Part shown: piece by piece, positions 1 through 64,000 of the stretch
Position numbering within the stretch: the first letter of the stretch is position 1
Layout: every line of letters begins with the position of its first letter
DNA from: a bacterium
Lineage (GTDB): Bacteria; Babelota; Babeliae; Babelales; GCA-2401785
Direction: 5' to 3'
Length of the DNA: 64,000 bases
NCBI GenBank assembly: GCA_023249975.1
Contig: JAHFBP010000007.1
Location: 12,198-76,197, forward strand
Notes under the pieces: generated by a model
What the model was told of the DNA's origin: nothing
The model's database searches: none
The model's input: the letters and a program-made list of their open reading frames with translations, nothing else
Position numbers and translations under genes: made by a program

Positions 1-3000
1 AGCAATTTTTGTAAAAGTTTCATTGAGCTTGCAGCTTGATCATCATCGTGTACATCACTTCTAGAGTAATATTTAAGACAGGAAATCGCAAATGCAGGGC
101 CCTTCTCAGAGCGTTCAGCATATTCGAAAAGCATACTAGCTAGATCCACATAAGATTTTTTATTCCTTACATATTTTTCTGACATCACAAAATCAATCGC
201 CTCTTCAATATATTGTTGTTTTTGTACCAAGGCAGGGAATACGCTTATTGATATAGGTCCATATGTATCCGGATTGCCTTTTTCAATAATGTCTTTTACA
301 ATTTCATAGGCTTCTGTAAAAAACATTCCTTTTTTAACTAATTCAGACATAAGAAAAATACCCTTTTGCGCTATTACAGTCTCTGTAGACTTTACTGCAG
401 TTTGTGCAGCACTTAAAGCCTCCTTAAAAAATTGATCGTTTTTTACCAACTCCTCAAACCACTTGAGACCCTGAAAAGGGTTTGCAGTCATGTATTTTTG
501 GGCAACTTTCCAAATAACCCCAAACCCTTGTTTTTTTAACAACAATTGATCAATCAAGTTGCCTCCCAATTGCTTCACCCTTGCAATGCTACAATCAAGT
601 GCCTCCTGAGCAACCAGAGCAACTTCATTAAAATACAATGACTCATCTGGTTGCAAACTTGGTAAAAACATTTCTTGGTATACTTTGGGTTTTAATAATT
701 TCGATTGCATACGATCTGGTTGTTTTTCTGTAAGTCGCAATAAAAGATCCTTAATAGCAACTCTCATTGCAAGTGAAAAACCTTGGGTCCTAAAATCACT
801 TAGTCTGTTATTAATCATCTCATTGACGATATCTGGATTGTCAATCGGCAATGCAAAGAAATGTGCATATAAAAGACTTAACTTGTTCCTCAAATAATCC
901 ACAGGCTTTTTGTTAAGTTGATATAATCTTTGTGCAAGTAAAAAACTCAACGAATAGGGCACTACGAAATCAATTTTACGTTCTTGCAAAATGTCGTTAA
1001 GTTTTGCATCTTCGGCACTGCCAGATGCGTTAATTAACTTCAGTTGACCGTGCCCTGGACGAGTTGAAAATTGACATTCAATATTCGCCATAGCAACGTT
1101 AATGTTGCTATCAATACACATTGTATCATCAAAAATGATACCTTTTTCTTGCTCTTTATCCGCAGAAAGACTCCCCTTCGCACCTAATTTTTCACACAAT
1201 TTTGGAAAATATTTATTAATAAAATCAGGCAGCATGAATTCTTTTGCTAATCCGCCTTCACTCTCATCAAAAAGATTCAAATTAAGAATGTGACTGAGAA
1301 TAATAATCAGATTTTTTGTTCCAGCTTTAACTTCACAACCTTTTGCGTCAGGCTCAATAATTTTATATTTTTGTGCATCACAAAAAGCATCTAAATCTGT
1401 ATTACTATCTAAATCTTTGGTTGTAATTTTAATACATAAACAATCTTCAGTAGCTCTATCATCAGAAACAATGTGTTTATAAACAACATACGGAATATCA
1501 GAAACAACATGCAGCCACTCAGAATGAGCATCTGCAGTGTCTGCATCGCCAATTATTTTAAATCTTTGTAAAAAGCTTTTTACTGCTTCATGCACACTAG
1601 TTAGACCAAAATTAGTTTGTAATTTTTCGGAATTATACTGATTTGCTTCAGAATCATATGCAAATAAATTAATAAAATTCCGGATAGAGTTATCCATACA
1701 ATCGGGAAATTGACAATATTTATTCGGCTGACTATTGCCTGCATAATAATACTTTGAAAATAAAAATCCCACTGGTGCTGGAAATCCACGAATTTGCTCG
1801 TAGTTAAACATAAAGTCTTCATAATTATCACTGATGCTTTGCGTAACAGCCCCGAATTCTGTTGGCGCTAAAATTCTTTCAATTTCAGCAATGGCTTCTG
1901 ATTGTGTAACCGGTTCAAAAGACTCAATGTCCTCAGGCAACTGAACGCTCAATGCCTCATAATAGGCTTTAATTGCATTCAGATCTTCACCACATTTTTT
2001 CCACACAAATGCCTGAAAAATTAGTTGTACCATATATCCTGGATAAAGTGCGTCAGGATTTAATGGATCGCATTCACGCAATGCTTTTATTATTAATTCA
2101 TCAAATTGTATATTTTCTTTAACTACTGAACTTTTAAAAAGTTTCTTTAATTCTTTAGAAATTAAACTTGGTATTTTAAAAAACCTATAGACTTGAAAAA
2201 TGTCGGCAGAAATTCCTTCTTTATTACTCTTTTTTTCAACTACCGATATAAAACCAGCTCCATTATTTTCAAACATACTATCAATCCGCAAAAAAATACG
2301 CGCTAATTCATTTTTCTTATTAATTAATTCAGATTTTTTTTGTTCATGATCTACTCTTAAAGTCATAAATTCATTACACAATGCAAGCAACGTTCCCACA
2401 ATACCTGCGATAGCTAAATCGCTACGTGATTCAAGTTGTTTAGTTACCCCAAAATCAGCTTCTGTGGTCGACCCAGGAATACGATAAAATAATAGGTGAA
2501 TCAATTTAATAACGGCATGTGTTTTTTCAGAATTATTATATCGAGCAATTGTAGTACGAGCATTTTCACCCTCACCTTTAGTTTCATATTCTGGAAAAAT
2601 TTGACCAAAATCGTACATTCGGCGAATAATCCCAGATTTCCAAGCAATTTCTCCATGTACCAAAGCTAAATGACGATGTTCGGAATTGAGCTTCGCATAA
2701 ATTCCCTTGTTGGCATTCAAAGGCAACGGAATTTCATCGGCTACTTCGGCTACTGGAGTTTTTTCTGTAACTAATTCTCTCTCTTCTGGAACTTCGGCCA
2801 TATCTATTGGTTCTGTAACTAATTCTCTCTCTTCTGGAACTTCGGCCATATCTATTGGTAATGCATCTGGCTTGCCTGGTTTTTTTGGTAAAGCTCCTGC
2901 CCGACGTAAATATTCTGCCCCCAGTCCAGCAGCGACAACAGCTGTAGCTATTGATTTACGTGGGTTCGCCTTAACATATTTCAGACTTTTTTTGGCAAGC

Positions 3001-3149
3001 CCTTGTGGCTCATCTTCTGAGACAGCACCAGAAGCATGTTCCTTCTCTGGGGCTGTTTCAGAAGCCAAAATATTTGCGTCTAATGAAATGCCTGATATCA
3101 ACAATGAAATTGTAAAAATACGAAAGATAATTATTACTTCTTTTATCAT
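1..3149 (-). CDS. Large predicted secreted protein (>1049 aa, 3' end beyond window) with N-terminal signal/anchor and C-terminal helical repeats
   Basis: ATG at 3149 translates as MIKEVIIIFRIFTISLLISGISLDA...QGLAKKSLKYVKANPRKSIATAVVAAGLGAEYLRR...FPDCMDNSIRNFINLFAYD. It is absent from the ORF track, as expected if no in-frame stop occurs before the window edge. Confidence 0.85.
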   Translation of the reverse strand, partial: MIKEVIIIFRIFTISLLISGISLDANILASETAPEKEHASGAVSEDEPQGLAKKSLKYVKANPRKSIATAVVAAGLGAEYLRRAGALPKKPGKPDALPIDMAEVPEERELVTEPIDMAEVPEERELVTEKTPVAEVADEIPLPLNANKGIYAKLNSEHRHLALVHGEIAWKSGIIRRMYDFGQIFPEYETKGEGENARTTIARYNNSEKTHAVIKLIHLLFYRIPGSTTEADFGVTKQLESRSDLAIAGIVGTLLALCNEFMTLRVDHEQKKSELINKKNELARIFLRIDSMFENNGAGFISVVEKKSNKEGISADIFQVYRFFKIPSLISKELKKLFKSSVVKENIQFDELIIKALRECDPLNPDALYPGYMVQLIFQAFVWKKCGEDLNAIKAYYEALSVQLPEDIESFEPVTQSEAIAEIERILAPTEFGAVTQSISDNYEDFMFNYEQIRGFPAPVGFLFSKYYYAGNSQPNKYCQFPDCMDNSIRNFINLFAYDSEANQYNSEKLQTNFGLTSVHEAVKSFLQRFKIIGDADTADAHSEWLHVVSDIPYVVYKHIVSDDRATEDCLCIKITTKDLDSNTDLDAFCDAQKYKIIEPDAKGCEVKAGTKNLIIILSHILNLNLFDESEGGLAKEFMLPDFINKYFPKLCEKLGAKGSLSADKEQEKGIIFDDTMCIDSNINVAMANIECQFSTRPGHGQLKLINASGSAEDAKLNDILQERKIDFVVPYSLSFLLAQRLYQLNKKPVDYLRNKLSLLYAHFFALPIDNPDIVNEMINNRLSDFRTQGFSLAMRVAIKDLLLRLTEKQPDRMQSKLLKPKVYQEMFLPSLQPDESLYFNEVALVAQEALDCSIARVKQLGGNLIDQLLLKKQGFGVIWKVAQKYMTANPFQGLKWFEELVKNDQFFKEALSAAQTAVKSTETVIAQKGIFLMSELVKKGMFFTEAYEIVKDIIEKGNPDTYGPISISVFPALVQKQQYIEEAIDFVMSEKYVRNKKSYVDLASMLFEYAERSEKGPAFAISCLKYYSRSDVHDDDQAASSMKLLQKL
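2763..2858. repeat. Perfect 48-bp tandem duplication (2 copies) encoding PIDMAEVPEERELVTE x2
   Basis: 2763-2810 and 2811-2858 are identical; in frame within the minus-strand CDS. Confidence 0.9.
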
Positions 3150-3212
3150 ATACTTCTCATCAAATAGACTAAGAAAGTATAAAAAGCTTATGCACTAGCT
3201 CAAGGAGAATCA

Positions 3213-3761
3213 ATGAATACTACAATTTTGCCCTATCTATTTTTGATTGCATTCTCATTATCCACAAACACGCAGCCTCAAAATCTAACCATTGATCAAT
3301 ATGTCATTCAATTGGCTCTCAACAATCAATGCGGTTATCTTGTGCAAGAATCGCCTGAATATGAAAGTGTCTTTTATTCACAAAATATTGATCAAATTTT
3401 TGCACCACCATCTCCAGATCAAATTATACACTTTGCGATATTACTAGAAAAAACACTCGAAACAGAAACCTCTGCTGATCCTACATTACTATTTAATGTA
3501 AAAAAACAATCATTAAGTCCATTTCTCAATTGGATTAAACAATTAATTCAAAAAACTCAGCTCATAACCAAATCATATAAAGAATCGCAACTTCTTTTAC
3601 CTCCTATGGAAAAACATGAAGAATGGGGAATTACTAATTCGCGTAATTTTTTGCGATCAACCTTATTAAGCTTTAGTCAAGTCGCAAGCCTTTTGGAAAA
3701 AATTTACACCTTGTGTGCTCATAAATTACTATATCAATCAACTGTTGAAAGATTCTCATGA
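3213..3761 (+). CDS. Hypothetical protein with signal peptide
   Basis: 182 aa, AGGAG RBS, hydrophobic N-terminus; ATGA overlap with the next gene. Confidence 0.7.
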   Translation: MNTTILPYLFLIAFSLSTNTQPQNLTIDQYVIQLALNNQCGYLVQESPEYESVFYSQNIDQIFAPPSPDQIIHFAILLEKTLETETSADPTLLFNVKKQSLSPFLNWIKQLIQKTQLITKSYKESQLLLPPMEKHEEWGITNSRNFLRSTLLSFSQVASLLEKIYTLCAHKLLYQSTVERFS

Positions 3762-4447
3762 AAACATTTGGAATTATTGGACTCGGGAAAATGGGTGGTG
3801 GACTTGCGCTCCAAGCTCTGAAAAAGAAATTCCATGTCATGGGCTTTGACATTACGGCCCCCAATCCTGAATTGAAAAAAGTGGGACTGTATCTTGCTCA
3901 AAATCTTGAAACTTTTAAAAAACTTCCAAAACCACGTGCAATTTTTTTGTATGTTCCAGCTGGCACTGAAGTTGATGTCATTTTGCACAACCTCAGTGGC
4001 ATTCTTGATAAAGGTGACATAATTATTGATGGTGGAAATTCATACTGGGAAGATTCCATCAAGCGAGCACAGCTTCTGAAAGAAAAAGGTCTGCATTTCA
4101 TTGATTGCGGAACCAGTGGCGGCCCAGAAGGAGCGCTCAAAGGCGCTTGTTTTATGATCGGCGGTGAATCAGAACCGATTAAAAAAATTATGCCCATTTT
4201 GACCGAACTTGCTGCTCCAGAAGGAATTGTTATCACAGGAGCTTCTGGATCGGGACACTTTGTAAAACTCATTCACAATGGCATTGAATTTGGCATGCAA
4301 CAAGCCATTGAGGAAGGGATTGATTTGCTGTCGAGATTTAATCAATCACTCGATATACAAAAGATTTTGCACGCCTGGAATCATGGCTCAGTCATCAGGT
4401 CATGGCTCATTGAACTTATGGCAAAAAAGCATAGCGAAAACAAATAA
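3758..4447 (+). CDS. gnd: 6-phosphogluconate dehydrogenase (short YqeC/Gnd type), C-terminally truncated
   Basis: GLGKMG Rossmann motif, DGGNS, DCGTSGG, GHFVKLIHNGIEFG, WNHGSVIRSWL; stops at 229 aa versus about 300 aa typical. Confidence 0.8.
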   Translation: MKTFGIIGLGKMGGGLALQALKKKFHVMGFDITAPNPELKKVGLYLAQNLETFKKLPKPRAIFLYVPAGTEVDVILHNLSGILDKGDIIIDGGNSYWEDSIKRAQLLKEKGLHFIDCGTSGGPEGALKGACFMIGGESEPIKKIMPILTELAAPEGIVITGASGSGHFVKLIHNGIEFGMQQAIEEGIDLLSRFNQSLDIQKILHAWNHGSVIRSWLIELMAKKHSENK

Positions 4448-4524
4448 TTTTTGTGTACAAATAAAGAACCCGCCAGAAAAATTAATTCCAAGCGGGTTCA
4501 GATTTTTCTTATTTTTATTTAATT

Positions 4525-5262
4525 TTATTTCGCTGTGCCTTCCTGAACTTGAGCAAGAAGATCTTCGAGTTTTTTAGCATCGGCATCAGCGATGTCTGCT
4601 CGCTTCAATTCTTCATCTGCTGTATTTTTTATATCTTGAGTATTTGTCATAATTGCATGCTCTTCATGGTCAGCAACAACTGGCTGAACAGATTTACTCA
4701 TTTTGTTTTTTATCATGCCCATTGGATCGGCAGATGCTTTCTTCATATCTTGAACTTCAGCTTCAAAAGCCTTACCCATATTTTTGATAACATCATCAAC
4801 TGATTGCTTATTAATAATTGCTTGAGAAATTTGTGGGACCACTTTTTCCAAGTCCGTGGTCAATCCATTAAAATGTACTTGAGCATCTGTAACAAGATCA
4901 CCTGCTCCATGTTTGACCGAGCTCACATAATCCATAACCCGCTTTTTATATTCATCAAAAGCTTTATTTACTGCGGCAGAAAACTTTACATTATCAAAAT
5001 TTTTATCAATATACCCCGCAGATTTTTCATTATCATTGAGGGTAATGTCATCCACATACTTTTGGCCTTCTTTGATAACCTGAGCGCCCAAAGAATCAAG
5101 AGCTTTAAGAATAGACTGCCGATCAAAAATAAAATCACCTGATGTATTTACCGGAACTGACATCTCCTTCACTTCAGCCACAGAATCATCTTTTTTGGCG
5201 GAAAGCGATCCACATGCCACTAAAAGAGCTAAAAAGAGTACTTTTTCAAAATTTTTCATCAT
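4525..5262 (-). CDS. Hypothetical secreted helical protein
   Basis: MKNFEKVLFLALLVACGSLSA signal peptide; GAGG RBS. Confidence 0.75.
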   Translation of the reverse strand: MMKNFEKVLFLALLVACGSLSAKKDDSVAEVKEMSVPVNTSGDFIFDRQSILKALDSLGAQVIKEGQKYVDDITLNDNEKSAGYIDKNFDNVKFSAAVNKAFDEYKKRVMDYVSSVKHGAGDLVTDAQVHFNGLTTDLEKVVPQISQAIINKQSVDDVIKNMGKAFEAEVQDMKKASADPMGMIKNKMSKSVQPVVADHEEHAIMTNTQDIKNTADEELKRADIADADAKKLEDLLAQVQEGTAK

Positions 5263-5359
5263 AACCTCGTAAATACTGAACAATCCATGGAACTATCTCT
5301 AGATTATCAATAGATATATTCAGATTGCAATATTTTGTTTTTTTAATACAAGCCTCAAC

Positions 5360-6976
5360 CTATACCCTCAATGCGCCTCTGAGCCGATCATAAGCGACCA
5401 TTCGATTACCAATTGACTGAAATAATGGGCCTTCAATTTGCCAGGACAAAAGGTCAGCATTGTTTTTTATGCCGCTTGAAAATGTCACAATAACTCTGCG
5501 ATACCCATCTTTTTCGATACATCCACAATAAGCGTATCTATGATCTTTTTTGGAATAAACACCATCTTTAAGCACGCGAGCCGTGCCCGTTTTACCCATG
5601 GTCCTCATTCCATCAACCGGCCGACGACTGCCTAAATTTTCCAAAATCTTCTTCAGATCTTCAATAACTTCATCACGATACAATTGCTCGCCCTTTTCAT
5701 GCGGAGTAGAATCAAGAACTAAGCGTGGCTTGACCTCGTAACCACCATTGGCAACAATACACAACGCCTTTCCCAGCTGAAGCATGCTTGCCATAACCTC
5801 ATACCCAAACGACATGGCGATGGGAGATGAGTTACTCCACTTGCTCGGATGAAATACCGTGCCAGACCGTTCACCAGGATAGGTAATTCCCGTATGTGAT
5901 CCAAAACCAAGCCGAACCAAGTGGTCATACAATTTTGATCCCAAGCGAAGAGCTATTTTTGCCGTTCCGACATTACTTGATTTGGCTATAACATCTGAAA
6001 ATGAAAGAATTCCCAATGTACTCAAATTTTCAACCGCAAACCCTTTGAGGGTTGTTCCTTTTCCTTCACAATCGATTAACTCATCAATCGTCACAACTTT
6101 TTCATCCAATGCAGCAAGTGCAGTGAAAACCTTCATAACTGAACCGAGCTCAAAGCAATCATTAACAATGATATTGTGCGAATTTTTATCGGTATCTGGA
6201 AGATTCACCATACTCAAAATGTCACCGGTATCAGGATCCATAACCAAAGCACAACCTTGTTCAGCTTTAAATTTCTTCATGGATCGAGCAAGCTCATCGC
6301 ACACAATTGCTTGCAAGTTTTTGTCGATAGTCAAAGCAATCGTCTCACCTGGTTGACCAACATCAATCAATGTACGGTCAAACACTAATCCCTGACTGCG
6401 TGCATCACGAGCCAATTGATACTGCGCAGGAGAGCCCTTGAGCTGCCGATCATACAACAATTCAATCCCAGAAATTCCCTTATTATCAACATCAGTAGCC
6501 CCGAGTACCGCCGATGAAGCGGCACATGCCGTAAGCCGTGAGGGCTCTTTGATAAAATGAATCAGTCCATTGTCAAAACCGAGTCTCTTTATGCGCGCCA
6601 CTTCATGCGGCTTAATGTCGCGCTTAAGCCAAGCAAATTGTCCGTCAGGATTTTTTTCAATGCGATGAAACGTTGAAGGGTACCGATTTTTCAAAAACCG
6701 CATAAATTTTGTATTGTCACAACATTCTTTGGGAATAATAAATGCCGATAAATGTTCGTGATTAAATAACATTTCTCGTCCATGTCGATCGAGCACCGCA
6801 CCCCGCCGTGACTGCATGTCAACTTCAATATGATGCTGTTTTTTACCAAGATTGGCATAAAAATCTTGGTCCAAAATCTGAATATAAAAAAGACGTGCAA
6901 TGATGCATGAAAATAAGAGGCCAAAAAATATCATTCCATAAACTAATCGTACGCGAATATCGTGCTCTGAATTCAT
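5360..6976 (-). CDS. ftsI: Class B penicillin-binding protein (FtsI/PBP3-like)
   Basis: N-terminal TM, RG(A)VLDRHG, GISGIE, SxxK (GSVMK), SxN (SSNVG), KTG (GKTGT); directly downstream of an ftsL-like ORF. Confidence 0.85.
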   Translation of the reverse strand: MNSEHDIRVRLVYGMIFFGLLFSCIIARLFYIQILDQDFYANLGKKQHHIEVDMQSRRGAVLDRHGREMLFNHEHLSAFIIPKECCDNTKFMRFLKNRYPSTFHRIEKNPDGQFAWLKRDIKPHEVARIKRLGFDNGLIHFIKEPSRLTACAASSAVLGATDVDNKGISGIELLYDRQLKGSPAQYQLARDARSQGLVFDRTLIDVGQPGETIALTIDKNLQAIVCDELARSMKKFKAEQGCALVMDPDTGDILSMVNLPDTDKNSHNIIVNDCFELGSVMKVFTALAALDEKVVTIDELIDCEGKGTTLKGFAVENLSTLGILSFSDVIAKSSNVGTAKIALRLGSKLYDHLVRLGFGSHTGITYPGERSGTVFHPSKWSNSSPIAMSFGYEVMASMLQLGKALCIVANGGYEVKPRLVLDSTPHEKGEQLYRDEVIEDLKKILENLGSRRPVDGMRTMGKTGTARVLKDGVYSKKDHRYAYCGCIEKDGYRRVIVTFSSGIKNNADLLSWQIEGPLFQSIGNRMVAYDRLRGALRV

Positions 6977-7251
6977 AGTGCACCTCCACTAGACCGCATA
7001 TCAATCATCTGAGATGCACAAATTGGCGCAAACCCCTGCTCATGACGCAATGTATTTTGAACACTCATCGCATCAGTCAATTGTGCAACTTCAACCCTCA
7101 GTTGATTGCGAACTTTTTCACGCTTTTCATATTCACGTTCAAGCCGCTGCAGTTGGTAAAAAAGACGCATTGAACCATTGTGGCACGAAATTTTGAAAAA
7201 CATGCAGCACAAAAAAACCAACATAATGGCCGAAAATATTTTTTTCATCAT
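6973..7251 (-). CDS. FtsL-like cell division protein
   Basis: 92 aa, TM followed by coiled coil, overlaps the ftsI start. Confidence 0.55.
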   Translation of the reverse strand: MMKKIFSAIMLVFLCCMFFKISCHNGSMRLFYQLQRLEREYEKREKVRNQLRVEVAQLTDAMSVQNTLRHEQGFAPICASQMIDMRSSGGAL

Positions 7252-7255
7252 AACG

Positions 7256-8404
7256 TTATACCGATTTCATCGCGAAATACACCACATCAATCAATGTTGT
7301 TTTGTTGTACACCAAATAGACCTTGAGACAACAAAACAAGGCGATAGCCAAAGCTGCAAAAGCGATCATTTTTTTAGCAAGAGTTCGTAGCGATATAAAT
7401 GAACCAATAAAGGGTCGAACGCTATTTTTTCCGTGAAGCGAATAGATCGTATTGCTTTCATGCGTTTTAATCATATGCAAAACACTTTCAACACGAGCTG
7501 TCAGCATATAAAAAGCCGAAACTGATCCGTAAAAAAGCGCGGCCATCAACCATTGCTGCCATTTAAGCATATAAGGCCACATCAAACTTTCGGCAAGATA
7601 AATAACAAAAAATCCCATCATCTGCATCACATCATTCATCCAGGCACCTGGCTGAGGTAATTTTTTGAGAACTTCAGAAAATATCCCTGCAACTACCAAA
7701 ATAATCCCAAATCCACATGCAAAGCTGAACATAAGAATTGCCCCATAGACCGGATTATTCAGCTCTGCTACATATGAAAGTAATGAAATTAAAACAGGCG
7801 TTCGGCATACCGACGTCATAAATACGGAAAATGTCCCCAGTACAAAAGCGGAAAGATACGAGGTTTCTTTATAATATTTAAATGATGCAGCCCAATGCAA
7901 AAATGGAATGTCATAGAGTCCAAACATCGAAAGTGCTAGATAGAGCAAAAATATCACAAGCATCCCCACAACATAGGGATTGCCCATCCAGACGCCAAAA
8001 ATAAACCATAATGATGATGCAAAAAAGCCAATAATGGCATAAACAACTGCCCCGCCCAACACATAGGCGCAGGCAAGACCGATCACGCGCCTCATTGATT
8101 GAATTTGATGCAAATGAAGCACTCCAATAATAATTGGAATCATTGGATAAAAACATGGAGTCAAACTAATAAAAAACCCTGCCAAAAAGGTCATAATGAT
8201 CATGAACCATATTGACCGCGACTGATCACCCCCCAAAAATGAAACTTCTGCCTTACCCGAACTTATTGCTTGATTAAGAGTACTATGAGCAACATTTTCA
8301 ATCTGTTCAAAGGCTTTGGGCCGCACGGCAGCCATGACTGACGCTACCAACCCCAATCCAACACAAAGTCCAATCATTAAAACCCACAGTTTTGTCGTGT
8401 TCAT
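7256..8404 (-). CDS. DsbD/CcdA-family transmembrane thiol-disulfide electron transporter
   Basis: SLTPCFYPMIP motif, second Cys (SVCRTP), LPQPGAWM, multiple TM helices. Confidence 0.85.
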   Translation of the reverse strand: MNTTKLWVLMIGLCVGLGLVASVMAAVRPKAFEQIENVAHSTLNQAISSGKAEVSFLGGDQSRSIWFMIIMTFLAGFFISLTPCFYPMIPIIIGVLHLHQIQSMRRVIGLACAYVLGGAVVYAIIGFFASSLWFIFGVWMGNPYVVGMLVIFLLYLALSMFGLYDIPFLHWAASFKYYKETSYLSAFVLGTFSVFMTSVCRTPVLISLLSYVAELNNPVYGAILMFSFACGFGIILVVAGIFSEVLKKLPQPGAWMNDVMQMMGFFVIYLAESLMWPYMLKWQQWLMAALFYGSVSAFYMLTARVESVLHMIKTHESNTIYSLHGKNSVRPFIGSFISLRTLAKKMIAFAALAIALFCCLKVYLVYNKTTLIDVVYFAMKSV

Positions 8405-8598
8405 CTGACCTCAAACCATTTTTATAAGTACTCAGCTCTTCCACTTTACGATGGGCGACAGGTCAAAAACAAGCAAAAAAATGAGCTTTTTGCCTCAAAA
8501 CCCCACGGCTTAATTTACACTTTGAAATACTGTTGATTTTAATACCTACTTTTCTTTACAATAAAAGTATGAAATGTGCCTTTGGGGAGTTAGTGATT

Positions 8599-9066
8599 AT
8601 GATGAAAAAATTTATAGTATTCACCTTGGCCTTTTGTGCGCTCAGCAGCCCAGCACAAGGTGCTATGCAAACGTTACCTGAAGTTATGAGCGTCAGTGAT
8701 TTTTCCAAGTATCTGGTGCAATATCCGCACCTTATTGTCAAATTTGAACAACCTTACAATCCTCAACTGATACGTAACACTGCCGACGAAGAAACACTTC
8801 TGGATGATGCAACGTTTGAGTCTAACGCCAGCAAAGGGCTCAAGTTTGTCCGGATCAATGCTCTTGAATCTACGGCACTCAACAAAAAATACGCAATTAC
8901 CGCAACGCCCGTCTATCTGCTTTTCAAAGATGGAAAATTAGCCATCGACCTGCGCCCTGGCTCAGATCGTGTGCGCATTGAAGACCTGAAAGCTGCGGCC
9001 GATGAATTGATAAAAGCACCATTAGTTCAACCTATAGCCAAGCCAGCTACCGCGCCCGTTTCGTAA
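8599..9066 (+). CDS. Secreted thioredoxin-fold protein lacking CxxC
   Basis: Signal peptide; KFVRIN...KKYAITATPVYLLFKDGK thioredoxin signature; no CxxC. Confidence 0.6.
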   Translation: MMKKFIVFTLAFCALSSPAQGAMQTLPEVMSVSDFSKYLVQYPHLIVKFEQPYNPQLIRNTADEETLLDDATFESNASKGLKFVRINALESTALNKKYAITATPVYLLFKDGKLAIDLRPGSDRVRIEDLKAAADELIKAPLVQPIAKPATAPVS

Positions 9067-9085
9067 TTTAAAAAATTTAAAATTT

Positions 9086-9153
9086 ACTTCCCCGACCAAC
9101 AACAAGTCTGAAATCTTTCCCCCCTTTTTCAGATGAACGTTGGTCGGGGAAGT
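9086..9153. terminator. Long hairpin between convergent genes (probable bidirectional terminator)
   Basis: ACTTCCCCGACCAAC ... GTTGGTCGGGGAAGT perfect 15-bp arms with an inner TCTGAAA/TTTCAGA stem. Confidence 0.7.
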
Positions 9154-9160
9154 CGTTTTT

Positions 9161-10645
9161 CTAAAAGTTCACGCCACCTTTAATATATCCCGTCAAGAAT
9201 TTCATCCCCACATTGCTCATAGCATAAAAATCATATACCACGCCCGCACTGAATGAAGCGACATAATCGTCAACTTCACGCGTGCAGGAAAGTGATGCAA
9301 ATACCTGAAATTGGAATAATTCTGGCGTCTCAATATCTTTCAACAATAATTGTGCTTTATTAATGACGATTGATCCTGGCGCAATATTTGCAGAATTGGT
9401 TTCATCAAACGCCGTTGCCGTGCTGTAGATTTTGCTCGCAATTGCATACGCATTGTCTTCCCATGTGTCGATTTCTACTTTTTCTTGTTCAAATGCAAAC
9501 AAACCTGCCCCTGTCGTAAGCGCTATGCCATCTTTTTCCAATGAAAATGCTGCCACTACCTCAAACTGTTGTCCTGGTTTAACTTTATAATCACGTGTCA
9601 GCACATTTGCCAAGGGGAAAAGTGGCACATTAATTTGGTTGTTTTTTCCAGCAAGGTCATACTGTCCCCATTCAATAGTCGCACCCGCCGCATCAAGCAC
9701 ATTTGGGCAACGCATTTCTTTGGCTTTAAATAAATAGCGATAATCAGTCCACAAAAAGCCTTCTAGTGCGATTTTGCCATTATCACGAAACACCATATTC
9801 ACATTCAAATTACCGCCAAGCCCAAAGTGGCCCCCATTGTCAGTCAACGGTTCAAAGATAAATTCGCCCTTACCCTTGCGTCCGGCAGGAATAATTCCAA
9901 AAAATGCTATATCTACGTGACTGCCTGTCCTTTCAATTAATCGATATTGCATTGCAAGTTCAATATCTCCAAAGCCTGTTTTTTTAACAAAACCTGGCGT
10001 GAACTTCATCTTAGTCAAAGCACTTTGCAGCTGAGCTGACGTGATTGCATTGGTCACATTGCCGGTCAAATAATCAAGCAAGCCCACCACAGCCCCATTA
10101 CCCATAGTTTGTTTTGCCGCACTTGCCAAGATTGATTTGGCATTAATGGTTGTTTTAACTTGCATAACAGGCACAGAGACACGTAAAGAAAATCCTTGTA
10201 TGAGATCCTCAAAATCTTGTACAAAATCGATACGCGCGCCATAAGCCTTGCGTTCAGGATCGATAAGTACACGATCATGCAATGTGTTTGTTCCACCACC
10301 ACCACCATTGATGTGAAGAAAATACCCTGGATCAGTAAATTCTGAGATATCCGGAGAAACTCCCATATAATTTTCTATGAGGTTGGTATCTGAATTAAAG
10401 ATCCCAAAATATTTTCCGGTATCCGTAGCTTTGCGGGTGCCTTGATAAAACCCAAGGATTTGCAACTTGCCACCCCGTTGATCTTCGTTGATACGGTCAA
10501 CCTGGGGCTGCAATGCACCAAACACAATTGAACGGTCCTGTGCAGGCTGACGCGTACGCAAAAAATTATGGTTGTATTCAATCGTTTTTGCTTGAATTCC
10601 GTGAGAAATTAAACAGACTGCCAACAGTTTTTTGTAGTTCACCAC
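9161..10645 (-). CDS. Hypothetical outer-membrane beta-barrel-like protein
   Basis: Signal peptide, GFGDIEL motif, amphipathic beta-strands, C-terminal Phe (GGVNF). Confidence 0.65.
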   Translation of the reverse strand: MVNYKKLLAVCLISHGIQAKTIEYNHNFLRTRQPAQDRSIVFGALQPQVDRINEDQRGGKLQILGFYQGTRKATDTGKYFGIFNSDTNLIENYMGVSPDISEFTDPGYFLHINGGGGGTNTLHDRVLIDPERKAYGARIDFVQDFEDLIQGFSLRVSVPVMQVKTTINAKSILASAAKQTMGNGAVVGLLDYLTGNVTNAITSAQLQSALTKMKFTPGFVKKTGFGDIELAMQYRLIERTGSHVDIAFFGIIPAGRKGKGEFIFEPLTDNGGHFGLGGNLNVNMVFRDNGKIALEGFLWTDYRYLFKAKEMRCPNVLDAAGATIEWGQYDLAGKNNQINVPLFPLANVLTRDYKVKPGQQFEVVAAFSLEKDGIALTTGAGLFAFEQEKVEIDTWEDNAYAIASKIYSTATAFDETNSANIAPGSIVINKAQLLLKDIETPELFQFQVFASLSCTREVDDYVASFSAGVVYDFYAMSNVGMKFLTGYIKGGVNF

Positions 10646-10695
10646 TTATCTCCTGACCTAGCCGACCTTTTAACCTGGCACAACTATGGCAAAAC

Positions 10696-11499
10696 TTACT
10701 GCATGGCTTCAACATTTAAAACCGATACATCAGAAGATGGAATTATTTTCTTGGATTTTTTTCTTGATGATGCCGAAAGTTTTTTGGGCACGACTGCCTT
10801 TTTAGGCTTTACAATACGAGGTTTTGCCGTTTTGCGCACCACAGCTTTTTTATCTTTTGGCTCTTTTGCTTTTTTTGCCGAAACTTTTTTTGGCTTTGTT
10901 TTTTTAGGAGCTGCAGTTCTGAGTTTATCTTTAGAGCCCTTGGCCGGCTCACCCATGGCATAATCTAAATTCCCACCCAGCAACAAGGCACCCATCGCCA
11001 CTTTTTCTTCATTGACGGCAACCAATTCTTCACGTTCTTGTTTTTCTTGTTCAACCTTTTGTTTTTCACGCTTTTTTTCTTGCGCAATTTCAGCGGACCG
11101 CTCATCCTCCTGCACGGAATGGGCCAAATGAATACGTGACGGTCCATCCGGCCATCGCTCAAGTGATTTGGCTTTAATCTCACCCACATGCTCATTAAAT
11201 ATGCCGTCATGTTTTTTATTCAAAGCATGAGCTTTATTCACCAGTGCAAACACTTTGCGTTCCAGTGGCCCACGTGCCCACAAACTATCATTTTCAAGCA
11301 CCATATATAAATCTACAAATCCATGATGCGCCATATCAGGGCCCGACAATTCCGCATGAATATGATCCAGAAATGCAGGTAATCCTTCTTTGATCGGCGT
11401 AATGGGCTCGCGACACTGTGCTCTACGATCAACAGCTGTCAGTAAAATCATTACAACACAGGCTATTGCTGATAAAAGAACAACCGCTCGCCTCATCAT
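10696..11499 (-). CDS. Hypothetical protein with N-terminal TM, coiled coil and Lys/Ala/Pro-rich basic tail
   Basis: 267-aa ORF; tail PKKTKPKKVSAKKAKEPK... Confidence 0.7.
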   Translation of the reverse strand: MMRRAVVLLSAIACVVMILLTAVDRRAQCREPITPIKEGLPAFLDHIHAELSGPDMAHHGFVDLYMVLENDSLWARGPLERKVFALVNKAHALNKKHDGIFNEHVGEIKAKSLERWPDGPSRIHLAHSVQEDERSAEIAQEKKREKQKVEQEKQEREELVAVNEEKVAMGALLLGGNLDYAMGEPAKGSKDKLRTAAPKKTKPKKVSAKKAKEPKDKKAVVRKTAKPRIVKPKKAVVPKKLSASSRKKSKKIIPSSDVSVLNVEAMQ

Positions 11500-12803
11500 C
11501 AGCTTGACACCTGATTTCCATAACTAGCTTTGGCATTAGTAACCGCTTTGATCATAGGAGTCAGTTCCCCCTGAGATGCGGCATCAGTAAAAAGATTTAG
11601 ACCTGTGGCCGAAGTAACCTGTGTCACAAAAGTAAGGAACATATCATACGCCTGCCCTGTCAAACCGCGGCCCAAGTAGGAAGTCTTAAGCGCATATTTG
11701 CCATTTTGATTATAACTAGCCCCATTAAATCCACCACCAATACAATTCAAGATGATAAATCCACCTAATTTAGGTTGCACTTTTATCAAATCAGAATGTT
11801 TGTAAATAAGCTGATATAAAACTGTAAGTGCTGTTATATATTGTGCCTGGGCTCCTACAAAATCTTTCTTGTTCCATGATTGAAAAGCATTGGTAAACAG
11901 AACATCAACAGATGCCTTTATTTCTAATTCAGCCGCATTTTCTTGCGCAGCAAGTGTTGCAGGATCAGTTGACACAACCGCTTTTGTAACACCAGTAACA
12001 GCCGCGGTCAATGTGCCTGCAAAATTGGCGGGAGTAACTGTTACAACGGCTGAAGTTTGTGTCACACCAGGATTACTGTAGCCAGAATACCAATTGTTCA
12101 CATAAGATCTGCGGGGATTATTAAGAGGCTGTGCTCTGTCAAGAGCATCCAATTGCGCCATTAATATTGCTTGATTCTGAGTCAGCTGAGCCAAATTAGC
12201 AGTTGTTGCTGGATAGGTACCTACAAAAGGAAGAAGTGCATTGGTAAACACGGACCAATTGAGCCCTTTATTAGTACCTGACGACCAAGGATTTGTAGGG
12301 TTGTTTGCCGTTGAAATACGACTTTCCGCATTAGTCAGCAAACTGAAAATTTTTGCCAAAACTGCAGAACTGTACGAAGATGGGCTGGCGATGGCATCCA
12401 TATAAGCCCGTAATCCAACCAATCCCGCACGAAAATCTTTTTGTTGGTCTGAATCAGCACCAGTTGCTGAATTAATAAGGGTATCAAAATTAGTCAATTC
12501 ACTGACATTTCTCCCGGTTATTCCCGTTCCCGTAACAAGACTTTTCAATTGGGCCAGATATCCCTGCTGCACATTATATGCCGCCTGTGCTTGATCTTGA
12601 GTTACAACACCTGACGCTACTGGAGCGACTGAGCTACTTACTCCAGCCTGAGTTACAACCTGGGAGCTTGATTGAGCCACTGGTTGCGAGAAGCCTACTG
12701 CCGCAGGAGCCTGACGTGTTTCTGCCAATCTAGGCTGAACCACGCTGGATGCATATGTCATCCCCAAAAACAAACCTAAACTTACAATGCGCTTGATATT
12801 CAT
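11499..12803 (-). CDS. Hypothetical secreted Ala/Thr/Gln-rich protein
   Basis: GGAGG RBS before MNIKRIVSLGLFLGMTYA. Confidence 0.75.
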   Translation of the reverse strand: MNIKRIVSLGLFLGMTYASSVVQPRLAETRQAPAAVGFSQPVAQSSSQVVTQAGVSSSVAPVASGVVTQDQAQAAYNVQQGYLAQLKSLVTGTGITGRNVSELTNFDTLINSATGADSDQQKDFRAGLVGLRAYMDAIASPSSYSSAVLAKIFSLLTNAESRISTANNPTNPWSSGTNKGLNWSVFTNALLPFVGTYPATTANLAQLTQNQAILMAQLDALDRAQPLNNPRRSYVNNWYSGYSNPGVTQTSAVVTVTPANFAGTLTAAVTGVTKAVVSTDPATLAAQENAAELEIKASVDVLFTNAFQSWNKKDFVGAQAQYITALTVLYQLIYKHSDLIKVQPKLGGFIILNCIGGGFNGASYNQNGKYALKTSYLGRGLTGQAYDMFLTFVTQVTSATGLNLFTDAASQGELTPMIKAVTNAKASYGNQVSS

Positions 12804-12862
12804 ATCAGCCTCCACTCAATTACGATCAGTCCCATTATTTTATACTTTACAACCTCAAATTA

Positions 12863-13363
12863 TTAATGCCCAACAACCATATTCACCACAAAATTAATCG
12901 CCTCTTGTTGAGTTTTGCCCGTACCCATCAATCCACGAGCTCGAGTAAACAAGTGAGGAGTTTTTGCCAAAAGTCCCGCATACAGTGGGTCGGTAATGGC
13001 GTTGCCATAGGCATCATTCAAATATTTTTTTACATCATCGCCCGAAAGCTGTCCACGTCGCGAGTATTCGGCAAAAAGACTATTGAGTACATCGGATATC
13101 CACGTTTGTTCTGGAGTCGGGGTAGTCGGTGCAACTGCAGATACTGCTGAAATTGGTGCCGCTTGAATTTGTGATGCAGGGGCCGCTAACAAAGTTGCGT
13201 CCGAAAGAGTAGAGCTTCCATCCCGCACGGCTGCAGCATCCTGCCGATTTGCAGCACGATTCGCAATGCGATTTTGACTCGTCGTTGTGACAATTGCTGC
13301 ATCACAATTGCTTCCAAAAACTAATGTGGCAAACATCAACCCCGCATATTGAATGAACTTCAT
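12863..13363 (-). CDS. Hypothetical secreted protein
   Basis: Signal peptide, AGGGGG RBS. Confidence 0.7.
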   Translation of the reverse strand: MKFIQYAGLMFATLVFGSNCDAAIVTTTSQNRIANRAANRQDAAAVRDGSSTLSDATLLAAPASQIQAAPISAVSAVAPTTPTPEQTWISDVLNSLFAEYSRRGQLSGDDVKKYLNDAYGNAITDPLYAGLLAKTPHLFTRARGLMGTGKTQQEAINFVVNMVVGH

Positions 13364-13384
13364 AATTCCCCCTTTTTCAAAAAA

Positions 13385-15226
13385 CTATTCTGCTTTTATC
13401 GATCTATTTCTTCGTGTAGCCCTTGTCCGCTTAGCTGCATCTTTAGTCTTCTCAAATTCAGCTCTTTTCGTATCGAGACCAAACTCGTGAACATCACTTG
13501 TTGCGGCAAATGGACGAACTGATTCGGAAAGAATTCGTGAGCTCAGCCTTCCTTTTTGTGCTTCGCCTGAATATTTTCCACCTTCTTCATCACCAAATGC
13601 GTCATTAATCATTTTTGTACGCCGATCAAATTCCTCAGCGCCAAGAGCCGCTTTGACATCGTTATCAAATGCGCCCTTGGTTTGATGTTCTTTAATTTTT
13701 GCTTCCAAAGCAAAATGTGAACGGTAATCTGGAGGAAGAACATAACGCTGTGCCAAATGCGCAGTGTCAATATGCAATGCACCGGCAACACTTCGTTTTA
13801 AATCACGCACAGGTGCAGCAACTTTTTTAAAGCCTGCTTTAATAAGTTTTTGGGCATATTCTTTGTCAGTAAGTCTCTTCCCTTTTTCATCAACATCCGG
13901 CACCAATGCCTTAATAACATATTCAGGAACCGGTTCTTTGTCGCGCCGCCCTTCGGTTGCCTTAATCCAAGCCTCTGCTTGCAGTGCTTGCCCCTCACGC
14001 AATTGAGCAATTGATTTAATTTTTTTGGCAATTTCACCTTCGCGTCGAGCATCTATTTTGTCAGCATTGCCAACACTCAAGATTGTTTTAATATTTGCCC
14101 ATACCCCGCGAACTTTGCCTGTTTTAGAATCTTTCACAAGATTGGCCAGACTGTTTCTTCTATTTTTCAATAATATGTCTGAATTTAAAAATTGTTTATT
14201 CAAAACGCCAGTATGAAAATAATTGTAAACACTGTTACGCAAGGGCTTGGCTGTCCCATAATAATGAATTTTATGGAGCCATTTTGTCATGCGGCTGCGT
14301 TCTTCTTTTTCAAACTCACTTTTCACTTCATCCACGTTTCTTCGGGTCTGCACTTCGTCAAATCGAGCGAGCAATGCCTTGCGCTGCAATTGAGCATATC
14401 GAGCCACGTCATCCTCACCCGCAACATTCCGAAGAGTTACCCGGCGGTCCAACTGCGCAACTTCATTTTCAACCGCTTTCAGGTCAGCAAAAGCGTCAAA
14501 TGCTTTTTTTTTGTATTCTTTTGCTTTATCTTGCGCAATTGCCTCACCCGTAAACGGATCTAATGATTTTTGGTTTTTTTCATCTTTACTTAATTTGTCT
14601 GGCGCAAATTGGGACAACACCGCAAACATCCGGCTCAATTGAACTGCTTCAGCTTTGATATCACGAGGATCACTCTCTGTGAGAGCTTTTTTATGATTTT
14701 CAATTTCCGCATCATATCTTCTTTTCAATTCATCAAAAAATGTATCCTTATTTTTGCCATCAAGTTCCTCTGGCTTAAATCCCAGATACCGCGCCATGTC
14801 GACAATATCAATCTTTTTGGGAATAGAGCGCGTTCCTGCACGATACTTTGAAGTATCAAATGTCACACTTTTTAAATCGGAACTAGCCAACTTTTCACGT
14901 GCACGAAACCATTGGTAATCTTCCATTTTTCGTAACTGCAAATCATCAGGTGAATTTTCTTCAAATTCACGCTCTGTTAATTCTTTAATTTTATCCTTCA
15001 CCTGTTCATCAAGTTTTTCGGGAGTCTCTATTTTGTCTGTCTCTGTAATATTGGGATTAATATCAAGATCAACCATCACATCGCCATAACTTTTCCAAGG
15101 GCGATTTTCAGGAGCTGATTTAATGGGAGTTGCCAGGGTTTCTGCAGGCACTGTTGTGCTGGGCATTATCCCCACAAAATTTTGGCTCAATATTGCAAGT
15201 ATGATAACCACCCACCACTTTTTCAT
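13385..15226 (-). CDS. Hypothetical secreted charged helical protein
   Basis: 613 aa, MKKWWVVIILAIL signal, GGAG RBS. Confidence 0.8.
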   Translation of the reverse strand: MKKWWVVIILAILSQNFVGIMPSTTVPAETLATPIKSAPENRPWKSYGDVMVDLDINPNITETDKIETPEKLDEQVKDKIKELTEREFEENSPDDLQLRKMEDYQWFRAREKLASSDLKSVTFDTSKYRAGTRSIPKKIDIVDMARYLGFKPEELDGKNKDTFFDELKRRYDAEIENHKKALTESDPRDIKAEAVQLSRMFAVLSQFAPDKLSKDEKNQKSLDPFTGEAIAQDKAKEYKKKAFDAFADLKAVENEVAQLDRRVTLRNVAGEDDVARYAQLQRKALLARFDEVQTRRNVDEVKSEFEKEERSRMTKWLHKIHYYGTAKPLRNSVYNYFHTGVLNKQFLNSDILLKNRRNSLANLVKDSKTGKVRGVWANIKTILSVGNADKIDARREGEIAKKIKSIAQLREGQALQAEAWIKATEGRRDKEPVPEYVIKALVPDVDEKGKRLTDKEYAQKLIKAGFKKVAAPVRDLKRSVAGALHIDTAHLAQRYVLPPDYRSHFALEAKIKEHQTKGAFDNDVKAALGAEEFDRRTKMINDAFGDEEGGKYSGEAQKGRLSSRILSESVRPFAATSDVHEFGLDTKRAEFEKTKDAAKRTRATRRNRSIKAE

Positions 15227-15246
15227 GCATTACTCCATCAAAATTA

Positions 15247-17064
15247 TCAATGTTTTACAGTTTTAATCTGACCAGTTCTTTGACGTTTCTTAAACTCTTC
15301 CGCATGTTGTTTTGCACTTGTTTTTGAAACCTTTTCTTTTGTGACTAAAGGAACCCACACCTCTCCTTTGATCGTTGATTCTTTTGATATTATGTCTTTA
15401 TTTTTTTTACCTATCACAAAATTTTTAATTTTTTCGATTAAGCCAATTGATTTATTTTTAACATATTCTTTAACTTTTAACTCAGAAGCTATATGTCCTT
15501 CATTTTCAGTAATTTTACCATCGGCAGCAGTTGCATCTGATCTAATTTGTTCTATATCCTTGAATCGTATTAAACTTTCTGATGTTTTTTTATTGACTCG
15601 TAATTTATGCATTTCTGCAGATTTTTGGTGCAATAACTTCATAAATTGGGGTGTGTACATACCAAGAGCGGCTCTCCAAAATGCTTGTTCTTGAATATAT
15701 CGCCGAGCTCGATAATATTCAGACTTCGCAAAATATTCCCACTCTGCAATGTCTGCGCCATGCAAAGTTAATGCTGCCTTGTATTCTGCCAACGACAATT
15801 GTTTCTTCTTCACCAACTCAATCTTTATGGCATTATTATTTGCATCAAGAAACTCCCGCTCTATTTCTTTCTCTTTTTTTGTAACATCAAGCATAGTGGT
15901 ATTAAATAATAATTTAGCTTCTACGATATGCTCATATGCTTTAGTTGCTTGCTCAATTCTTACCAAAGGCATTCGATTGTTGTAATGAGCATTTTTTGTT
16001 GGAGCAGTTTCGTCTTTGAGCGCATCCTTAGCTAAATCAGAATGATATTTAAATAGGTTTAATTTTTCATCTAAAGATGAATCTAATTCTTTAAAATCAC
16101 TCAGCTTATAGTTTATTAAATCTCTATTATTTCCTTGCCCTGCTTGAACTCTATTTCGATTAGCTTTAGCTAAATCACCCATTAATTTTTGATATATTGT
16201 GATAGCATTACCATAAGCTTCAACCTCTTTGATCATATCGGCTTTATTGCCCCAAAAAAGAGACTCTGTTTTCATATCTCGATTGCGAAGCCAATTTTTA
16301 AACGCAATGCCAACTTTATAGAGCACCCCAAGTGCAACAATTGCCGTTGGAATCGCTGCCAAAATTTTGGGGTCTTGAAGTCCCGCATATATCTTCCCCC
16401 AAACACCCCCAATTGGTGCAGAAACCGTTGTGCCCGTAGGAATTGTTGCACTGCCCACTATTGCTGCATCTTGATTGGCAATAGACTGCTGTAGTGCCGT
16501 CGCATCTGGCTGACCAGCTCCCGGCACCTGCAAACCTCCTGTAATTTGCAAATCAGGAGGAGAATTGGCATCAATCAATTTTTGCATAGCAATCAATTGA
16601 TCAGTTGTTTTAGTATTTTCAGTTGAAGCATTAGCCGTCTGGGTATCTCCAGAAGTTGTTGAGATGGTCCCTGTCTCAGTTGAACCAAGGCCCCCTGTAA
16701 TTTGTAAATGAGTAATATTTCCATCCTCATCTACTTCCGGAATTGGACCTGTACCATTGGCAGCTGCTGCAAGAATCGGTGTCGCCATAGCATTGTTCCA
16801 TGCACCATTCATAGCATTTGCAAGCGTATTAATATCATTTTGAGACTGTTGTACCTGAGCCAAATCCTCATCTGGGGTAAGATCTGGAGTTGTTGAAATC
16901 CCTTCTAGTGGGGTCCCTTTGACAATTTTTGCGACAATCGCATCGGTAGGATCAACGGCAGGAGCTGCAGGTAGAGCTGTTAAAGCTGGCTTTGATGCAC
17001 ACACCATTGAAGTGCATGTGATTGAAAAAATGAGGCTCGTCATCAAAACTCGTGCATAAATCAC
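15247..17064 (-). CDS. Secreted/single-TM coiled-coil protein, paralog of 17167-18786
   Basis: Signal peptide, Thr/Ala/Gly-rich N-half, TM (AAIPTAIVALGVLY), basic helical C-half; start approximate. Confidence 0.75.
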   Translation of the reverse strand: MIYARVLMTSLIFSITCTSMVCASKPALTALPAAPAVDPTDAIVAKIVKGTPLEGISTTPDLTPDEDLAQVQQSQNDINTLANAMNGAWNNAMATPILAAAANGTGPIPEVDEDGNITHLQITGGLGSTETGTISTTSGDTQTANASTENTKTTDQLIAMQKLIDANSPPDLQITGGLQVPGAGQPDATALQQSIANQDAAIVGSATIPTGTTVSAPIGGVWGKIYAGLQDPKILAAIPTAIVALGVLYKVGIAFKNWLRNRDMKTESLFWGNKADMIKEVEAYGNAITIYQKLMGDLAKANRNRVQAGQGNNRDLINYKLSDFKELDSSLDEKLNLFKYHSDLAKDALKDETAPTKNAHYNNRMPLVRIEQATKAYEHIVEAKLLFNTTMLDVTKKEKEIEREFLDANNNAIKIELVKKKQLSLAEYKAALTLHGADIAEWEYFAKSEYYRARRYIQEQAFWRAALGMYTPQFMKLLHQKSAEMHKLRVNKKTSESLIRFKDIEQIRSDATAADGKITENEGHIASELKVKEYVKNKSIGLIEKIKNFVIGKKNKDIISKESTIKGEVWVPLVTKEKVSKTSAKQHAEEFKKRQRTGQIKTVKH

Positions 17065-17166
17065 AACGAAACCCTCAATTTTAAAATTAGCCCCGAGCAC
17101 TCTGATCGTAAATTACACATGGTCATTTTGGCAATATATTACCTGATCGTGCAAATTCATCACAAT

Positions 17167-18786
17167 TTAGGATCCGTGTTTTGGAGACATATGAACCGTT
17201 GATTCTTTTTTTACAGCACCTGTTTTTACACGTGCATGCGCCTCTTGGGCCAAGGTTTTTTGCTCTTCTGCATCTGCTTTCCACGTATGATTTACAATCT
17301 TTCCTTGAATTGGAACGATTCCATTTACCTCCTTCTTTTTTGCTTCTTTTAGAATTAGCTCAGCTCTCTTGAATTTAATTTCGCCGTTATTACGCCTCTG
17401 GGCCAAAGCTGCATAATTTTTATTAGATGTTCTTGAAAAGGGTGCCAATATTGTTTGTTTGGCCTTTTCTATCAAACTTTTTTTCCGAAATTTTATTAAT
17501 TTTTCATTTTGCAAATGAGCGTAATGCTCAGCCTCATTCAAATCAGCTCCATACAATGCAAGTACTGCTTTAAACGTATCCAAAACCTTTTGTTCTTCCT
17601 TAAGTTTTTCTATTTTCGATTCAGCAGAAGGTGCCTTTTCAGTCGAGGCCGCAACTGGTGCCGCATGGACCGTAATGTTTACACTTTTACCCTGCTGATT
17701 TCCGGATTGTTCAGCTGTTTTTTTTGATTTTAACAACTCAAGCGCTATAATTTCTTTGACTATTTTTTCTTCTTTTTCAAGAATGTTTTTCATAATTTTT
17801 GGAAATAATTCTTGTGCTTTATCAACCTCATTATAGATATTCGTGGTATCTTGAACCTTATATGATGGACCCCTTCCTGGTCGGGGAATTAAAGTATCTG
17901 CTGGATTCCACCGAGAAATTTCCAACATTTGATCAAGATGATCAACGGCTCTCTGAGCATGCGCCTTAAAATCTTTCAAATGATTTTGTAGTGTTGCTAC
18001 AAAATCATTATCTTCAAATACTGTCTTTTTCAAAGAATTACTTAAAGAATCCTCTACCCCATCCCTCAATTCTTTGATTTCTTTACGATATTTTGCATTT
18101 TCGGCAGTTATATCTTTATCATCTTTAAATAATTGCCCAACCTTATGTTGATGTTGAACAATAAGAGCCGTAATAATTCCCCCCAGTGCAGATGCTCCGG
18201 CAATTATCCCAATCATCATGGGACTCATAAATGGCGCTGTTCCCACCGCATATTGTGAAGCCCCCGAGGTATCTGTTGCTGGCGTATCTGTAGCAGATAG
18301 ATTCGATGGAGTAGTTGGATCTGAGGCATGAGGCAATGTCACCGTTGTTGTTGCCGGTTGACCAGAAGAAGGTGGAGCAGGAACTTCTCTCAACTGATTT
18401 AAGCCCAAAACTTGTGCTGCTTGTGCATCAAGGCTTGTTACCGTAGCGCCAAGAGTCTGAGCCCCTTCCGAAAGTGCTGATCCCGTTGCATTAGCAACAA
18501 TTGCCATAGTATCAATCGGATGTGCCACAGTTTGATATGTACCAAGCCCACCAACTATTGCGCCCGTTTTTACCGCAGTCCCCGCAACACTCAATCCGTC
18601 TCCAGTCGCCTGAGCCGCAGCTTGCAGTGCATCCCCCGTTTGTTGCGCAGCATCAACAATTGCCGCATTCGTTTGTTGAGCAGCATCAACAATTGTGCCC
18701 AGAACATCTGGCGCACACAACAATCGATTTGAAATTGAAACAAAAATTATGAAAAAAAATTGTAGATGATTGAGCCGCAATTTCAT
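17167..18786 (-). CDS. Secreted/single-TM coiled-coil protein, paralog of 15247-17064
   Basis: Signal peptide, AAQQT repeats, TM (IGIIAGASALGGIITALIV); ALYGADLNEAEHYA matches TLHGADIAEWEYFA in the paralog. Confidence 0.75.
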   Translation of the reverse strand: MKLRLNHLQFFFIIFVSISNRLLCAPDVLGTIVDAAQQTNAAIVDAAQQTGDALQAAAQATGDGLSVAGTAVKTGAIVGGLGTYQTVAHPIDTMAIVANATGSALSEGAQTLGATVTSLDAQAAQVLGLNQLREVPAPPSSGQPATTTVTLPHASDPTTPSNLSATDTPATDTSGASQYAVGTAPFMSPMMIGIIAGASALGGIITALIVQHQHKVGQLFKDDKDITAENAKYRKEIKELRDGVEDSLSNSLKKTVFEDNDFVATLQNHLKDFKAHAQRAVDHLDQMLEISRWNPADTLIPRPGRGPSYKVQDTTNIYNEVDKAQELFPKIMKNILEKEEKIVKEIIALELLKSKKTAEQSGNQQGKSVNITVHAAPVAASTEKAPSAESKIEKLKEEQKVLDTFKAVLALYGADLNEAEHYAHLQNEKLIKFRKKSLIEKAKQTILAPFSRTSNKNYAALAQRRNNGEIKFKRAELILKEAKKKEVNGIVPIQGKIVNHTWKADAEEQKTLAQEAHARVKTGAVKKESTVHMSPKHGS

Positions 18787-18869
18787 GGGCTGATTCTCCA
18801 TTTTTTATTAAATTGCGACGCTACACATCTGGCTTAGGGTAAATTATGCGCTCGCTCTGGTGCAATATA

Positions 18870-19937
18870 TTATATCCGTTCGATGCCCATTCGACTTAGC
18901 TCAGGGCGAACGGACAGGTCATATGCCAAAAAATGACTCACAAATTCCTCAAATGCAGAAAAATCACGTTCCGCCGAACTTTGCAAATATACTGAAAATA
19001 GATTTTTATGCGTCCGAGCAATGGCATGAGCATTGCCAACTTGGTGGTCATCGGCAAATCCCTCAAGAGGAATGAGGAGTGTTTTTTTGCCAAAAAAAGC
19101 TAATTCAAAAATTGAACCCGCGCCCGCGCGCGAGATAACCCTGTCTGCCGCATGGTACAAATTGGCTATATCATGCGTGAATGCAAATACCGTGGCTGGA
19201 ATGGCGTGATCCTGATAGAATCTCTGCCACTTTTGAACATCATCTTCACCCACCTGATGAATAATTTGAACCGATTGTATCCATTGAGGCTGAGCTTTAA
19301 TCAATTTTTCCATGGCATTATTAATCCAGATCGCACCCTTGGAGCCACCCATAACAAAAATGGTCAATTTCCCTATCGCTTCTACTTTGGTCATATTCAA
19401 ATCGCGAGCCGTAAATCGATGCGGGTATTCAACCACCTGGCACCGCTGAGCACACGACGCGTCTTTATCGCACAAGGCATCAATAGCCTTTTCAAATGTC
19501 ACAAAAATACGGTTCGCCCAAGGAGCCACCATCCGCACCGCACGCCCCGGCACAGTGTTAAACTCATACAAATCAATAGAAATGCCCAAATGTCGTGCTG
19601 CAAGCAACACCGGAACACACAGCAGGCCACCTGTGGCCACAACGCGCTCGGGCCGCAACTTTTTCAGGTAACGATAACTGCTAACATACGCCCAGAACAA
19701 TCGCCAAAAAACAAGTATGTAGCCGCCGTTCACGCCACACATGGGATAATAATGAACCAGATTTTGATTTTTAATGCGCGCCAAAACCGTGCGGTCAATG
19801 TCACTGTCGGTTGCAATAAATGAACAGGTAAGATTTGAATTGGACAACTCTTCGCGTTGCGCCATGACCACCGCTGGCATGATGTGCCCCCCGGATGCTC
19901 CTGCCACAAAAACTATATTTCTTTTTTTGCTCATCAC
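18870..19937 (-). CDS. murG: Undecaprenyl-PP-MurNAc-pentapeptide GlcNAc transferase MurG
   Basis: GASGGHIMP, TGG, E.N..PG, GGSKGA, SRAGAGS..E, HQ..NA motifs. Confidence 0.9.
   Translation of the reverse strand: MMSKKRNIVFVAGASGGHIMPAVVMAQREELSNSNLTCSFIATDSDIDRTVLARIKNQNLVHYYPMCGVNGGYILVFWRLFWAYVSSYRYLKKLRPERVVATGGLLCVPVLLAARHLGISIDLYEFNTVPGRAVRMVAPWANRIFVTFEKAIDALCDKDASCAQRCQVVEYPHRFTARDLNMTKVEAIGKLTIFVMGGSKGAIWINNAMEKLIKAQPQWIQSVQIIHQVGEDDVQKWQRFYQDHAIPATVFAFTHDIANLYHAADRVISRAGAGSIFELAFFGKKTLLIPLEGFADDHQVGNAHAIARTHKNLFSVYLQSSAERDFSAFEEFVSHFLAYDLSVRPELSRMGIERI
18872..18914. repeat. REP-like palindromic element forming the 3' end of murG
   Basis: TCCGTTCG...CCATTCGAC..AGCTCAGGGCGAACGGA; shares the TTCGA/CTCAGGGC cores with the elements at 40548, 55181 and 62261. 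Confidence 0.55.
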
Positions 19938-21703
19938 CCAACCACTTCTAAGACCGTCTCGCCCTTTAATTTTTCATAATGCATGCGAATCGACAAATCA
20001 AGTCCATCAATAGTCATCGCCTTCTCAAGCCTTTTCAGCGCTCGTTTTGCAAATCCCATTTTTTCCAAAACCGTAGCATAGGTATCCAAAATTTGTGCAC
20101 TGAGAGGATCTTTTTTGTGGGCTTTTTTAATCATCACATAAGCATGTTGCAGATCATCAGGATTGACTGACTCAGCCCACAACAATGCCTGCAAGTTCAT
20201 GGCCGCAACATTCTGTAAATCAGGATTCTCTGAATCAAGCTTGAGAATATAACGTACCAATTTTTGTGCTCGACTTTTCTTGTCCAAATTATAGCAGGCA
20301 TATGCCATATTATATATCACTTGAACTTCAAATTGAGCGCCCAATTTTTTGGTTTGTTTTTTAATTTGACGATAATGCTTGAGAGCTTTGGCATACTCCC
20401 CCTGACTGTTCAACGCATCAGCCAATGCCGTGCGCAAAAGGAGTGGCATCGTTTCTTTTTTTGCTTCATCTGATTGTGTTGCACCACCCTGAGACACAAC
20501 ATCTCGATGCGCAGCAACACGCGCCAAAATGGCACTCAAATCTTTGGATGAAAAATTTTTTTTACCAAATGTCATGAGAGGAATAATTTCTTGATCAGAA
20601 AGGTCACTTTGCGACAACCATGATTTCCATAAAGATTGTGCCTTTTCAGTTTTTCCCGCGGCGGCCAAAATTTCAAGCCTCAAAAATTTGGCTTTGGGAA
20701 ATTCAGCATCATGCTCAAGTGAACGCTCAATGTGTTTGAGAGCTTTTTCAATCATTCCAGCTTTCCAGGCAGTCAGCGCCAAATCAAAAGCATAATCACG
20801 CGTATCTTTGGCAATGCACACGAGTTGACAATATGCTTTTTCAAATTGTCCGCGAGCAAACAATGCTTCAATCAACCGTTTGCGCATTGCTTCGTCCTGT
20901 TTGATATCGACCAATTTTTCCATGGAATCAAGGGCATCATCTGACCGCTTGAGAAATTCGAGCAACATAATTTTCAACTGCAATGCACGATCAAATGTTG
21001 GACTGAGGTTCAATGCCATATCAATCACCTTGAGCGCTTCTTCAAAATGATCAGGGCCTTGTTCGTACAACATGGAAGCTTTGAGTAAATAGAACAATGC
21101 ATGTTTGGGCCGCTCAGATTCATTGGCTAAAAAATCATCTATAATTGAAATGCCTTGAGAAAACTGTCGCCCTTTTACGCATCCAATTGCGCGTTGGTAG
21201 ACCGTTTTTTCACGTTGCTCAGGCGTGGTTGCCGCCTTTTGAGCTTTTAACAATGATTCTTGTGCATCAGATTTTTGATGTAATCCTTCATACGCAGTAG
21301 CCATGCGCATATGCGTTTCCCAAAGCTGGTCGCCCTCGGCGGCATCAATTATTTTTTGGCCAGCATCGATTACTTTTTTATATTGTCCTGTTTCAAGCAA
21401 AAACGACAAGGCACCTGAATCACCAAATTCATGACCAAGGCCTTTTGCCTTATCAAAATATTGAGCAGCATCTGTAATATTACCTTTGGAAAATTCATAA
21501 TAAAAACCACCCAAAGCCTCGTATTCTTCGGCTTGTTGGGACGAATTTATAGAAAAAGTATTAGGAGCTTCATGATCTATTTTTAATGGTAGAGTCACCC
21601 GTTTGTTGACCCCCAACTGATTTACCGCAAACTGATTTGTCGCCAAAAAGAGAAGACTGACGACTAATCTTCCCATCACGAGATTCTTCTTCTTGCTCAT
21701 CAT
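19934..21703 (-). CDS. Tetratricopeptide repeat protein with signal peptide
   Basis: Repeated TPR-like helices, C-terminal ILDTYA motif. Confidence 0.8.
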   Translation of the reverse strand: MMSKKKNLVMGRLVVSLLFLATNQFAVNQLGVNKRVTLPLKIDHEAPNTFSINSSQQAEEYEALGGFYYEFSKGNITDAAQYFDKAKGLGHEFGDSGALSFLLETGQYKKVIDAGQKIIDAAEGDQLWETHMRMATAYEGLHQKSDAQESLLKAQKAATTPEQREKTVYQRAIGCVKGRQFSQGISIIDDFLANESERPKHALFYLLKASMLYEQGPDHFEEALKVIDMALNLSPTFDRALQLKIMLLEFLKRSDDALDSMEKLVDIKQDEAMRKRLIEALFARGQFEKAYCQLVCIAKDTRDYAFDLALTAWKAGMIEKALKHIERSLEHDAEFPKAKFLRLEILAAAGKTEKAQSLWKSWLSQSDLSDQEIIPLMTFGKKNFSSKDLSAILARVAAHRDVVSQGGATQSDEAKKETMPLLLRTALADALNSQGEYAKALKHYRQIKKQTKKLGAQFEVQVIYNMAYACYNLDKKSRAQKLVRYILKLDSENPDLQNVAAMNLQALLWAESVNPDDLQHAYVMIKKAHKKDPLSAQILDTYATVLEKMGFAKRALKRLEKAMTIDGLDLSIRMHYEKLKGETVLEVVG

Positions 21704-22184
21704 TGCCCTTTCTACCCATCGTGTATACACGACGCTTACACTGCAGATAAAAATTAAGCATGCTCTGTGAAAGCTCATGATCTTTCATAATGTGATGTGT
21801 TCGAGCACACTCCTCGGGCGTCAGTGTAGCATGGGACTTTTGGGTCGTGGTAGCAAGCAGAGAAAGTGACGGCGACAGACCCGTATTTTTCGGTCGTTTG
21901 CTGCCACGCTGAACTCCAGAAATACGAATGGCATCAATGACCTCATCCCCCAAAATTTCATTGATGCGATCCTTAATTTCTTCGGCACGAAATGAAAATT
22001 CTTGTGCCCACAAAGGGTGCAATGTGCCAATCTCGATAACGCCATCACCTATCCGTTCAATACGCGCATGAGCAGCCAAGGGACCTGCTATCTCAGCCCA
22101 ATGAGCCAAGACAATCAGCTTCCAATGGTGCTGTTTGTCGACGGATAAAGAAAGGAGACGAAGGGGATCAAGCACGTTTTTCAC
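21570..22184 (-). CDS. DUF721 / DciA-family protein
   Basis: W.EIAG..A.HA..ERI..G.I.I......WAQEF pattern. Confidence 0.75.
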   Translation of the reverse strand: MKNVLDPLRLLSLSVDKQHHWKLIVLAHWAEIAGPLAAHARIERIGDGVIEIGTLHPLWAQEFSFRAEEIKDRINEILGDEVIDAIRISGVQRGSKRPKNTGLSPSLSLLATTTQKSHATLTPEECARTHHIMKDHELSQSMLNFYLQCKRRVYTMGRKGNDEQEEESRDGKISRQSSLFGDKSVCGKSVGGQQTGDSTIKNRS

Positions 22185-22311
22185 CGGTAATGAATTTGGA
22201 TGATTTTTAATTTTCTATAATTTGAGGGTACCCGGTTTTTTGCGTCTGTTCTAGAAAATTTAAAAAAATGCTAATTTATATGCATACATCACCTATCAAA
22301 CAGGAACCACC

Positions 22312-23574
22312 ATGGCCATAACTCCCAACGAACGGTTGCAAAGAGTACGCGGCACGGCCGACAACCTTGACCTCTCGTACACCACAGCATTACTCAAAAC
22401 TATTTCTGACCTTTTGACGACACATAACTTTACCCCCATCGCCACGCCCATCATTGAACAAACTGATTTGTTTGTCCGATCACTGGGAACCGAAACTGAT
22501 GTGGTCAGCAAAGAAATGTATTTAATTGAACGCAAAACTGAAACAAGTGAAGCTGTTTGCTTGAGGCCAGAATCGACCGCATCAACCATTCGTGCATTTG
22601 TTGAAAATAAAGTTGAACAAAGACCATGGAAAACCTTTCAGTATGGCCCCATGTTTCGCTACGAACGCCCTCAAAAAGGTAGATTTCGGCAATTTCACCA
22701 GCTGAATATTGAAGTTGTTGATGCACCTTCATTTTCTCATGACATACAGTTTTTGGTTATGCTTGATGCCATCTGGAAAAAATTAGGAATCACCAACCAC
22801 GTGCTTGCCATCAACTTTATTGGCACACTCGAAGATCGCAAAATCCATCGCGAAAAATTACTCAAATTCTTAGCAAAAAAACAAAGCTATCAATGCCAAA
22901 CATGCCTTGTTCGTGTTGAAAAAAATTTACTCCGAATTTTTGACTGCAAAAATCAAGATTGCCAAACCCTCTACAAAAATGCACCCAAAATTACTGAGTG
23001 CCTCAGCGAGCAATCACAACAAGATTGGCAAAAACTTCAAGATACTTTGCAGATGCTTTCCATCAACTTTGTTCATAATCCACTTTTAGTTCGTGGGTTG
23101 GATTATTACTATGGACTGGTGTTTGAGTTTGTTTCCAGCGACTTGGGCGCACAAAACGCATTTTGTGGTGGTGGCCGCTATGATCTTGCTCAAACTTTTG
23201 GCCTTGATCAAACCATTCCGTCACTCGGCGCAGCTATTGGCATGGAACGACTTGTCGACATTCTGCAAACAACACAAAGCTTCCCAGCTCCTCAAAAGCC
23301 AAAGCTTCATGTCATTCTGCCGATGAGCGAAGCTCAACATGTTATTGCTCAATTTTTGGGCCAAGCCATGACGCGCGCCGGATTATGTGTTGAAATTTTG
23401 TTCGACGGATCCATGAAAACCATGATGCGCAAAGCGAACAAAATTGGAGCTGCAACAGCTCTGATTATTGGTGAAGACGAACAAAAAACTGAATCCGTGA
23501 TGGTCAAGAATATGATCACAGGAGAAGGAGCCTTGGTCAAACAAGCTGATGTGGTGGAAACGCTCAGGGGATAA
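22312..23574 (+). CDS. hisS: Histidine--tRNA ligase
   Basis: LRPESTAS, FRYERPQKGRFRQFHQ, LVRGLDYY, GGGRYD. Confidence 0.97.
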   Translation: MAITPNERLQRVRGTADNLDLSYTTALLKTISDLLTTHNFTPIATPIIEQTDLFVRSLGTETDVVSKEMYLIERKTETSEAVCLRPESTASTIRAFVENKVEQRPWKTFQYGPMFRYERPQKGRFRQFHQLNIEVVDAPSFSHDIQFLVMLDAIWKKLGITNHVLAINFIGTLEDRKIHREKLLKFLAKKQSYQCQTCLVRVEKNLLRIFDCKNQDCQTLYKNAPKITECLSEQSQQDWQKLQDTLQMLSINFVHNPLLVRGLDYYYGLVFEFVSSDLGAQNAFCGGGRYDLAQTFGLDQTIPSLGAAIGMERLVDILQTTQSFPAPQKPKLHVILPMSEAQHVIAQFLGQAMTRAGLCVEILFDGSMKTMMRKANKIGAATALIIGEDEQKTESVMVKNMITGEGALVKQADVVETLRG

Positions 23575-23580
23575 TATTAC

Positions 23581-23659
23581 CCGTTCAAAGACATTCGATT
23601 ACGCTTCCCTTCCGTTCATACTGAATGCAAGTGTAGCGTAATCGAATGCCTTTGAATGG
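23581..23659. repeat. Long inverted repeat (25-bp arms) between convergent genes; REP-like element or terminator
   Basis: CCGTTCAAAGACATTCGATTACGCT ... AGCGTAATCGAATGCCTTTGAATGG, 2 differences between arms. Confidence 0.7.
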
Positions 23660-23680
23660 ATAAACTAATCTACAAACTAC

Positions 23681-24760
23681 TTAATACCAACCCAATGTGA
23701 ACACAGAGACCCAGGTACGAGCAGGTTTATTTTCTGGGCCAAATTCAACAAGTGGCTGATCTACAATCACTTCTTCTTCGGCAATATTTTCATATATTGC
23801 GGCTAAATAACAAAATTCTTCATTTGTTTTTTCACTGGCTGCTGCATTTTGTTCATGCAACCATGCCTGATACTCCAATTCATTACATCGAATTTTTTTG
23901 AAACAATTGGATACAGGTCCGGTCGCAGCATAATATTCCAATTTTCTCAGACCATTTTCATATGATTGTGGCAAACGTTTGGCGCCAGGATTTTCAGAAA
24001 TATTCAACCAGCGCATTTCATAAGAATTTCCAAGAGAAGGTGGAAATTGCGTAATTTTATTGTTCGTCAAATTGCAAACACACAAATAGGGGAAATTCCA
24101 TGCCAATCTTGAATCAGTATTACCCGTATTCATGCGACCATTCTGTAATGTGTTAATAATTTTAAGACACAACACTCCCTGCTGAGCCGTGCACAAATTA
24201 CGAATCGCAACATTACCACACGTACAATTAACTAATTTTACACTAAAAAGTTGTGCCTTAATTCGAGGATCACTGAAAAAAGTCGCGGGCACTTCACAAT
24301 TTATCAGGTTCAAGCCAACAGGAAGCCCACGAAGCACATACCCTTGCAGAGATTGCAATAATGCCTCAAAATCTATGTTATTACCTTGTCGCTGAACCAC
24401 AATCCATGGGAACGTTTTGGCTGTATGCGCTTTTCCATTTCCCCAAAATATGTCCGCTGCAGCTTCTGACCTCAGAGACAAATAAAATCGATTAAAAATA
24501 GCCCACTCTTCTTCAAGAGCAGCATCCAAAACAAAATGGAAATCACCGCCTTTATCAAGGCTAGGAGAAAAATTGAACATATAATCATGAAACTTTTCAA
24601 CCAATACGGCATACTTTTGAGGGTTTGAATATTTCACATCCAAATTAACGTCGCAAAAAACGGCGCACTCTTCTTCAAAATCCTGATCAAGAATTTGAGG
24701 CAAAACTTCTGAAGACATCAATCCAATAATGACGATAAAAAATAATTTATAAACCTTCAT
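23681..24760 (-). CDS. Secreted leucine-rich-repeat protein
   Basis: Signal peptide; LTNNKITQFPPSLG and LNISENP LRR units; GGAG RBS. Confidence 0.7.
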   Translation of the reverse strand: MKVYKLFFIVIIGLMSSEVLPQILDQDFEEECAVFCDVNLDVKYSNPQKYAVLVEKFHDYMFNFSPSLDKGGDFHFVLDAALEEEWAIFNRFYLSLRSEAAADIFWGNGKAHTAKTFPWIVVQRQGNNIDFEALLQSLQGYVLRGLPVGLNLINCEVPATFFSDPRIKAQLFSVKLVNCTCGNVAIRNLCTAQQGVLCLKIINTLQNGRMNTGNTDSRLAWNFPYLCVCNLTNNKITQFPPSLGNSYEMRWLNISENPGAKRLPQSYENGLRKLEYYAATGPVSNCFKKIRCNELEYQAWLHEQNAAASEKTNEEFCYLAAIYENIAEEEVIVDQPLVEFGPENKPARTWVSVFTLGWY

Positions 24761-24928
24761 CAACAACTCCCTTTTTCCGGCCCCTAGAGTAAGATGCGCA
24801 AGAATCATATCACAGGAAAAAAGGAATCGCCTAGATGGCATGAAAATATCTTTTTTTTACTTTATTGGCGCGGCAAGCTTTTTATGATTTTCTTCTAAAT
24901 ATCATGATTTTCCCCCTGGCCCAAAAGA

Positions 24929-24998
24929 CATGGCTACGCAAAGTCAGCCAGTTGGTGTATTCTGAGAGTATGTGCCCAAGGCACGAACTTTTATCAAT
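24929..24998 (+). repeat. 70-bp leader duplicated at 26242-26311
   Basis: About 60/70 identity by hand alignment. Confidence 0.8.
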
Positions 24999-25013
24999 AC
25001 ATTGGAGGTTTTG

Positions 25014-26222
25014 ATGGATCCGAAAAATTATATTCCCAGAAATTATGAGGCTCGTCTTAAGCTCAGGGCTCAAACAAGCCAAATTATAGCCATCATGGGA
25101 CCACGCCAGGCTGGTAAAACAACATTAGCCCAAGAAGTATTTCCCAATCATGCCTATTATAGTCTTGAAGAACCAGACACTTACGAAATGGTCTGTAAAG
25201 ATATAAAGGACTTTTTGACCCGTGATCATAATGCACCTGGTATTATTATTGATGAATTTCAACTTGAGCCCAAAATATTGTCGTATCTCCATGGCATTAT
25301 TGATCGTGATCGATTTAATGATACCGAACGTCCTGGTTATTTTATCTTAACTGGCTCCCATAATTTTTTGATGAATCAATACATAACACAATCGCTCGCA
25401 GGGCGAATTCATATTTTTCAGATGCTTCCCCTTTCACTTAAAGAATTATCTCTGAGTAACTTACTCGGTAATGACGTAAATGAAGCTGTACTTAATGGTG
25501 GATATTCAAGAGTCATTCAAAAAAAAGATTCTCCTGATGTATTCTTTGGTGACTATATTAATACCTATCTTGAACGCGATGTTCGCCAATTGGATAAACT
25601 TGTTGATCTTAAGATCTTTCGTAAATTTATGGAATTGTGCGCTCTTCGAACTGGTCAACTTTTAAATATCAAAGCATTGGCCAATGACTGCAAAATTACT
25701 GAAAAAAAAGTTAATGAATGGTTAACCATATTAGAAGCGAGTTACATAATCTATCAACTATCACCCTATTACAAAAATTATGGCAAAACATTAGTAAAAG
25801 CTTCTAAATTATATTTTTGTGATACAGGCCTTGCATGCAGACTCTTAGGCATTCGATCTCCAGAAATTTTGGCAAATCATGATCTACGCGGCAATCTTTT
25901 TGAAACTCTGATTATTTCTGAATTTTATAAAAAATTATATTGCCTGGGAGAGCTCCCTGGTTATGTGATATATTTTTGGCGCGATACCGAAGGCCATGAA
26001 TTAGATTGCCTATTCAATTTTGGAACACATCTTGTCCCTGTGGAAATCAAATCAAGTGAAAAGGTAAGTTCTGATTTTTTCAAGGGACTAAACTACTGGT
26101 GCGATCTTGAAAAAACCGATTACGAAAAAGGCTACCTCATTTATGGCGGACTTGAAAATCATACCCAAGCTCGTGGGCACACGGTCAGCTGGCAAAATGC
26201 CGCAGATATTATTGATTTGTAA
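25014..26222 (+). CDS. AAA+ ATPase (AAA_14 + DUF4143 family)
   Basis: GPRQAGKT, IIDEFQ, LTGS, SLAGR, K.YFCDTGL, ELD...PVEIK nuclease-like C-terminus. Confidence 0.9.
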   Translation: MDPKNYIPRNYEARLKLRAQTSQIIAIMGPRQAGKTTLAQEVFPNHAYYSLEEPDTYEMVCKDIKDFLTRDHNAPGIIIDEFQLEPKILSYLHGIIDRDRFNDTERPGYFILTGSHNFLMNQYITQSLAGRIHIFQMLPLSLKELSLSNLLGNDVNEAVLNGGYSRVIQKKDSPDVFFGDYINTYLERDVRQLDKLVDLKIFRKFMELCALRTGQLLNIKALANDCKITEKKVNEWLTILEASYIIYQLSPYYKNYGKTLVKASKLYFCDTGLACRLLGIRSPEILANHDLRGNLFETLIISEFYKKLYCLGELPGYVIYFWRDTEGHELDCLFNFGTHLVPVEIKSSEKVSSDFFKGLNYWCDLEKTDYEKGYLIYGGLENHTQARGHTVSWQNAADIIDL

Positions 26223-26241
26223 ACCTTACTTTTAAATACCT

Positions 26242-26311
26242 CATGGCTACGCAAAATCAACCGGATGGTGTATTCTGATAGTATGTGCCCAGGGTACCAA
26301 GCTTTATCAAT
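26242..26311 (+). repeat. Second copy of the 70-bp leader
   Basis: CATGGCTACGCAAA...GGTGTATTCTGA.AGTATGTGCCCA...TTTATCAAT. Confidence 0.8.
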
Positions 26312-26324
26312 GAAGAGGTGGAAG

Positions 26325-27161
26325 ATGATATATTTAGACCCCAGAAGCGACATGGTCTTTAAAAAACTGTTTGGCGATATCACCCACAAAAACATTTTAA
26401 TCAGCTTTTTGAACAGTGTTTTAGGTCGAGTTGAAGGTAAAAAAATCATTGATGTTGTCATTAATGACCCAAGCAATGTCCCCGAAACTCCGCTTTCCAA
26501 AACCAGCATCGTCGATGTCCGTTGCACCGATCAAAGTAGCAATCAATATATTGTTGAGATGCAGGTAGTTACCCAAAAAGACTATGGTGCCAGAGCCCAA
26601 TATTACAGTTCTCTTGCGCTCAGTCGACAACTAGCTTCGGGAGAATCGTATAGCAAGCTTGTACCGGTTATTTTTGTTGGAGTACTTGATTTTTCACTCT
26701 TCAAGACTTCCAATTATATAAGCCACCATTTCATTTTAGATAATGAAACCCATGAGCATGAACTTGCGCATATGGAGTTCCATTTTATTGAACTACCAAA
26801 ATTCAATAAAAAACCTGAAGCCCTTAATGGCATTCTTGAGAAATGGATCTATTTCATCAAAAATGCCGGCTTACTCCAAAAAGTTCCAAGCTACCTCAGC
26901 GAGCCTGTTTTGACCGAAGCCTTTGGCGTGCTTGCGCAAAGCAATTGGTCCATCCCAGAATTGGAAGCCTACGACCGATACCAAGATTCAATCAGATCTG
27001 CCATCGGACAACTTGAAGCTGCCATGGAAAAAGGCATGGAAAAAGGTATAGAAAAAGCTCGTCTTGAAATGGCAAAAAAATTACTCTCCAAACTTGATAT
27101 TGCGGCCGTTGCCGAAATCACTGGGCTGTCGGTTGAAGAACTTACAAAACTTAAAAAATAA
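26325..27161 (+). CDS. Rpn-family recombination-promoting nuclease / PD-(D/E)XK putative transposase
   Basis: LDPRSD.VFKKLFG, D.RC....YIVEMQ, FIELPKF, GMEKGIEK repeats, IAAVAEITGLS tail. Confidence 0.9.
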   Translation: MIYLDPRSDMVFKKLFGDITHKNILISFLNSVLGRVEGKKIIDVVINDPSNVPETPLSKTSIVDVRCTDQSSNQYIVEMQVVTQKDYGARAQYYSSLALSRQLASGESYSKLVPVIFVGVLDFSLFKTSNYISHHFILDNETHEHELAHMEFHFIELPKFNKKPEALNGILEKWIYFIKNAGLLQKVPSYLSEPVLTEAFGVLAQSNWSIPELEAYDRYQDSIRSAIGQLEAAMEKGMEKGIEKARLEMAKKLLSKLDIAAVAEITGLSVEELTKLKK

Positions 27162-27170
27162 AGCGAAAAA

Positions 27171-29633
27171 ATGGATAAACGATACGATCATATTCAGTGC
27201 GAAAAACAACAACAAGATTTGTGGGCCCAAAAAAAGGTCTACCAATTTGACCCAGCAAACTCAGGTGAAGTGTTCAGCATCGACACGCCACCTCCGACTA
27301 TTTCGGGCAAACTCCACATTGGACACATTTTTTCGTACACCCAAACTGATCTGATCGCACGATTCCGGCGCATGCAGGGGCGCAATGTCTTTTATCCGAT
27401 GGGATATGATGACAACGGCCTGCCCACAGAATTGTATGTAGAAAAAAAGAATAAAGTGCGCGGCGGCGCCATGAAGCGCTCTGAATTTGTTGCCCTGTGC
27501 ATCAAAGAAACTGAACTGGCCGCAGACATGTACAAAGACGTGTGGCAACGCATGGGAATTTCTGCCGACTGGGACCGCTCCTATTCGACCATTGCCCCAA
27601 AAGCACAACGCGTTGCACAACATTCATTTGTTGAACTTTATGCCAAAGGCTTGATTTATCGCAGATCAGAACCTGCCATCTATTGCACCTCATGCCGAAC
27701 TTCAACTGCGCAAGCGTTGCTCGAAACGGCAGATATCAAAAGTACCTTCAACACCATTGTATTTAAAGACCACAACGGTTCACCGGTTCACATTGCCACA
27801 ACCCGTCCGGAACTTTTGCCAGCGTGCGTAGCCGTGTTCTATCATCCTGATGATGCTCGATTTGCACATCTGAACGGTACCATGTTGACTACCTCCTATT
27901 TTGGCAAACAAGTTCCCGTCATGCCGGACGAATCGGTCGACCCAGAAAAGGGTACCGGAATTGTTATGTGCTGTACTTTTGGAGACCAAAAAGATATTGA
28001 ATGGTACAAAAAACATCAGTTGCCATTTGTTCAGATTATCGACTTTGACGGTAAATGGTTACCCAACTCGGGACCTCTTGCAGGCCTGAAGGTCCATGAA
28101 GCTCGCAAAACGATGATCGACTTGCTCAAAGCGAGCGGTGAACTGATTGAGCAAAAAGAAATTACTCATGCCGTTCATGTGGACGAGCGCTGCAAAAAAG
28201 AAATAGAATTTTTGATTCTTGAGCAGTGGTTCGTCAAAATTTTACCCTACAAACAAGATTTTTTGGATTTAGCTGACCAAATTGTGTGGAAACCTGCGTT
28301 CATGAAATCTCGCTACCGCGAATGGGTATCAGGACTTTCGTGGGACTGGTGCATCTCACGCCAACGTTTTTTTGGTATCCCTTTCCCCGTGTGGCACTGC
28401 CAAGATTGCAGACACATGATTGTGGCCACACCCGAAATGTTGCCGATCGATCCTCAAGAAACTGAATACCCCGGCAAAGTGTGTCCGCAGTGCAAAAGCA
28501 CAAACCTCAAGGCCGACACCGATGTGATGGACACCTGGAACACCTCTGCATTGTCACCACAAATTAATGCAGGATGGCCTGATAACAATGGACCTGTTGG
28601 GCTGCCAATGTCGATGCGCCCTCAAGCTCACGACATTATCCGCACCTGGGCGTTTTACACCATCGCCAGATCATATGCACACACCGGAATGATTCCATGG
28701 AAAGAAATTATTATTTCTGGTCATGCACTTGCAGGACGTGGTGAAAAATTCTCCAAATCTGCGGGAAATGCATTGCTCGACCCTATTAATTTACTCCAAG
28801 CGTATTCTGCCGACTCAGTCCGTTATTGGGCTGCCAGCGGAAAATTAGGGGTGGACATTCTGTTCAGCGAAGAACAGCTGAAAATTGGGCAACGCTTGAG
28901 TACCAAATTGTGGAATGCGTTCAAATTTTGCCATGAGCACATATCTTCGGCAAATATTAGAAAACCTAAAAACCATGTACCAACTGATGCCGTCAACAAA
29001 TGGCTGTGTCACCGCATGAATCAAACCTACACTGAATATCTCAAGGCTTTTGATGCGTATGAATATCATCATGCATTGGAAGTGGTTGAAAAATTATTCT
29101 GGAATGATTTTTGCGACAATTATTTGGAATTGATTAAAGACAGACTCTTCAATCCCGACAAATATGATGCATCCGTCAATGCTGACACGATTGCAACCTT
29201 GTACGAAGTTGGTCTTGCAATCCTGAAAATGTTCGCTCCGATCATGCCGCATATTACCGAAACGCTATTTGGGTATATTTATGCACAAACTGAGAATGCT
29301 CCATCATTGCACGCAACCACATTCACACCAGAACGCTATGCTCATTATCATTATGCTGATGACGCAGAAATTATGGATCGTATTGTCGAAGTGGTCAGTG
29401 CAGTGCGCAAGCTCAAATCTGAAAATCAAGTCTCTCTCAAAACGCCTATTGAAGTTTTAAGCTTAAGTGCATCAGACACTGCACTATTGAAAAAGATACA
29501 AGAACATGAAACTTTGATTAAAGGGGTGACGCTTGCTGTGCATATTAAAACATCTCACCTCATAACTGAAGAAAACGTGATGGTTGAAGTTGACGGTGTT
29601 TGGCATGCTGCAATTAGTATGGAGAAGGAATGA
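27171..29633 (+). CDS. valS: Valine--tRNA ligase (archaeal-type)
   Basis: DTPPPTISGKLHIGH, ATTRPELL, DWCISRQR, RPQAHDIIRTW, KFSKS; no bacterial C-terminal coiled-coil arm. Confidence 0.95.
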   Translation: MDKRYDHIQCEKQQQDLWAQKKVYQFDPANSGEVFSIDTPPPTISGKLHIGHIFSYTQTDLIARFRRMQGRNVFYPMGYDDNGLPTELYVEKKNKVRGGAMKRSEFVALCIKETELAADMYKDVWQRMGISADWDRSYSTIAPKAQRVAQHSFVELYAKGLIYRRSEPAIYCTSCRTSTAQALLETADIKSTFNTIVFKDHNGSPVHIATTRPELLPACVAVFYHPDDARFAHLNGTMLTTSYFGKQVPVMPDESVDPEKGTGIVMCCTFGDQKDIEWYKKHQLPFVQIIDFDGKWLPNSGPLAGLKVHEARKTMIDLLKASGELIEQKEITHAVHVDERCKKEIEFLILEQWFVKILPYKQDFLDLADQIVWKPAFMKSRYREWVSGLSWDWCISRQRFFGIPFPVWHCQDCRHMIVATPEMLPIDPQETEYPGKVCPQCKSTNLKADTDVMDTWNTSALSPQINAGWPDNNGPVGLPMSMRPQAHDIIRTWAFYTIARSYAHTGMIPWKEIIISGHALAGRGEKFSKSAGNALLDPINLLQAYSADSVRYWAASGKLGVDILFSEEQLKIGQRLSTKLWNAFKFCHEHISSANIRKPKNHVPTDAVNKWLCHRMNQTYTEYLKAFDAYEYHHALEVVEKLFWNDFCDNYLELIKDRLFNPDKYDASVNADTIATLYEVGLAILKMFAPIMPHITETLFGYIYAQTENAPSLHATTFTPERYAHYHYADDAEIMDRIVEVVSAVRKLKSENQVSLKTPIEVLSLSASDTALLKKIQEHETLIKGVTLAVHIKTSHLITEENVMVEVDGVWHAAISMEKE

Positions 29634-30085
29634 TCACAGTCACCACAAAATTGCGCAATCTTCCATTTACCGTCCCAAGTTTGCACACAAAGTTTGAAGC
29701 GATGCTCAAGGCCCTAGATTATCAGGGCTTTGACGTCTCGGTAATTTTGACAACCAATGCAACCATCAGAAATTACAACAGAGAATATCGCAACAAAGAC
29801 AAAGCAACGGACATTCTTTCATTCCCCTACTACCCTGATCATATTCCCGGAAAGCGCATCAAGCCAACTTCGAATGATGAAAAAAATTTGGGTGATATTA
29901 TCATCTCAGTTGAGCGAGTTGCTGCTGACGCAAAAAAATACGGCGTCACGTTTCAAGAGCGATTTGACATCATTATTGCACACGGAATTGCCCACTTGCT
30001 CAATTATGACCACATCACAGATGAAGAATTTGCGGTGATGCAAAAAGTTGAAAAAAAACTTTTAAAGGTCATTGCGGCGTTATAA
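29630..30085 (+). CDS. ybeY: rRNA maturation endoribonuclease YbeY
   Basis: YR.KDKATDILSFP, LGDIII, HGIAHLLNYDH. Confidence 0.95.
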   Translation: MITVTTKLRNLPFTVPSLHTKFEAMLKALDYQGFDVSVILTTNATIRNYNREYRNKDKATDILSFPYYPDHIPGKRIKPTSNDEKNLGDIIISVERVAADAKKYGVTFQERFDIIIAHGIAHLLNYDHITDEEFAVMQKVEKKLLKVIAAL

Positions 30086-30142
30086 TCTAGACCATAAATA
30101 AAATGCGTAGTACCTTTGCTCAAAAAATTAAAGGTACTGCGC

Positions 30143-30775
30143 ATGAATACAACCAAGGGAACCTTAGAGATTATTTGTGGGGGTATGTTTTCAGGAAAAT
30201 CTAGTGAGCTTATCAGTAGATTGGAACGTGCTGAAATTGCAAAAAAACGATGTATGGTTTTCAAAAATTCAAGCGATGCACGCCGTAAAACTGATGCTAT
30301 TTCAACTCATGATGGACGCGAATACGCTTCCATTCCCATCGCCAACAACGAGTGTGATAAAATTCTCGAAATGACCAATCATAGTGTTGATGTAGTTGCC
30401 ATTGATGAAATTCAATTTTTTAACATGACGATCATCGACACAATTTCCAGTTTGTTGAATGACGGCAAGCGCGTGATTGTCTCCGGATTGGATATGGATT
30501 CACATGGTCTACCATTTGGGATAATTCATATTTTACTTACCATGGCAGAACACATAACCAAACTTCATGCCGTTTGTAATGTATGCGGAGCTGATGCCAG
30601 TTTTAGCCAAAATATTATTGATGGTCGTCCTGCGACATTCGAAAATCAAACACAATTTCAAGAAAATACCGGACTGTATGAAGCACGATGCCGAACACAT
30701 TTTTTTATTGAACTTCCTGATAAATTGAGCACACTCATATTGAAACAGTTCAACCAATTGTACACTCAAAAGTAG
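30143..30775 (+). CDS. tdk: Thymidine kinase (TK1 family), divergent, no signal peptide
   Basis: GGMFSGKS, IDEIQF, CxxC...CxxH zinc site. Confidence 0.85.
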   Translation: MNTTKGTLEIICGGMFSGKSSELISRLERAEIAKKRCMVFKNSSDARRKTDAISTHDGREYASIPIANNECDKILEMTNHSVDVVAIDEIQFFNMTIIDTISSLLNDGKRVIVSGLDMDSHGLPFGIIHILLTMAEHITKLHAVCNVCGADASFSQNIIDGRPATFENQTQFQENTGLYEARCRTHFFIELPDKLSTLILKQFNQLYTQK

Positions 30776-30783
30776 AGTAACCC

Positions 30784-31443
30784 ATGCTTAAAAAAACAAT
30801 CTCAACCCTCATGCTATTCGTATCTTTTCAGGTGCACGCCTTGGAAAAACCCATTAAAAATGGTCGCCTGGAAGTCATTTGCGGATCCATGTTCTCCGGA
30901 AAATCAACTGAATTACTACGTCGCATCAAGCGGGCAAAACATGCGAAAAAAGAAATTCTTTCAATCAAGTCACATCTGGACACACGACGAGAAGAATTCT
31001 GCATCACAACTCATGATGGACAAAAGCAAACAGCTCATCTTCTCTCCAATAACATGGAAAATTTGTCTGATTCTATTACAAAACTCAGCGAAGGTGTTGA
31101 TGTTGTAGGTATTGATGAAATTCAATTCTTTCCATATAAAATGATCTCTATTATCGAAAACCTTATCGAAAAAGGCATAATAGTTATTGTTGCAGGCCTT
31201 GACTTAGATTTTCGAGGTGAACCATTCAGTATCATGCCAGAACTCATGGCAAAAGCAGACAAAGTGCACAAGTTTTCTGCAATTTGCTCAAAATGCGGCA
31301 ATGATGCTCATTACTCACAGCGCATTATTAATGGTAAGCCTGCAAAATATGATGACCCAATTATTATGGTCGGCGCAGAAGAATGCTATGAAGCTCGATG
31401 CCGTAATTGTTTTGAAACTCACAAGCCTCAAATTACAAATTAA
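30784..31443 (+). CDS. tdk: Thymidine kinase with N-terminal signal peptide
   Basis: MLKKTISTLMLFVSFQVHA followed by GSMFSGKS, IDEIQF, GLDLDFRGEPF, VGAEECYEARCRNC. Confidence 0.9.
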   Translation: MLKKTISTLMLFVSFQVHALEKPIKNGRLEVICGSMFSGKSTELLRRIKRAKHAKKEILSIKSHLDTRREEFCITTHDGQKQTAHLLSNNMENLSDSITKLSEGVDVVGIDEIQFFPYKMISIIENLIEKGIIVIVAGLDLDFRGEPFSIMPELMAKADKVHKFSAICSKCGNDAHYSQRIINGKPAKYDDPIIMVGAEECYEARCRNCFETHKPQITN

Positions 31444-31474
31444 TCAAAAAAGTTCTATACAAATTATATTATTT

Positions 31475-31513
31475 TGACATGTGGATGTTTTGGGTAAAAC
31501 CTCCACATGTCAA
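31475..31513 (+). terminator. Hairpin after the second tdk
   Basis: TTGACATGTGGA...TCCACATGTCAA. Confidence 0.6.
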
Positions 31514-31719
31514 TGTATTTTTCAAAAAATGATAATAATTATTTGAATAAAATAGCAAGAAATATAGTTGTTAAATACTCACATTTTTATCTTGAACTTC
31601 CTGTCAAATTAAGCAAAATGTAATGTGACAACAATCAACGAATACCCAAATCGGTATGTTTAATATGATTAATTAATATGTTTGATTAATATGTTTGGCA
31701 GAGCGAAGGACGATTCTCT

Positions 31720-33000
31720 ATGTTATATAAAAAATACATCACGGCAATCCTCGTCATTACGTGTATATCTATGAACTTCGCTCAAGAAAAACACCAAAAA
31801 AAAGGCTGCCTAGAAGTCATTTGCGGCTCTGTTTTTTCAGGAAAAACGACCGAATTATTACGCAGAATGGAACGTGCTGAATACAAAAAAAAAGACGTTG
31901 TTTCAACAACCACGCATCTTAACATGCAAAAAAACGAACTCTGCATTAGCACCCATAATGGACAAAAATATATAACACAACCAATCCTTGAATCTGATAA
32001 AGAAAAGTGCCTCGAAACATCGATTATGCAATTGGTTGGAGATACTACAAATGTTTTTGGTATTGATGAAATTCAATTTTTCCCTGATCAAATAATTCCT
32101 ATAATTCAGAGCCTTATCGACCGAGGAGTTACCGTAATTGTTGCAGGGCTTGATTTAAATTGCCAAGGCGAACCTTATAGTATTATGCCTAAATTAATGG
32201 CTCTTGCTGATAAACTTACAAAGCTTTCTGCATGCTGCATTAAATGTGGAAATGATGCGTATTTTTCTCAACGTATTATTAATGGAATTCCGGCAAAATA
32301 TGCCGCAGCACTTTCTACCACCACAGATATTGAAAATTGTCATCAACCTCGATGCCGCAACTGTTTTGAATCTTATAAAATTCCCGAACCAACACATGAC
32401 CCAATAACTTATACCAAAAAGGGTTCGTTAGAAGTTATTTGCGGCTGTATGTTTGCAGGAAAATCAACCGAATTACTGCGGCTCATAGATCGGGCTGAGC
32501 ATAATAAGAAAAAAGTTGTCGCTATAAAACCTCAACTCGAAAGTTATTATCATAATTTTTTTATTACCACCCACAATGGCGAAAAGCGAGCCGCGCAACT
32601 CATTTCAACACACGAACGTAATCTTGAAGCTACTGTACTTCAATTATGTAAGGATGCAGATGTCGTTGGACTCGATGATGTTCACTTTTATCCTCAAAAA
32701 ATGATCTCCATAATCAACAAGCTTATTAATAATGGAGTTACCGTCATTGTTGCAGGACTTGATTTAGATTTTCGAGCTGAGTCATTTGGTATCATGCCAG
32801 AACTTATGGTGCGAGCTGATAGAATTAAAAAGCTCTCTGCTGTTTGCATAAATTGTAATCACCGAAAAGCTCGCTTTTCACAAAGAATTATCAATAATAG
32901 CCCTGCAAAATATGACACTCCTATTATTATGACAGGCGCTGAAGAATGCTACCAACCACGATGTTCCGATTGTTTTGCAACATACAAACCAATAGAATAG
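31720..33000 (+). CDS. Tandem double-domain thymidine kinase with signal peptide
   Basis: MLYKKYITAILVITCISMNFA followed by two complete TK1 domains (GSVFSGKT / GCMFAGKS). Confidence 0.9.
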   Translation: MLYKKYITAILVITCISMNFAQEKHQKKGCLEVICGSVFSGKTTELLRRMERAEYKKKDVVSTTTHLNMQKNELCISTHNGQKYITQPILESDKEKCLETSIMQLVGDTTNVFGIDEIQFFPDQIIPIIQSLIDRGVTVIVAGLDLNCQGEPYSIMPKLMALADKLTKLSACCIKCGNDAYFSQRIINGIPAKYAAALSTTTDIENCHQPRCRNCFESYKIPEPTHDPITYTKKGSLEVICGCMFAGKSTELLRLIDRAEHNKKKVVAIKPQLESYYHNFFITTHNGEKRAAQLISTHERNLEATVLQLCKDADVVGLDDVHFYPQKMISIINKLINNGVTVIVAGLDLDFRAESFGIMPELMVRADRIKKLSAVCINCNHRKARFSQRIINNSPAKYDTPIIMTGAEECYQPRCSDCFATYKPIE

Positions 33001-33039
33001 AGCTATGCACTTTATTTAACACATGAAATTATCATTACC

Positions 33040-34425
33040 ATGGCTCGCATAAAATCATTATTTAGTTGCTCAGAATGTCACTACGAATGTCCAAAGTGGA
33101 TTGGTCAATGCCCGCAATGTTCCACATGGAACAGTTTTGTTGAAGTCAAGGCGCTACCCAGTTCACAAGGAGGACTGAGTAAGTCTACCCACAAAACACA
33201 ACCTTCAAAATTATTTACACTCGACGAACTTCCTGATGAAAAATACAGCCGTTTTTCATGCGGCATGGACGAATGGGATCGTGTATTTGGTGGTGGCATT
33301 GTACCCGGTTCATTTACTATTTTGACCGGTGATCCTGGAGTAGGAAAATCTACACTTCTTTTGCATGTTGCTGACAAAATTGCTCAGCAAAATCACAAAA
33401 CTTTATATTTTTCATCTGAAGAGTCTGTTGAACAAGTCAAAGGCCGTGCATTGCGGCTAGGTCTTGGAAAAACCAATGTTTTATTTTCAGATGAACCAAG
33501 CCTTGAAAATATTATTGCAACAGCTCAGCAAGAAAAACCAGCACTACTGATTTTAGATTCAATTCAAAGTTGCCATGTCACCTCACAAACCTACAGCTTT
33601 CCGGGTAGCATTGGACATCTGCGCGAAGCTGCTTTCCAGCTCATGCGACTTGCAAAAAGTGAACGCATTGCGGTACTGATTACCGGGCACATTACTAAAG
33701 ATGGCAGCATGGCCGGCCCTAAATTATTGGAACACATGGTCGACGGCGTATTTTATTTGCAAGGCGACAACCAATGGCAAACGCGCATTCTACGCTCTGT
33801 TAAAAATCGATTTGGTACCGTCAACGAAATTGGCTTTTTTGAAATGGGCGAAAATGGCATGGAACAAGTCTCTGATTTGAACCACCAAATGCTCGAAAAT
33901 ACTACCGCCACTCCCGGATCAGTGTTGACCTGTTGTATGGAAGGCTCACGCCCCGTTCTCGTTGAATTGCAGGCACTGTGTGTTCCGTCCAAGTTTGCCA
34001 GTCCACAGCGCGTGATAAGTGGAATTGACCACAAGCGGGTGGTAATTGCGGCGGCAATTTTGGAAAAATATTTGAGAATTAAAATGAGTGCTCATGACAT
34101 TTTTTTCAAAGTCAGCGGCAGTTTTTTTGTCAAAGAACCGGCCAGTGATTTGGCCATTATTCTTGCACTACTCTCCAGTTATTTGCAGCGCAAGTTACCC
34201 GATAAAACTATGATCATTGGGGAAGTAAGTTTGACCGGAAATATCAAAACCGCACAACAAACACCAACCCGAATTAAAGAAGCTCTCAAGTTTGGTGCAA
34301 CAACTATCATTACTGCTAAAAATATTCATCAAGAATTTGATAAAAAACATGGTATACTGGCGATTAAAAGCGTGTACGAAACACTCGGATTATTTCCAGA
34401 AAATGAACCTGAACCACATTATTAA
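33040..34425 (+). CDS. radA: DNA repair protein RadA/Sms
   Basis: C4 zinc finger, GDPGVGKS, KNRFG motif. Confidence 0.97.
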   Translation: MARIKSLFSCSECHYECPKWIGQCPQCSTWNSFVEVKALPSSQGGLSKSTHKTQPSKLFTLDELPDEKYSRFSCGMDEWDRVFGGGIVPGSFTILTGDPGVGKSTLLLHVADKIAQQNHKTLYFSSEESVEQVKGRALRLGLGKTNVLFSDEPSLENIIATAQQEKPALLILDSIQSCHVTSQTYSFPGSIGHLREAAFQLMRLAKSERIAVLITGHITKDGSMAGPKLLEHMVDGVFYLQGDNQWQTRILRSVKNRFGTVNEIGFFEMGENGMEQVSDLNHQMLENTTATPGSVLTCCMEGSRPVLVELQALCVPSKFASPQRVISGIDHKRVVIAAAILEKYLRIKMSAHDIFFKVSGSFFVKEPASDLAIILALLSSYLQRKLPDKTMIIGEVSLTGNIKTAQQTPTRIKEALKFGATTIITAKNIHQEFDKKHGILAIKSVYETLGLFPENEPEPHY

Positions 34426-34567
34426 ACTCTTTGCACTTTTTATGCTATTTCATTCAAGTGCACTATTCAGAAGACCAGGACAAATATAGTTTTATTGAAG
34501 TTGAAGTACAAAAATTCGAGTCTTATTTTTTAACAAAATTACGCGAAAAACAACAGGATCTAAAACC

Positions 34568-35179
34568 ATGAATATGCATAAAATCGCCCTTGGACTTGTC
34601 CTTGTATTTTTAAACGTTAATCTGCCCGCAGCACCAAAACGATCATTACTGGAAGCTGAGAACTCCCCAGAAAAATATACTAAATTCGTACCGACTCAAA
34701 AAAGTTCTGTTGGAAATGCGACTTTTGAAAAACCACTGAATTGGCAAGATGATGAAAAAGCCAAAGCTATAATTACAGAATTTAAACAACAATTACGTTT
34801 TATTTTTGAAGCAGCTCAACCACAAAGAAACCTAACTCTCAATCAAGATATCTTCAACGGTACTCCTGATGATTGTACTGAAGATATTTGTAATGTTTCC
34901 AAAATAACCGAAGTACTTGAACACTTAAAAGACCAAGCAAAAGCTGTTATTACACAGACTCATCCTTTTTTACAAATTCACGAACACAATTTGCCTTCAA
35001 TTTGGTATCAAATTAACAAAGACTGCAATCAGCTTATGACTATAGTTTCAGGATTAATTATTCTTGATACTGAAGAACAACGCGTGATCTGCTCATCACT
35101 TTGGACTATTTACAAATCAACTTACAATCTCACTCTGGAATATTCACAGCTCCCTGGCGCACACAGCTACAAAATTTGA
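34568..35179 (+). CDS. Hypothetical secreted protein
   Basis: Signal peptide, 203 aa. Confidence 0.7.
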   Translation: MNMHKIALGLVLVFLNVNLPAAPKRSLLEAENSPEKYTKFVPTQKSSVGNATFEKPLNWQDDEKAKAIITEFKQQLRFIFEAAQPQRNLTLNQDIFNGTPDDCTEDICNVSKITEVLEHLKDQAKAVITQTHPFLQIHEHNLPSIWYQINKDCNQLMTIVSGLIILDTEEQRVICSSLWTIYKSTYNLTLEYSQLPGAHSYKI

Positions 35180-35187
35180 AAGTTATC

Positions 35188-35856
35188 ATGAAATTAAGAA
35201 TTATTACGGCATTGCTCACGTTATCACTCATTTCAACCCCAGCTTTTTGTCCACCCAAAAGTACATCACCCAAAAGCCCTCTAGAGCGCGTTAAAACTCA
35301 AGATACGGACATCTGGAAGTCATCCTTATCAAAACGGCCACCAACACCTATAAAATTGACTGCAATACCTCCAAAAGCAATTCCTGCGCCAAAGCCACAG
35401 CCTAAATCTGTTACATTTAATAACACTGTAACCGTTGTGCACCAGCGAACACCCGTTATACAACCAGAAGATACACCAAGCTCTTCTCTTGATGTGCTTT
35501 TTTCTCGTATGCAATTTAAACAAGCACAAGACGCCTTAGAGCCCTTTGAAGCCGACATATTACCGCTGTTTGAAGGATACGCCACAGAATGGAATGCACG
35601 CAAAACTTCTGACTGTGATTTAACGCGTCGCCTTATCAGCAATAGAAGCCTCTATCAACTAAAAATGCTTTGTCACAAACACAAGATCGACCAAGAATCT
35701 GCAGAATTCATCGTCTTGCAAACACATGCTGCTCTTGTGGCCCTTTTGACTGATGTCATCAGACAAGACTTTTTTATAGACATACAGATATGTGCCTTAG
35801 AATTTGCACAAAAAATACATGCTGCATCTCTTGCCAACCATGAAATTGCAAAATAA
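35188..35856 (+). CDS. Hypothetical secreted protein, paralog family member 1
   Basis: Signal ...AFCPPK, Pro/Ser-rich linker, shared C-terminal helical domain. Confidence 0.7.
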   Translation: MKLRIITALLTLSLISTPAFCPPKSTSPKSPLERVKTQDTDIWKSSLSKRPPTPIKLTAIPPKAIPAPKPQPKSVTFNNTVTVVHQRTPVIQPEDTPSSSLDVLFSRMQFKQAQDALEPFEADILPLFEGYATEWNARKTSDCDLTRRLISNRSLYQLKMLCHKHKIDQESAEFIVLQTHAALVALLTDVIRQDFFIDIQICALEFAQKIHAASLANHEIAK

Positions 35857-35861
35857 TTGTA

Positions 35862-36407
35862 ATGAAAAAAATAACTGCCATATTAATTGCAACATTGGGC
35901 GCAATGCAGAGTTTAGCATTGTGCCCCCCAAAAAAAGACTCGGGACATAAAAAAAGTTTTCGCGCATCAATCAACAACAACCGACGCATTGCTAATGAAG
36001 TCCTTAAATGCTCTGCTGCCTGCCTGACAACACTTAATCCTAGTGAATACTCTTCAAGCACATTTAATGATGAAGTTCTGACACTTTTTAATACATATGA
36101 AGGATTGTGGTTCGGGTGCAACAAAGAAAATCTCACAGAGATCGAGCAACAATCTCTCTTTGATCTCAATAAAATTTGTAACAATTACAAATTCCAGCTT
36201 AATCTTGATCAAGAAGTGATTGATACCGTCATTCCACGGACTTATCTGGAAATTGTCGATATATTTACACATCATAGAAAAGAATCACGCGAAAGTTTTG
36301 CATCTCACCTGCGAATCTGTGCTTTTAACTTTATCTTAAATATACTTTCGACCAAGCCTGCTCAAAGCCCTCGCAAAGCCTCCCCTCGATCCATCGTTTC
36401 GGATTAA
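35862..36407 (+). CDS. Hypothetical secreted protein, paralog family member 2
   Basis: Signal ...ALCPPKK; shared domain F...L.LF..Y...W...LRICA. Confidence 0.7.
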   Translation: MKKITAILIATLGAMQSLALCPPKKDSGHKKSFRASINNNRRIANEVLKCSAACLTTLNPSEYSSSTFNDEVLTLFNTYEGLWFGCNKENLTEIEQQSLFDLNKICNNYKFQLNLDQEVIDTVIPRTYLEIVDIFTHHRKESRESFASHLRICAFNFILNILSTKPAQSPRKASPRSIVSD

Positions 36408-36521
36408 GTGAACACCGCAACACATGCTGGATAGAATAGTATGCATATTCAGAGCGTTGCATAGAGCTGTGAATAACTTGTTATAATACTTAAAAATATC
36501 GCTATCACGGGAGGAAGTTTT

Positions 36522-37229
36522 ATGTTCATAAAACTTGTGATAACAAAAACGACATTATTAATATTAGCTCTCTGCCTTATTCAAAACTCAGTATTGTCTA
36601 TGGAAAGGGAAGAAACCCCTAAGCATCCAGCCCTTGAACGCGTTAAACAAACAGGCTTTGATGCTCAATCACCCCGCAGAAGCCGCCGTCCATCAGCTCT
36701 TATTGGCTTGGAGGACTTACGCGAAATCCTGGATTCGCCTAAAGCGCCTCGATCATGTGATTCGCATCAATCATTTGATGAAATAATCGAAACGCTCACC
36801 TTCAGGGATGGTGCTGAAATCGCAATTTCACCAACAGCTGCCCAACTTTTTTCGTTTGACACATTTTATACTCAAATTTTAGAATTATTTGAACGGCATG
36901 AAAAATCATGGATTGAATGTCCTGATCGTGAATTTACTCCATTCATTATTGAAACACACAGGGAAATTAACAAAGTCTACCAAAACCATGTACGCCTGCT
37001 TCTTGTTGAACAAACAATTATTGATAATTTAATCATGAAGTCACAGGAAGACCTTATTCGCGAGATAGCAACAGGGAAAATGAAAGATTTCTCATCCATT
37101 ATCCGTGCAAGCGCCCTCGAATTAATGGTTAACATATTACTGAGTTCACCAAATAAAGACTGCCATGAGCTTCTTGCGCGCACAACTCAAGAGCTACGTG
37201 ATATCGTCAACTCAGATCCACAGAGCTAA
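36522..37229 (+). CDS. Hypothetical secreted protein, paralog family member 3
   Basis: GGAGG RBS, signal peptide, LERVK motif and shared helical domain. Confidence 0.7.
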   Translation: MFIKLVITKTTLLILALCLIQNSVLSMEREETPKHPALERVKQTGFDAQSPRRSRRPSALIGLEDLREILDSPKAPRSCDSHQSFDEIIETLTFRDGAEIAISPTAAQLFSFDTFYTQILELFERHEKSWIECPDREFTPFIIETHREINKVYQNHVRLLLVEQTIIDNLIMKSQEDLIREIATGKMKDFSSIIRASALELMVNILLSSPNKDCHELLARTTQELRDIVNSDPQS

Positions 37230-37308
37230 CAAGATCATCGCTTTATTAATAAACTTTATATAACATAGGCCTCACTTGAAGAGTTAATCTTTCTTCAGGA
37301 GAGGCCTC

Positions 37309-38421
37309 ATGACTTTACGTCGACTGTTTTATGGCATTTTTTTATGCGCTGCCCCTGCAATAATCAACACAGGAGCTTCATTTTCTAAACTCAAATCATT
37401 ATCAGGGTACCTCCCCGGAACCACAAAAGAACTCATTGAAATGGATGATTTGGGCATCAAGCTCATCAAAAAAATCCATGATCAAAAAACCTTGATTGAT
37501 CTTTTGCCGATCATAGGCGGATGTGCATCTTTACAAAGTATTAACCTGGACCATCAAGGTCTTGTGCCCAAAGATTTGGACCTTTTTGATCATCTTCCGG
37601 AGTCACTGCAGCTGGACGAACTCAGTGTAAAAGATAACAATGTTGGCTCTCATGGCTCACAACACCTCATGGAAATTGCACAACGACACCAAATTACACA
37701 CCTCAACTTGTGGAACACAGGCCTTGAACCTCGAAATATAGAAATTATCTCTCAAATGCTACCCAATAGCCCCATAAGGCACTTGAACTTGGGGGCCAAC
37801 CCACTTACTCAAGAAAGCGCCCGCTCTCTTGCTCAGGCCTTCTCAGGCTCCCCCAAGTTAGAATCCTTGAATTTAGCTGAGAACTTATTTGATCAAAATG
37901 TTTTTGAAATCATTATAAGGGCTTTGCCCTCAAGCAATCTTGCATACCTCAACCTGGCCAGCAATGAGATTAACGCTTCACGCATTGAGCTTCTAACTAT
38001 AATTCTGCCTCAAACCAAGATAAAAAGTCTCGTTCTTGATTACAACCCACTAGGCAGCAAAGGCATGGAAAAGCTTGCGGCTCAGTTGCCTAAAACCCAC
38101 ATTGAAGTACTCAGCCTTGCCGATACAAAACCCGAATCTATGGGCTTGCTAGCACTAACGCGAAAGTTAAATGAATCAAAAATTACTGAGCTCATCTTGA
38201 GAGAAAACACTTTCGGTCATGGAAGCAGCAGTCTTTATCGTGATGATGCCATCATTTTTCTCAACAAAACACTTGAATGCGCAGATCACAAGATCAAAAC
38301 ATTGGATATATCAAGCGTACCCATGGGAATAGGTGCATGCAATCACCTCAAACAAATCTGCCGTTTTCAAAAAATTGACCTCACTATTACAACCCCAGAA
38401 CTGGGATATTCTAGGGGCTAA
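37309..38421 (+). CDS. Secreted RI-like leucine-rich-repeat protein
   Basis: About 27-28 aa LRRs (L..LNL..N.I), signal peptide. Confidence 0.85.
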   Translation: MTLRRLFYGIFLCAAPAIINTGASFSKLKSLSGYLPGTTKELIEMDDLGIKLIKKIHDQKTLIDLLPIIGGCASLQSINLDHQGLVPKDLDLFDHLPESLQLDELSVKDNNVGSHGSQHLMEIAQRHQITHLNLWNTGLEPRNIEIISQMLPNSPIRHLNLGANPLTQESARSLAQAFSGSPKLESLNLAENLFDQNVFEIIIRALPSSNLAYLNLASNEINASRIELLTIILPQTKIKSLVLDYNPLGSKGMEKLAAQLPKTHIEVLSLADTKPESMGLLALTRKLNESKITELILRENTFGHGSSSLYRDDAIIFLNKTLECADHKIKTLDISSVPMGIGACNHLKQICRFQKIDLTITTPELGYSRG

Positions 38422-38761
38422 AAAGCCCATCATTCTTGCGAACAAAATAATAATCATCTTCAGGATCAATACCATCTAAAATTTCGCCTAGCAGCTCTTG
38501 TGCAATACGCAAAGCTTCTTCTCGTTCATTATCGCGCAATACACGCTCTGTCAGCGCCAAGCGCTCAAATGACCCAACTGATCCAAAGGGAAGTTCAAAA
38601 TATTTTTGGGGAACCAATCCAAATTTGCGTAATTTAAGATACAGGGGAAGAGAATTATCCCCCATGATATCAATGCTTTCCTTGCCGGCGGATAATGAGT
38701 TACTCAAAAACAACATGAACGCTATCAATAGACCAAACAACCTCATTTCTCGACTGTTCAT
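38411..38761 (-). CDS. Small hypothetical secreted protein
   Basis: 116 aa with signal peptide. Confidence 0.6.
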   Translation of the reverse strand: MNSREMRLFGLLIAFMLFLSNSLSAGKESIDIMGDNSLPLYLKLRKFGLVPQKYFELPFGSVGSFERLALTERVLRDNEREEALRIAQELLGEILDGIDPEDDYYFVRKNDGLFSP

Positions 38762-38910
38762 CGTAAAGCCCTTTTCTCATTCTCAAATAACAAACATTGA
38801 CCACGTAACCAATATCAGGATCACTACTGACCATGAACAGCTCCCCTTAAAAAGGAATGTATCGGAATAGTTTTGGTATCCATCTTTGAAAATTTCTAAA
38901 AATAAGGCAA

Positions 38911-38946
38911 CAAAAAAGGCCCTGAGTTTTCCCAGAGCCTTTTTTG
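38911..38946. terminator. Intrinsic terminator of rpsI
   Basis: AAAAAAGGC...GCCTTTTTT hairpin. Confidence 0.7.
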
Positions 38947-38975
38947 TAATTCTTTGATAAAGCAGAAAAATAATT

Positions 38976-39368
38976 TTAACGCTTTACGAATTGGAACTTA
39001 GCACGAGCACCCTTTTGACCAGGCTTTTTACGCTCTTTGATGCGAGCATCAACGGTCAAAAGACCGTGTTCGCGCAATGATTTACGCAAATTTTCGTCAG
39101 AAGCTAGCATTGCTCGAGAAATCCCAAGCTTGGCTGCATCTGCCTGTCCGCTCAATCCACCACCACGAACATTGACTGTAATGTCAAAATCAGCTTTTTT
39201 ATCAAGCAAGTTCAACGGTAATTCTACCGCAAGACGCATAGAATCTGTGCTGAAATATTTTTTGTAATCTTTGCCGTTGACAAGGATTGAACCCTCGCCA
39301 GCAACGATTCCAACACGAGCTACTGAGCTTTTACGACGTCCTGTTCCACAAAATCTTTGTACTGCCAT
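38976..39368 (-). CDS. rpsI: 30S ribosomal protein S9
   Basis: GTGRRKSSVARV, GGGLSGQA, ERKKPG...QFVKR. Confidence 0.97.
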   Translation of the reverse strand: MAVQRFCGTGRRKSSVARVGIVAGEGSILVNGKDYKKYFSTDSMRLAVELPLNLLDKKADFDITVNVRGGGLSGQADAAKLGISRAMLASDENLRKSLREHGLLTVDARIKERKKPGQKGARAKFQFVKR

Positions 39369-39606
39369 GCAGACTCCACTCACAACTAAAATTGGCTATA
39401 GTGCCGATATTAACAAGTAATATATGACCATCGCTAAGATTTTACCGCGTTTTTTACGTTTAAGCAAAATATGCAGATGATATTGTAAAAACTTTGATTT
39501 TTTAACCTTTTTTCGTCAAAAAACAATGTCCAGGCTTCGCCGGACAGTCTTGATTATTCAGTTCTTTTTACTGGCTGCGCCAGGCGTAGTCCACTAGGAC
39601 GAAGAC

Positions 39607-39681
39607 TGGAGCCGATGATCAGAGTCGAACTGACGACCTACTGATTACGAATCAGGTGCTCTACCACTGAGCTACATCGGC
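39607..39681 (-). tRNA. tRNA-Thr(CGU)
   Basis: GCCGATGTAGCTCAGTGGTAGAGCACCTGATTCGTAATCAGTAGGTCGTCAGTTCGACTCTGATCATCGGCTCCA; cloverleaf with encoded CCA. Confidence 0.95.
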
Positions 39682-39728
39682 GCGACCAAAGTTGCATATA
39701 TTTCAAAAAAGCCACGCATTGGCAATGC

Positions 39729-40097
39729 CTAGCGTTCGGCAGATTCCTGGCAACTGATGCAACGCGCAGCATAAGGACAAACCTCAAGCCTACGAGCAGA
39801 AATGGGCGTCTCGCAATCTACGCAGATACCATATTCACCCTTGTCGATACGAGCAAGAGCGTCATCAACAAGCTTGAGCTCATCAAGTTCAGTCAATTGG
39901 AGCGAGCTTTGGAGTTTTTCCATAAATAAGGCTTGTGCCTCATCACCCGTATCCTGAACTTCCTTCATGGCCTTATCTTTTGGCTGCGCTGCGGTCTGAA
40001 CCGACAGGGCCATCTTTTTCTCGAGTAAGACTTGTCGAGCCTTTTCGAGAAATTCTTTTCGCTCTTTCACGGTTATTCTCCCCACGAGCACGTTCAA
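39729..40097 (-). CDS. DksA/TraR C4-type zinc finger protein
   Basis: ALARID.GEYGICVDC...I..RRLE..P.A.RCISC; DxxDxA-like motif (DTGDEA); start may be the GTG a few codons in. Confidence 0.85.
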   Translation of the reverse strand: MNVLVGRITVKERKEFLEKARQVLLEKKMALSVQTAAQPKDKAMKEVQDTGDEAQALFMEKLQSSLQLTELDELKLVDDALARIDKGEYGICVDCETPISARRLEVCPYAARCISCQESAER

Positions 40098-40536
40098 AAA
40101 ACCTTTTCATCATACCAATACTCTCGTCAGCTTTCAAGCCTTTGAGCACGATTACCTGCTTCCAATGGGTATCAAGAATCATTGATTCTAGGATATTTAT
40201 GCACCCAAACTGGGGTGAGGGTGCCGCATAACAGATTCCTTTGATCCGACTCAGGCCGATCAAGCCCAAACACATAAAGCATGGCTCAAGAGTAATATAG
40301 AGCCAACAATCGTCCAGGCGCCACCCTTCGGTTTTCTTACAAGCCTTTGAAATGGCTTGAACTTCAGCATGGCCAGTCTGACATCCTAGTTTTTCGATGA
40401 CATTATGCCCCTTGCCCAGCACAATCCCCTCAGGGTTGACTACTACGGCACCAATGGGCACCTCGCCTTTGGCTAAAGCCTTGCCCGCTTCTTGTAAGGC
40501 AAGATCCATATAAACTTCGTGATCTACTATTTGCAT
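39973..40536 (-). CDS. tadA: tRNA adenosine deaminase TadA
   Basis: EVPIGAVVV, HAE, TLEPCFMC. Confidence 0.85.
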   Translation of the reverse strand: MQIVDHEVYMDLALQEAGKALAKGEVPIGAVVVNPEGIVLGKGHNVIEKLGCQTGHAEVQAISKACKKTEGWRLDDCWLYITLEPCFMCLGLIGLSRIKGICYAAPSPQFGCINILESMILDTHWKQVIVLKGLKADESIGMMKRFFERARGENNRERAKRISRKGSTSLTREKDGPVGSDRSAAKR

Positions 40537-40547
40537 CTTTAATCTTT

Positions 40548-40608
40548 CCACCCTTCGATACATCCGTCTTTGCAAAAAGGCTGCTCCGGACACTCAGGGC
40601 ATGCGGAG
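40548..40608 (+). repeat. REP-like element (CCCTTCGATAC-hairpin-CACTCAGGGCATGCGG family)
   Basis: Homologous to 62261-62307 (+), 40721-40766 (-) and 55181-55257 (-). Confidence 0.75.
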
Positions 40609-40720
40609 TGTGGGTGATTCTAGTTATAGTTTATACTTTTTGAATAAATACAAAAAATATTTTTCTCACGCTCCAACCTTCGCACATCCTGACAAATTAA
40701 TAACTAAAGCACTAATCTAT

Positions 40721-40766
40721 CCCGAGCATCCTGAGTGATTTTTCGGAAGAAAAATAGTGTCGAAGG
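40721..40766 (-). repeat. REP-like element, inverted relative to the 40548 copy
   Basis: Reverse complement reads CCTTCGACAC..TTTTTCTTCCGAAAAATCACTCAGGATGCTCGGG. Confidence 0.65.
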
Positions 40767-40804
40767 ATTTTGCTATGAGAAACTATCACTGGTAGACTAT
40801 ATAG

Positions 40805-43276
<2,472 letters not shown>

Positions 43277-43318
43277 CAGACCTACTCAAAAAGAGAAGGT
43301 CTTTGGGGCAAATGTCCC

Positions 43319-43347
43319 TTGACAGCCTAAAAAGTGATTGTTAAAAT
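43319..43347 (+). promoter_or_regulatory. Near-consensus sigma70 promoter with no downstream + strand gene
   Basis: TTGACA-17 bp-TAAAAT with TG extension. Confidence 0.6.
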
Positions 43348-43349
43348 TC

Positions 43350-43406
43350 AGCCCGCTGGATGTGTACTTCATATATTATATGAAACCGCATCTGGTGGGC
43401 TTTTTT
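43350..43406 (+). ncRNA. Candidate small structured RNA (long hairpin plus U-tract)
   Basis: 15-bp stem containing four G-U pairs that pair only on the + strand, inner TTCATATA/TATATGAA stem, T6 tail, directly after the promoter. Confidence 0.4.
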
Positions 43407-43455
43407 ATAAAGATCCCTAAAATGAATGGTATTTAAATACTATTCGCCCCCCCAA

Positions 43456-43491
43456 CCCTCCAACTTGCCCTAAGTTGGAGGGTGTTTTTTT
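43456..43491. terminator. Hairpin terminator downstream of atpA
   Basis: CCCTCCAACTT...AAGTTGGAGGG followed by a T tract. Confidence 0.6.
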
Positions 43492-43526
43492 AGGGGCACA
43501 AAATTCTTTTGGGGCTCGATTATTTT

Positions 43527-45035
43527 TTAATGAAATGCAAGACTGAACTTGCCTGCAATTTGAATCAACTCCCTGGTCATATCATCAGTAATATCCTGGG
43601 TATTTTCGATAGCTTGATACACATGCTTGTGCATATCACGCACATAGAGCGCAAATTTTCTGATAAAATCTGCGACATCATCAATTTTAAATCGATCAAT
43701 AATTTTTTCACGATGCAAAAATAAAAAGAGCGATTGATCAACAAACGAAAACGTTTCATATCGATCTTGCTTGAGCATTTCAATAGCTCGCATGCCGCGA
43801 TCAATTCGGTCTTTACTGATGTGATCAAGCTCAGAGCCGAATTGTGCAAAAGCCAATAACTCTTCATATCGAGCAATTTCAAGCTTAAAGCCGCTCGACA
43901 TTTTTTTAATAACCTTAGTCTGAGCAGCTGTTCCCACTCGAGAAACAGAAAGCCCAATGTTCACCGCAGGCCTAATTCCCTGGTTGAAGAGTCCAACATC
44001 AAGAATAATTTGACCATCGGTAATCGAAATTAAATTAGTCGGAATATATGACGAAATGTCATCGCCTTGCAAAAGCACCAGCGGAAGTGCGGTCAATGAC
44101 CCGCCACCACGCTTTTCTGACAATTTGCACGCACGTTCAAGCAAACGCGAATGAATATAAAAAATGTCACCCGGATATGCTTCACGCCCTGGAGGCCTGC
44201 GCAATAACAATGAAAGTTCACGATAAGCAATAGCGTGATTGGTCAAATTATCATAAACGATCAAAACATCCTTGCCCTGCTCCATAAAATATTCACCTAT
44301 GGAACAACCTGCATAAGGTGCAACAAATTGATCCAACGCAGAATCACTGGCATCAGCAGAGACTATAATAGTGTAATCAAGCGCTCCATGAGATTCAAAG
44401 GTGTCCAAAAGTCTGGCGGTATCTGATTGTTTTCGACCAATGGAAACGAAAATACAAATAACATCCCGCCCTTTTTGGTGCAAAATGGTGTCTACCGCGA
44501 TACTTGTTTTGCCCGTACTCATGTTGCCAACAATCAGCTCTCGCTGCCCTTTTCCAATCGGAATGAGGGCGTCAATCACCATAATCCCTGTCTCAAGAGA
44601 CTCGCTAATTGAAGATCTGTCCGCAATTCCAGGAGCACTGCGCTCAACAGGCCACGCTTCGGTTGATATTATCTCACCGCGACCATCAAGCGGCTCTCCC
44701 GTTGCATTAATCACACGACCAAGAAGCCCATTTCCAACCGGAATGCTCAATGGCTTGCCGGTTCGTCGTGCAACTTCCTGCTCAATAACTGGCTTGAGAC
44801 GGTCAAGTAAAATTACCGAAGCAAAATCTTCATCAAGGTCAAAAACTATTCCCTCATTGCCACCATCAAACATGATGCGCTCACCATAGGCAGCATTGAG
44901 CAAACCGTAGACCAATGCCACTCCATCGGCAACTTTCATGACGATTCCGACTTCTTCGATTCCCTCGTGAGGAAGATCTTTGAATGACTCTTCAAGCAAA
45001 CTCACCATATTAAGTTCTTTGTTCACTTCAAACAT
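43527..45035 (-). CDS. atpA: F1Fo ATP synthase subunit alpha
   Basis: PIGKGQRELI, RRPPGREAYPGD, YIPTNLISITDGQI, GLSVSRVG. Confidence 0.95.
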   Translation of the reverse strand: MFEVNKELNMVSLLEESFKDLPHEGIEEVGIVMKVADGVALVYGLLNAAYGERIMFDGGNEGIVFDLDEDFASVILLDRLKPVIEQEVARRTGKPLSIPVGNGLLGRVINATGEPLDGRGEIISTEAWPVERSAPGIADRSSISESLETGIMVIDALIPIGKGQRELIVGNMSTGKTSIAVDTILHQKGRDVICIFVSIGRKQSDTARLLDTFESHGALDYTIIVSADASDSALDQFVAPYAGCSIGEYFMEQGKDVLIVYDNLTNHAIAYRELSLLLRRPPGREAYPGDIFYIHSRLLERACKLSEKRGGGSLTALPLVLLQGDDISSYIPTNLISITDGQIILDVGLFNQGIRPAVNIGLSVSRVGTAAQTKVIKKMSSGFKLEIARYEELLAFAQFGSELDHISKDRIDRGMRAIEMLKQDRYETFSFVDQSLFLFLHREKIIDRFKIDDVADFIRKFALYVRDMHKHVYQAIENTQDITDDMTRELIQIAGKFSLAFH

Positions 45036-45586
45036 CCCTTAAGTCGTATATGATTTTCAACTGTTTTTATTCGTCGAGCAATCGACTTTTCCCACGCAAA
45101 ATTTTTACTTATCATGGCAATGCCACATATTAAATCAGGGTTAATCTCAAATGTTGAATCGAGTGTCATTTTCGTCAAATGCTCCATCAAGCCAATAATT
45201 GACCCTTGTTGCTCTTTAGAAAGCTCATGTGACGATTCAATATAACACTGCAAAATATTAAGACGTTCGTAACCAACAATCACGATACTTTCAAGTATCT
45301 GCGGCAAAAGAGTAATATCTTGCGCTGTAATTAATGATTTCAGCAAACGCTCTTCTGGATTTCCCAACTTAAAGTAATCAAAGACCATATGAGCGCTTTT
45401 TAACTTATCAACACCGGCCAAACTCTCAAACAAAATAATGCTCAATGCTCGGCGATAGGTACAGAAAAATGCATGTAAGGCCCTTATCTTATTAAGATAG
45501 GTGCGCTCAATTGTTGGATAAAAAACATTTAGAAAAGCTCGCGCATAACATCGAGCCCTCATCATACTAGTAGGACGCATACCCAT
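45023..45586 (-). CDS. atpH: ATP synthase subunit delta (divergent)
   Basis: AR.YARA N-terminus, INPDLICG; position before atpA. Confidence 0.75.
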   Translation of the reverse strand: MGMRPTSMMRARCYARAFLNVFYPTIERTYLNKIRALHAFFCTYRRALSIILFESLAGVDKLKSAHMVFDYFKLGNPEERLLKSLITAQDITLLPQILESIVIVGYERLNILQCYIESSHELSKEQQGSIIGLMEHLTKMTLDSTFEINPDLICGIAMISKNFAWEKSIARRIKTVENHIRLKGCLK

Positions 45587-46070
45587 CCAATTCTTTAACT
45601 ATTTTATCCAGGATAACGCTGCCTTTTTTACCGGCATAGCATTTGACAAGGTCTTGGCGCGCTTTTTCAAGTCCCAGCATAATTTCTTTTCCCTCATGGG
45701 CTTGCCATGAAAGGCACTCTGCTCGTTGCTGACGCAGAGCTATTACTTTTTCAGCTAACACTGCGTGTTCTTTTGCAAGCTTGTCCACCGCCAACTTCCG
45801 CGTACTTTCCCAAATCTTAAATTGATTTTTAAGCTGAGCGATTCGATCAATTTGCTGTTCTAAATCAGCCTGACAATTTTTCTTCAGAGTAATAAGTTGA
45901 TGTTTTTTGAGAAGTAACAAATTGCGATCTTCAAGCTCTTGGCGCGCTTCATGGGTCAAAAGTGGCTCAAGATACAAAACCCAGACATCATATAAAAAAT
46001 AAATCAGCAAGATAAAAAGAAACAGATCAAGTCCACCGTGCGAAAGAAAAAACATCAGCTTATCAAACAT
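45567..46070 (-). CDS. atpF: ATP synthase subunit b-like
   Basis: N-terminal TM plus coiled coil; operon position. Confidence 0.6.
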   Translation of the reverse strand: MFDKLMFFLSHGGLDLFLFILLIYFLYDVWVLYLEPLLTHEARQELEDRNLLLLKKHQLITLKKNCQADLEQQIDRIAQLKNQFKIWESTRKLAVDKLAKEHAVLAEKVIALRQQRAECLSWQAHEGKEIMLGLEKARQDLVKCYAGKKGSVILDKIVKELDGYASY

Positions 46071-46425
46071 GATATTCCTTTATTATTTTCTCAATCACAT
46101 ACTCAGTTACTTTTTTTGAAGTTACTTCAAGATCCTTTTGTTCATCAACAAACGTGGGCTCAGAGACTTCCAATTCTGATATTACAGGCAATTGGCTTAA
46201 TTGCTCAGACGCATATTCCTGAAAAGAAACCGTCACACTGTTTTTTTCTTGGCCCAAATCCTTAATTTCTTTTTCAATATCATGGCTCAAATTCAAAAGA
46301 TTGCGATCCTGTTCTTCTTCAACAAAAAAATGTTGTGAAAGTGGCCGAAGCAGGACGTAGTCAACAATCCAACATGCGCCAATCAAATGTATGATTTGTA
46401 TGAAAACCGTAATATTAATTTGCAC
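46063..46425 (-). CDS. ATP synthase subunit b'-like
   Basis: INITVFIQII...LLRPL b-subunit N-terminal signature. Confidence 0.6.
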   Translation of the reverse strand: MQINITVFIQIIHLIGACWIVDYVLLRPLSQHFFVEEEQDRNLLNLSHDIEKEIKDLGQEKNSVTVSFQEYASEQLSQLPVISELEVSEPTFVDEQKDLEVTSKKVTEYVIEKIIKEYHV

Positions 46426-46436
46426 ATGAACCCTCT

Positions 46437-46694
46437 TTATGAAACGACAAAGAGAAGTATCAACGCTATCACAAAGTTAAAAATCACCGGTGTTTCAGTA
46501 AGTCCCATGGCCATGAAAGTTGTTGTCCTAATCACATTCGCACCTTCTGGCCGCTGTCCGATACTTTTACATGCCTGGCCACCAATATAGCCCATCCCCA
46601 ATGCAGGTCCCAGTGATCCAATTCCCATACAAAAACCTGCTGCAATTATTGCGGCAATACGAACGTAATCAACGACATCTGGACTTACAGCCAT
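46437..46694 (-). CDS. atpE: ATP synthase subunit c
   Basis: GxGxGxG helix, QRPE loop, conserved Glu (LTETP). Confidence 0.92.
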   Translation of the reverse strand: MAVSPDVVDYVRIAAIIAAGFCMGIGSLGPALGMGYIGGQACKSIGQRPEGANVIRTTTFMAMGLTETPVIFNFVIALILLFVVS

Positions 46695-46944
46695 GAATAT
46701 ATTCCTTAGAGAGAACAAAAGTATCTGTATAAACAAATCTTAAATCGCACTACCTTGTATTGTCAACGCATAGATGTTCTTTTCAAAGCTTTTCATCTTA
46801 TTTTGGCATGCAGAAAGTAATTAGAAATTAACCTACTTGTTCAAATACATTCCCTTATTTGAAAAGAAGTGCAGATCTGTGTACAATTTCACCTCGCATC
46901 CAGATACACTCAATGACGAACTATTTTTTATCAAAGGAATAATT

Positions 46945-48300
46945 TTGATTACACATAAACACTTTATTTTACTCAGTCTTTTTGCATTCATAGTTCACAC
47001 AGCTCCGGTCAATGGCTCAACGGACTTTGGACCCTCTTGGCAAACAACCCGTCAACCACGAGACAGAACAACACTGCATCAACTGCCAGACTTAATCAAT
47101 CTCAGCGCCAATGCGCGATCACCAGAAGCTCTTACGATCACGCCCCTGATCCATTTTCTGACGAATCGCGTGACAATTTTTGAAGATATTTTAAATCTCG
47201 ACAAAATCATTGCCGATTATGGTGACCTTCTTTCATTTTTCGTCCAAGACACTCCCTCCTTAACCAAAATACTCAAAGGATTTTCCTTCCAAACGGAATC
47301 TGCAACGGTCTGCTTTTCAGCTGCCAAGTCCTATAAGCAAACAAAGGTTTCTATCTCAATTCCCCTTTCCATCGCCTTAGCTCATGTGTATGCCGACAAA
47401 CAAGCACTCGAAGGTGTCAATAAACTTTTTGTAAATACCGGCACGCCAACAGAAGTCGCCGACAACAGCCTTACTCATGACATTCTTGCTATTGCCAAAG
47501 AAATTAGAACCATAACTGGCATAGGTGATATGCGCATTTGTGCAAGCTATATCCCCTCAAATATTTCATTTTTAGGTGACAGCGCCACTCTTGAACCCGG
47601 CATTGAACTGATCATCCCCCTTCAACATCTTTTAAAAAAAGAAGAATCTTTTACTGGATTTTCAAATCCTAACCAAACAAATCTCAATCCAAATACCATT
47701 CTTGACGTTGCTGCCGATGCCCCAACCTACCTCAAAGGACTTTTCAGATCATTGCAAAGAATTGGCGCAACTCCCCGAGTTCGCGATGGCGCATTTGGCA
47801 TAGCGCCTTTTGTCAAAGGTCATTACATCTGGAGTTACCTGACCCTTTCTGGATCGGCCAACTATACCTGGCTTGCCAAAAAAACTGATTTTCGCATGAT
47901 ACTCACCCGAGACAGCGACACAAATGACGGCACCGACACAGCTTTGCCAGGTGAATACCAAATACAAACCAAGCTCGGTAATATTTTTAAAATTACTACG
48001 ATGGTTCACGCAACATTGGATGAAAAACGTGCCGTTGGACTTGGATATGACTTTTTCTATCAAGGCAAAGAAAAAATATCTGATGTAAAAGTCTCGTCAC
48101 CTGTTGTTATCTCAGATTTGAATGTTAGTCTGGCCCAAATGCAATCATGCTATGAACACCGTATTTTTGCCTTTTTAGAACGCAAATTTAATCATCACCG
48201 CGGAAGCGGTGCATGGAGTTTGCAAGGTGGAATAACCCCTTTGCACTCGAATATTGGAAAAAGTTGGTACCTCAGTGCTCATTGTGGACTTTCATTTTAG
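46945..48300 (+). CDS. Hypothetical outer-membrane-like protein
   Basis: Signal peptide, GIGDMRI motif, C-terminal Phe; architecture similar to 9161-10645; start approximate. Confidence 0.65.
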   Translation: MITHKHFILLSLFAFIVHTAPVNGSTDFGPSWQTTRQPRDRTTLHQLPDLINLSANARSPEALTITPLIHFLTNRVTIFEDILNLDKIIADYGDLLSFFVQDTPSLTKILKGFSFQTESATVCFSAAKSYKQTKVSISIPLSIALAHVYADKQALEGVNKLFVNTGTPTEVADNSLTHDILAIAKEIRTITGIGDMRICASYIPSNISFLGDSATLEPGIELIIPLQHLLKKEESFTGFSNPNQTNLNPNTILDVAADAPTYLKGLFRSLQRIGATPRVRDGAFGIAPFVKGHYIWSYLTLSGSANYTWLAKKTDFRMILTRDSDTNDGTDTALPGEYQIQTKLGNIFKITTMVHATLDEKRAVGLGYDFFYQGKEKISDVKVSSPVVISDLNVSLAQMQSCYEHRIFAFLERKFNHHRGSGAWSLQGGITPLHSNIGKSWYLSAHCGLSF

Positions 48301-48380
48301 TTGTAAGTTTATTGAAACATCACCTAAACTTACCCGATCTGAGAACAGGCTATTTTTTGAAAATTAAGAAAGAAATACTC

Positions 48381-49133
48381 ATGATGAAGCATCTATTTAC
48401 CAAGCAAACAGGACTTGCATGCATCTTAGCCCTGCACATTGCATCACCCGCTTTTTGTTCTTTGGATGAAAATCTTGCTGATGAAACAACCACGACTAAA
48501 GAATTTGTCACGATAAAAACGGCACTGGCTCCATCAAGCAAAGGGCCCATCGCTTTGGCTGCACTCGGCCTGAGCAAAATACTTGAGCAAGAAATTCTTG
48601 AACAAACCGCACAACGATATCTACTTGCCCTCAAGTTCATTGAAGATGGCCAAGATATGCTCGAGGAATCACTCGAAGACCAGGATGTGCATAGTTCTGA
48701 AGATATCGACAAAGAACTTGCAACCAAAGTAACTCACGGAATTATGGAACACGAAGAAGCTGATCTTCTTGATGCAATTCACGGACTGCTCGCCAACCCA
48801 AAAACCATTAATATTAAAATGCCCATTTTAAATGCGCTCAAAGATATTCTTCAGACCGATGATGGAAAACTTTCTGCACATTATCGCGTCAAGTCCAATC
48901 TTATTTGCACCTTTCTCACCTCTTCAGACGCCAAAGAGGGCAAAAAAGTTCTTGAGGATCATTGTACGTGTGTAGAAAAAGCAACTGAACTTTGCGTTGA
49001 ATTTTTATGGTTAATTAATGGCTTTATCAAACATTTGCCACCCCAATATGCAAACTTAAAAGATCGGTTTGAAAAAGCGATTAAGGCAGAAATTGAAAAA
49101 GGGAAGTCGCTGACTGATTATTTAAGCGAATAA
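48381..49133 (+). CDS. Hypothetical secreted protein, paralog of 49388-50158
   Basis: Signal; TDDGKL and FEKAIKAEIEKGKSLTDYL. Confidence 0.75.
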   Translation: MMKHLFTKQTGLACILALHIASPAFCSLDENLADETTTTKEFVTIKTALAPSSKGPIALAALGLSKILEQEILEQTAQRYLLALKFIEDGQDMLEESLEDQDVHSSEDIDKELATKVTHGIMEHEEADLLDAIHGLLANPKTINIKMPILNALKDILQTDDGKLSAHYRVKSNLICTFLTSSDAKEGKKVLEDHCTCVEKATELCVEFLWLINGFIKHLPPQYANLKDRFEKAIKAEIEKGKSLTDYLSE

Positions 49134-49159
49134 AGGGAGCACTATTTCTAGCCTTTCTA

Positions 49160-49191
49160 AGGCCCTCTTATTGAAAATGAGGGCCTTTTTT
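49160..49191 (+). terminator. Intrinsic terminator
   Basis: AGGCCCTC...GAGGGCCTTTTTT. Confidence 0.75.
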
Positions 49192-49387
49192 CAATAAAAC
49201 GATCCTTTTTCCCCCAAAAATTCACGTTTCTGTACAAAAAGTTTCTATATGTAATACTATTAATAGTGTGCATGTGAATATCTCGCTTAAACCTGCGGAT
49301 TCTTCATTCTTTTTTACACGCGCACCAAAACAACCTAAACTTGATTAAGTTGATAAAAAGCATCCTAAAACTAAGAAGGAAAACATT

Positions 49388-50158
49388 ATGAAACACATAT
49401 TTTCAAAGTACTCAATCCTTGCCTTGGTCTTAATTTTGAATGTTGGGCAACTGGTCCTTGCGTCAGAACTCCCTAAATTGCAAACCTCAATTTCAAAAAT
49501 AAACAAAGGTCTTATCACCGCTCAAGCACTTCCTGTCCTTAAAGAACAGCTTGCTGAAAATCCAGACTTTTTCACAAAACAAGCCGTATATTACCAAATG
49601 ACTCTCAAGTTTTTGAAAGATAGTGAAACGCTTTTGGCTGAGTTACAGGCAAAAAGTAACGACCCTCAAAAAATGGAAGCGTTTTTGGTCAAACAAGTCA
49701 TTAACAAAATTCTGCAATTGGCTGGTGTTGAAGAACCTACAGCCACAACCGAACCTACAAGCCTTCCCAAAAAAATTCTTAGAAAAATTTTATTCAAAGA
49801 TTTATTCAAAACTGATGATGGCAAATTAGCACGCGATGGCTACCGCGTTGATGCTGACAAATCTATCATCATCGATTGTTTAGATCATGAAACTGATGCC
49901 AAGTATCTTGCTAAGCAACTTGAAATGATTTCGACCGATATCAAAAAAGCTCGCATCGTTTGTACTGAAGTCTTGTGGCTCCTTAACAGCACATCGCAAT
50001 ATATGCCAGATGACTTGAAAAACAGTTTTGAAAATGCTATTAAAGCTGAAGCAGAAAAAGGCAAATCATTGGTGGACTACTTGGATGAGTTCTTGGGTAA
50101 ACCAAATCCTCAAGAGGAGAACATCCCCCAAGAACAGGCCCTTTTAATCACAACCTAG
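49388..50158 (+). CDS. Hypothetical secreted protein, paralog of 48381-49133
   Basis: Signal; TDDGKL and FENAIKAEAEKGKSLVDYL. Confidence 0.75.
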   Translation: MKHIFSKYSILALVLILNVGQLVLASELPKLQTSISKINKGLITAQALPVLKEQLAENPDFFTKQAVYYQMTLKFLKDSETLLAELQAKSNDPQKMEAFLVKQVINKILQLAGVEEPTATTEPTSLPKKILRKILFKDLFKTDDGKLARDGYRVDADKSIIIDCLDHETDAKYLAKQLEMISTDIKKARIVCTEVLWLLNSTSQYMPDDLKNSFENAIKAEAEKGKSLVDYLDEFLGKPNPQEENIPQEQALLITT

Positions 50159-50171
50159 TAAGTAACCTTCA

Positions 50172-52388
50172 GTGAGCAATCAACAACAAGAAATAGATCA
50201 AAAAAAGTCTCAAGAAAATAATTCTCAGGTATCAGGATCGCTCGAACGCCTTGTCTTTCGAGCTCCTGATACTGGCTTTTCCGTGTTCACGGTCAAAATT
50301 GGACAACAGCTCATTACCGTCAAAGGCGTGATGCCCGATCTTGTTCAAGGCGAAATTGCCTCATTCAAGGGAATCTGGGAACATCACAAAGCATTTGGCA
50401 AACAACTGAATGTCACCTCCTACCAAAAAACACTTCCCGTTGATGCTCTCGGCATCCAAAAATATCTCAGTTCCGGCATGATCAAAGGCATTGGCCCCGC
50501 ATTTGCCGAAAAACTCGTCAAAGCATTTGGCTCAAGAACGCTCGAGATAATCGACAAAGAACCAGAACGATTGGAATCCGTTCCCGGTGTTGGACCCAAA
50601 CGCGCACAATCGATTATCGACGCCTGGGAAGAACAGCGTGAAATTGCTGCCATCATGGTGTTTCTGCGTTCAAAAGATATCGCTCCCGCTTTTGCGGCAA
50701 AAATTTACAAAACCTATGGGCAAGGCTCAATTGCCAAAATTACCGACAATCCCTACCGCCTGGTTGAAGATATTTGGGGTGTTGGATTTAAGTCAGCTGA
50801 CGATCTGGCTCTCAAACTGGGACTAGACCCCAACAGCATTGAACGCGTCAAAGCAGCCACCTTGCACGCTCTTACCGAAGCGATGATTCAAGGGCATTTG
50901 GCACAAACGCCAGATGCTGTTGAAAAAAAATTAACCGAACTGATCCAATTTAATAGCCAGAACAATCATGAATTTTATGAAACTGCCCTGCAAGAACTGA
51001 TCAGTGCGGCAAAACTCGTGCGTCACACCCAAACAATCGATGGTCAAGAAACAACTTTTATCTCATTGCCCCTGTGCTACAATACCGAACGCGGAATTGC
51101 TCACAAAATCAAATGGCTCACCGAGCACATCCCCTTACCCGCCGTGGACACTCAATGCGTGTACCAGGATCTTCGCAACCAAACTTCTGGGGTTGAATTA
51201 AACGAAGACCAGCTTCGTGGCATTATGACGAGCCTGAGTAGCAAAATTAGTATCATCACCGGGGGGCCAGGTACGGGTAAAACCACTCTGGTCAAAAAAT
51301 TACTTTCCATTTTGGACGACTATCGCATTATTTATCGCGTAGCCGCTCCAACAGGACGCGCTGCCAAACGGATGTTTGAAAACACCGGCAAGCCAACGGC
51401 CACCATTCATCGGCTTTTGGACTACAATCCCGGCGAACGCGGATTTAAGCACAATGAACAAGAAGTTTTGGATATTCAATTTTTGATTATTGACGAAGCC
51501 TCGATGATCGACATTTTCCTCATGTATTCTATGCTCAAGGCCCTTCCGCAACATGTTCACCTTTTGCTCTTGGGTGACGTGGACCAATTGCCCTCAGTCG
51601 GCGCGGGCTCCGTTTTGAACGACATGATTAAATCTGGCGCTATTCCCGTAACTCGATTGACGCAAATTTTCCGGCAAGCACAAAACAGCATGATCATCAC
51701 TAATGCCCACCGCATCAATCATGGAGAATTTCCTGCCAAAAAAGATGATCCGTCAACGAGCGATTTTTTCTTTGTAAAACGCGACGAACCGGATGATATT
51801 GCTCAACTTTTTGAACGCATTTACAAAAAATCATTGGCAGCAAAAGGAATCAAGCCCGAAAATGCGGTTATTTTGACCCCCATGAACAAAGGGGCCATTG
51901 GTACCGTTGCGATTAATGCCCACATGCAACAGCTACTCAATCCGGCGACCGAAGAATCCAAGGAAATCAGCCGATTTGGTAACATCTATCGCACCGGCGA
52001 CCGCGTGATGCAGATCAAAAATAATTACGATAAATTCGTCTTTAATGGCGACATGGGAATTATCAGCACGATCGACACCACAAACCAAAAATTGTACATC
52101 AACTTTGGCGACCGCGAACTTGAATACGATTTTGCTGAAATCGACGAACTGGTGCTTTCATACGCCATTTCCATTCACAAAAGCCAAGGCTCAGAATTTG
52201 AGGCAGTCATTATCCCAATCTTTATGCAGCATTTTATGATGCTTCAGCGCAATCTTTTGTACACGGCGGTCACTCGGGCAAAAAAACTGTGTATTTTGAT
52301 CGGCCAACCTCGAGCCATCGGCATGGCAGTAAAAAACAACAAAAGCATCGAACGCATCACGTTTTTGGCAAACTATTTAGCTGGCTAA
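50172..52388 (+). CDS. recD2: ATP-dependent RecD2-like DNA helicase
   Basis: HhH N-terminus (KGIGP), GGPGTGKT, DEASM, GDVDQLPSVG, SIHKSQGSE, YTAVTRAK. Confidence 0.95.
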   Translation: MSNQQQEIDQKKSQENNSQVSGSLERLVFRAPDTGFSVFTVKIGQQLITVKGVMPDLVQGEIASFKGIWEHHKAFGKQLNVTSYQKTLPVDALGIQKYLSSGMIKGIGPAFAEKLVKAFGSRTLEIIDKEPERLESVPGVGPKRAQSIIDAWEEQREIAAIMVFLRSKDIAPAFAAKIYKTYGQGSIAKITDNPYRLVEDIWGVGFKSADDLALKLGLDPNSIERVKAATLHALTEAMIQGHLAQTPDAVEKKLTELIQFNSQNNHEFYETALQELISAAKLVRHTQTIDGQETTFISLPLCYNTERGIAHKIKWLTEHIPLPAVDTQCVYQDLRNQTSGVELNEDQLRGIMTSLSSKISIITGGPGTGKTTLVKKLLSILDDYRIIYRVAAPTGRAAKRMFENTGKPTATIHRLLDYNPGERGFKHNEQEVLDIQFLIIDEASMIDIFLMYSMLKALPQHVHLLLLGDVDQLPSVGAGSVLNDMIKSGAIPVTRLTQIFRQAQNSMIITNAHRINHGEFPAKKDDPSTSDFFFVKRDEPDDIAQLFERIYKKSLAAKGIKPENAVILTPMNKGAIGTVAINAHMQQLLNPATEESKEISRFGNIYRTGDRVMQIKNNYDKFVFNGDMGIISTIDTTNQKLYINFGDRELEYDFAEIDELVLSYAISIHKSQGSEFEAVIIPIFMQHFMMLQRNLLYTAVTRAKKLCILIGQPRAIGMAVKNNKSIERITFLANYLAG

Positions 52389-52469
52389 GTCCCATCTCTA
52401 CCAAAGCTATAATTTTATGGTTATGATTCAGACTAACTGGCGACAAAACAATTGGCTTGTGTGGAAAAA

Positions 52470-52976
52470 ATGAAAAAAAGTTTATTCATTGCTCTTATAG
52501 TGAGTGGAATATACATAACCATGCAAAGCGTGATAAATGGCACTGGCACAGTTGCAACGCTCAATATTTATGGTTTAGATAACCTTCAAGTCCTCCCTCT
52601 ACATGAATTACCACTGATTAAAACACTGGAAATCAATCAAGCAACTCTTGAGCAACCTGAAACGCACGATCTTATTTTTAACCTCATCCACATGCACAAC
52701 GTAATCGATCTTCATTTTCATATTTTTAATATTGATACTCAAAACATACTCTTTTTAGCTCAAGGATTAAGACATAAATTTCATTTAAAATTTTTAAAAT
52801 TTCATGGATGCGAAACTATTGATGATATAGGAAGTCAGGCCATTTTTGATGCACTGCAAGATTCACCCAAACTAGAACACTTAAGTCTTTTAAATCATAA
52901 AATTTCAACATCACAACAAAAAAAACTCCGTACTCGCATGCGAAAATCACACCCGAACTGCTCTGTCTATTTTTAA
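52470..52976 (+). CDS. Short secreted LRR-like protein
   Basis: Signal; IDDIGSQAI..AL...PKLEHLSL. Confidence 0.6.
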   Translation: MKKSLFIALIVSGIYITMQSVINGTGTVATLNIYGLDNLQVLPLHELPLIKTLEINQATLEQPETHDLIFNLIHMHNVIDLHFHIFNIDTQNILFLAQGLRHKFHLKFLKFHGCETIDDIGSQAIFDALQDSPKLEHLSLLNHKISTSQQKKLRTRMRKSHPNCSVYF

Positions 52977-52996
52977 GCCCTTAAACAAGAGGTTTC

Positions 52997-53956
52997 ATGA
53001 AAAAACTGCAGTATTCAGCCTCCCTCAAGCATGCATTTTCTATCTTCAAACGATGTGGAAAGTTTATTGGGAAAATTGCCACCAATCTCAACAGCCTTGG
53101 AGCATCAAGCGCAAGTCACGCCATTGTCAGCCGAGCAGTACTGCCGGCCAGCTACCTCAAAACTCCCAAACTTGCACTCACCAGTGAATTTGAAATTGAA
53201 GTAGAAAGCATGAACGAACAAATTTTGGAATTTACCAAAATTACTGAAAGTGGTATTGCTGTTGAGGTTTTGCAGATTATGCCGCAGGCAAAAGTTGAGG
53301 GATACGTAATCGCCCTTGTGGGCAATTGTGACTTTTATCAAAATCACCTGGACGAACTCTATCAACTGGCACAATCGACCAAGCTCGGCATTATGAGCTT
53401 TAATTATCCCAAAAAAATCTCGTCTGCTGCAGCTGTTATTGCAACATTTGCCGAACTTATCAATCCGTACCTTGCAGAAGTTGGCGCCAAAAACATTGTC
53501 CTCAAAGGTCATTCCATTGGTGGCGCATTTGCCTCGTACATAGCCCAAGGATTACACAAAAAGGGACATTCTATCGGGCTGATTACCGACCGAAGCTTTA
53601 CCCGGCTGGACTTGGCAGCCCACGAACTGATGGGAATTACCCAAAAAGACGCAAGCTTCCTCCTCAAAACTTACGGATGGGAACTCAATCCCGAAGATGT
53701 AATTGGTGATATTGACCCAACATGCCAACATCATTTTTTTATTGAAGATGACGCGGTGGTCAAAGCGCAGGCAAGCACGCGCAATTACACATCCGTTCCA
53801 ACTGAAGAAATATTTCCCTACGTGATATCAGCTGATGGATTTTTACGGCATCTTTTGGAAATAACAGATCTCAAAACTAAAGATAAAACCCCTTTTCTTG
53901 ATCGATTGAATCAGGTTATTAAGGGCTTTCGACGCGCACCGGAAACAGCTCAGTGA
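52997..53956 (+). CDS. Alpha/beta hydrolase (lipase-like)
   Basis: FNYP, GHSIGG nucleophile elbow, DRSF, downstream D and H. Confidence 0.75.
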   Translation: MKKLQYSASLKHAFSIFKRCGKFIGKIATNLNSLGASSASHAIVSRAVLPASYLKTPKLALTSEFEIEVESMNEQILEFTKITESGIAVEVLQIMPQAKVEGYVIALVGNCDFYQNHLDELYQLAQSTKLGIMSFNYPKKISSAAAVIATFAELINPYLAEVGAKNIVLKGHSIGGAFASYIAQGLHKKGHSIGLITDRSFTRLDLAAHELMGITQKDASFLLKTYGWELNPEDVIGDIDPTCQHHFFIEDDAVVKAQASTRNYTSVPTEEIFPYVISADGFLRHLLEITDLKTKDKTPFLDRLNQVIKGFRRAPETAQ

Positions 53957-55047
53957 TTCTTTTTGACCAGAAAATAAGCTTGGGCGGCTGATGGCTGCGA
54001 CCTCAGATCATTCCAAAAGTCTTTACGATTTTCATAAATGCCCGCAAAAATGTCCAACTGGTAGAGGTTGTTACGAAAAGCATCACCGGTGTCACCCAAA
54101 ACACCCAGGCGGACCTCTTTCTTTTGAGTTCGTGGATTGGTGTAATCAAGGGCGATTATTTTGCCAAGGCCCAATTGCTTAGTATCTCCAGCAAACAAAA
54201 CCTTTGAATGGTTTAATTTTTTCAGATGTGGCCCACCATCATTGCCATTAATATCATTCACTTCCTTAAAAAACCAATACCTGATATCTCGAACGGGATT
54301 CGGGTCATTACTGGCGATTGTATACGGCTTGTGGACATTAAAATACCGCAAGTTCCCATCAGGCATCTTGATAATAATGGTTCCTTCCATCAAGGCATCA
54401 CTCGCCGCTTTTGAATTAACCCACACCAAGGGACGCACACATGGAGCTATTTCTTGAGTGTTAAATCCATCACCAAAAAGATCGTCTCGTGACTGCGTTT
54501 TCATAAATTTTTTTAATGCCGGAGTTTCTTCAACAAGTCCGTACAGCGCCACAGGGTACTTGTCAGATTTGCAGTCACCGCCATCGCTCATAAATACCGC
54601 ATAACTGGTCAGTCGGATGTTATTGCCATCAAGTCCATCACCCTTCCAAGAAACACGTGCTCCTGCTTTTTCATATCCACCTTTATCGCCATGCCATTTG
54701 AGAAAGTTAAAGTGATGGCTTAAAAACCTTGAATCAGTAATCCGCTGATGAGCCTTTCCTCGATCTTGCTCAATGACTTGCTCAATGAACATCAAAGTCT
54801 TGTAAGCGGCGTCACGGGAAATTCCATGATGAGCAAGTAATGAAGATTCAACCACCGCGTAATTATGTTTAAAGTAGGGAAGCATGTCTTGAATAACCCG
54901 AAGAAGCGCACCAGGATCGGTCACAACCGCCGTATTGGCAAATGGAGCTGTGGTTGTTCTGGAAAAGCACTTATTGTTCGCCTGAGAAGAACCGAAGGCC
55001 ATTTGGGCGCCACAGAACGTGAAAACCAGCCATAAAAGTCGTGCCAT
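53950..55047 (-). CDS. MltA-like lytic transglycosylase / 3D-domain protein
   Basis: Signal; MEGT, RYWFF, DTGDAF...LDIFAG. Confidence 0.7.
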   Translation of the reverse strand: MARLLWLVFTFCGAQMAFGSSQANNKCFSRTTTAPFANTAVVTDPGALLRVIQDMLPYFKHNYAVVESSLLAHHGISRDAAYKTLMFIEQVIEQDRGKAHQRITDSRFLSHHFNFLKWHGDKGGYEKAGARVSWKGDGLDGNNIRLTSYAVFMSDGGDCKSDKYPVALYGLVEETPALKKFMKTQSRDDLFGDGFNTQEIAPCVRPLVWVNSKAASDALMEGTIIIKMPDGNLRYFNVHKPYTIASNDPNPVRDIRYWFFKEVNDINGNDGGPHLKKLNHSKVLFAGDTKQLGLGKIIALDYTNPRTQKKEVRLGVLGDTGDAFRNNLYQLDIFAGIYENRKDFWNDLRSQPSAAQAYFLVKKNH

Positions 55048-55180
55048 AACATGCCCCCCCCTCATGCTCAATATTGCAACTAGAATATAGGCAATCAGAA
55101 GGCCCGTGGTCAACGGAACAAGAAAACTAGCATGGTTTTAGCCAAGAAGGCTGATTATGCTTCTAGATACTCACCCACAT

Positions 55181-55257
55181 CCCGCATGCCCTGCCTGTCC
55201 GCCATAGCTTTAGCGACGGAGGAAGTGTTTTTCGTAGAAAAATGTATCGAAGGGTGG
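55181..55257 (-). repeat. REP-like element carrying a nested 30-bp insert (55194-55223)
   Basis: Removing CCTGTCCGCCATAGCTTTAGCGACGGAGGA restores a close match to the reverse complement of 62261-62307. Confidence 0.75.
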
Positions 55258-55319
55258 TCAAGAAAAATATATTATTAACATTTTGAAGAAATTTCTACTT
55301 AACAAATCCAGCCATAAGC

Positions 55320-55360
55320 AATAAAAAAGGCCCGGATTTTTGGTCCGGGCCTTTTTTATT
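55320..55360. terminator. Intrinsic terminator of ndk
   Basis: AATAAAAAAGGCCCGGA...TCCGGGCCTTTTTTATT. Confidence 0.85.
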
Positions 55361-55380
55361 TTAGGTTTAGTTAGTTCGCT

Positions 55381-55812
55381 TTAGCAGCAGCCTTTGCGTC
55401 CTGACAACTCTGGGAAGATCATAGCGATCTCATCTTGAGCGGTTTCGGTCGCATCTGAGCCATGAACTGCGTTGGCGCCGATGTTGCGAGCATAACGCTG
55501 ACGAACGGTACCTTCTGCCGCTTTGGCAGGGTCAGTAGCGCCAATCAAGTCACGCCAAGCTACAACTGCGTTTTCTTTTTCAAGAACCATCGCAACCACT
55601 GGACCTGAACTGATGTGGTCAACAAGTTCGCCAAAGAATGGACGAGCACTGTGAACCGCATAGAACATTTGGCCGCATTGTTTTGTAAATTGGAGCATTT
55701 TAAGGCCCGCAATTTTAAAACCAGCTTGTTCGATCATCGTGACAATGTGTCCGATGTGCTTATCTTCAACTGCATCAGGCTTAATCATCGCAAAGGTACG
55801 TTGCATTTCCAT
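55381..55812 (-). CDS. ndk: Nucleoside diphosphate kinase
   Basis: RTFAMIKPDAV, SGPV, NAVHGSD. Confidence 0.97.
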   Translation of the reverse strand: MEMQRTFAMIKPDAVEDKHIGHIVTMIEQAGFKIAGLKMLQFTKQCGQMFYAVHSARPFFGELVDHISSGPVVAMVLEKENAVVAWRDLIGATDPAKAAEGTVRQRYARNIGANAVHGSDATETAQDEIAMIFPELSGRKGCC

Positions 55813-55827
55813 GAGGTAATCCTTTCC

Positions 55828-57726
55828 TTATTCGTCTGATTTGGTTGATTCAGCCTTAGCTTCTGCCGCATCTTCCTTCATGTGAGCCTTAAGGGCATCA
55901 CGCAAAGAACCTTGGACCGCATTTGGTGCAGACTCAGTAACAGGAGCTGTAACAGCTGGTCTGACTGGTCGAACCGGGCCTTCAGTTTTTTCACGGACTG
56001 GACGCTCTGGCGAACGATAAGCTGATCGTGATTGATCTGGGCTTTGTGGACGAACCACAGCACGCTTAGTTTCATCAGGTTCAGCTACTGCACGAAGACT
56101 CAAGCCAAGCTTACGATCAGCTTGATTTGATTTAACGACCTTGAACTCTCTGCGGTCACCGACCTTGAGAAACTCTTCTGGGTTGCTTACTTCTTTGTTT
56201 GAGAACTCAGAAATATGCACAAGGCCTTCTATGCCGCTGTCGAACTTAATGAATGCACCAAAACCAGTGATCTTGGAAACAACACCTTCAACGATCTTGC
56301 CAACTGGGTAATCTTCCTCAATGCGTTCCCATGGATCGCGATCAAGTTGTTTAATCCCAAGTGAGATACGCTTGTTATCTTTGTCAATTGCAAGAACAAC
56401 AACATTGACAACATCAGCCTTCTTGTACTTGTCAGCAGGGTGAGAAATGTGCTCTGTCCATGAAATATCTGAGATATGAACAAGGCCATCAACACCTTCT
56501 TGAAGCTGAACAAAAATACCGAAGTCTGTTACGTTGTTCACAGCACCGGTAATGCGATCGCCCACTTTGAATTTGTCAAAGACAAGTTTCCATGGGTCTT
56601 CTGCCAAGCGCTTGATACTCAATGACATGCGACGGTTACCTTCGTCAATCGCAACAACGATCACGTCGATTTTATCGCCAACATTGTAGTATTTAGACAA
56701 GTTGTGAATACGTTCTGTCCATGAAATTTCAGAAATGTGGACAAGTCCTTCAATTCCTTTATCAATTTCAACAAACAAGCCGTAATCAGTAATGCTTGAA
56801 ATCGAACCTTTAAGGCGTTTGCCAATAGGATAATTGAGTGCAATACCATCCCATGGGTTGCCCTGAAGCTGTTTCATGCCAAGAGAGATCTTTTCGTGTT
56901 CTTTATCGAATGAGATCACCTTAACTGAAACGGTATCACCGATTTTGACAAGTTCGCTTGGATGACCAACACGACCCCATGACATATCGGTAATATGAAG
57001 CAAGCCGTCGATGCCACCAACGTCGACAAACACACCATAGTTGGTGATGTTTTTAACAACACCTTCAATGATTTGACCTTCGAACAATGTTTCGAGCGCC
57101 TTAACTTTCTCTCCAGCGCGAAGGCTTTCAAGGAATTTGCGACGAGAAACGATCACGTTTCCACGACGACGATTGATTTTCAAAATAGAACATGTAACTT
57201 CTTGACCTACAAATGAGTCAAAGTTGTTAACACGTTGAATATCGACTTGAGAACCGGGCAAGAACGCAGGAATGCCCACGTCAACACTCAATCCACCTTT
57301 AACTTTATGAGTAACGATACCCTTAACAGGCTCTTCTTTCTCAGCAAGTTCAAAGAGACGATCCCAAGCTTTGAGTGATTTCGCTTTTTGGTATGAAAGA
57401 ATAACCATACCATTTTCGTCTTCGAGACGATCAAGCAATACTTCAATCTCACCTTCTGGCTTAATTCTTTCTAATTCAAACTCAGAAAACTCTTGGTTTG
57501 AAATAAGACCATCAGATTTGTAGTCGATGCTCACAAGAACACCATCGCCTGACTTGGAAAGAACTTTTCCTTTAACAAGTGTGCCAACCCTGAATTTTCC
57601 TTCAAGGTCGCTATAAAGATCTGAAACCTCTTGAGCAAATTCTTTGCTTTGTACGAGAGCTTCATCCAGAAGTACCTGGCTATGATCAGCCGCGCGTCGA
57701 ATGTTTACGACAGCTTTTCTGTTCAT
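55828..57726 (-). CDS. rpsA: 30S ribosomal protein S1
   Basis: Six S1 domains (GLLHITDMSW, GLVHISEISW etc.). Confidence 0.97.
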   Translation of the reverse strand: MNRKAVVNIRRAADHSQVLLDEALVQSKEFAQEVSDLYSDLEGKFRVGTLVKGKVLSKSGDGVLVSIDYKSDGLISNQEFSEFELERIKPEGEIEVLLDRLEDENGMVILSYQKAKSLKAWDRLFELAEKEEPVKGIVTHKVKGGLSVDVGIPAFLPGSQVDIQRVNNFDSFVGQEVTCSILKINRRRGNVIVSRRKFLESLRAGEKVKALETLFEGQIIEGVVKNITNYGVFVDVGGIDGLLHITDMSWGRVGHPSELVKIGDTVSVKVISFDKEHEKISLGMKQLQGNPWDGIALNYPIGKRLKGSISSITDYGLFVEIDKGIEGLVHISEISWTERIHNLSKYYNVGDKIDVIVVAIDEGNRRMSLSIKRLAEDPWKLVFDKFKVGDRITGAVNNVTDFGIFVQLQEGVDGLVHISDISWTEHISHPADKYKKADVVNVVVLAIDKDNKRISLGIKQLDRDPWERIEEDYPVGKIVEGVVSKITGFGAFIKFDSGIEGLVHISEFSNKEVSNPEEFLKVGDRREFKVVKSNQADRKLGLSLRAVAEPDETKRAVVRPQSPDQSRSAYRSPERPVREKTEGPVRPVRPAVTAPVTESAPNAVQGSLRDALKAHMKEDAAEAKAESTKSDE

Positions 57727-58118
57727 TCAAACAGTCCCCGGCCGCTTCCTTTTTGATAAGGAGCGGAAGTTAGAGAGTAAAACAAATAAAACGACATTGG
57801 GTCACGATAGTACAAACGGTCAAACAATTGACAATCAGTATGACGCGCTCCCAACTTGGGAGTGTACCAGAGAATAGACTTTTAGCAAATTTTGGCCCCA
57901 AAAACGCCTGAATCAATCCATTCAAACCGTGAATATTCCAACCATGATCACCAAAACCTTCCGTAAAGATACAAGCAAAAGAGCAACCACAGCACCTTGT
58001 GGTATTTGCCTACTCGGAAATCAACACAGAAATACTCGGAAGGCAAAACACTTCCGAGTTCCCTAAAAAAGAGTCGGCTTGCCAAAAACTGGCTCAAGTT
58101 TGCCAAAACTCCAATCTC

Positions 58119-58148
58119 TTGAAATCCAAACCCTAATCTTGCTATATT
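58119..58148 (+). promoter_or_regulatory. Conserved cassette promoter (TTGAA[A/G]-18 bp-TATATT, extended -10), present before all five cassettes
   Basis: AATCTCTTGAA...CTTG[C/T]TATATTTCAAATAGAATT repeated at about 58113, 60549, 61489, 62386 and 63258. Confidence 0.65.
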
Positions 58149-58164
58149 TCAAATAGAATTATGC

Positions 58165-58212
58165 GAGATGTCTCAAAAAAGAGATGTCTCAAAAAAGAGA
58201 TGTCTCAAAAAA
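58165..58212 (+). repeat. 16-bp tandem repeat x3 (GAGATGTCTCAAAAAA)
   Basis: Directly visible. Confidence 0.95.
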
Positions 58213-58228
58213 GAGATGGAGATATCTC

Positions 58229-58879
58229 GTGAAGAACCTCAAAATACATCTTTTTGGTGCCGCAACCCTTCTTGGCATGATGCTGCTGACATCGGGAATC
58301 AATGCAGGAGATGGTGCGCCTGAATCCGAAGACATTGCAAGTACTGAACCCTCACAAAACTTCATGCAACGCGGCTGGGAAATGGCCAAGCGAAATCCTC
58401 GCAGGGCGGCAGTGGCCGGTCTTGGCGCTGTGGGTGCTGGATTGGCAGCACGAAGATATATGCAAAACCTAAACATAACCCAAAATCATTTCAATACCAT
58501 TGAAATGGTTATCCAACAACTCGAGGCAGAAATTAATGCTTTGAATGCGATAATACCCCATAATCCTCAATTTGATATTTTTTATAGAGAATGGACTACC
58601 GCGACTGAAGAACCTGACAGAAAAGGCTGGCGTATTCCGACAGAAAATCCGAAGCTAAAGGGTATTATAATAAATATCAAAGATACACTTGAAAATCTTA
58701 AACTGAAGCTGGAAGAATCAATTCTGGGACCTTTACATACTGAATCGGGCATGAATCCAGGTCAACAGCCAAGTCATGCAGGAAGATTTGGTAAAATTAT
58801 AAGCGCTCCATTCAGAGCGATTCATGGAAAATACCAAAACTGGCGCAAACCTCAACGAAACCCAGTGCTTGACGAATAA
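58229..58879 (+). CDS. Cassette 1: secreted protein with conserved N-terminus and variable C-terminus
   Basis: GGAG RBS plus GTG; signal peptide; QRGWEMAKRNP..GLGAVGAGLAARRYMQ. Confidence 0.8.
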   Translation: MKNLKIHLFGAATLLGMMLLTSGINAGDGAPESEDIASTEPSQNFMQRGWEMAKRNPRRAAVAGLGAVGAGLAARRYMQNLNITQNHFNTIEMVIQQLEAEINALNAIIPHNPQFDIFYREWTTATEEPDRKGWRIPTENPKLKGIIINIKDTLENLKLKLEESILGPLHTESGMNPGQQPSHAGRFGKIISAPFRAIHGKYQNWRKPQRNPVLDE

Positions 58880-58885
58880 GAATTA

Positions 58886-58950
58886 TAATCAAAATAACAC
58901 TCCGAACTATTCAAAAGAGGCGGATGTCATTTGTGCATCCGCCTCTTTCT
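58886..58950 (+). terminator. Shared cassette 3' module with terminator (also at 61311 and 63116)
   Basis: TAATCAAAATAACACTCCGAACTATTCAAAAGAGGCGGA...TCCGCCT plus T tract. Confidence 0.8.
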
Positions 58951-59019
58951 GTTTAAATCTAGAAAAACTACTCAGAATCCTGTTCAGTTTCCCTTTTCTG
59001 ACGTATTTTGATTACCAAA

Positions 59020-60390
59020 TTAATTTTCAGATAAGCCCTTAATCAATACAAAAACAGCATGTGGATCTTTTGAAGATGTGGCTATTTTATAAAGTAGCCG
59101 TCCCTCAAGCATGCGCTTTAATCTATTGCTCGCAGTTCGCGTTGTAACCGCCCAGACCTCAGCAGCATTTTTGGTACTCACTTGGCCATTCTTTTTCAAG
59201 TAAGTAATCATAACGTACTCCCATGACGTAAGATTTGGAGCTACACTACGCACTTTTGTCGCATATAATGTAACCCTGAATTGATTGTTAAGCTCCTGGA
59301 ACCAAGGCGCCATAAGCCCCTGTTGCTCACAAGCATCCTGAATCCTCTTCAGTCCAGACCCCCAACGCTCTATAAACTTCAATTCACGCAACACGCGTCC
59401 GATTACCCGATTTCTCAGCCTAGATGAACCCGCCAGAGCATTTTCGAGCGTCATACCAAAATGCAATCCCCCTGGATTGGTAATTTCAATGCGATCATCA
59501 AAAATAGCCACCGATATAGAAGCGCCTTTCATCTCATAATCAGCATGAAGAATTGCATTTATCACCGCTTCTCGCACGGCAACGGGTGGATATTGGGGAA
59601 TGTCAACGCGTTTCATTCTTCCAATGGTCGAACTTACCTTGGTGTGCTGCTCAATGAAGGTAATAACTTTTTCTATCATCAAAGGCATATGAGCCCTGAT
59701 ATCTACTTGATCAAGGAATTTAACTTTATTAATGCCTGAAAATTGTGCGCATTGTACGATTGCATCTGGATACCGTAACGTTTTTTCGGCACCAAACAAA
59801 AGAACTCCTCCGGATGTTGGATATATCTTGCCCGATTGTTCCACAAGCATCCCGAGCATTTGACTTTTCTGGTCTGAGATTTCTTTATTAACTTTTTTAA
59901 ACTCATCCTTAATTACAGACCAGTCAAGCCACTCCCTTGAACCATGAAGATAAGGAGCCTCGTCCGATGATTTATTATTTGCAAACAAACGCAATCGATG
60001 CAATGTTTCTGTATCTGCTATGCGCTTGGTAGACCCAAGCCGTACATAGACACCTTTTTCTGGACCAGCTGATTTGAGATAATAGGGTCCAACAGCGTGA
60101 TAAACATGAATAATGATAATTTCTTTATTGCGCAAGGTTTGAATTTCAATATCTGGCATAATTGAAGGAACTATAGAATCGGCAATTGCGCAAGCAAGCC
60201 GCTCTTCTTCCTTGAGAACATCAGCAACTCCCACAACCTCTTTAGTTGCATCTTTTACACCAATAACAATGGTGCCTCCAGCTGTATTTGCAAAAGCCAC
60301 AATAGTTTTTATGATTCCATCGAGCGAAATAAGATTTTCCTTAAATTCAAGGGCCTTGCCTTCGTTTTGAACTAAAAGCTCTTCTAACAT
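59020..60390 (-). CDS. AlbA_2/Schlafen-like DNA-binding + HATPase_c_4 + wHTH protein (often annotated RecG-like)
   Basis: LEFKE, AFANTAGG.IVIGV.D, REAVINAILHADY, I.NPGG, RN..I...L.ELKFIE.WGSG. Confidence 0.88.
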   Translation of the reverse strand: MLEELLVQNEGKALEFKENLISLDGIIKTIVAFANTAGGTIVIGVKDATKEVVGVADVLKEEERLACAIADSIVPSIMPDIEIQTLRNKEIIIIHVYHAVGPYYLKSAGPEKGVYVRLGSTKRIADTETLHRLRLFANNKSSDEAPYLHGSREWLDWSVIKDEFKKVNKEISDQKSQMLGMLVEQSGKIYPTSGGVLLFGAEKTLRYPDAIVQCAQFSGINKVKFLDQVDIRAHMPLMIEKVITFIEQHTKVSSTIGRMKRVDIPQYPPVAVREAVINAILHADYEMKGASISVAIFDDRIEITNPGGLHFGMTLENALAGSSRLRNRVIGRVLRELKFIERWGSGLKRIQDACEQQGLMAPWFQELNNQFRVTLYATKVRSVAPNLTSWEYVMITYLKKNGQVSTKNAAEVWAVTTRTASNRLKRMLEGRLLYKIATSSKDPHAVFVLIKGLSEN

Positions 60391-60600
60391 AAATACTCCA
60401 TATAATAGCGGCCCAATGCGCCTTGACGCAAAAGCAAACTGCTTCATACTCGGAAATTAACACAGAAATACTCGGAAGGCAAAACACTTCCGAGTTCCTT
60501 AAAAAAGAGTCGACTTGCCAAAAAACGGCTCAAGTTTACCAAAACCCTAATCTCTTGAAGTCCCAACCCTAATCTTGCTATATTTCAAATAGAATTACGC

Positions 60601-60664
60601 GAGATGTCTCAGAAAAGAGATGTCTCAGAAAAGAGATGTCTCAGAAAAGAGATGTCTCAGAAAA
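60601..60664 (+). repeat. 16-bp tandem repeat x4 (GAGATGTCTCAGAAAA)
   Basis: Directly visible. Confidence 0.95.
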
Positions 60665-60680
60665 GAGATGGAGATATCTC

Positions 60681-61313
60681 GTGAAGAACCTCAAAATACG
60701 TCTTTTTGGCGCCCCTGTCCTTCGAAGCCTTGGCGTAGCAGGATTTGCACTCGCTTGCATGGTATTACTCAGTAATGTAGCTCAAGGCACACTTGAGGGA
60801 TCTGCTCGCAAAAATACCAACGCCCAACAACAAACCCTTGCCCAACGTGGTTGGGAAATGGCCAAGCGAAACCGCAACAATATCGGCGCTCTTGCCGGCG
60901 GAACTGCTGCTGCAACCGGCACTAGTTTTGCAGCACGGAAATATTTGCAAAATCGCCAACAAATACAAAATGAGAAAAACAGAGAACAGAATCTGTTGAT
61001 CAGTCGAATTGATACAATGATTCGAAAATTTAATAGGCTGTTTAACCACATAAATGTTAATTTAAAACCAAGCAAAAAACAGGTAGCTGCTGTAGCTAGT
61101 GCGCTTGACCAAATTGTTGACCTCCGCACTGAAGCTTTCAACATAAGAGACACTATCAATAGTTCAGTACACTCTAGTAAACCAGCACAATTTAGTGAAA
61201 CAGCACCATCAAGTAACAGTGGACCTAGTCGCATAAATTGGGCCTGGAAAGCACTTCGCCACCCTGTATCAACTTATCAATCATGGGGCCACACAGGAAC
61301 AAGCGCAGAATAA
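60681..61313 (+). CDS. Cassette 2: conserved-N/variable-C secreted protein with a 10-aa insert in its signal peptide
   Basis: QRGWEMAKRNR...GTSFAARKYLQ; its TAA stop is the first triplet of the shared 3' module. Confidence 0.8.
   Translation: MKNLKIRLFGAPVLRSLGVAGFALACMVLLSNVAQGTLEGSARKNTNAQQQTLAQRGWEMAKRNRNNIGALAGGTAAATGTSFAARKYLQNRQQIQNEKNREQNLLISRIDTMIRKFNRLFNHINVNLKPSKKQVAAVASALDQIVDLRTEAFNIRDTINSSVHSSKPAQFSETAPSSNSGPSRINWAWKALRHPVSTYQSWGHTGTSAE
60714..60743 (+). mobile_element. 30-bp miniature insertion, in frame (PVLRSLGVAG)
   Basis: CCTGTCC...AGGA, same length and ends as 55194-55223; absent from the four paralogous cassettes. Confidence 0.65.
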
Positions 61314-61540
61314 TCAAAATAACACTCCGAACTATTCAAAAGAGGCGGACACATTTTGTGCATCCGCCTCTTTTGTTTTAAAACTAGCCCTAAGACCGCG
61401 CCCAAGACCCATTCGAATGATCTTGATAAATCAAACGCCCTTTTCACGCCCATCCCTCTTCAAAATGGCTCATTCGGCACAAAAGCCCAATCTCTTGAAG
61501 TCCCAACCCTAATCTTGTTATATTTCAAATAGAATTGCGC

Positions 61541-61604
61541 GAGATGTCTCAGAAAAGAGATGTCTCAGAAAAGAGATGTCTCAGAAAAGAGATGTCTCAG
61601 AAAA
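61541..61604 (+). repeat. 16-bp tandem repeat x4
   Basis: Directly visible. Confidence 0.95.
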
Positions 61605-61620
61605 GAGATGGAAATATCTC

Positions 61621-62196
61621 ATGAAAAGCCTAAAAATAAGTCTTTATGGCACATTAGCACTCGTTTGTATGGTGCTCGTGACACCAGGAGCCAAGGGAAG
61701 CGAAGAAGCACCTGACGTATCTGAAGCTGAGCAAATCGAAAATTCCAAAATCCAACCAAACTTTGCCCGACGTGGCTGGGAAATGGCCAAACGAAACCGT
61801 GGCAGTGTTGGATTTTTGACGGGGGCTGGCATGGGCCTGGTTGTACGAAATAGTTTGCAAAATCCACAAAAAAGATTTCTGACTGTCTCAAAAATGTATG
61901 AGCTGGCCTTTCACTTACTGAATGGATATGCCTTTGATTATGCCAGATGGGATAGCAAAAACACTAATGATAAGAATGTTTATAGGACTGATGAATTGAA
62001 TAATGCGCTAAAGTTGACTGAAGATGCCTTGTCCCCTCAAAGGAATACTTCGTATAATCATAAGACTATTAACAACGCCATCCTGACAATTCAGGAGATC
62101 AGCAATCAGATGTATTATGATAATGTGGCGCTAAAGTCTGCTGTATCGGCAGCCATCGATTGCCTGGACCAGATCAACAACTTCAGGAAGCAGTAG
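61621..62196 (+). CDS. Cassette 3: conserved-N/variable-C secreted protein
   Basis: N-terminal 70 codons near-identical to cassette 4; unrelated C-terminus. Confidence 0.8.
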   Translation: MKSLKISLYGTLALVCMVLVTPGAKGSEEAPDVSEAEQIENSKIQPNFARRGWEMAKRNRGSVGFLTGAGMGLVVRNSLQNPQKRFLTVSKMYELAFHLLNGYAFDYARWDSKNTNDKNVYRTDELNNALKLTEDALSPQRNTSYNHKTINNAILTIQEISNQMYYDNVALKSAVSAAIDCLDQINNFRKQ

Positions 62197-62260
62197 CTTG
62201 TGGCGTAATCGAACGAGAGGGTGAACGACTTAAAATTAATTTAAAGAGTTACAATAGTGA

Positions 62261-62307
62261 CCCTTTGATACATTTTTCTTATGAAAAACACTCAGGGCAT
62301 ACTGGAG
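62261..62307 (+). repeat. REP-like element
   Basis: CCCTTTGATACATTTTTCTTATGAAAAACACTCAGGGCATACTGGAG. Confidence 0.7.
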
Positions 62308-62438
62308 TAAATTCCTAGAAAGTATAGTTGGGCCCATTCCACTTTTTCAAAAATCACGCAATCATCGCAAATTAGACACAAAGCCCAATCTCTTGAAGTC
62401 CCAACCCTAATCTTGTTATATTTCAAATAGAATTACGC

Positions 62439-62454
62439 GAGATGTCTCAAAAAA
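62439..62454 (+). repeat. Single 16-bp unit (GAGATGTCTCAAAAAA)
   Basis: Directly visible. Confidence 0.9.
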
Positions 62455-62470
62455 GAGATGGAAATATCTC

Positions 62471-63118
62471 ATGAAAAGCCTAAAAATAAGTCTTTATGGT
62501 GCATTAGCGCTCGTTTTCATGGTGCTCGTGATACCAGGAGTCAAGGGAAGCGAAGAAGCACCTGAAATGCTTGAAGCTGAGCAAATCGAAAATCCCAAAA
62601 TCCAACCAAACTTTGCCCGACGTGGCTGGGAAATGGCCAAACGAAACCGTGGCAGTGTTGGATTTTTGACGGGGGCTGGCGCTGGGTTTGCCGCACGAAG
62701 ATATTGGCAAGGTCGAAAACCTCAAGTTGGTCGCAACAACATAAATGAAAGAATGGTATATTTAAATACGACAATTGCTGAACTAAATAAACACATTCAA
62801 ACCCTTACAAAGATTATCCCAACCGAGATTGACGTTATCGATGGAAAAAATTATGCCCGTTACATTTACGCAATTAAATCCGTCAAATCTAATCCAGTGC
62901 ACTTTGATTTTGTTGATAGAGGTAGAGACTTAAAGCCCTCACTGGTTGAGATTAAAACCCTACTTATAAAACTTCATGAGGATTGTTTGAGACAGCGCAC
63001 TGCCCTTTTTGCCATCAAAAAAAAGATGGAGTCTAAAAAACCTGGTGTCCTCGGACAAGCTTTGGATTGGACAAAATCGAAATTTAAAAGAAACCCTTCT
63101 CCTCGTCCAGTCGTATAA
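62471..63118 (+). CDS. Cassette 4: conserved-N/variable-C secreted protein
   Basis: RRGWEMAKRNR..GAGAGFAARRYWQ; stop overlaps the shared 3' module. Confidence 0.8.
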   Translation: MKSLKISLYGALALVFMVLVIPGVKGSEEAPEMLEAEQIENPKIQPNFARRGWEMAKRNRGSVGFLTGAGAGFAARRYWQGRKPQVGRNNINERMVYLNTTIAELNKHIQTLTKIIPTEIDVIDGKNYARYIYAIKSVKSNPVHFDFVDRGRDLKPSLVEIKTLLIKLHEDCLRQRTALFAIKKKMESKKPGVLGQALDWTKSKFKRNPSPRPVV

Positions 63119-63309
63119 TCAAAATAACACTCCGAACTATTCAAAAGAGGCGGATGCGCAAAATCGCATCCGCCTTTTTCTGTTTAAATCTAAAAAAAAC
63201 TATTCAGCGTCCTGCTCAGTTTCCCTTTGCTTGTTCCGCATAAATGCAGGAATATCCAATCTCTTGAAGTCCCAAGCCAAACCTTGCTATATTTCAAATA
63301 GAATTATGC

Positions 63310-63372
63310 GAGATGTCTCAAAAAAGAGATGTCTCAAAAAAGAGATGTCTCAAAAAAGAGATGTCTCAGAAA
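63310..63372 (+). repeat. 16-bp tandem repeat x3 plus one 15-bp variant
   Basis: Directly visible. Confidence 0.95.
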
Positions 63373-63388
63373 GAGATGGAGATATCTC

Positions 63389-64000
63389 GTGAAAAGCCTC
63401 AAAATACGTCTTTTTGGCGCCGCAACCCTTCTTGGCATGATGCTGCTGACATCGGGAATCAATGCAGGAGAATACGCGCCTGAATCCGAAGAAATTGAAA
63501 AGGCCGAACCCTCACAAAGCTTCATGCAACGTGGCTGGCAATATGCCAAAAATAATCCTAAAAAAGCCGCGGTCGGACTTGCCGCAGTAACTGGTACTGG
63601 ATTTGCCGCACGAAGATATATGCAAAATCGACCACAATATTTTGACCTCGGGAATTTCGCACCAAGAGTTACACCTGAAGCATTAGAAGCCCAACAGATA
63701 GAGCAAGAGCAAATTTTATGGGATCTATCAATTGGTATAATACATTTGCAAATGGAAGACTTCACGATCTGGGCAAATATGGCACAGAAGAGAATTGACG
63801 AGGGTGAAGGGCTTCATGGCGATGCGGATACAGTGCCTAAGTATAGGACGTATGTCAACAATATCGCGACTACACTGACGACTCTTCAATCTATGAATTC
63901 TAAAACTATTTTAAAAGAGTATCACAAGCTCAATGAGTCATTGAATCTGGTTCCAATAGGTGCGTATAGCGCCGATCAGGGCAATAGAAATGTGAATATG
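63389..64000 (+). CDS. Cassette 5 (partial, runs off window): conserved-N/variable-C secreted protein
   Basis: GTG start; MKSLKIRLFGAATLLGMMLLTSGINA...QRGWQYAKNNPKKAAVGLAAVTGTGFAARRYMQ; N-terminus near-identical to cassette 1; no stop before the window end. Confidence 0.8.
   Translation, partial: MKSLKIRLFGAATLLGMMLLTSGINAGEYAPESEEIEKAEPSQSFMQRGWQYAKNNPKKAAVGLAAVTGTGFAARRYMQNRPQYFDLGNFAPRVTPEALEAQQIEQEQILWDLSIGIIHLQMEDFTIWANMAQKRIDEGEGLHGDADTVPKYRTYVNNIATTLTTLQSMNSKTILKEYHKLNESLNLVPIGAYSADQGNRNVNM

Follow-up and report, generated by a model that had tools for sequence, protein, structure and literature searches.

Three TK1-family genes in tandem, together encoding four TK domains of full length, occupy positions 30143–33000 of the window (the whole stretch of DNA analysed, 64,000 nucleotides), as seen by ORF reading and profile search (Table 1; G000 denotes the genome under study and other G-numbers denote comparison genomes). 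PF00265 (Pfam) scored 146.2 bits for tdk-1, 176.8 for tdk-2 and 244.9, in two stretches, for tdk-3; each domain covered profile positions 1–176 of 176 (2–176 in one case), with 113.9–177 bits against a cut-off of 20.6. The NCBIfam thymidine-kinase equivalog NF003296 (cut-off 183) yielded 213.4, 246.1 and 377.8 bits, respectively. A six-frame search of the whole genome returned exactly these four domains and found no further TK domain. The ORFs, both profiles and the six-frame search thus bear out the preliminary description, which had reported four domains in three tandem genes; ORF reading likewise found no leader on tdk-1, and the leader sequences of tdk-2 and tdk-3 are identical to those written there. 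The fusion of two TK domains in tdk-3, also claimed earlier, is supported by Pfam and by an AlphaFold2 model (mean pLDDT 88.7, pTM 0.87) with two TK folds preceded by a lower-confidence helix at residues 2–20. The top PDB matches in Foldseek were bacterial TKs, with the viral TKs 2J87 and 9K6K as structural neighbours.

Table 1. Coordinates, in window positions, of the tdk genes and associated features
Feature	Position	Strand	Description
tdk-1	30143..30775	+	210 aa from ATG 30143; leaderless; TK domain 30158-30703
tdk-2	30784..31443	+	219 aa, N-terminal leader; TK domain 30862-31413
tdk-2 leader	30784..30840	+	residues 1-19: two Lys, uncharged hydrophobic core, V-H-A at likely cleavage point
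Possible alternative, leaderless tdk-2 start	TTG 30841..30843	+	in-frame (Leu20), AGGTG 6 nt upstream
tdk-2/tdk-3 spacer	31444..31719		276 nt; AAGGA 10-14 nt before tdk-3 ATG
Hairpin then U-rich tract	31475..31513	+	-22.7 kcal/mol, z -4.94, 0/200 shuffles as stable
tdk-3	31720..33000	+	426 aa, leader and two fused TK domains: a 31807-32367, b 32422-32976
tdk-3 leader	31720..31782	+	residues 1-21; rule prefers cut after 17 (or 21)
Possible alternative tdk-3 start	ATG 31771	+	in-frame, Met18
radA	33040..34425	+	conserved neighbour 3' of tdk in relatives

The gene junctions are not assembly artefacts: a contig from another run spans 30772–32026 and one from a different study spans 30682–30832, each with 0 differences. 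AAGG/AAGGA is an enriched SD-like motif in G000 (AAGGA 12.7% versus 2.9% shuffled), and AAGG lies 9–12 nt 5' of the tdk-1 ATG; a TTG further upstream, at 30116, would add nine residues devoid of a hydrophobic core. The ATG of tdk-2 (30784) comes 8 nt past the tdk-1 stop. No Rfam match was found in the spacer that separates tdk-2 from tdk-3, and its 12 promoter-like matches were not above the shuffles (mean 12.4). The hairpin in this spacer, which a simple terminator scan missed, is predicted to be the likely terminator of a tdk-1/tdk-2 unit. The tdk-radA order also occurs in G003, G195 and G057, and the conserved radA 3' of tdk identifies the locus as the ancestral tdk site.

Only tdk-2 keeps all near-invariant TK residues, and the other three of the four domains have lost some. 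Over 70 columns with conservation of 93% or more across 115 reference TKs, tdk-2 deviated at 8, tdk-1 at 19, tdk-3a at 19 and tdk-3b at 18, although the reference set consists of the best matches of a tdk-2 search and therefore leans towards tdk-2. With this leaning, the earlier claim that the most canonical copy bears a leader stood. The P-loop, catalytic Glu, lasso and zinc cysteines of tdk-2 all line up with those of 1XX6 (E 1.2e-53), and in the tree tdk-2 has the shortest branch within the G000 clade. The P-loop (G-x4-G-K-S/T) is present in all four domains. An Asp-x-Arg pair after strand 2, with a role in phosphate/Mg handling, is 100% conserved in the 115 references; it is retained by tdk-1 and tdk-2 and replaced by Asn/Gln in tdk-3a and by Glu/Tyr in tdk-3b. 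The catalytic Glu of D-E-x-Q-F-F is found in tdk-1, tdk-2 and tdk-3a, with Asp instead in tdk-3b; it is the catalytic base, E85 in the Leishmania TK, and the same report describes a lasso held by Arg and Tyr and a structural zinc held by four Cys (PMC4433323). The lasso Arg and Tyr and the four Cys are complete in tdk-2 and tdk-3b; tdk-1 has Asn for the lasso Arg and His for the fourth zinc Cys, and tdk-3a has His for the lasso Tyr.

Judged by these residues, both halves of tdk-3 are degenerate. They nest with tdk-2 of the same genome in the tree, so the fusion is phylogenetically independent. Two TK1 domains per chain also form the pseudo-dimers of Trypanosoma brucei and Giardia intestinalis, in which an inactive domain supports its partner (PMC9190010). 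In contrast to these, the tdk-3 fusion is separate in origin, is bacterial and carries a leader, and neither half has the Asp/Arg pair. The earlier suggestion that some copies act as nucleoside binders fits tdk-3, given the loss of this pair from both halves.

Sec signal peptides have a positive n-region, a hydrophobic h-region of 7–15 residues and small residues at -3 and -1. A heuristic rule of our own, built on these features, was positive for tdk-2 (cut after residue 19) and tdk-3 (cut after 17 or 21), and the anatomy of both leaders resembles that of other signal-peptide-like N-termini in G000. The rule is lenient: in the six frames of G000 it accepts 1020 of 19299 (5.3%) open stretches that begin with ATG, it accepts 244 of 753 ORFs, and it misflags six ordinary TKs via their first strand and P-loop. 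Given this background, one leader alone is weak evidence. The Tat consensus has an R-R motif in the n-region; neither leader contains an Arg, so no such motif is present. A lipoprotein signal (signal peptidase II) was considered and rejected: a lipobox has Gly, Ala or Ser directly ahead of the Cys at +1, but Cys is absent from the tdk-2 leader and V-I-T-C in tdk-3 has Thr at -1. Profile searches of G000 found SecY (328 bits) and signal peptidase I (PF10502, 120 bits).

The starts of tdk-2 and tdk-3 could have been set too far upstream, the leaders being untranslated AT-rich DNA that is open and hydrophobic by chance and all three TKs being cytoplasmic. Both genes do offer alternative starts, the rule passes the stated fraction of random ATG-started stretches, and in relatives the canonical TKs begin 10–20 residues ahead of the P-loop, close to the position of the internal starts. 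Moreover, in G002 the only tmk is extended upstream by a signal-peptide-like stretch, after which comes an internal Met, indicating that such extensions can arise on enzymes expected to be cytoplasmic (the tmk of G000 is leaderless). Against this stands, in the first place, the age of the duplication. By their divergence tdk-2 and tdk-3 are old paralogues, with 57% residue identity between tdk-2 and tdk-3a in the kinase domain and 47% identity at third codon positions. Their leaders nevertheless both remain ATG-started, open and signal-peptide-like, start alike and share 7 of 21 residues; in a neutral-decay simulation with 60% of sites redrawn, 0.9% of leaders kept all of an ATG, an open frame and signal-peptide-like character, so that retention by both paralogues at near-saturated third positions would be expected in less than 1% of cases. 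In addition, AAGGA precedes ATG 31720 and is absent before ATG 31771.

The distribution of leaders across the order also argues against mis-set starts. TK N-termini were read in 72 Babeliales genomes; the sole-copy TKs read numbered 59, out of 219 genomes of the phylum with a TK match. A leader-bearing copy was found in 10 of the 72 (G000, G002, G010, G055, G057, G126, G207, G227, G228 and G230) and in 10 of 13 two-copy genomes, against a single one of the 59 sole copies (G195). The search for signal-peptide TKs in other Babeliae genomes, proposed in the preliminary description, thus produced nine further two-copy genomes as well as G195. In all nine leader-TK genomes where both copies were read, the second copy was leaderless. 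In four of the leader-bearing TKs (G010, G055, G126 and G207) no codon that could serve as a start (ATG, GTG or TTG) follows the hydrophobic core ahead of the kinase domain, and their leaders must therefore be translated. In the G195 group, a 4-residue indel between leader and domain stays in frame. In G227, G228 and G230, three species of one genus, the leader is on orthologous copies, with differing leader sequences. In most of the leader-bearing copies the P-loop, Asp/Arg pair, catalytic Glu, lasso Arg/Tyr and zinc cysteines are intact. The leader-bearing copies occupy separate supported places in the tree (G000 clade 97, G002 pair 95, g131 clade 97), which suggests repeated gains. The retention by paralogues and the pattern across genomes together place the leaders above chance, and we consider mis-set starts an unlikely explanation. 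As had been proposed, the leaders look like real signal peptides, and they are of the Sec type by our rule and by the comparative evidence; we infer that translation in G000 begins at the upstream ATGs, and export of tdk-2 and tdk-3 by their leaders is a well-supported prediction.

It could also be that each leader gene uses two starts, the upstream ATG giving an exported protein and TTG 30841 or ATG 31771 a cytoplasmic TK. Such an arrangement would suit the in-frame starts that directly follow the hydrophobic core in tdk-2, tdk-3, G002, G057, G195, G227 and G230, the AGGTG before the TTG of tdk-2, the status of tdk-2 as sole fully canonical TK in G000, and the single TK gene of G195, where the leader is combined with an internal Met that is conserved and common to two metagenomic relatives. 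It is not general, however, as the four genomes lacking any start codon after the leader demonstrate; a second cytoplasmic isoform would be needless where a leaderless copy is kept, as it is in every fully read two-copy genome; and AGGT and GGTG show no enrichment before genes in G000. We regard dual localisation as improbable.

A further possibility, very unlikely in our view, is an uncleaved N-terminus that anchors the enzyme in the inner membrane, perhaps next to a nucleotide or nucleoside carrier. The uncharged stretches reach 16–17 residues if polar ends are included, in tdk-2 and tdk-3 the charges on either side of the core are about equal, and the tdk-3 leader contains a Cys, all of which could accommodate an anchor. 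The hydrophobic cores, however, extend over just 10–12 residues, which is short for a transmembrane segment, and small residues occupy -3 and -1 behind them; cleaved signal peptides typically look like this. The post-leader regions in other genomes are mostly neutral or acidic, as would be expected of exported proteins, and V-I-T before the Cys of tdk-3 is unlike the usual lipobox.

The preliminary description had set these genes in a scheme of nucleotide parasitism and had named NTT transporters and the loss of thyA/thyX as points to check. Three genes for NTT-type nucleotide carriers (PF03219) are present in G000. NTTs are inner-membrane carriers with an established role in nucleotide uptake; we know of no dTMP carrier. 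Searches of the genome, which is 92.8% complete, turned up no RNR large subunit, NupC, NupG, Bmp or dNK, consistent with a parasite importing nucleotides in preference to nucleosides. The second check did not bear out a loss: thyA is present (394 bits), so thymidylate synthase is retained and TK is not essential for dTMP; thyX was not found in G000. The earlier premise of a periplasm without ATP is doubtful here, given that NTTs must draw host nucleotides through the periplasm, and host ATP should therefore reach that compartment. The parasitism scheme as a whole is supported in part. A strong RNR match was found in 4 of 11 leader-TK genomes versus 7 of 10 others, a difference that does not cleanly separate the groups. 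As regards the delivery into host cytosol or vacuole that had been suggested, two secretins are encoded in G000, but nothing ties them to the TKs.

Our preferred model, which we hold to be somewhat probable as a whole, is that the ancestral tdk, located beside radA, underwent a lineage-specific tandem expansion in a small-genome Babeliales (Dependentiae) bacterium. In this model tdk-1 would remain cytoplasmic, and tdk-2 and tdk-3 would cross the inner membrane by means of cleavable Sec-type (signal peptidase I) signal peptides. tdk-2 would be a catalytically intact thymidine/deoxyuridine kinase acting in the periplasm or further out and drawing on host ATP, which would cross the periplasm to the NTT carriers anyway. 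It would convert host deoxynucleosides to dTMP/dUMP, a nucleotide form unable to diffuse away, which could then pass into the bacterium, or into a host dTTP pool tapped by it. The fused pseudo-dimer tdk-3, with each half short of key catalytic residues, would more likely be a binder of thymidine or thymidine nucleotides, or a support for tdk-2, than an efficient kinase. Gene structure, family, retained and lost residues, leader features, their recurrence in relatives and the gene inventory are observed directly, whereas cleavage, compartment, ATP source, product fate and the role of tdk-3 are what we infer. The pattern in this parasite and its relatives suggests that a normally cytoplasmic DNA-precursor enzyme is also active outside the bacterial cytoplasm. 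If tdk-2, the only canonical TK and the copy closest to relatives' cytoplasmic TKs, were exported, the divergent tdk-1 would be the one TK remaining in the cytoplasm, which speaks against the model. Also noted on that side were the leader on the sole TK of G195, the start just past the leader in both G000 genes, the upstream extension on the tmk of G002, the presence of thyA, the lack of a known dTMP carrier and the distribution of RNR matches.

A wider reading, which we offer tentatively, is that in Babeliales one step of deoxynucleotide salvage takes place beyond the bacterial cytoplasm. TKs that arose by duplication would have gained Sec signals repeatedly and independently and would be exported to the periplasm or host; host ATP and thymidine or deoxyuridine would yield nucleotides for uptake by NTT-type carriers; and degenerate fused copies such as tdk-3 would be extracytoplasmic binders of thymidine or dTTP.

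TK1 enzymes are textbook cytoplasmic salvage enzymes. The bacterial TK1-type Tdk of Clostridium acetobutylicum (1XX6) and Bacillus anthracis (2J9R) belong to the same family and share the fold; known Tdk enzymes are single-domain, leaderless and cytoplasmic, whereas two of the three genes here have signal-peptide-like leaders and one encodes a double-domain protein. No exported bacterial TK was found in the open literature searched, and a report on a phytoplasma TDK describes no secretion of a PhoA fusion (PMC13637368). The closest parallel in logic, an obligate intracellular parasite exporting a small-molecule kinase, is the hexokinase of microsporidia, a normally cytosolic kinase with a secretion signal that is sent into the host cell, its secretion being experimentally shown (PMC3976299). 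It differs in being eukaryotic, using the ER route and belonging to another enzyme family with another substrate, and secretion of TK is a proposal. Some bacterial pathogens are reported to secrete nucleoside diphosphate kinase or adenylate kinase, which act on host nucleotides; to our knowledge, these lack classical signal peptides and belong to another family, and none is a nucleoside kinase. A further parallel is with the TKs of large DNA viruses (those of vaccinia and monkeypox viruses being TK1-type), parasite-encoded enzymes that act in the host cytosol and raise the supply of thymidine nucleotides. The viral enzymes are synthesised in that compartment and require no signal for export, whereas here one or two bacterial membranes would have to be crossed.

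If this reading is correct, the TKs would form the first nucleoside kinase system known to be exported by bacteria, as far as the literature searched extends, and a bacterial counterpart to the viral TKs and the microsporidian secreted hexokinase. They would represent a class of TK whose export signals were acquired on several occasions within a single phylum of obligate intracellular protist parasites. For a reduced bacterium such a system would open a new route to DNA precursors, with the host nucleoside phosphorylated outside and the nucleotide imported; alternatively, the benefit might come from pushing the host's own dTTP pool. The question bears on how Dependentiae without ribonucleotide reductase obtain deoxynucleotides. 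The pairing of leaderless and leader-bearing copies, with a leader copy in ten genomes, would constitute a clean natural case of subfunctionalisation by compartment. Were the leaders non-functional, the tandem expansion and its double-domain TK in a bacterium would still be unusual, though of modest interest. Other two-domain TKs in the database search were of trichomonad (about 350 aa) and metagenomic (380–386 aa) origin.

The preliminary description had placed four thymidine kinase (TK) domains in three tandem genes, and this is borne out by Pfam, by NCBIfam and by a genome-wide six-frame search (1.09 Mb), which detected no further TK domain: all four lie in the array tdk-1, tdk-2 and tdk-3, the last with two fused domains (tdk-3a and tdk-3b). 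PF00265 covers each domain end to end in Pfam (146.2 bits for tdk-1, 176.8 for tdk-2 and 244.9, in two stretches, for tdk-3), and the three proteins score 213.4, 246.1 and 377.8 bits, respectively, against the NCBIfam thymidine-kinase equivalog NF003296, all above its cut-off of 183. The top database relatives of tdk-2 are named as Babeliales or Dependentiae thymidine kinases (55–63% identity), in alignments that skip the first 10–14% of the query, which is its leader, a Sec-type signal-peptide-like stretch ahead of the TK domain in tdk-2 and tdk-3. A search of 5.8 billion proteins returned nothing above 63% identity to tdk-2 or 48% to tdk-3. In the AlphaFold2 model of tdk-3 (pLDDT 88.7, pTM 0.87), two TK folds are packed against each other, preceded by a helix of lower confidence at residues 2–20; the top PDB matches of the model are bacterial TKs.

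Thymidine kinase array and its flanking genes (positions within the window)
Feature	Position	Orientation	Basis
ybeY, upstream flank of the array	29630-30085		
tdk-1	30143-30775	same strand as tdk-2 and tdk-3	ORF and profile match
tdk-2, 219 aa	30784-31443	same strand as tdk-1 and tdk-3	ORF and profile match
tdk-3, 426 aa	31720-33000	same strand as tdk-1 and tdk-2	ORF and profile match, two stretches
radA, downstream flank of the array	33040-34425		

Contigs from other sequencing runs span 30772–32026 and 30682–30832 with no differences, which rules out an assembly artefact at the gene junctions. The tdk–radA order is common to three relatives (G003, G195 and G057), which indicates that the array expanded at the ancestral site. 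A strong hairpin at 31475–31513 followed by a U-rich tract (−22.7 kcal/mol, z −4.9) probably ends a tdk-1/tdk-2 transcript. Rfam gave no matches in 29900–33200, and promoter-like sites at the TK locus were no commoner than in shuffled sequences; no promoter is claimed.

The domains were compared at 44 columns conserved in at least 99% of 115 reference TKs, a set drawn from the tdk-2 search and thus biased towards tdk-2. In most leader-bearing copies, here and in relatives, the P-loop, Asp/Arg pair, catalytic Glu, lasso Arg and Tyr and zinc cysteines remain intact; the functions assigned to the Glu, to the lasso Arg and Tyr and to the cysteines follow the Leishmania TK structure (PMC4433323). 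tdk-2 retains all these residues, and none of its three deviations falls at a residue of known role. In tdk-1, the lasso Arg is replaced by Asn and one zinc ligand by His. Neither half of tdk-3 retains the Asp/Arg pair; in addition, tdk-3a is missing the lasso Tyr and tdk-3b carries Asp in place of the catalytic Glu. As had been proposed, the most canonical active site sits on a leader-bearing copy, tdk-2 being the sole fully canonical kinase of the genome. Judging from these substitutions, tdk-3 resembles a pseudo-dimer in which both sites are weakened. In the tandem TK1 of Trypanosoma brucei and Giardia, one domain is inactive and acts in support of its active partner (PMC9190010); the fusion in tdk-3 is independent of these.

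Both leaders contain two lysines, an uncharged hydrophobic core of 10–12 residues and small residues at −3/−1, and they are similar to many further N-termini of the genome; that they act as uncleaved membrane anchors is considered quite improbable. Lipoprotein and Tat readings were rejected, as the motifs do not match the respective consensus sequences. Our coded signal-peptide rule, a heuristic, fires on 244 of the 753 ORFs and is permissive, given that 5.3% of random ATG-started open stretches also pass. Its initial version misflagged six TKs of the ordinary kind because of their first strand and P-loop, and later counts are restricted to sequence ahead of the TK domain. In the cultivated relative Chromulinavorax, 44% of coding sequences are reported to have signal peptides (PMC6561590).

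Since the rule is permissive and alternative starts lie behind the leaders, evidence independent of it was sought. In-frame starts directly follow the leader in tdk-2 (TTG 30841, with AGGTG 6 nt upstream) and in tdk-3 (ATG 31771), and translation from these alone would leave the leaders untranslated, a reading that we regard as unlikely. The Shine–Dalgarno motif of this genome is of the AAGGA type, found before 12.7% of genes versus 2.9% in shuffled sequence; AAGGA is present at −14 to −10 of ATG 31720 of tdk-3, and no similar motif precedes ATG 31771. ATG 30784 of tdk-2 lies 8 nt downstream of the tdk-1 stop, an arrangement typical of coupling. The domains of tdk-2, tdk-3a and tdk-3b form one clade (support 97–99), within which the kinase domains of tdk-2 and tdk-3a are 57% identical in residues and only 47% identical at third codon positions, the latter being near saturation. 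Both genes nevertheless retain a signal-peptide-like leader that is open, starts with ATG and begins in a similar way, and in a neutral-decay simulation with 60% of sites redrawn, 0.9% of leaders survived as such. DNA contigs of four sequencing runs showed no informative variation in the leaders, and a search of sequencing runs returned no RNA data set covering 30000–33100.

A TK match was found in 219 of 261 genomes of the phylum, and the sequence preceding the TK domain was read in 72. Among 59 genomes with a TK gene read as the sole copy, one (G195) has a signal-peptide-like leader; these 59 comprise the best-scoring loci plus 20 picked for long open frames, a sampling in which sole-copy leaders on frames of ~210–225 aa may be undercounted. 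A leader-bearing copy is present in 10 of the 13 genomes that have at least two distinct TK genes (the genome under study, G000, together with G002, G010, G055, G057, G126, G207, G227, G228 and G230), a tally that leaves out ORFs running off the locus end, TK fragments of G193 and the first copy of G227. The search for signal-peptide TKs in other Babeliae, suggested in the preliminary description, thus found them in nine further multi-copy genomes and in G195. In all nine leader-bearing multi-copy genomes with every copy read, a leaderless copy is retained beside the leader-bearing one. In four of them (G010, G055, G126 and G207), the stretch from the hydrophobic core to the kinase domain contains no ATG, GTG or TTG, which makes the leader a necessary part of the protein. 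Three species of one genus (G227, G228 and G230) keep a leader, diverged in sequence, on orthologous TK copies at a separate locus, and metagenomic relatives of the G195 protein retain theirs through an in-frame four-residue indel.

Leader-bearing copies are scattered on the TK tree, several of them adjoining a copy that lacks a leader and comes from the same genome or family, which indicates that the leader was gained repeatedly. Support is 97 for the clade of the genome under study, 95 for the G002 pair and 97 for the g131 clade; elsewhere, support is low at many nodes, and branches are long for several leader-bearing rows. A single ancient clade of exported TKs was rejected in view of this scatter, with the weak nodes and long branches as a caveat. 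The tree leaves out P0061 (very long branch), the G193 fragments and duplicate or partial copies of G186, G140 and G129. All three two-copy genomes without a leader (G040, G023 and G128; loci L018, L019 and L050) belong to one genus, g22, and carry a tandem TK pair. Their second copy clusters with the leader-bearing copy of G126, which implies that the leader was gained or lost inside that paralogue lineage. In G193 (L059, C2:269000-273000), TK genes beside radA are split into several short fragments with stops, and the locus looks like a decaying tandem TK pair.

The only tmk found in G002 (G002:C21:8306-8890; L090/L097) extends upstream in frame with a signal-peptide-like stretch, behind which lies an internal Met. 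By its sequence, the extension may be fortuitous, the gene may use two starts, or it may encode a TMPK that is exported in parallel with the leader-bearing TK of that genome. Together with the leader on the sole TK of G195, this case warns that such extensions can arise by chance or that two starts may be used. Dual localisation of leader-bearing TKs through two starts would also account for a leader on tdk-2, the only canonical TK of the genome; on the whole, we find it doubtful.

We lean slightly towards plain export of tdk-2 and tdk-3. Both would be Sec-exported proteins, and SecY, signal peptidase I and two secretins are encoded in the genome. An exported intact TK could convert host thymidine or deoxyuridine to dTMP or dUMP outside the bacterial cytoplasm, either in the periplasm or in the host if the TK passes a secretin or leaves in vesicles. 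The product, a charged nucleotide, would be trapped and could be imported directly or after host enzymes had raised it to dTTP, and tdk-3 would serve as a binder of thymidine or its nucleotides, or as a helper of tdk-2. We know of no dTMP carrier. The genome also encodes three NTT-type nucleotide carriers. The preliminary description had also held that the periplasm lacks ATP. Because an inner-membrane NTT carrier only takes nucleotides already in the periplasm, we infer that host ATP should be available there to a bacterium in the host cytoplasm, which would lift the objection.

Loss of thyA, envisaged as a driver, was discarded, since thyA is present; its presence makes TK dispensable for dTMP synthesis, a point against the proposed role. 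No thyX, RNR large subunit, NupC, NupG, Bmp or dNK was found in this genome, absences that are provisional given its completeness of 92.8%. A wider set of exported kinases is unsupported, as tmk is present without a leader and dNK was not found. Within the family, G003 and G006 have RNR and a single leaderless TK, and the genome under study and G002 have leader-bearing TKs without RNR. A strong RNR match was present in 4 of 11 leader-TK genomes versus 7 of 10 others (21 genomes that are kin and not independent), so the association of leader-bearing TKs with RNR absence is only a trend. Genus g2 of the same family (G001 and G005; L086, L087, L091 and L093) has several dNK genes, up to four in G005, none with a leader; genera within a single family thus diverge markedly in how they salvage deoxynucleosides.

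The enzyme family itself is already known. Searches of the full-text literature found no periplasmic, secreted, exported or extracellular thymidine kinase and no relevant paper on thymidine kinase in Dependentiae; what appears to be new is the export signal, the fact that it was gained repeatedly, and the coexistence of a cytoplasmic and an exported copy. A phytoplasma TDK was not secreted in a PhoA fusion (PMC13637368). The closest analogy in logic comes from microsporidia, which secrete a hexokinase (PMC3976299).

The sole other signal-peptide-like P-loop kinase found in the genome is a 220-aa chloramphenicol-phosphotransferase-like protein (C17, L082:1358-2020, minus strand; PF07931, E 3.7e-29), which looks like a second, putatively exported small-molecule kinase. 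After radA, three consecutive small ORFs at 34568–36407 (203, ~207 and 181 aa) all have signal-peptide-like leaders and no Pfam matches; the second and third are paralogous to each other (28% identical across 98 residues, E 4e-8). A PD-(D/E)XK_2 family transposase-like gene (26265–27161; PF12784, E 5.3e-49) lies directly upstream of a class I tRNA synthetase gene. Contigs C1 and C2 of the assembly, of 6284 bases each, may be duplicates.

Follow-up and report, generated by a model that had tools for sequence, protein, structure and literature searches.

Duplication, arm homogenisation and diversifying selection as a candidate origin of a tandem array of putatively exported proteins in a Babeliales-like genome

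Polymorphic toxin systems (CdiA-CT, Rhs, MafB) combine a conserved N-terminal part with variable C-termini behind a sharp junction motif, and their copies recombine with each other. The antigen systems msp2/p44, vls, and pilE/pilS maintain one expressed copy and a reservoir of silent partial copies. The vpma genes of Mycoplasma agalactiae and the vsp genes of M. bovis are clustered and share a conserved 5′ UTR and signal-peptide region, with no significant homology in the rest, as outlined in PMC2268961; they encode lipoproteins that are switched by an adjacent Xer1-type recombinase at sites in the 5′ UTR. The same source describes the vlp genes of M. hyorhinis as independently expressible, with expression set by a control-region tract that is prone to slippage. 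In the lpl cluster of Staphylococcus aureus, a tandem host-interaction family, recombination in a conserved segment shuffles the variable parts (Tsuru and Kobayashi 2008). Finally, phytoplasma SVM-signal effectors (e.g. SAP11 and SAP54; PF12113) carry a shared N-terminal signal-peptide motif on differing secreted effectors of a reduced-genome intracellular bacterium, as summarised in PMC8026896.

The array described here fills the space that separates rpsA from ftsZ in a Dependentiae/Babeliales-like genome (approximately 1.09 Mb in 20 contigs, 92.8% complete; a short-read MAG). The window, i.e. the whole 64,000-nt stretch of DNA that was analysed, contains units U1 to U5. The original prediction had counted at least five units, and all five of its CDS starts were correct, but the proposed extension past 64 kb and genome search raised the total to seven, with U6 on the same contig (C9) and U7 on the next one (C13). 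All seven lie on the + strand and encode proteins of 191-270 aa. The C9/C13 join is based on a 44-nt overlap and synteny, and further units could therefore hide there. The nearest relative identified (FtsZ 74% and S1 71% identity) has a Cu-oxidase_4 gene alone between ftsZ and rpsA; this gene gave zero tblastn matches in the array-bearing genome. Missed by the initial unit inventory was a 475-aa gene between U1 and U2, which matched two Pfam families (E = 1.4e-25 and 4.1e-28) as well as phrog_12156 (E = 6e-64) and encodes a putative DNA-binding protein. Cultured Dependentiae are parasites of protists; the group is common and scarcely cultured, and its host-interaction genes are mostly uncharacterised. 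The array-bearing organism probably lives in protists, too. In one cultured member of the Dependentiae, 44% of CDS carry signal peptides, and this set is enriched in ORFans, as given in PMC6561590.

Table 1. Features of the array; positions refer to the window unless a contig is named.
Feature	Position	Strand	Description
Upstream block 'A'	58011..58118	+	Repeat family D1; 93% identical copy at 60447-60654 upstream of U2; 9-bp inverted repeat ACTCGGAAG..CTTCCGAGT, hairpins at 58059..58034 and 60495..60470
U1 promoter-like site	58119..58148	+	TTGAAA, 18 nt, TG-extended TATATT
U1 leader	58165..58228	+	3.4 repeats, then final GAGATGGAGATATCTC element with SD-like GGAG
U1 CDS	58229..58879	+	216 aa, GTG start; putative signal peptide and acidic linker, then RGWEMAKRN and Gly/Ala segment; payload unique, tail basic/aromatic
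U1 3′ module	58885..58962	+	Conserved 30 nt and GC-rich hairpin terminator; repeat family D5; -24.6 kcal/mol, z -5.65
ftsZ 3′-end copy behind U1	58968..58999	-	Approximately 10 codons and stop; duplication scar (alignment)
475-aa gene	59020..60447	-	AlbA_2 (Schlafen) and HATPase_c_4
U2 promoter-like site and leader	60555..60680	+	Promoter 60555-60584; 4.4 repeats at 60601-60670
U2 CDS	60681..61313	+	210 aa; most divergent N-arm; unique payload
U2 3′ module and terminator	61310..61387	+	U2 stop codon supplied by the TAA of the module
U3 promoter-like site and leader	61495..61620	+	4.4 repeats
U3 CDS	61621..62196	+	191 aa; N-arm U4-like, payload U6/U7-like; without tail or terminator module
U4 promoter-like site and leader	62393..62470	+	One repeat
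U4 CDS	62471..63118	+	ATG start; 215-aa product with unique payload
U4 3′ module and terminator	63115..63192	+	Module TAA is the U4 stop codon
ftsZ tail copy behind U4	63200..63259	-	Last 19 codons and stop, LDIPAFMRNKQRETEQDAE*; adjoins U5 promoter; duplication scar
U5 promoter-like site and leader	63264..63388	+	4.4 repeats, last copy 15 nt
U5 CDS	63389..64000	+	Continues to window-equivalent 64201; 270 aa; unique payload
U6	C9:76689-77453	+	Outside window
U7	C13:127-729	+	Outside window, contig after C9

The unit proteins have a common layout, consisting of a putative signal peptide, the motif RGW..AK.N, a Gly/Ala hydrophobic segment, and a C-terminus predicted to be helical. The sharing of RGW(EM/QY)AK(R/N)N noted earlier extends to all seven proteins, in which R48, G49, W50, A53, K54, N56, R75, and Q79 are invariant. 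Of the hydrophobic segments, the second reaches only borderline values (Kyte-Doolittle 0.9-1.8, 15 residues), and basic/aromatic tails occur in five of the seven units. No conserved lipobox cysteine was found: the seven-protein alignment contains no invariant Cys, and an h-region Cys is present in U2 and U3 only. We infer that the proteins are Sec-exported, probably with membrane association, and have a role in host interaction. The N-arms group as proposed, with identities of 77% between U1 and U5, 81% between U3 and U4, and approximately 40% between U2 and all others (blastp). In all seven units, the boundary between the conserved and variable parts lies at the motif RRYMQN.

Downstream of the variable part, U1, U2, U4, and U5 become homologous again at the stop codon or no more than 9 nt from it. 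A hairpin terminator is located at or just past the stop codon in six of the seven units; U3 lacks the terminator module. The module that had been reported as common to U1, U2, and U4, including its use as stop codon in two of them, is indeed exact. The ftsZ 3′ end recurs behind both U1 and U4, which shows that in-situ segmental (whole-unit) duplication enlarged the array. Window positions 58886-58996 are 89% identical to C13:889-1000 (blastn).

The abrupt stop of similarity described from the sequence was evident in the U5/U6 DNA identity profile, which amounts to 90-99% up to approximately codon 80, 45-55% in the payload (the noise level of a forced global alignment), and 99% again at the terminator. 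No pair among the five in-window payloads was significantly similar (blastp; 500 shuffles per pair), as had been claimed for the C-termini, but the claim did not extend to U6 and U7, whose payloads are homologous to that of U3 (U6, 41% identity, E = 1e-24; U7, E = 4e-7; blastp). Payloads had been thought unrelated, and graded divergence, as found in these three, had been named beforehand as evidence to the contrary. For the remaining four, similarity to the payload of another unit was undetectable. Among U3, U6, and U7, payload dS was 0.25-0.45; dN/dS exceeded 1 in all three alignable pairs (1.6-2.3 with both NG86 and LWL85, 1.85-7.9 with ML), as estimated from three pairwise alignments that span 104-117 codons with identities of 28-41%. 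A dN/dS of 1.6-2.3 at such dS is enough to erase similarity at a dS of approximately 1, as seen for older N-arms. Payload GC3 was 0.29-0.32 in U1, U2, and U4 versus 0.43-0.49 in U3, U6, and U7. AF2 models of U5 and U6, both derived from one shared 7-row alignment, consist of helices alone, in matching order, at low confidence (pLDDT 46-49). Possibly, the four unique payloads have a common ancestor, as the agreement in helix order would suggest, although their differing GC3 points the other way.

N-arms and payloads are incongruent. In the N-arm tree, U3 and U4 form a group (support 100/99), the remainder being (U1,(U5,(U6,U7))), and the payload clade of U3, U6, and U7 was rejected for the N-arm (AU p = 2.2e-5). 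N-arm dS was 0.04-0.14 inside converted groups and 0.7-1.1 between groups, and older pairs displayed an N-arm dN/dS of 0.35-0.76. For U5 and U6, the N-arm dS was 0.056 and the 3′ intergenic region 96% identical, with undetectable payload similarity. Flanks of approximately 95% identity around unalignable payloads indicate that arm recombination or gene conversion is real; RecA is encoded in the genome. These comparisons and the N-arm tree bear out the proposed mosaic nature of the units and recombination in their conserved arms.

With moderate confidence, we interpret the locus as a lineage-specific family of exported proteins whose history combines duplication, homogenisation of the arms, and diversifying selection, and not as a dedicated cassette-swapping system; the pattern is already known from host-interaction gene families and does not call for a novel swapping machine. 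A tandem family of seven autonomous genes with helical, Sec-exported products would have expanded in place between rpsA and ftsZ as segments were duplicated. Gene conversion or unequal crossing-over, as forms of RecA-type homologous recombination, would repeatedly re-homogenise the terminator-intergenic-promoter-leader block as far as codon 80 in the following unit, and the helical C-terminal domain would diversify under selection, so that most payloads pass beyond recognisable similarity. Now and then, arm recombination may re-pair N-arms with payloads. The observation behind the original prediction was confirmed, and mosaicism, arm recombination, and the units' own promoter-like sites were supported. 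Its further step, a dedicated diversification system, was not supported, given the three homologous payloads among seven and their high dN/dS, the ftsZ scars, the lack of a silent pool or of outside payload relatives, and the matching payload pieces of the two DNA samples.

A true modular cassette system, with unrelated payload domains and arms that exist for swapping, as at polymorphic effector/toxin loci, is an unlikely explanation. The four payloads without relatives, the constant boundary and rapid return of homology, the nearly identical U5/U6 flanks, and the different GC3 classes would all fit such a system, as would a 1098-aa ORFan 55 kb off, which is headed by an N-module-like region (hhalign 77%, E 2e-5), judged from this similarity to be probably a distant copy. 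However, three payloads are clearly diverged homologues, the ftsZ scars record duplication of whole units, and no donor pool or silent or partial cassettes were found: tblastn of the seven units against the genome gave the seven complete units and one weak N-terminal look-alike. Payload relatives outside this genome were not found either. The family as a whole is an ORFan, since all six matches among 1.84 billion (1.84e9) representative proteins came from this array; none of 40 related genomes, genome_contigs, or metagenome_contigs gave a match, and searches of Pfam, NCBIfam, PADLOC, and PHROG returned no significant match for any of the seven units. The statement that the locus has no immunity-like ORF, integrase, or reverse transcriptase agrees with our searches. 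Between stop codon and next promoter, no immunity-like ORF occurs in any of the seven units, and every inter-unit ORF of at least 50 aa either lies antisense to a CDS or coincides partly with a terminator, promoter, or leader. There is no adjacent recombinase (two PF00589 matches, on contigs C19 and C7 only), and PF00078 had no match in the genome. Self-blastn revealed no payload-internal repeat pair, i.e. no template/variable pair, and with PF00078 lacking, a diversity-generating retroelement was rejected. The locus occurs, as contigs, in only two DNA runs of one study. Different payloads had been anticipated from metagenomic comparison; the two samples contain the same payload pieces, with no variation seen between them.

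Every unit is equipped with a promoter-like site, a leader, and a start codon of its own. Within the window, all five units contain the shared promoter block, repeat leader, and start-abutting element that had been described, with a sigma-70-like site (TTGAAG/TTGAAA and a TG-extended -10 TATATT) whose spacer is invariably 18 nt. Over all seven units, the promoter core is 77-99% identical. The 16-nt leader repeat, GAGATGTCTCA[A/G]AAAA, is located downstream of the -10 and upstream of the start codon, with 1, 2, 3, 3, 4, 4, and 4 copies across the seven paralogues. Abutting the start codon, GAGATGGA[G/A]ATATCTC is present in every unit (six matches on C9 and one on C13), with no match elsewhere in all 20 contigs. 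RNA-library contigs cover nearly all of U2 (X3 record 19, L003 2868-3498; X4 record 24) and also lie on U5; they carry neither strand nor level information. Together with the individual promoter-like sites, they are in keeping with the idea that each unit is independently expressible.

RNA folding gave z values of -3.6 to -6.5 for six of the seven leaders. Tandem self-complementary repeats fold stably by construction. The predicted folds pair the repeat with the start-abutting element; in U1, the final element and start region are paired with an upstream repeat. As the repeat RNA is self-complementary via G-U pairs and predicted to pair with this element, the repeats would probably damp or tune translation. 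Slippage of the repeat could further alter translation unit by unit, making the array a phase- or expression-variable surface-protein family. This explanation, which is compatible with the preferred one, appears improbable. It draws on the differing repeat numbers (1 to 4), the position of the repeat, its predicted pairing, and the conserved 5′ UTR and signal peptide, a hallmark of vsp/vpma as presented in PMC2268961. Predicted SD-start accessibility (0.05-0.46), however, is unrelated to copy number (0.05 in U2 and 0.44 in U3, both with four copies), repeats of this type fold well regardless, and CsrA was not found.

A further-reaching scheme of programmed variation would combine seven alternative exported proteins, slippage-prone leader repeats whose RNA pairs with the ribosome-binding region and whose number sets translation, RecA-mediated re-pairing of export modules and payloads via the arms, and use of the 80-aa export/anchor module on unrelated proteins (e.g. 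the 1098-aa ORFan) as well. We consider it doubtful; the literature searched contained no such system in Dependentiae.

That the array is an assembly artefact of repeats, with arms and payloads misjoined or units made by the assembler, is very unlikely. The assembly is built from short reads, C9 terminates within a 121-nt exact repeat, and in both DNA runs the Logan contigs are interrupted at the arms, but 121 nt is the longest exact repeat, and the unique payloads are covered by independent X1 contigs (records 2, 6, and 7) at an even depth of 12-14. In addition, identical payload pieces occur in the second DNA sample, identical U4 and U7 proteins are recorded on three contigs each, and synteny with the relative backs the flanks. 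Antibacterial polymorphic toxins or bacteriocins with a common export leader are extremely improbable. The conserved N-terminus, variable C-terminus, and sharp junction motif would fit them, but none of the seven units is followed by an immunity gene, families of toxins, defence systems, or phages gave no match, the payloads are predicted to be all-helical, and the organism probably lives inside protists.

Read as a product of duplication, homogenisation, and selection, the locus is a compact, datable case of invention and diversification of an exported-protein family in such a genome, in which scars record growth alongside arm homogenisation and the elevated dN/dS of the variable domain. It also advises caution: ordinary duplication, gene conversion, and positive selection can yield unalignable cassettes between conserved arms, with no dedicated machine needed. 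The seven natural variants of one scaffold could be used for localisation and binding studies, and the leaders with 1-4 repeats constitute a natural series for tests of translational control.

Compared with known systems, antigenic variation by an expression site and silent cassettes was rejected, as all units possess promoter-like site, leader, and start and no partial copies were found in this 92.8% complete genome. A polymorphic toxin locus of the CDI-Rhs-Maf type was rejected as well: the array is devoid of immunity genes, promoter-less orphan C-terminal cassettes, and known trafficking or toxin domains, and its proteins are small. The array shares with vpma/vsp the conserved 5′ UTR and signal-peptide region of clustered genes, but has neither lipoproteins with a conserved lipobox Cys nor an adjacent recombinase (tyrosine recombinases are on other contigs only); its units are co-oriented, each with its own promoter-like site, and the 3′ arm is conserved, too. 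An invertible locus of this type was therefore rejected. Whereas the vlp tract lies in the -35/-10 spacer, that spacer is constant in the five in-window units, and the repeat is found in the leader. With regard to SVM effectors, PF12113 was not matched by any of the seven units at E <=1; the shared module of the array spans 80 aa with a second hydrophobic segment, and a single tandem array contrasts with scattered mobile units. No sequence relationship to lpl proteins emerged from the search of 1.84e9 representatives. Nevertheless, the array resembles an lpl-like tandem paralogue cluster in its incongruent modules, and the counterpart of the lpl segment is the terminator-intergenic-promoter-leader-N-arm block. 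In lpl, the conserved segment sits between variable gene ends, whereas units of the array have a variable middle flanked by conserved ends.

The array comprised seven units (U1 to U7) in an interval of ~9.6 kb between rpsA and ftsZ in a genome of 1.09 Mb (20 contigs, 41% GC, 92.8% complete). All five coding-sequence starts named in the original prediction proved correct, and its description of a cassette-like array was confirmed. U5 runs past the window edge, and two further units, the second of which opens another contig, lie outside the window. The minus-strand rpsA (S1) gene sits immediately upstream of U1, and beyond U7 on contig C13 ftsZ, ftsA and an ftsQ-like gene follow, also on the minus strand. 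Contig C9 breaks off within a 121-nt exact repeat, and its last 44 nt are the first 44 nt of C13; the join is supported by synteny with the closest relative. Searching the genome with the seven proteins (tblastn) revealed no further array copies, bar one weak N-terminal look-alike, and no silent or partial cassettes. Rfam models matched one tRNA only over the whole window, and nothing in the leaders.

Coordinates of the array units and of associated features (positions are those of the window, G000:C9:12198-76197, unless a contig or an extracted locus is named)
Feature	Position	Strand	Remark
U1 to U5, CDS starts	58229, 60681, 61621, 62471, 63389		U5 end at window-equivalent 64201
U6	C9:76689-77453	+	sixth unit, outside window
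U7	CDS C13:127-729	+	seventh unit, opens contig C13, outside window
AlbA_2 + HATPase_c_4 gene	59020-60447	-	475 aa, between U1 and U2
45-nt piece at AlbA_2 gene 3′ end	59002-59046 (array locus L003, 1200-1244)		
Block A inverted repeats	58034-58059, 60470-60495		identical in both copies
ftsZ 3′ copy	63200-63259	-	19 codons + stop, behind U4 terminator, abuts U5 promoter
Shorter ftsZ 3′ copy			~10 codons, behind U1, duplication scar
1098-aa ORFan	3-3149 (whole ORF G000:C9:15346-12050)	-	no Pfam match
365-aa ORFan	G000:C3:49085-47988 (L028:492-1586)	-	no Pfam match
389-aa ORFan	G000:C10:16176-17345 (L029:2177-3343)	+	no Pfam match
Cu-oxidase_4 gene of closest relative	L013:4324-5025		YfiH/PgeF-type

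All units have the same front-end layout. Promoter cores of the seven share 77-99% identity, even in pairs whose N-arms (the conserved first ~80 codons) have a dS of ~1, and a sigma-70-like site (TTGAAG/TTGAAA, 18 nt, TG-extended TATATT) was present in 5/5 in-window units. The leader consists of copies of GAGATGTCTCA[A/G]AAAA (one in U4; two in U7; three in U1 and U6; four in U2, U3 and U5), and GAGATGGA[G/A]ATATCTC, with an SD-like GGAG or GGAA, directly precedes the start codon, which is ATG in U3 and U4 and GTG in the other five. Six of the seven units have a 3′ module of a conserved 30-nt stretch and a GC-rich hairpin (13-17 bp) with a U-tract; it begins at the stop codon in U2 and U4, 3 nt past it in U5 and 9 nt past it in U1. 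Module and terminator are absent from U3, and the idea that its 3′ region is a decayed tail plus terminator was dropped, as clear homology was not found.

As RNA, the leader repeat GAGAUGUCUC is self-complementary via two G-U pairs, which the antisense strand is not. In predicted folds the repeats pair with each other, and the final GAGAUAUCUC element beside the start codon pairs either internally or with a repeat further upstream. Fold z-scores ranged from -3.6 to -6.5 in six leaders and the value was -1.55 in the single-repeat leader of U4. From these models we infer that the repeats probably serve as a translational damper or tuning element. Alternatively, they are a candidate DNA operator array for a repressor. 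No CsrA was found in the genome. A switch in which repeat-number parity frees the start region was dropped because predicted accessibility does not track copy number (on average, bases of the SD-start region are unpaired with a probability of 0.05-0.46). Translation from an ATG within the repeats, a start of the kind used by gene callers for U6 (P0001, 269 aa), was dropped as well, since the in-frame ATG moves with the repeat variants and none is in frame in U4.

The ORFs of the units encode proteins of 191-270 aa. These share (i) a signal-peptide-like N-terminus (Kyte-Doolittle 1.9-2.6); (ii) an acidic linker, with a net charge of -4 to -6 in six of the seven; (iii) the motif RGW(EM/QY)AK(R/N)N; (iv) a Gly/Ala segment of moderate hydrophobicity (Kyte-Doolittle 0.9-1.8 in a 15-residue stretch); and (v) a last common motif, R(R/K/N)(Y/S)xQ(N/G), at which similarity ends. 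In five units the C-terminal tail is basic and rich in aromatic residues. The tail of U7 is cut off by a TAA in place of the TAC of U6, with tail sequence running on in frame past the stop; U3 has an early stop, too. None of the seven gave a meaningful match in Pfam, NCBIfam, PADLOC or PHROGs. The AF2 predictions for U6 and U5 were poor (mean pLDDT 48.8 and 46.0, respectively), all-helical and equal in helix order after the anchor (41-42 residues, ~18-20, ~15, 26-37, tail helix). A common scaffold for the two variable C-terminal parts (payloads) is a weak hint from these models, since both were built on one seven-row alignment.

The payloads had been described as mutually unalignable. This holds for the five in the window, but across the whole array U3, U6 and U7 are homologous. 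Payloads of U3 and U6 share 41% identity over 109 residues (E 1e-24), those of U6 and U7 28% (E 4e-7). In a shuffle test (500 per pair), z was 32.6 for U3/U6, 11.9 for U6/U7 and 3.6 for U3/U7, and at most 2.2 for the remaining 18 of the 21 pairs. The three homologous pairs therefore leave five payload classes in seven units. That the payloads are one DNA read in different frames was dropped, self-blastn giving zero DNA similarity between classes.

Payload dN/dS for the three alignable pairs, from short, gapped pairwise alignments and without site models, was 1.64-2.33 (NG86), 1.76-2.19 (LWL85) and 1.85-7.9 (ML); that of the N-arms in older pairs was 0.35-0.76. The oldest N-arms (U1/U4 and U2/U4) have a dS of ~1, so that at the payload dN/dS about two amino-acid changes per site are expected in the payload. 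Judging from these rates, such change would be enough to erase similarity without import of foreign cassettes.

Arms and payloads group the units differently. The N-arm DNA tree grouped (U3,U4), with support of 100/99, and (U1,(U5,(U6,U7))); constraining it to the payload grouping U3+U6+U7 cost 136.8 log-likelihood units (AU p = 2.2e-5). Synonymous divergence of U3/U6 is 0.73 in the N-arm and 0.25-0.28 in the payload, that of U6/U7 0.04 and 0.29-0.30, respectively. U5 and U6 differ little in the N-arm (dS 0.056) and are 95.9% identical over 194 nt of the downstream intergenic region, with no payload similarity. As flanks diverged by 5% around a saturated middle are impossible by point mutation, the arms must have undergone homologous exchange or gene conversion. 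The 3′ flanks, of an ftsZ-tail type (U1, U4, U7) or a 190-nt type (U2, U5, U6), with U3 having neither, form a third incongruent partition beside N-arms and payloads.

The genome encodes RecA. Neither a reverse transcriptase in the genome nor a recombinase beside the array was found; two tyrosine recombinases sit on contigs C19 and C7. We likewise found none of the immunity-like ORFs whose absence had been noted before. The original prediction of a payload-swapping system for exported effectors or antigens was right about the mosaic structure and about recombination in the arms, but a dedicated swapping system was not borne out.

Growth of the array by duplication is recorded in copies of neighbouring sequence. 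The genuine ftsZ 3′ end (minus strand) lies behind the U7 terminator, and partial copies of it recur behind U4 (LDIPAFMRNKQRETEQDAE, then stop) and U1. These copies are scars left by segmental duplications in which the end of the neighbouring gene was copied along with a unit. A 208-nt block (block A) upstream of U1 recurs upstream of U2 with 93% identity. Both copies hold an inverted repeat with a 9-bp stem (ACTCGGAAG, 8 nt, CTTCCGAGT), upstream of the minus-strand rpsA and AlbA_2 genes, and this repeat could be an operator or a terminator-like element. The AlbA_2 (Schlafen-like)/HATPase_c_4 gene, unmentioned in the original prediction, has an HTH-like C-terminus and points away from U2 across block A; it could either regulate the array or be a mere passenger.

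In the closest relative recovered (FtsZ 74%, S1 71% identity), a Cu-oxidase_4 gene is the sole gene between ftsZ and rpsA, which makes the array an expansion specific to the present lineage. The Cu-oxidase_4 gene had zero tblastn matches in the genome under study, which is 92.8% complete. Downstream of ftsZ in four of five other Dependentiae/Babeliales MAGs (L014, L015, L016, L021) we observed unrelated lineage-specific ORFs of 211-827 aa. These have signal-peptide-like starts; in the fifth, L017, a single large neighbour is present and lacks such a start. No rpsA was present within 3 kb downstream of ftsZ in any of the five. The site may be a recurrent home of variable exported proteins.

Searches for relatives returned the array itself. 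Matches to the U6 protein came from this genome alone; with payloads only, U5 had zero matches and U4 matched U4 alone. A profile search of 1.84e9 representative proteins gave six matches, all of them the array's own units. None of 40 related genomes matched the family, the protein pattern found no relatives in genome and metagenome contig collections, the 32-nt leader pattern had no matches in metagenome contigs, and a usable match was not found in the ESM Atlas. Identical sequences of the U4 and U7 proteins are recorded from three contigs each.

Within the genome, the N-terminus of a 1098-aa ORFan in the window resembles the 80-aa N-module (signal peptide, acidic linker, K-Y-V-K-A-N-P-R-K, Gly/Ala segment; hmmsearch E 0.0047 within the genome; hhalign against A1, probability 77%, E 2e-5). 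With such a look-alike heading another protein, the module may be portable. Two further ORFans, on contigs C3 and C10, combine a signal peptide with an acidic linker and hydrophobic segments rich in Gly/Ala; their homology is marginal (hhalign probability 52%; hmmsearch E 0.033 and 1.2). The former contains three internal repeats of ~50-80 aa each (GASPELA..LLS..), the latter a W/K/R-rich tail resembling those of the array.

Four public runs of one groundwater study, two DNA (X1, X2) and two metatranscriptomic, hold the locus, in all cases as assembled contigs. In X1, contigs with an even depth of 12-14 span the unique payloads of U1, U4 and U5, and parts of the U5 and U6 payloads recur unchanged in X2. 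Contigs from the RNA libraries span almost all of the U2 CDS, ~450 nt of U5, and the beginnings of U1 and U6; they are absent over U3, U4 and the AlbA_2 gene, uncovered parts being uninformative in contig-only data. No novel arm/payload combinations were seen in the contigs of the runs. These data are compatible with a stable array in which U2 and U5, at least, are expressed. Apparent strain variants were rejected: a joint in X2 (record 14) is U7 aligned onto U6, and difference clusters at L003 5620-5673 and 7327-7377 are paralogues aligned onto each other. In both DNA runs, 45 nt from the 3′ end of the AlbA_2 gene occur also in other contigs, with at least 255 nt on each side that do not match the array locus; this piece is common to another context or organism.

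The nearest named records of FtsZ are Dependentiae/Babeliales MAGs. In the cultured Chromulinavorax, signal peptides are reported on 44% of CDS, a set described as ORFan-enriched and suggested to target the protist host (PMC6561590). Given this placement and secretome, we read the family as putative exported proteins, perhaps anchored in the membrane, that face the host or the surface in an arms race.

Among known systems, polymorphic toxins are one comparison for the array, which lacks their immunity genes, as it lacks the silent cassettes of silent-cassette systems. Phytoplasma SVM-signal effectors, as outlined in PMC8026896, carry one signal motif across different effectors, but the array has no match to PF12113 of that family. 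The closest parallel in logic is with the mycoplasma vsp/vpma loci, in which, according to PMC2268961, the 5′ UTR and signal peptide are conserved and homology then ends; their defining adjacent recombinase, inversion and lipobox are missing from the array. The array is a new, sequence-orphan form of the tandem exported-protein family in which the 5′ module is conserved and the mature part varies. The pattern itself is of a known kind; here it occurs in a phylum about which little is known, and the leader is unusual and the duplication scars are unusually clear.
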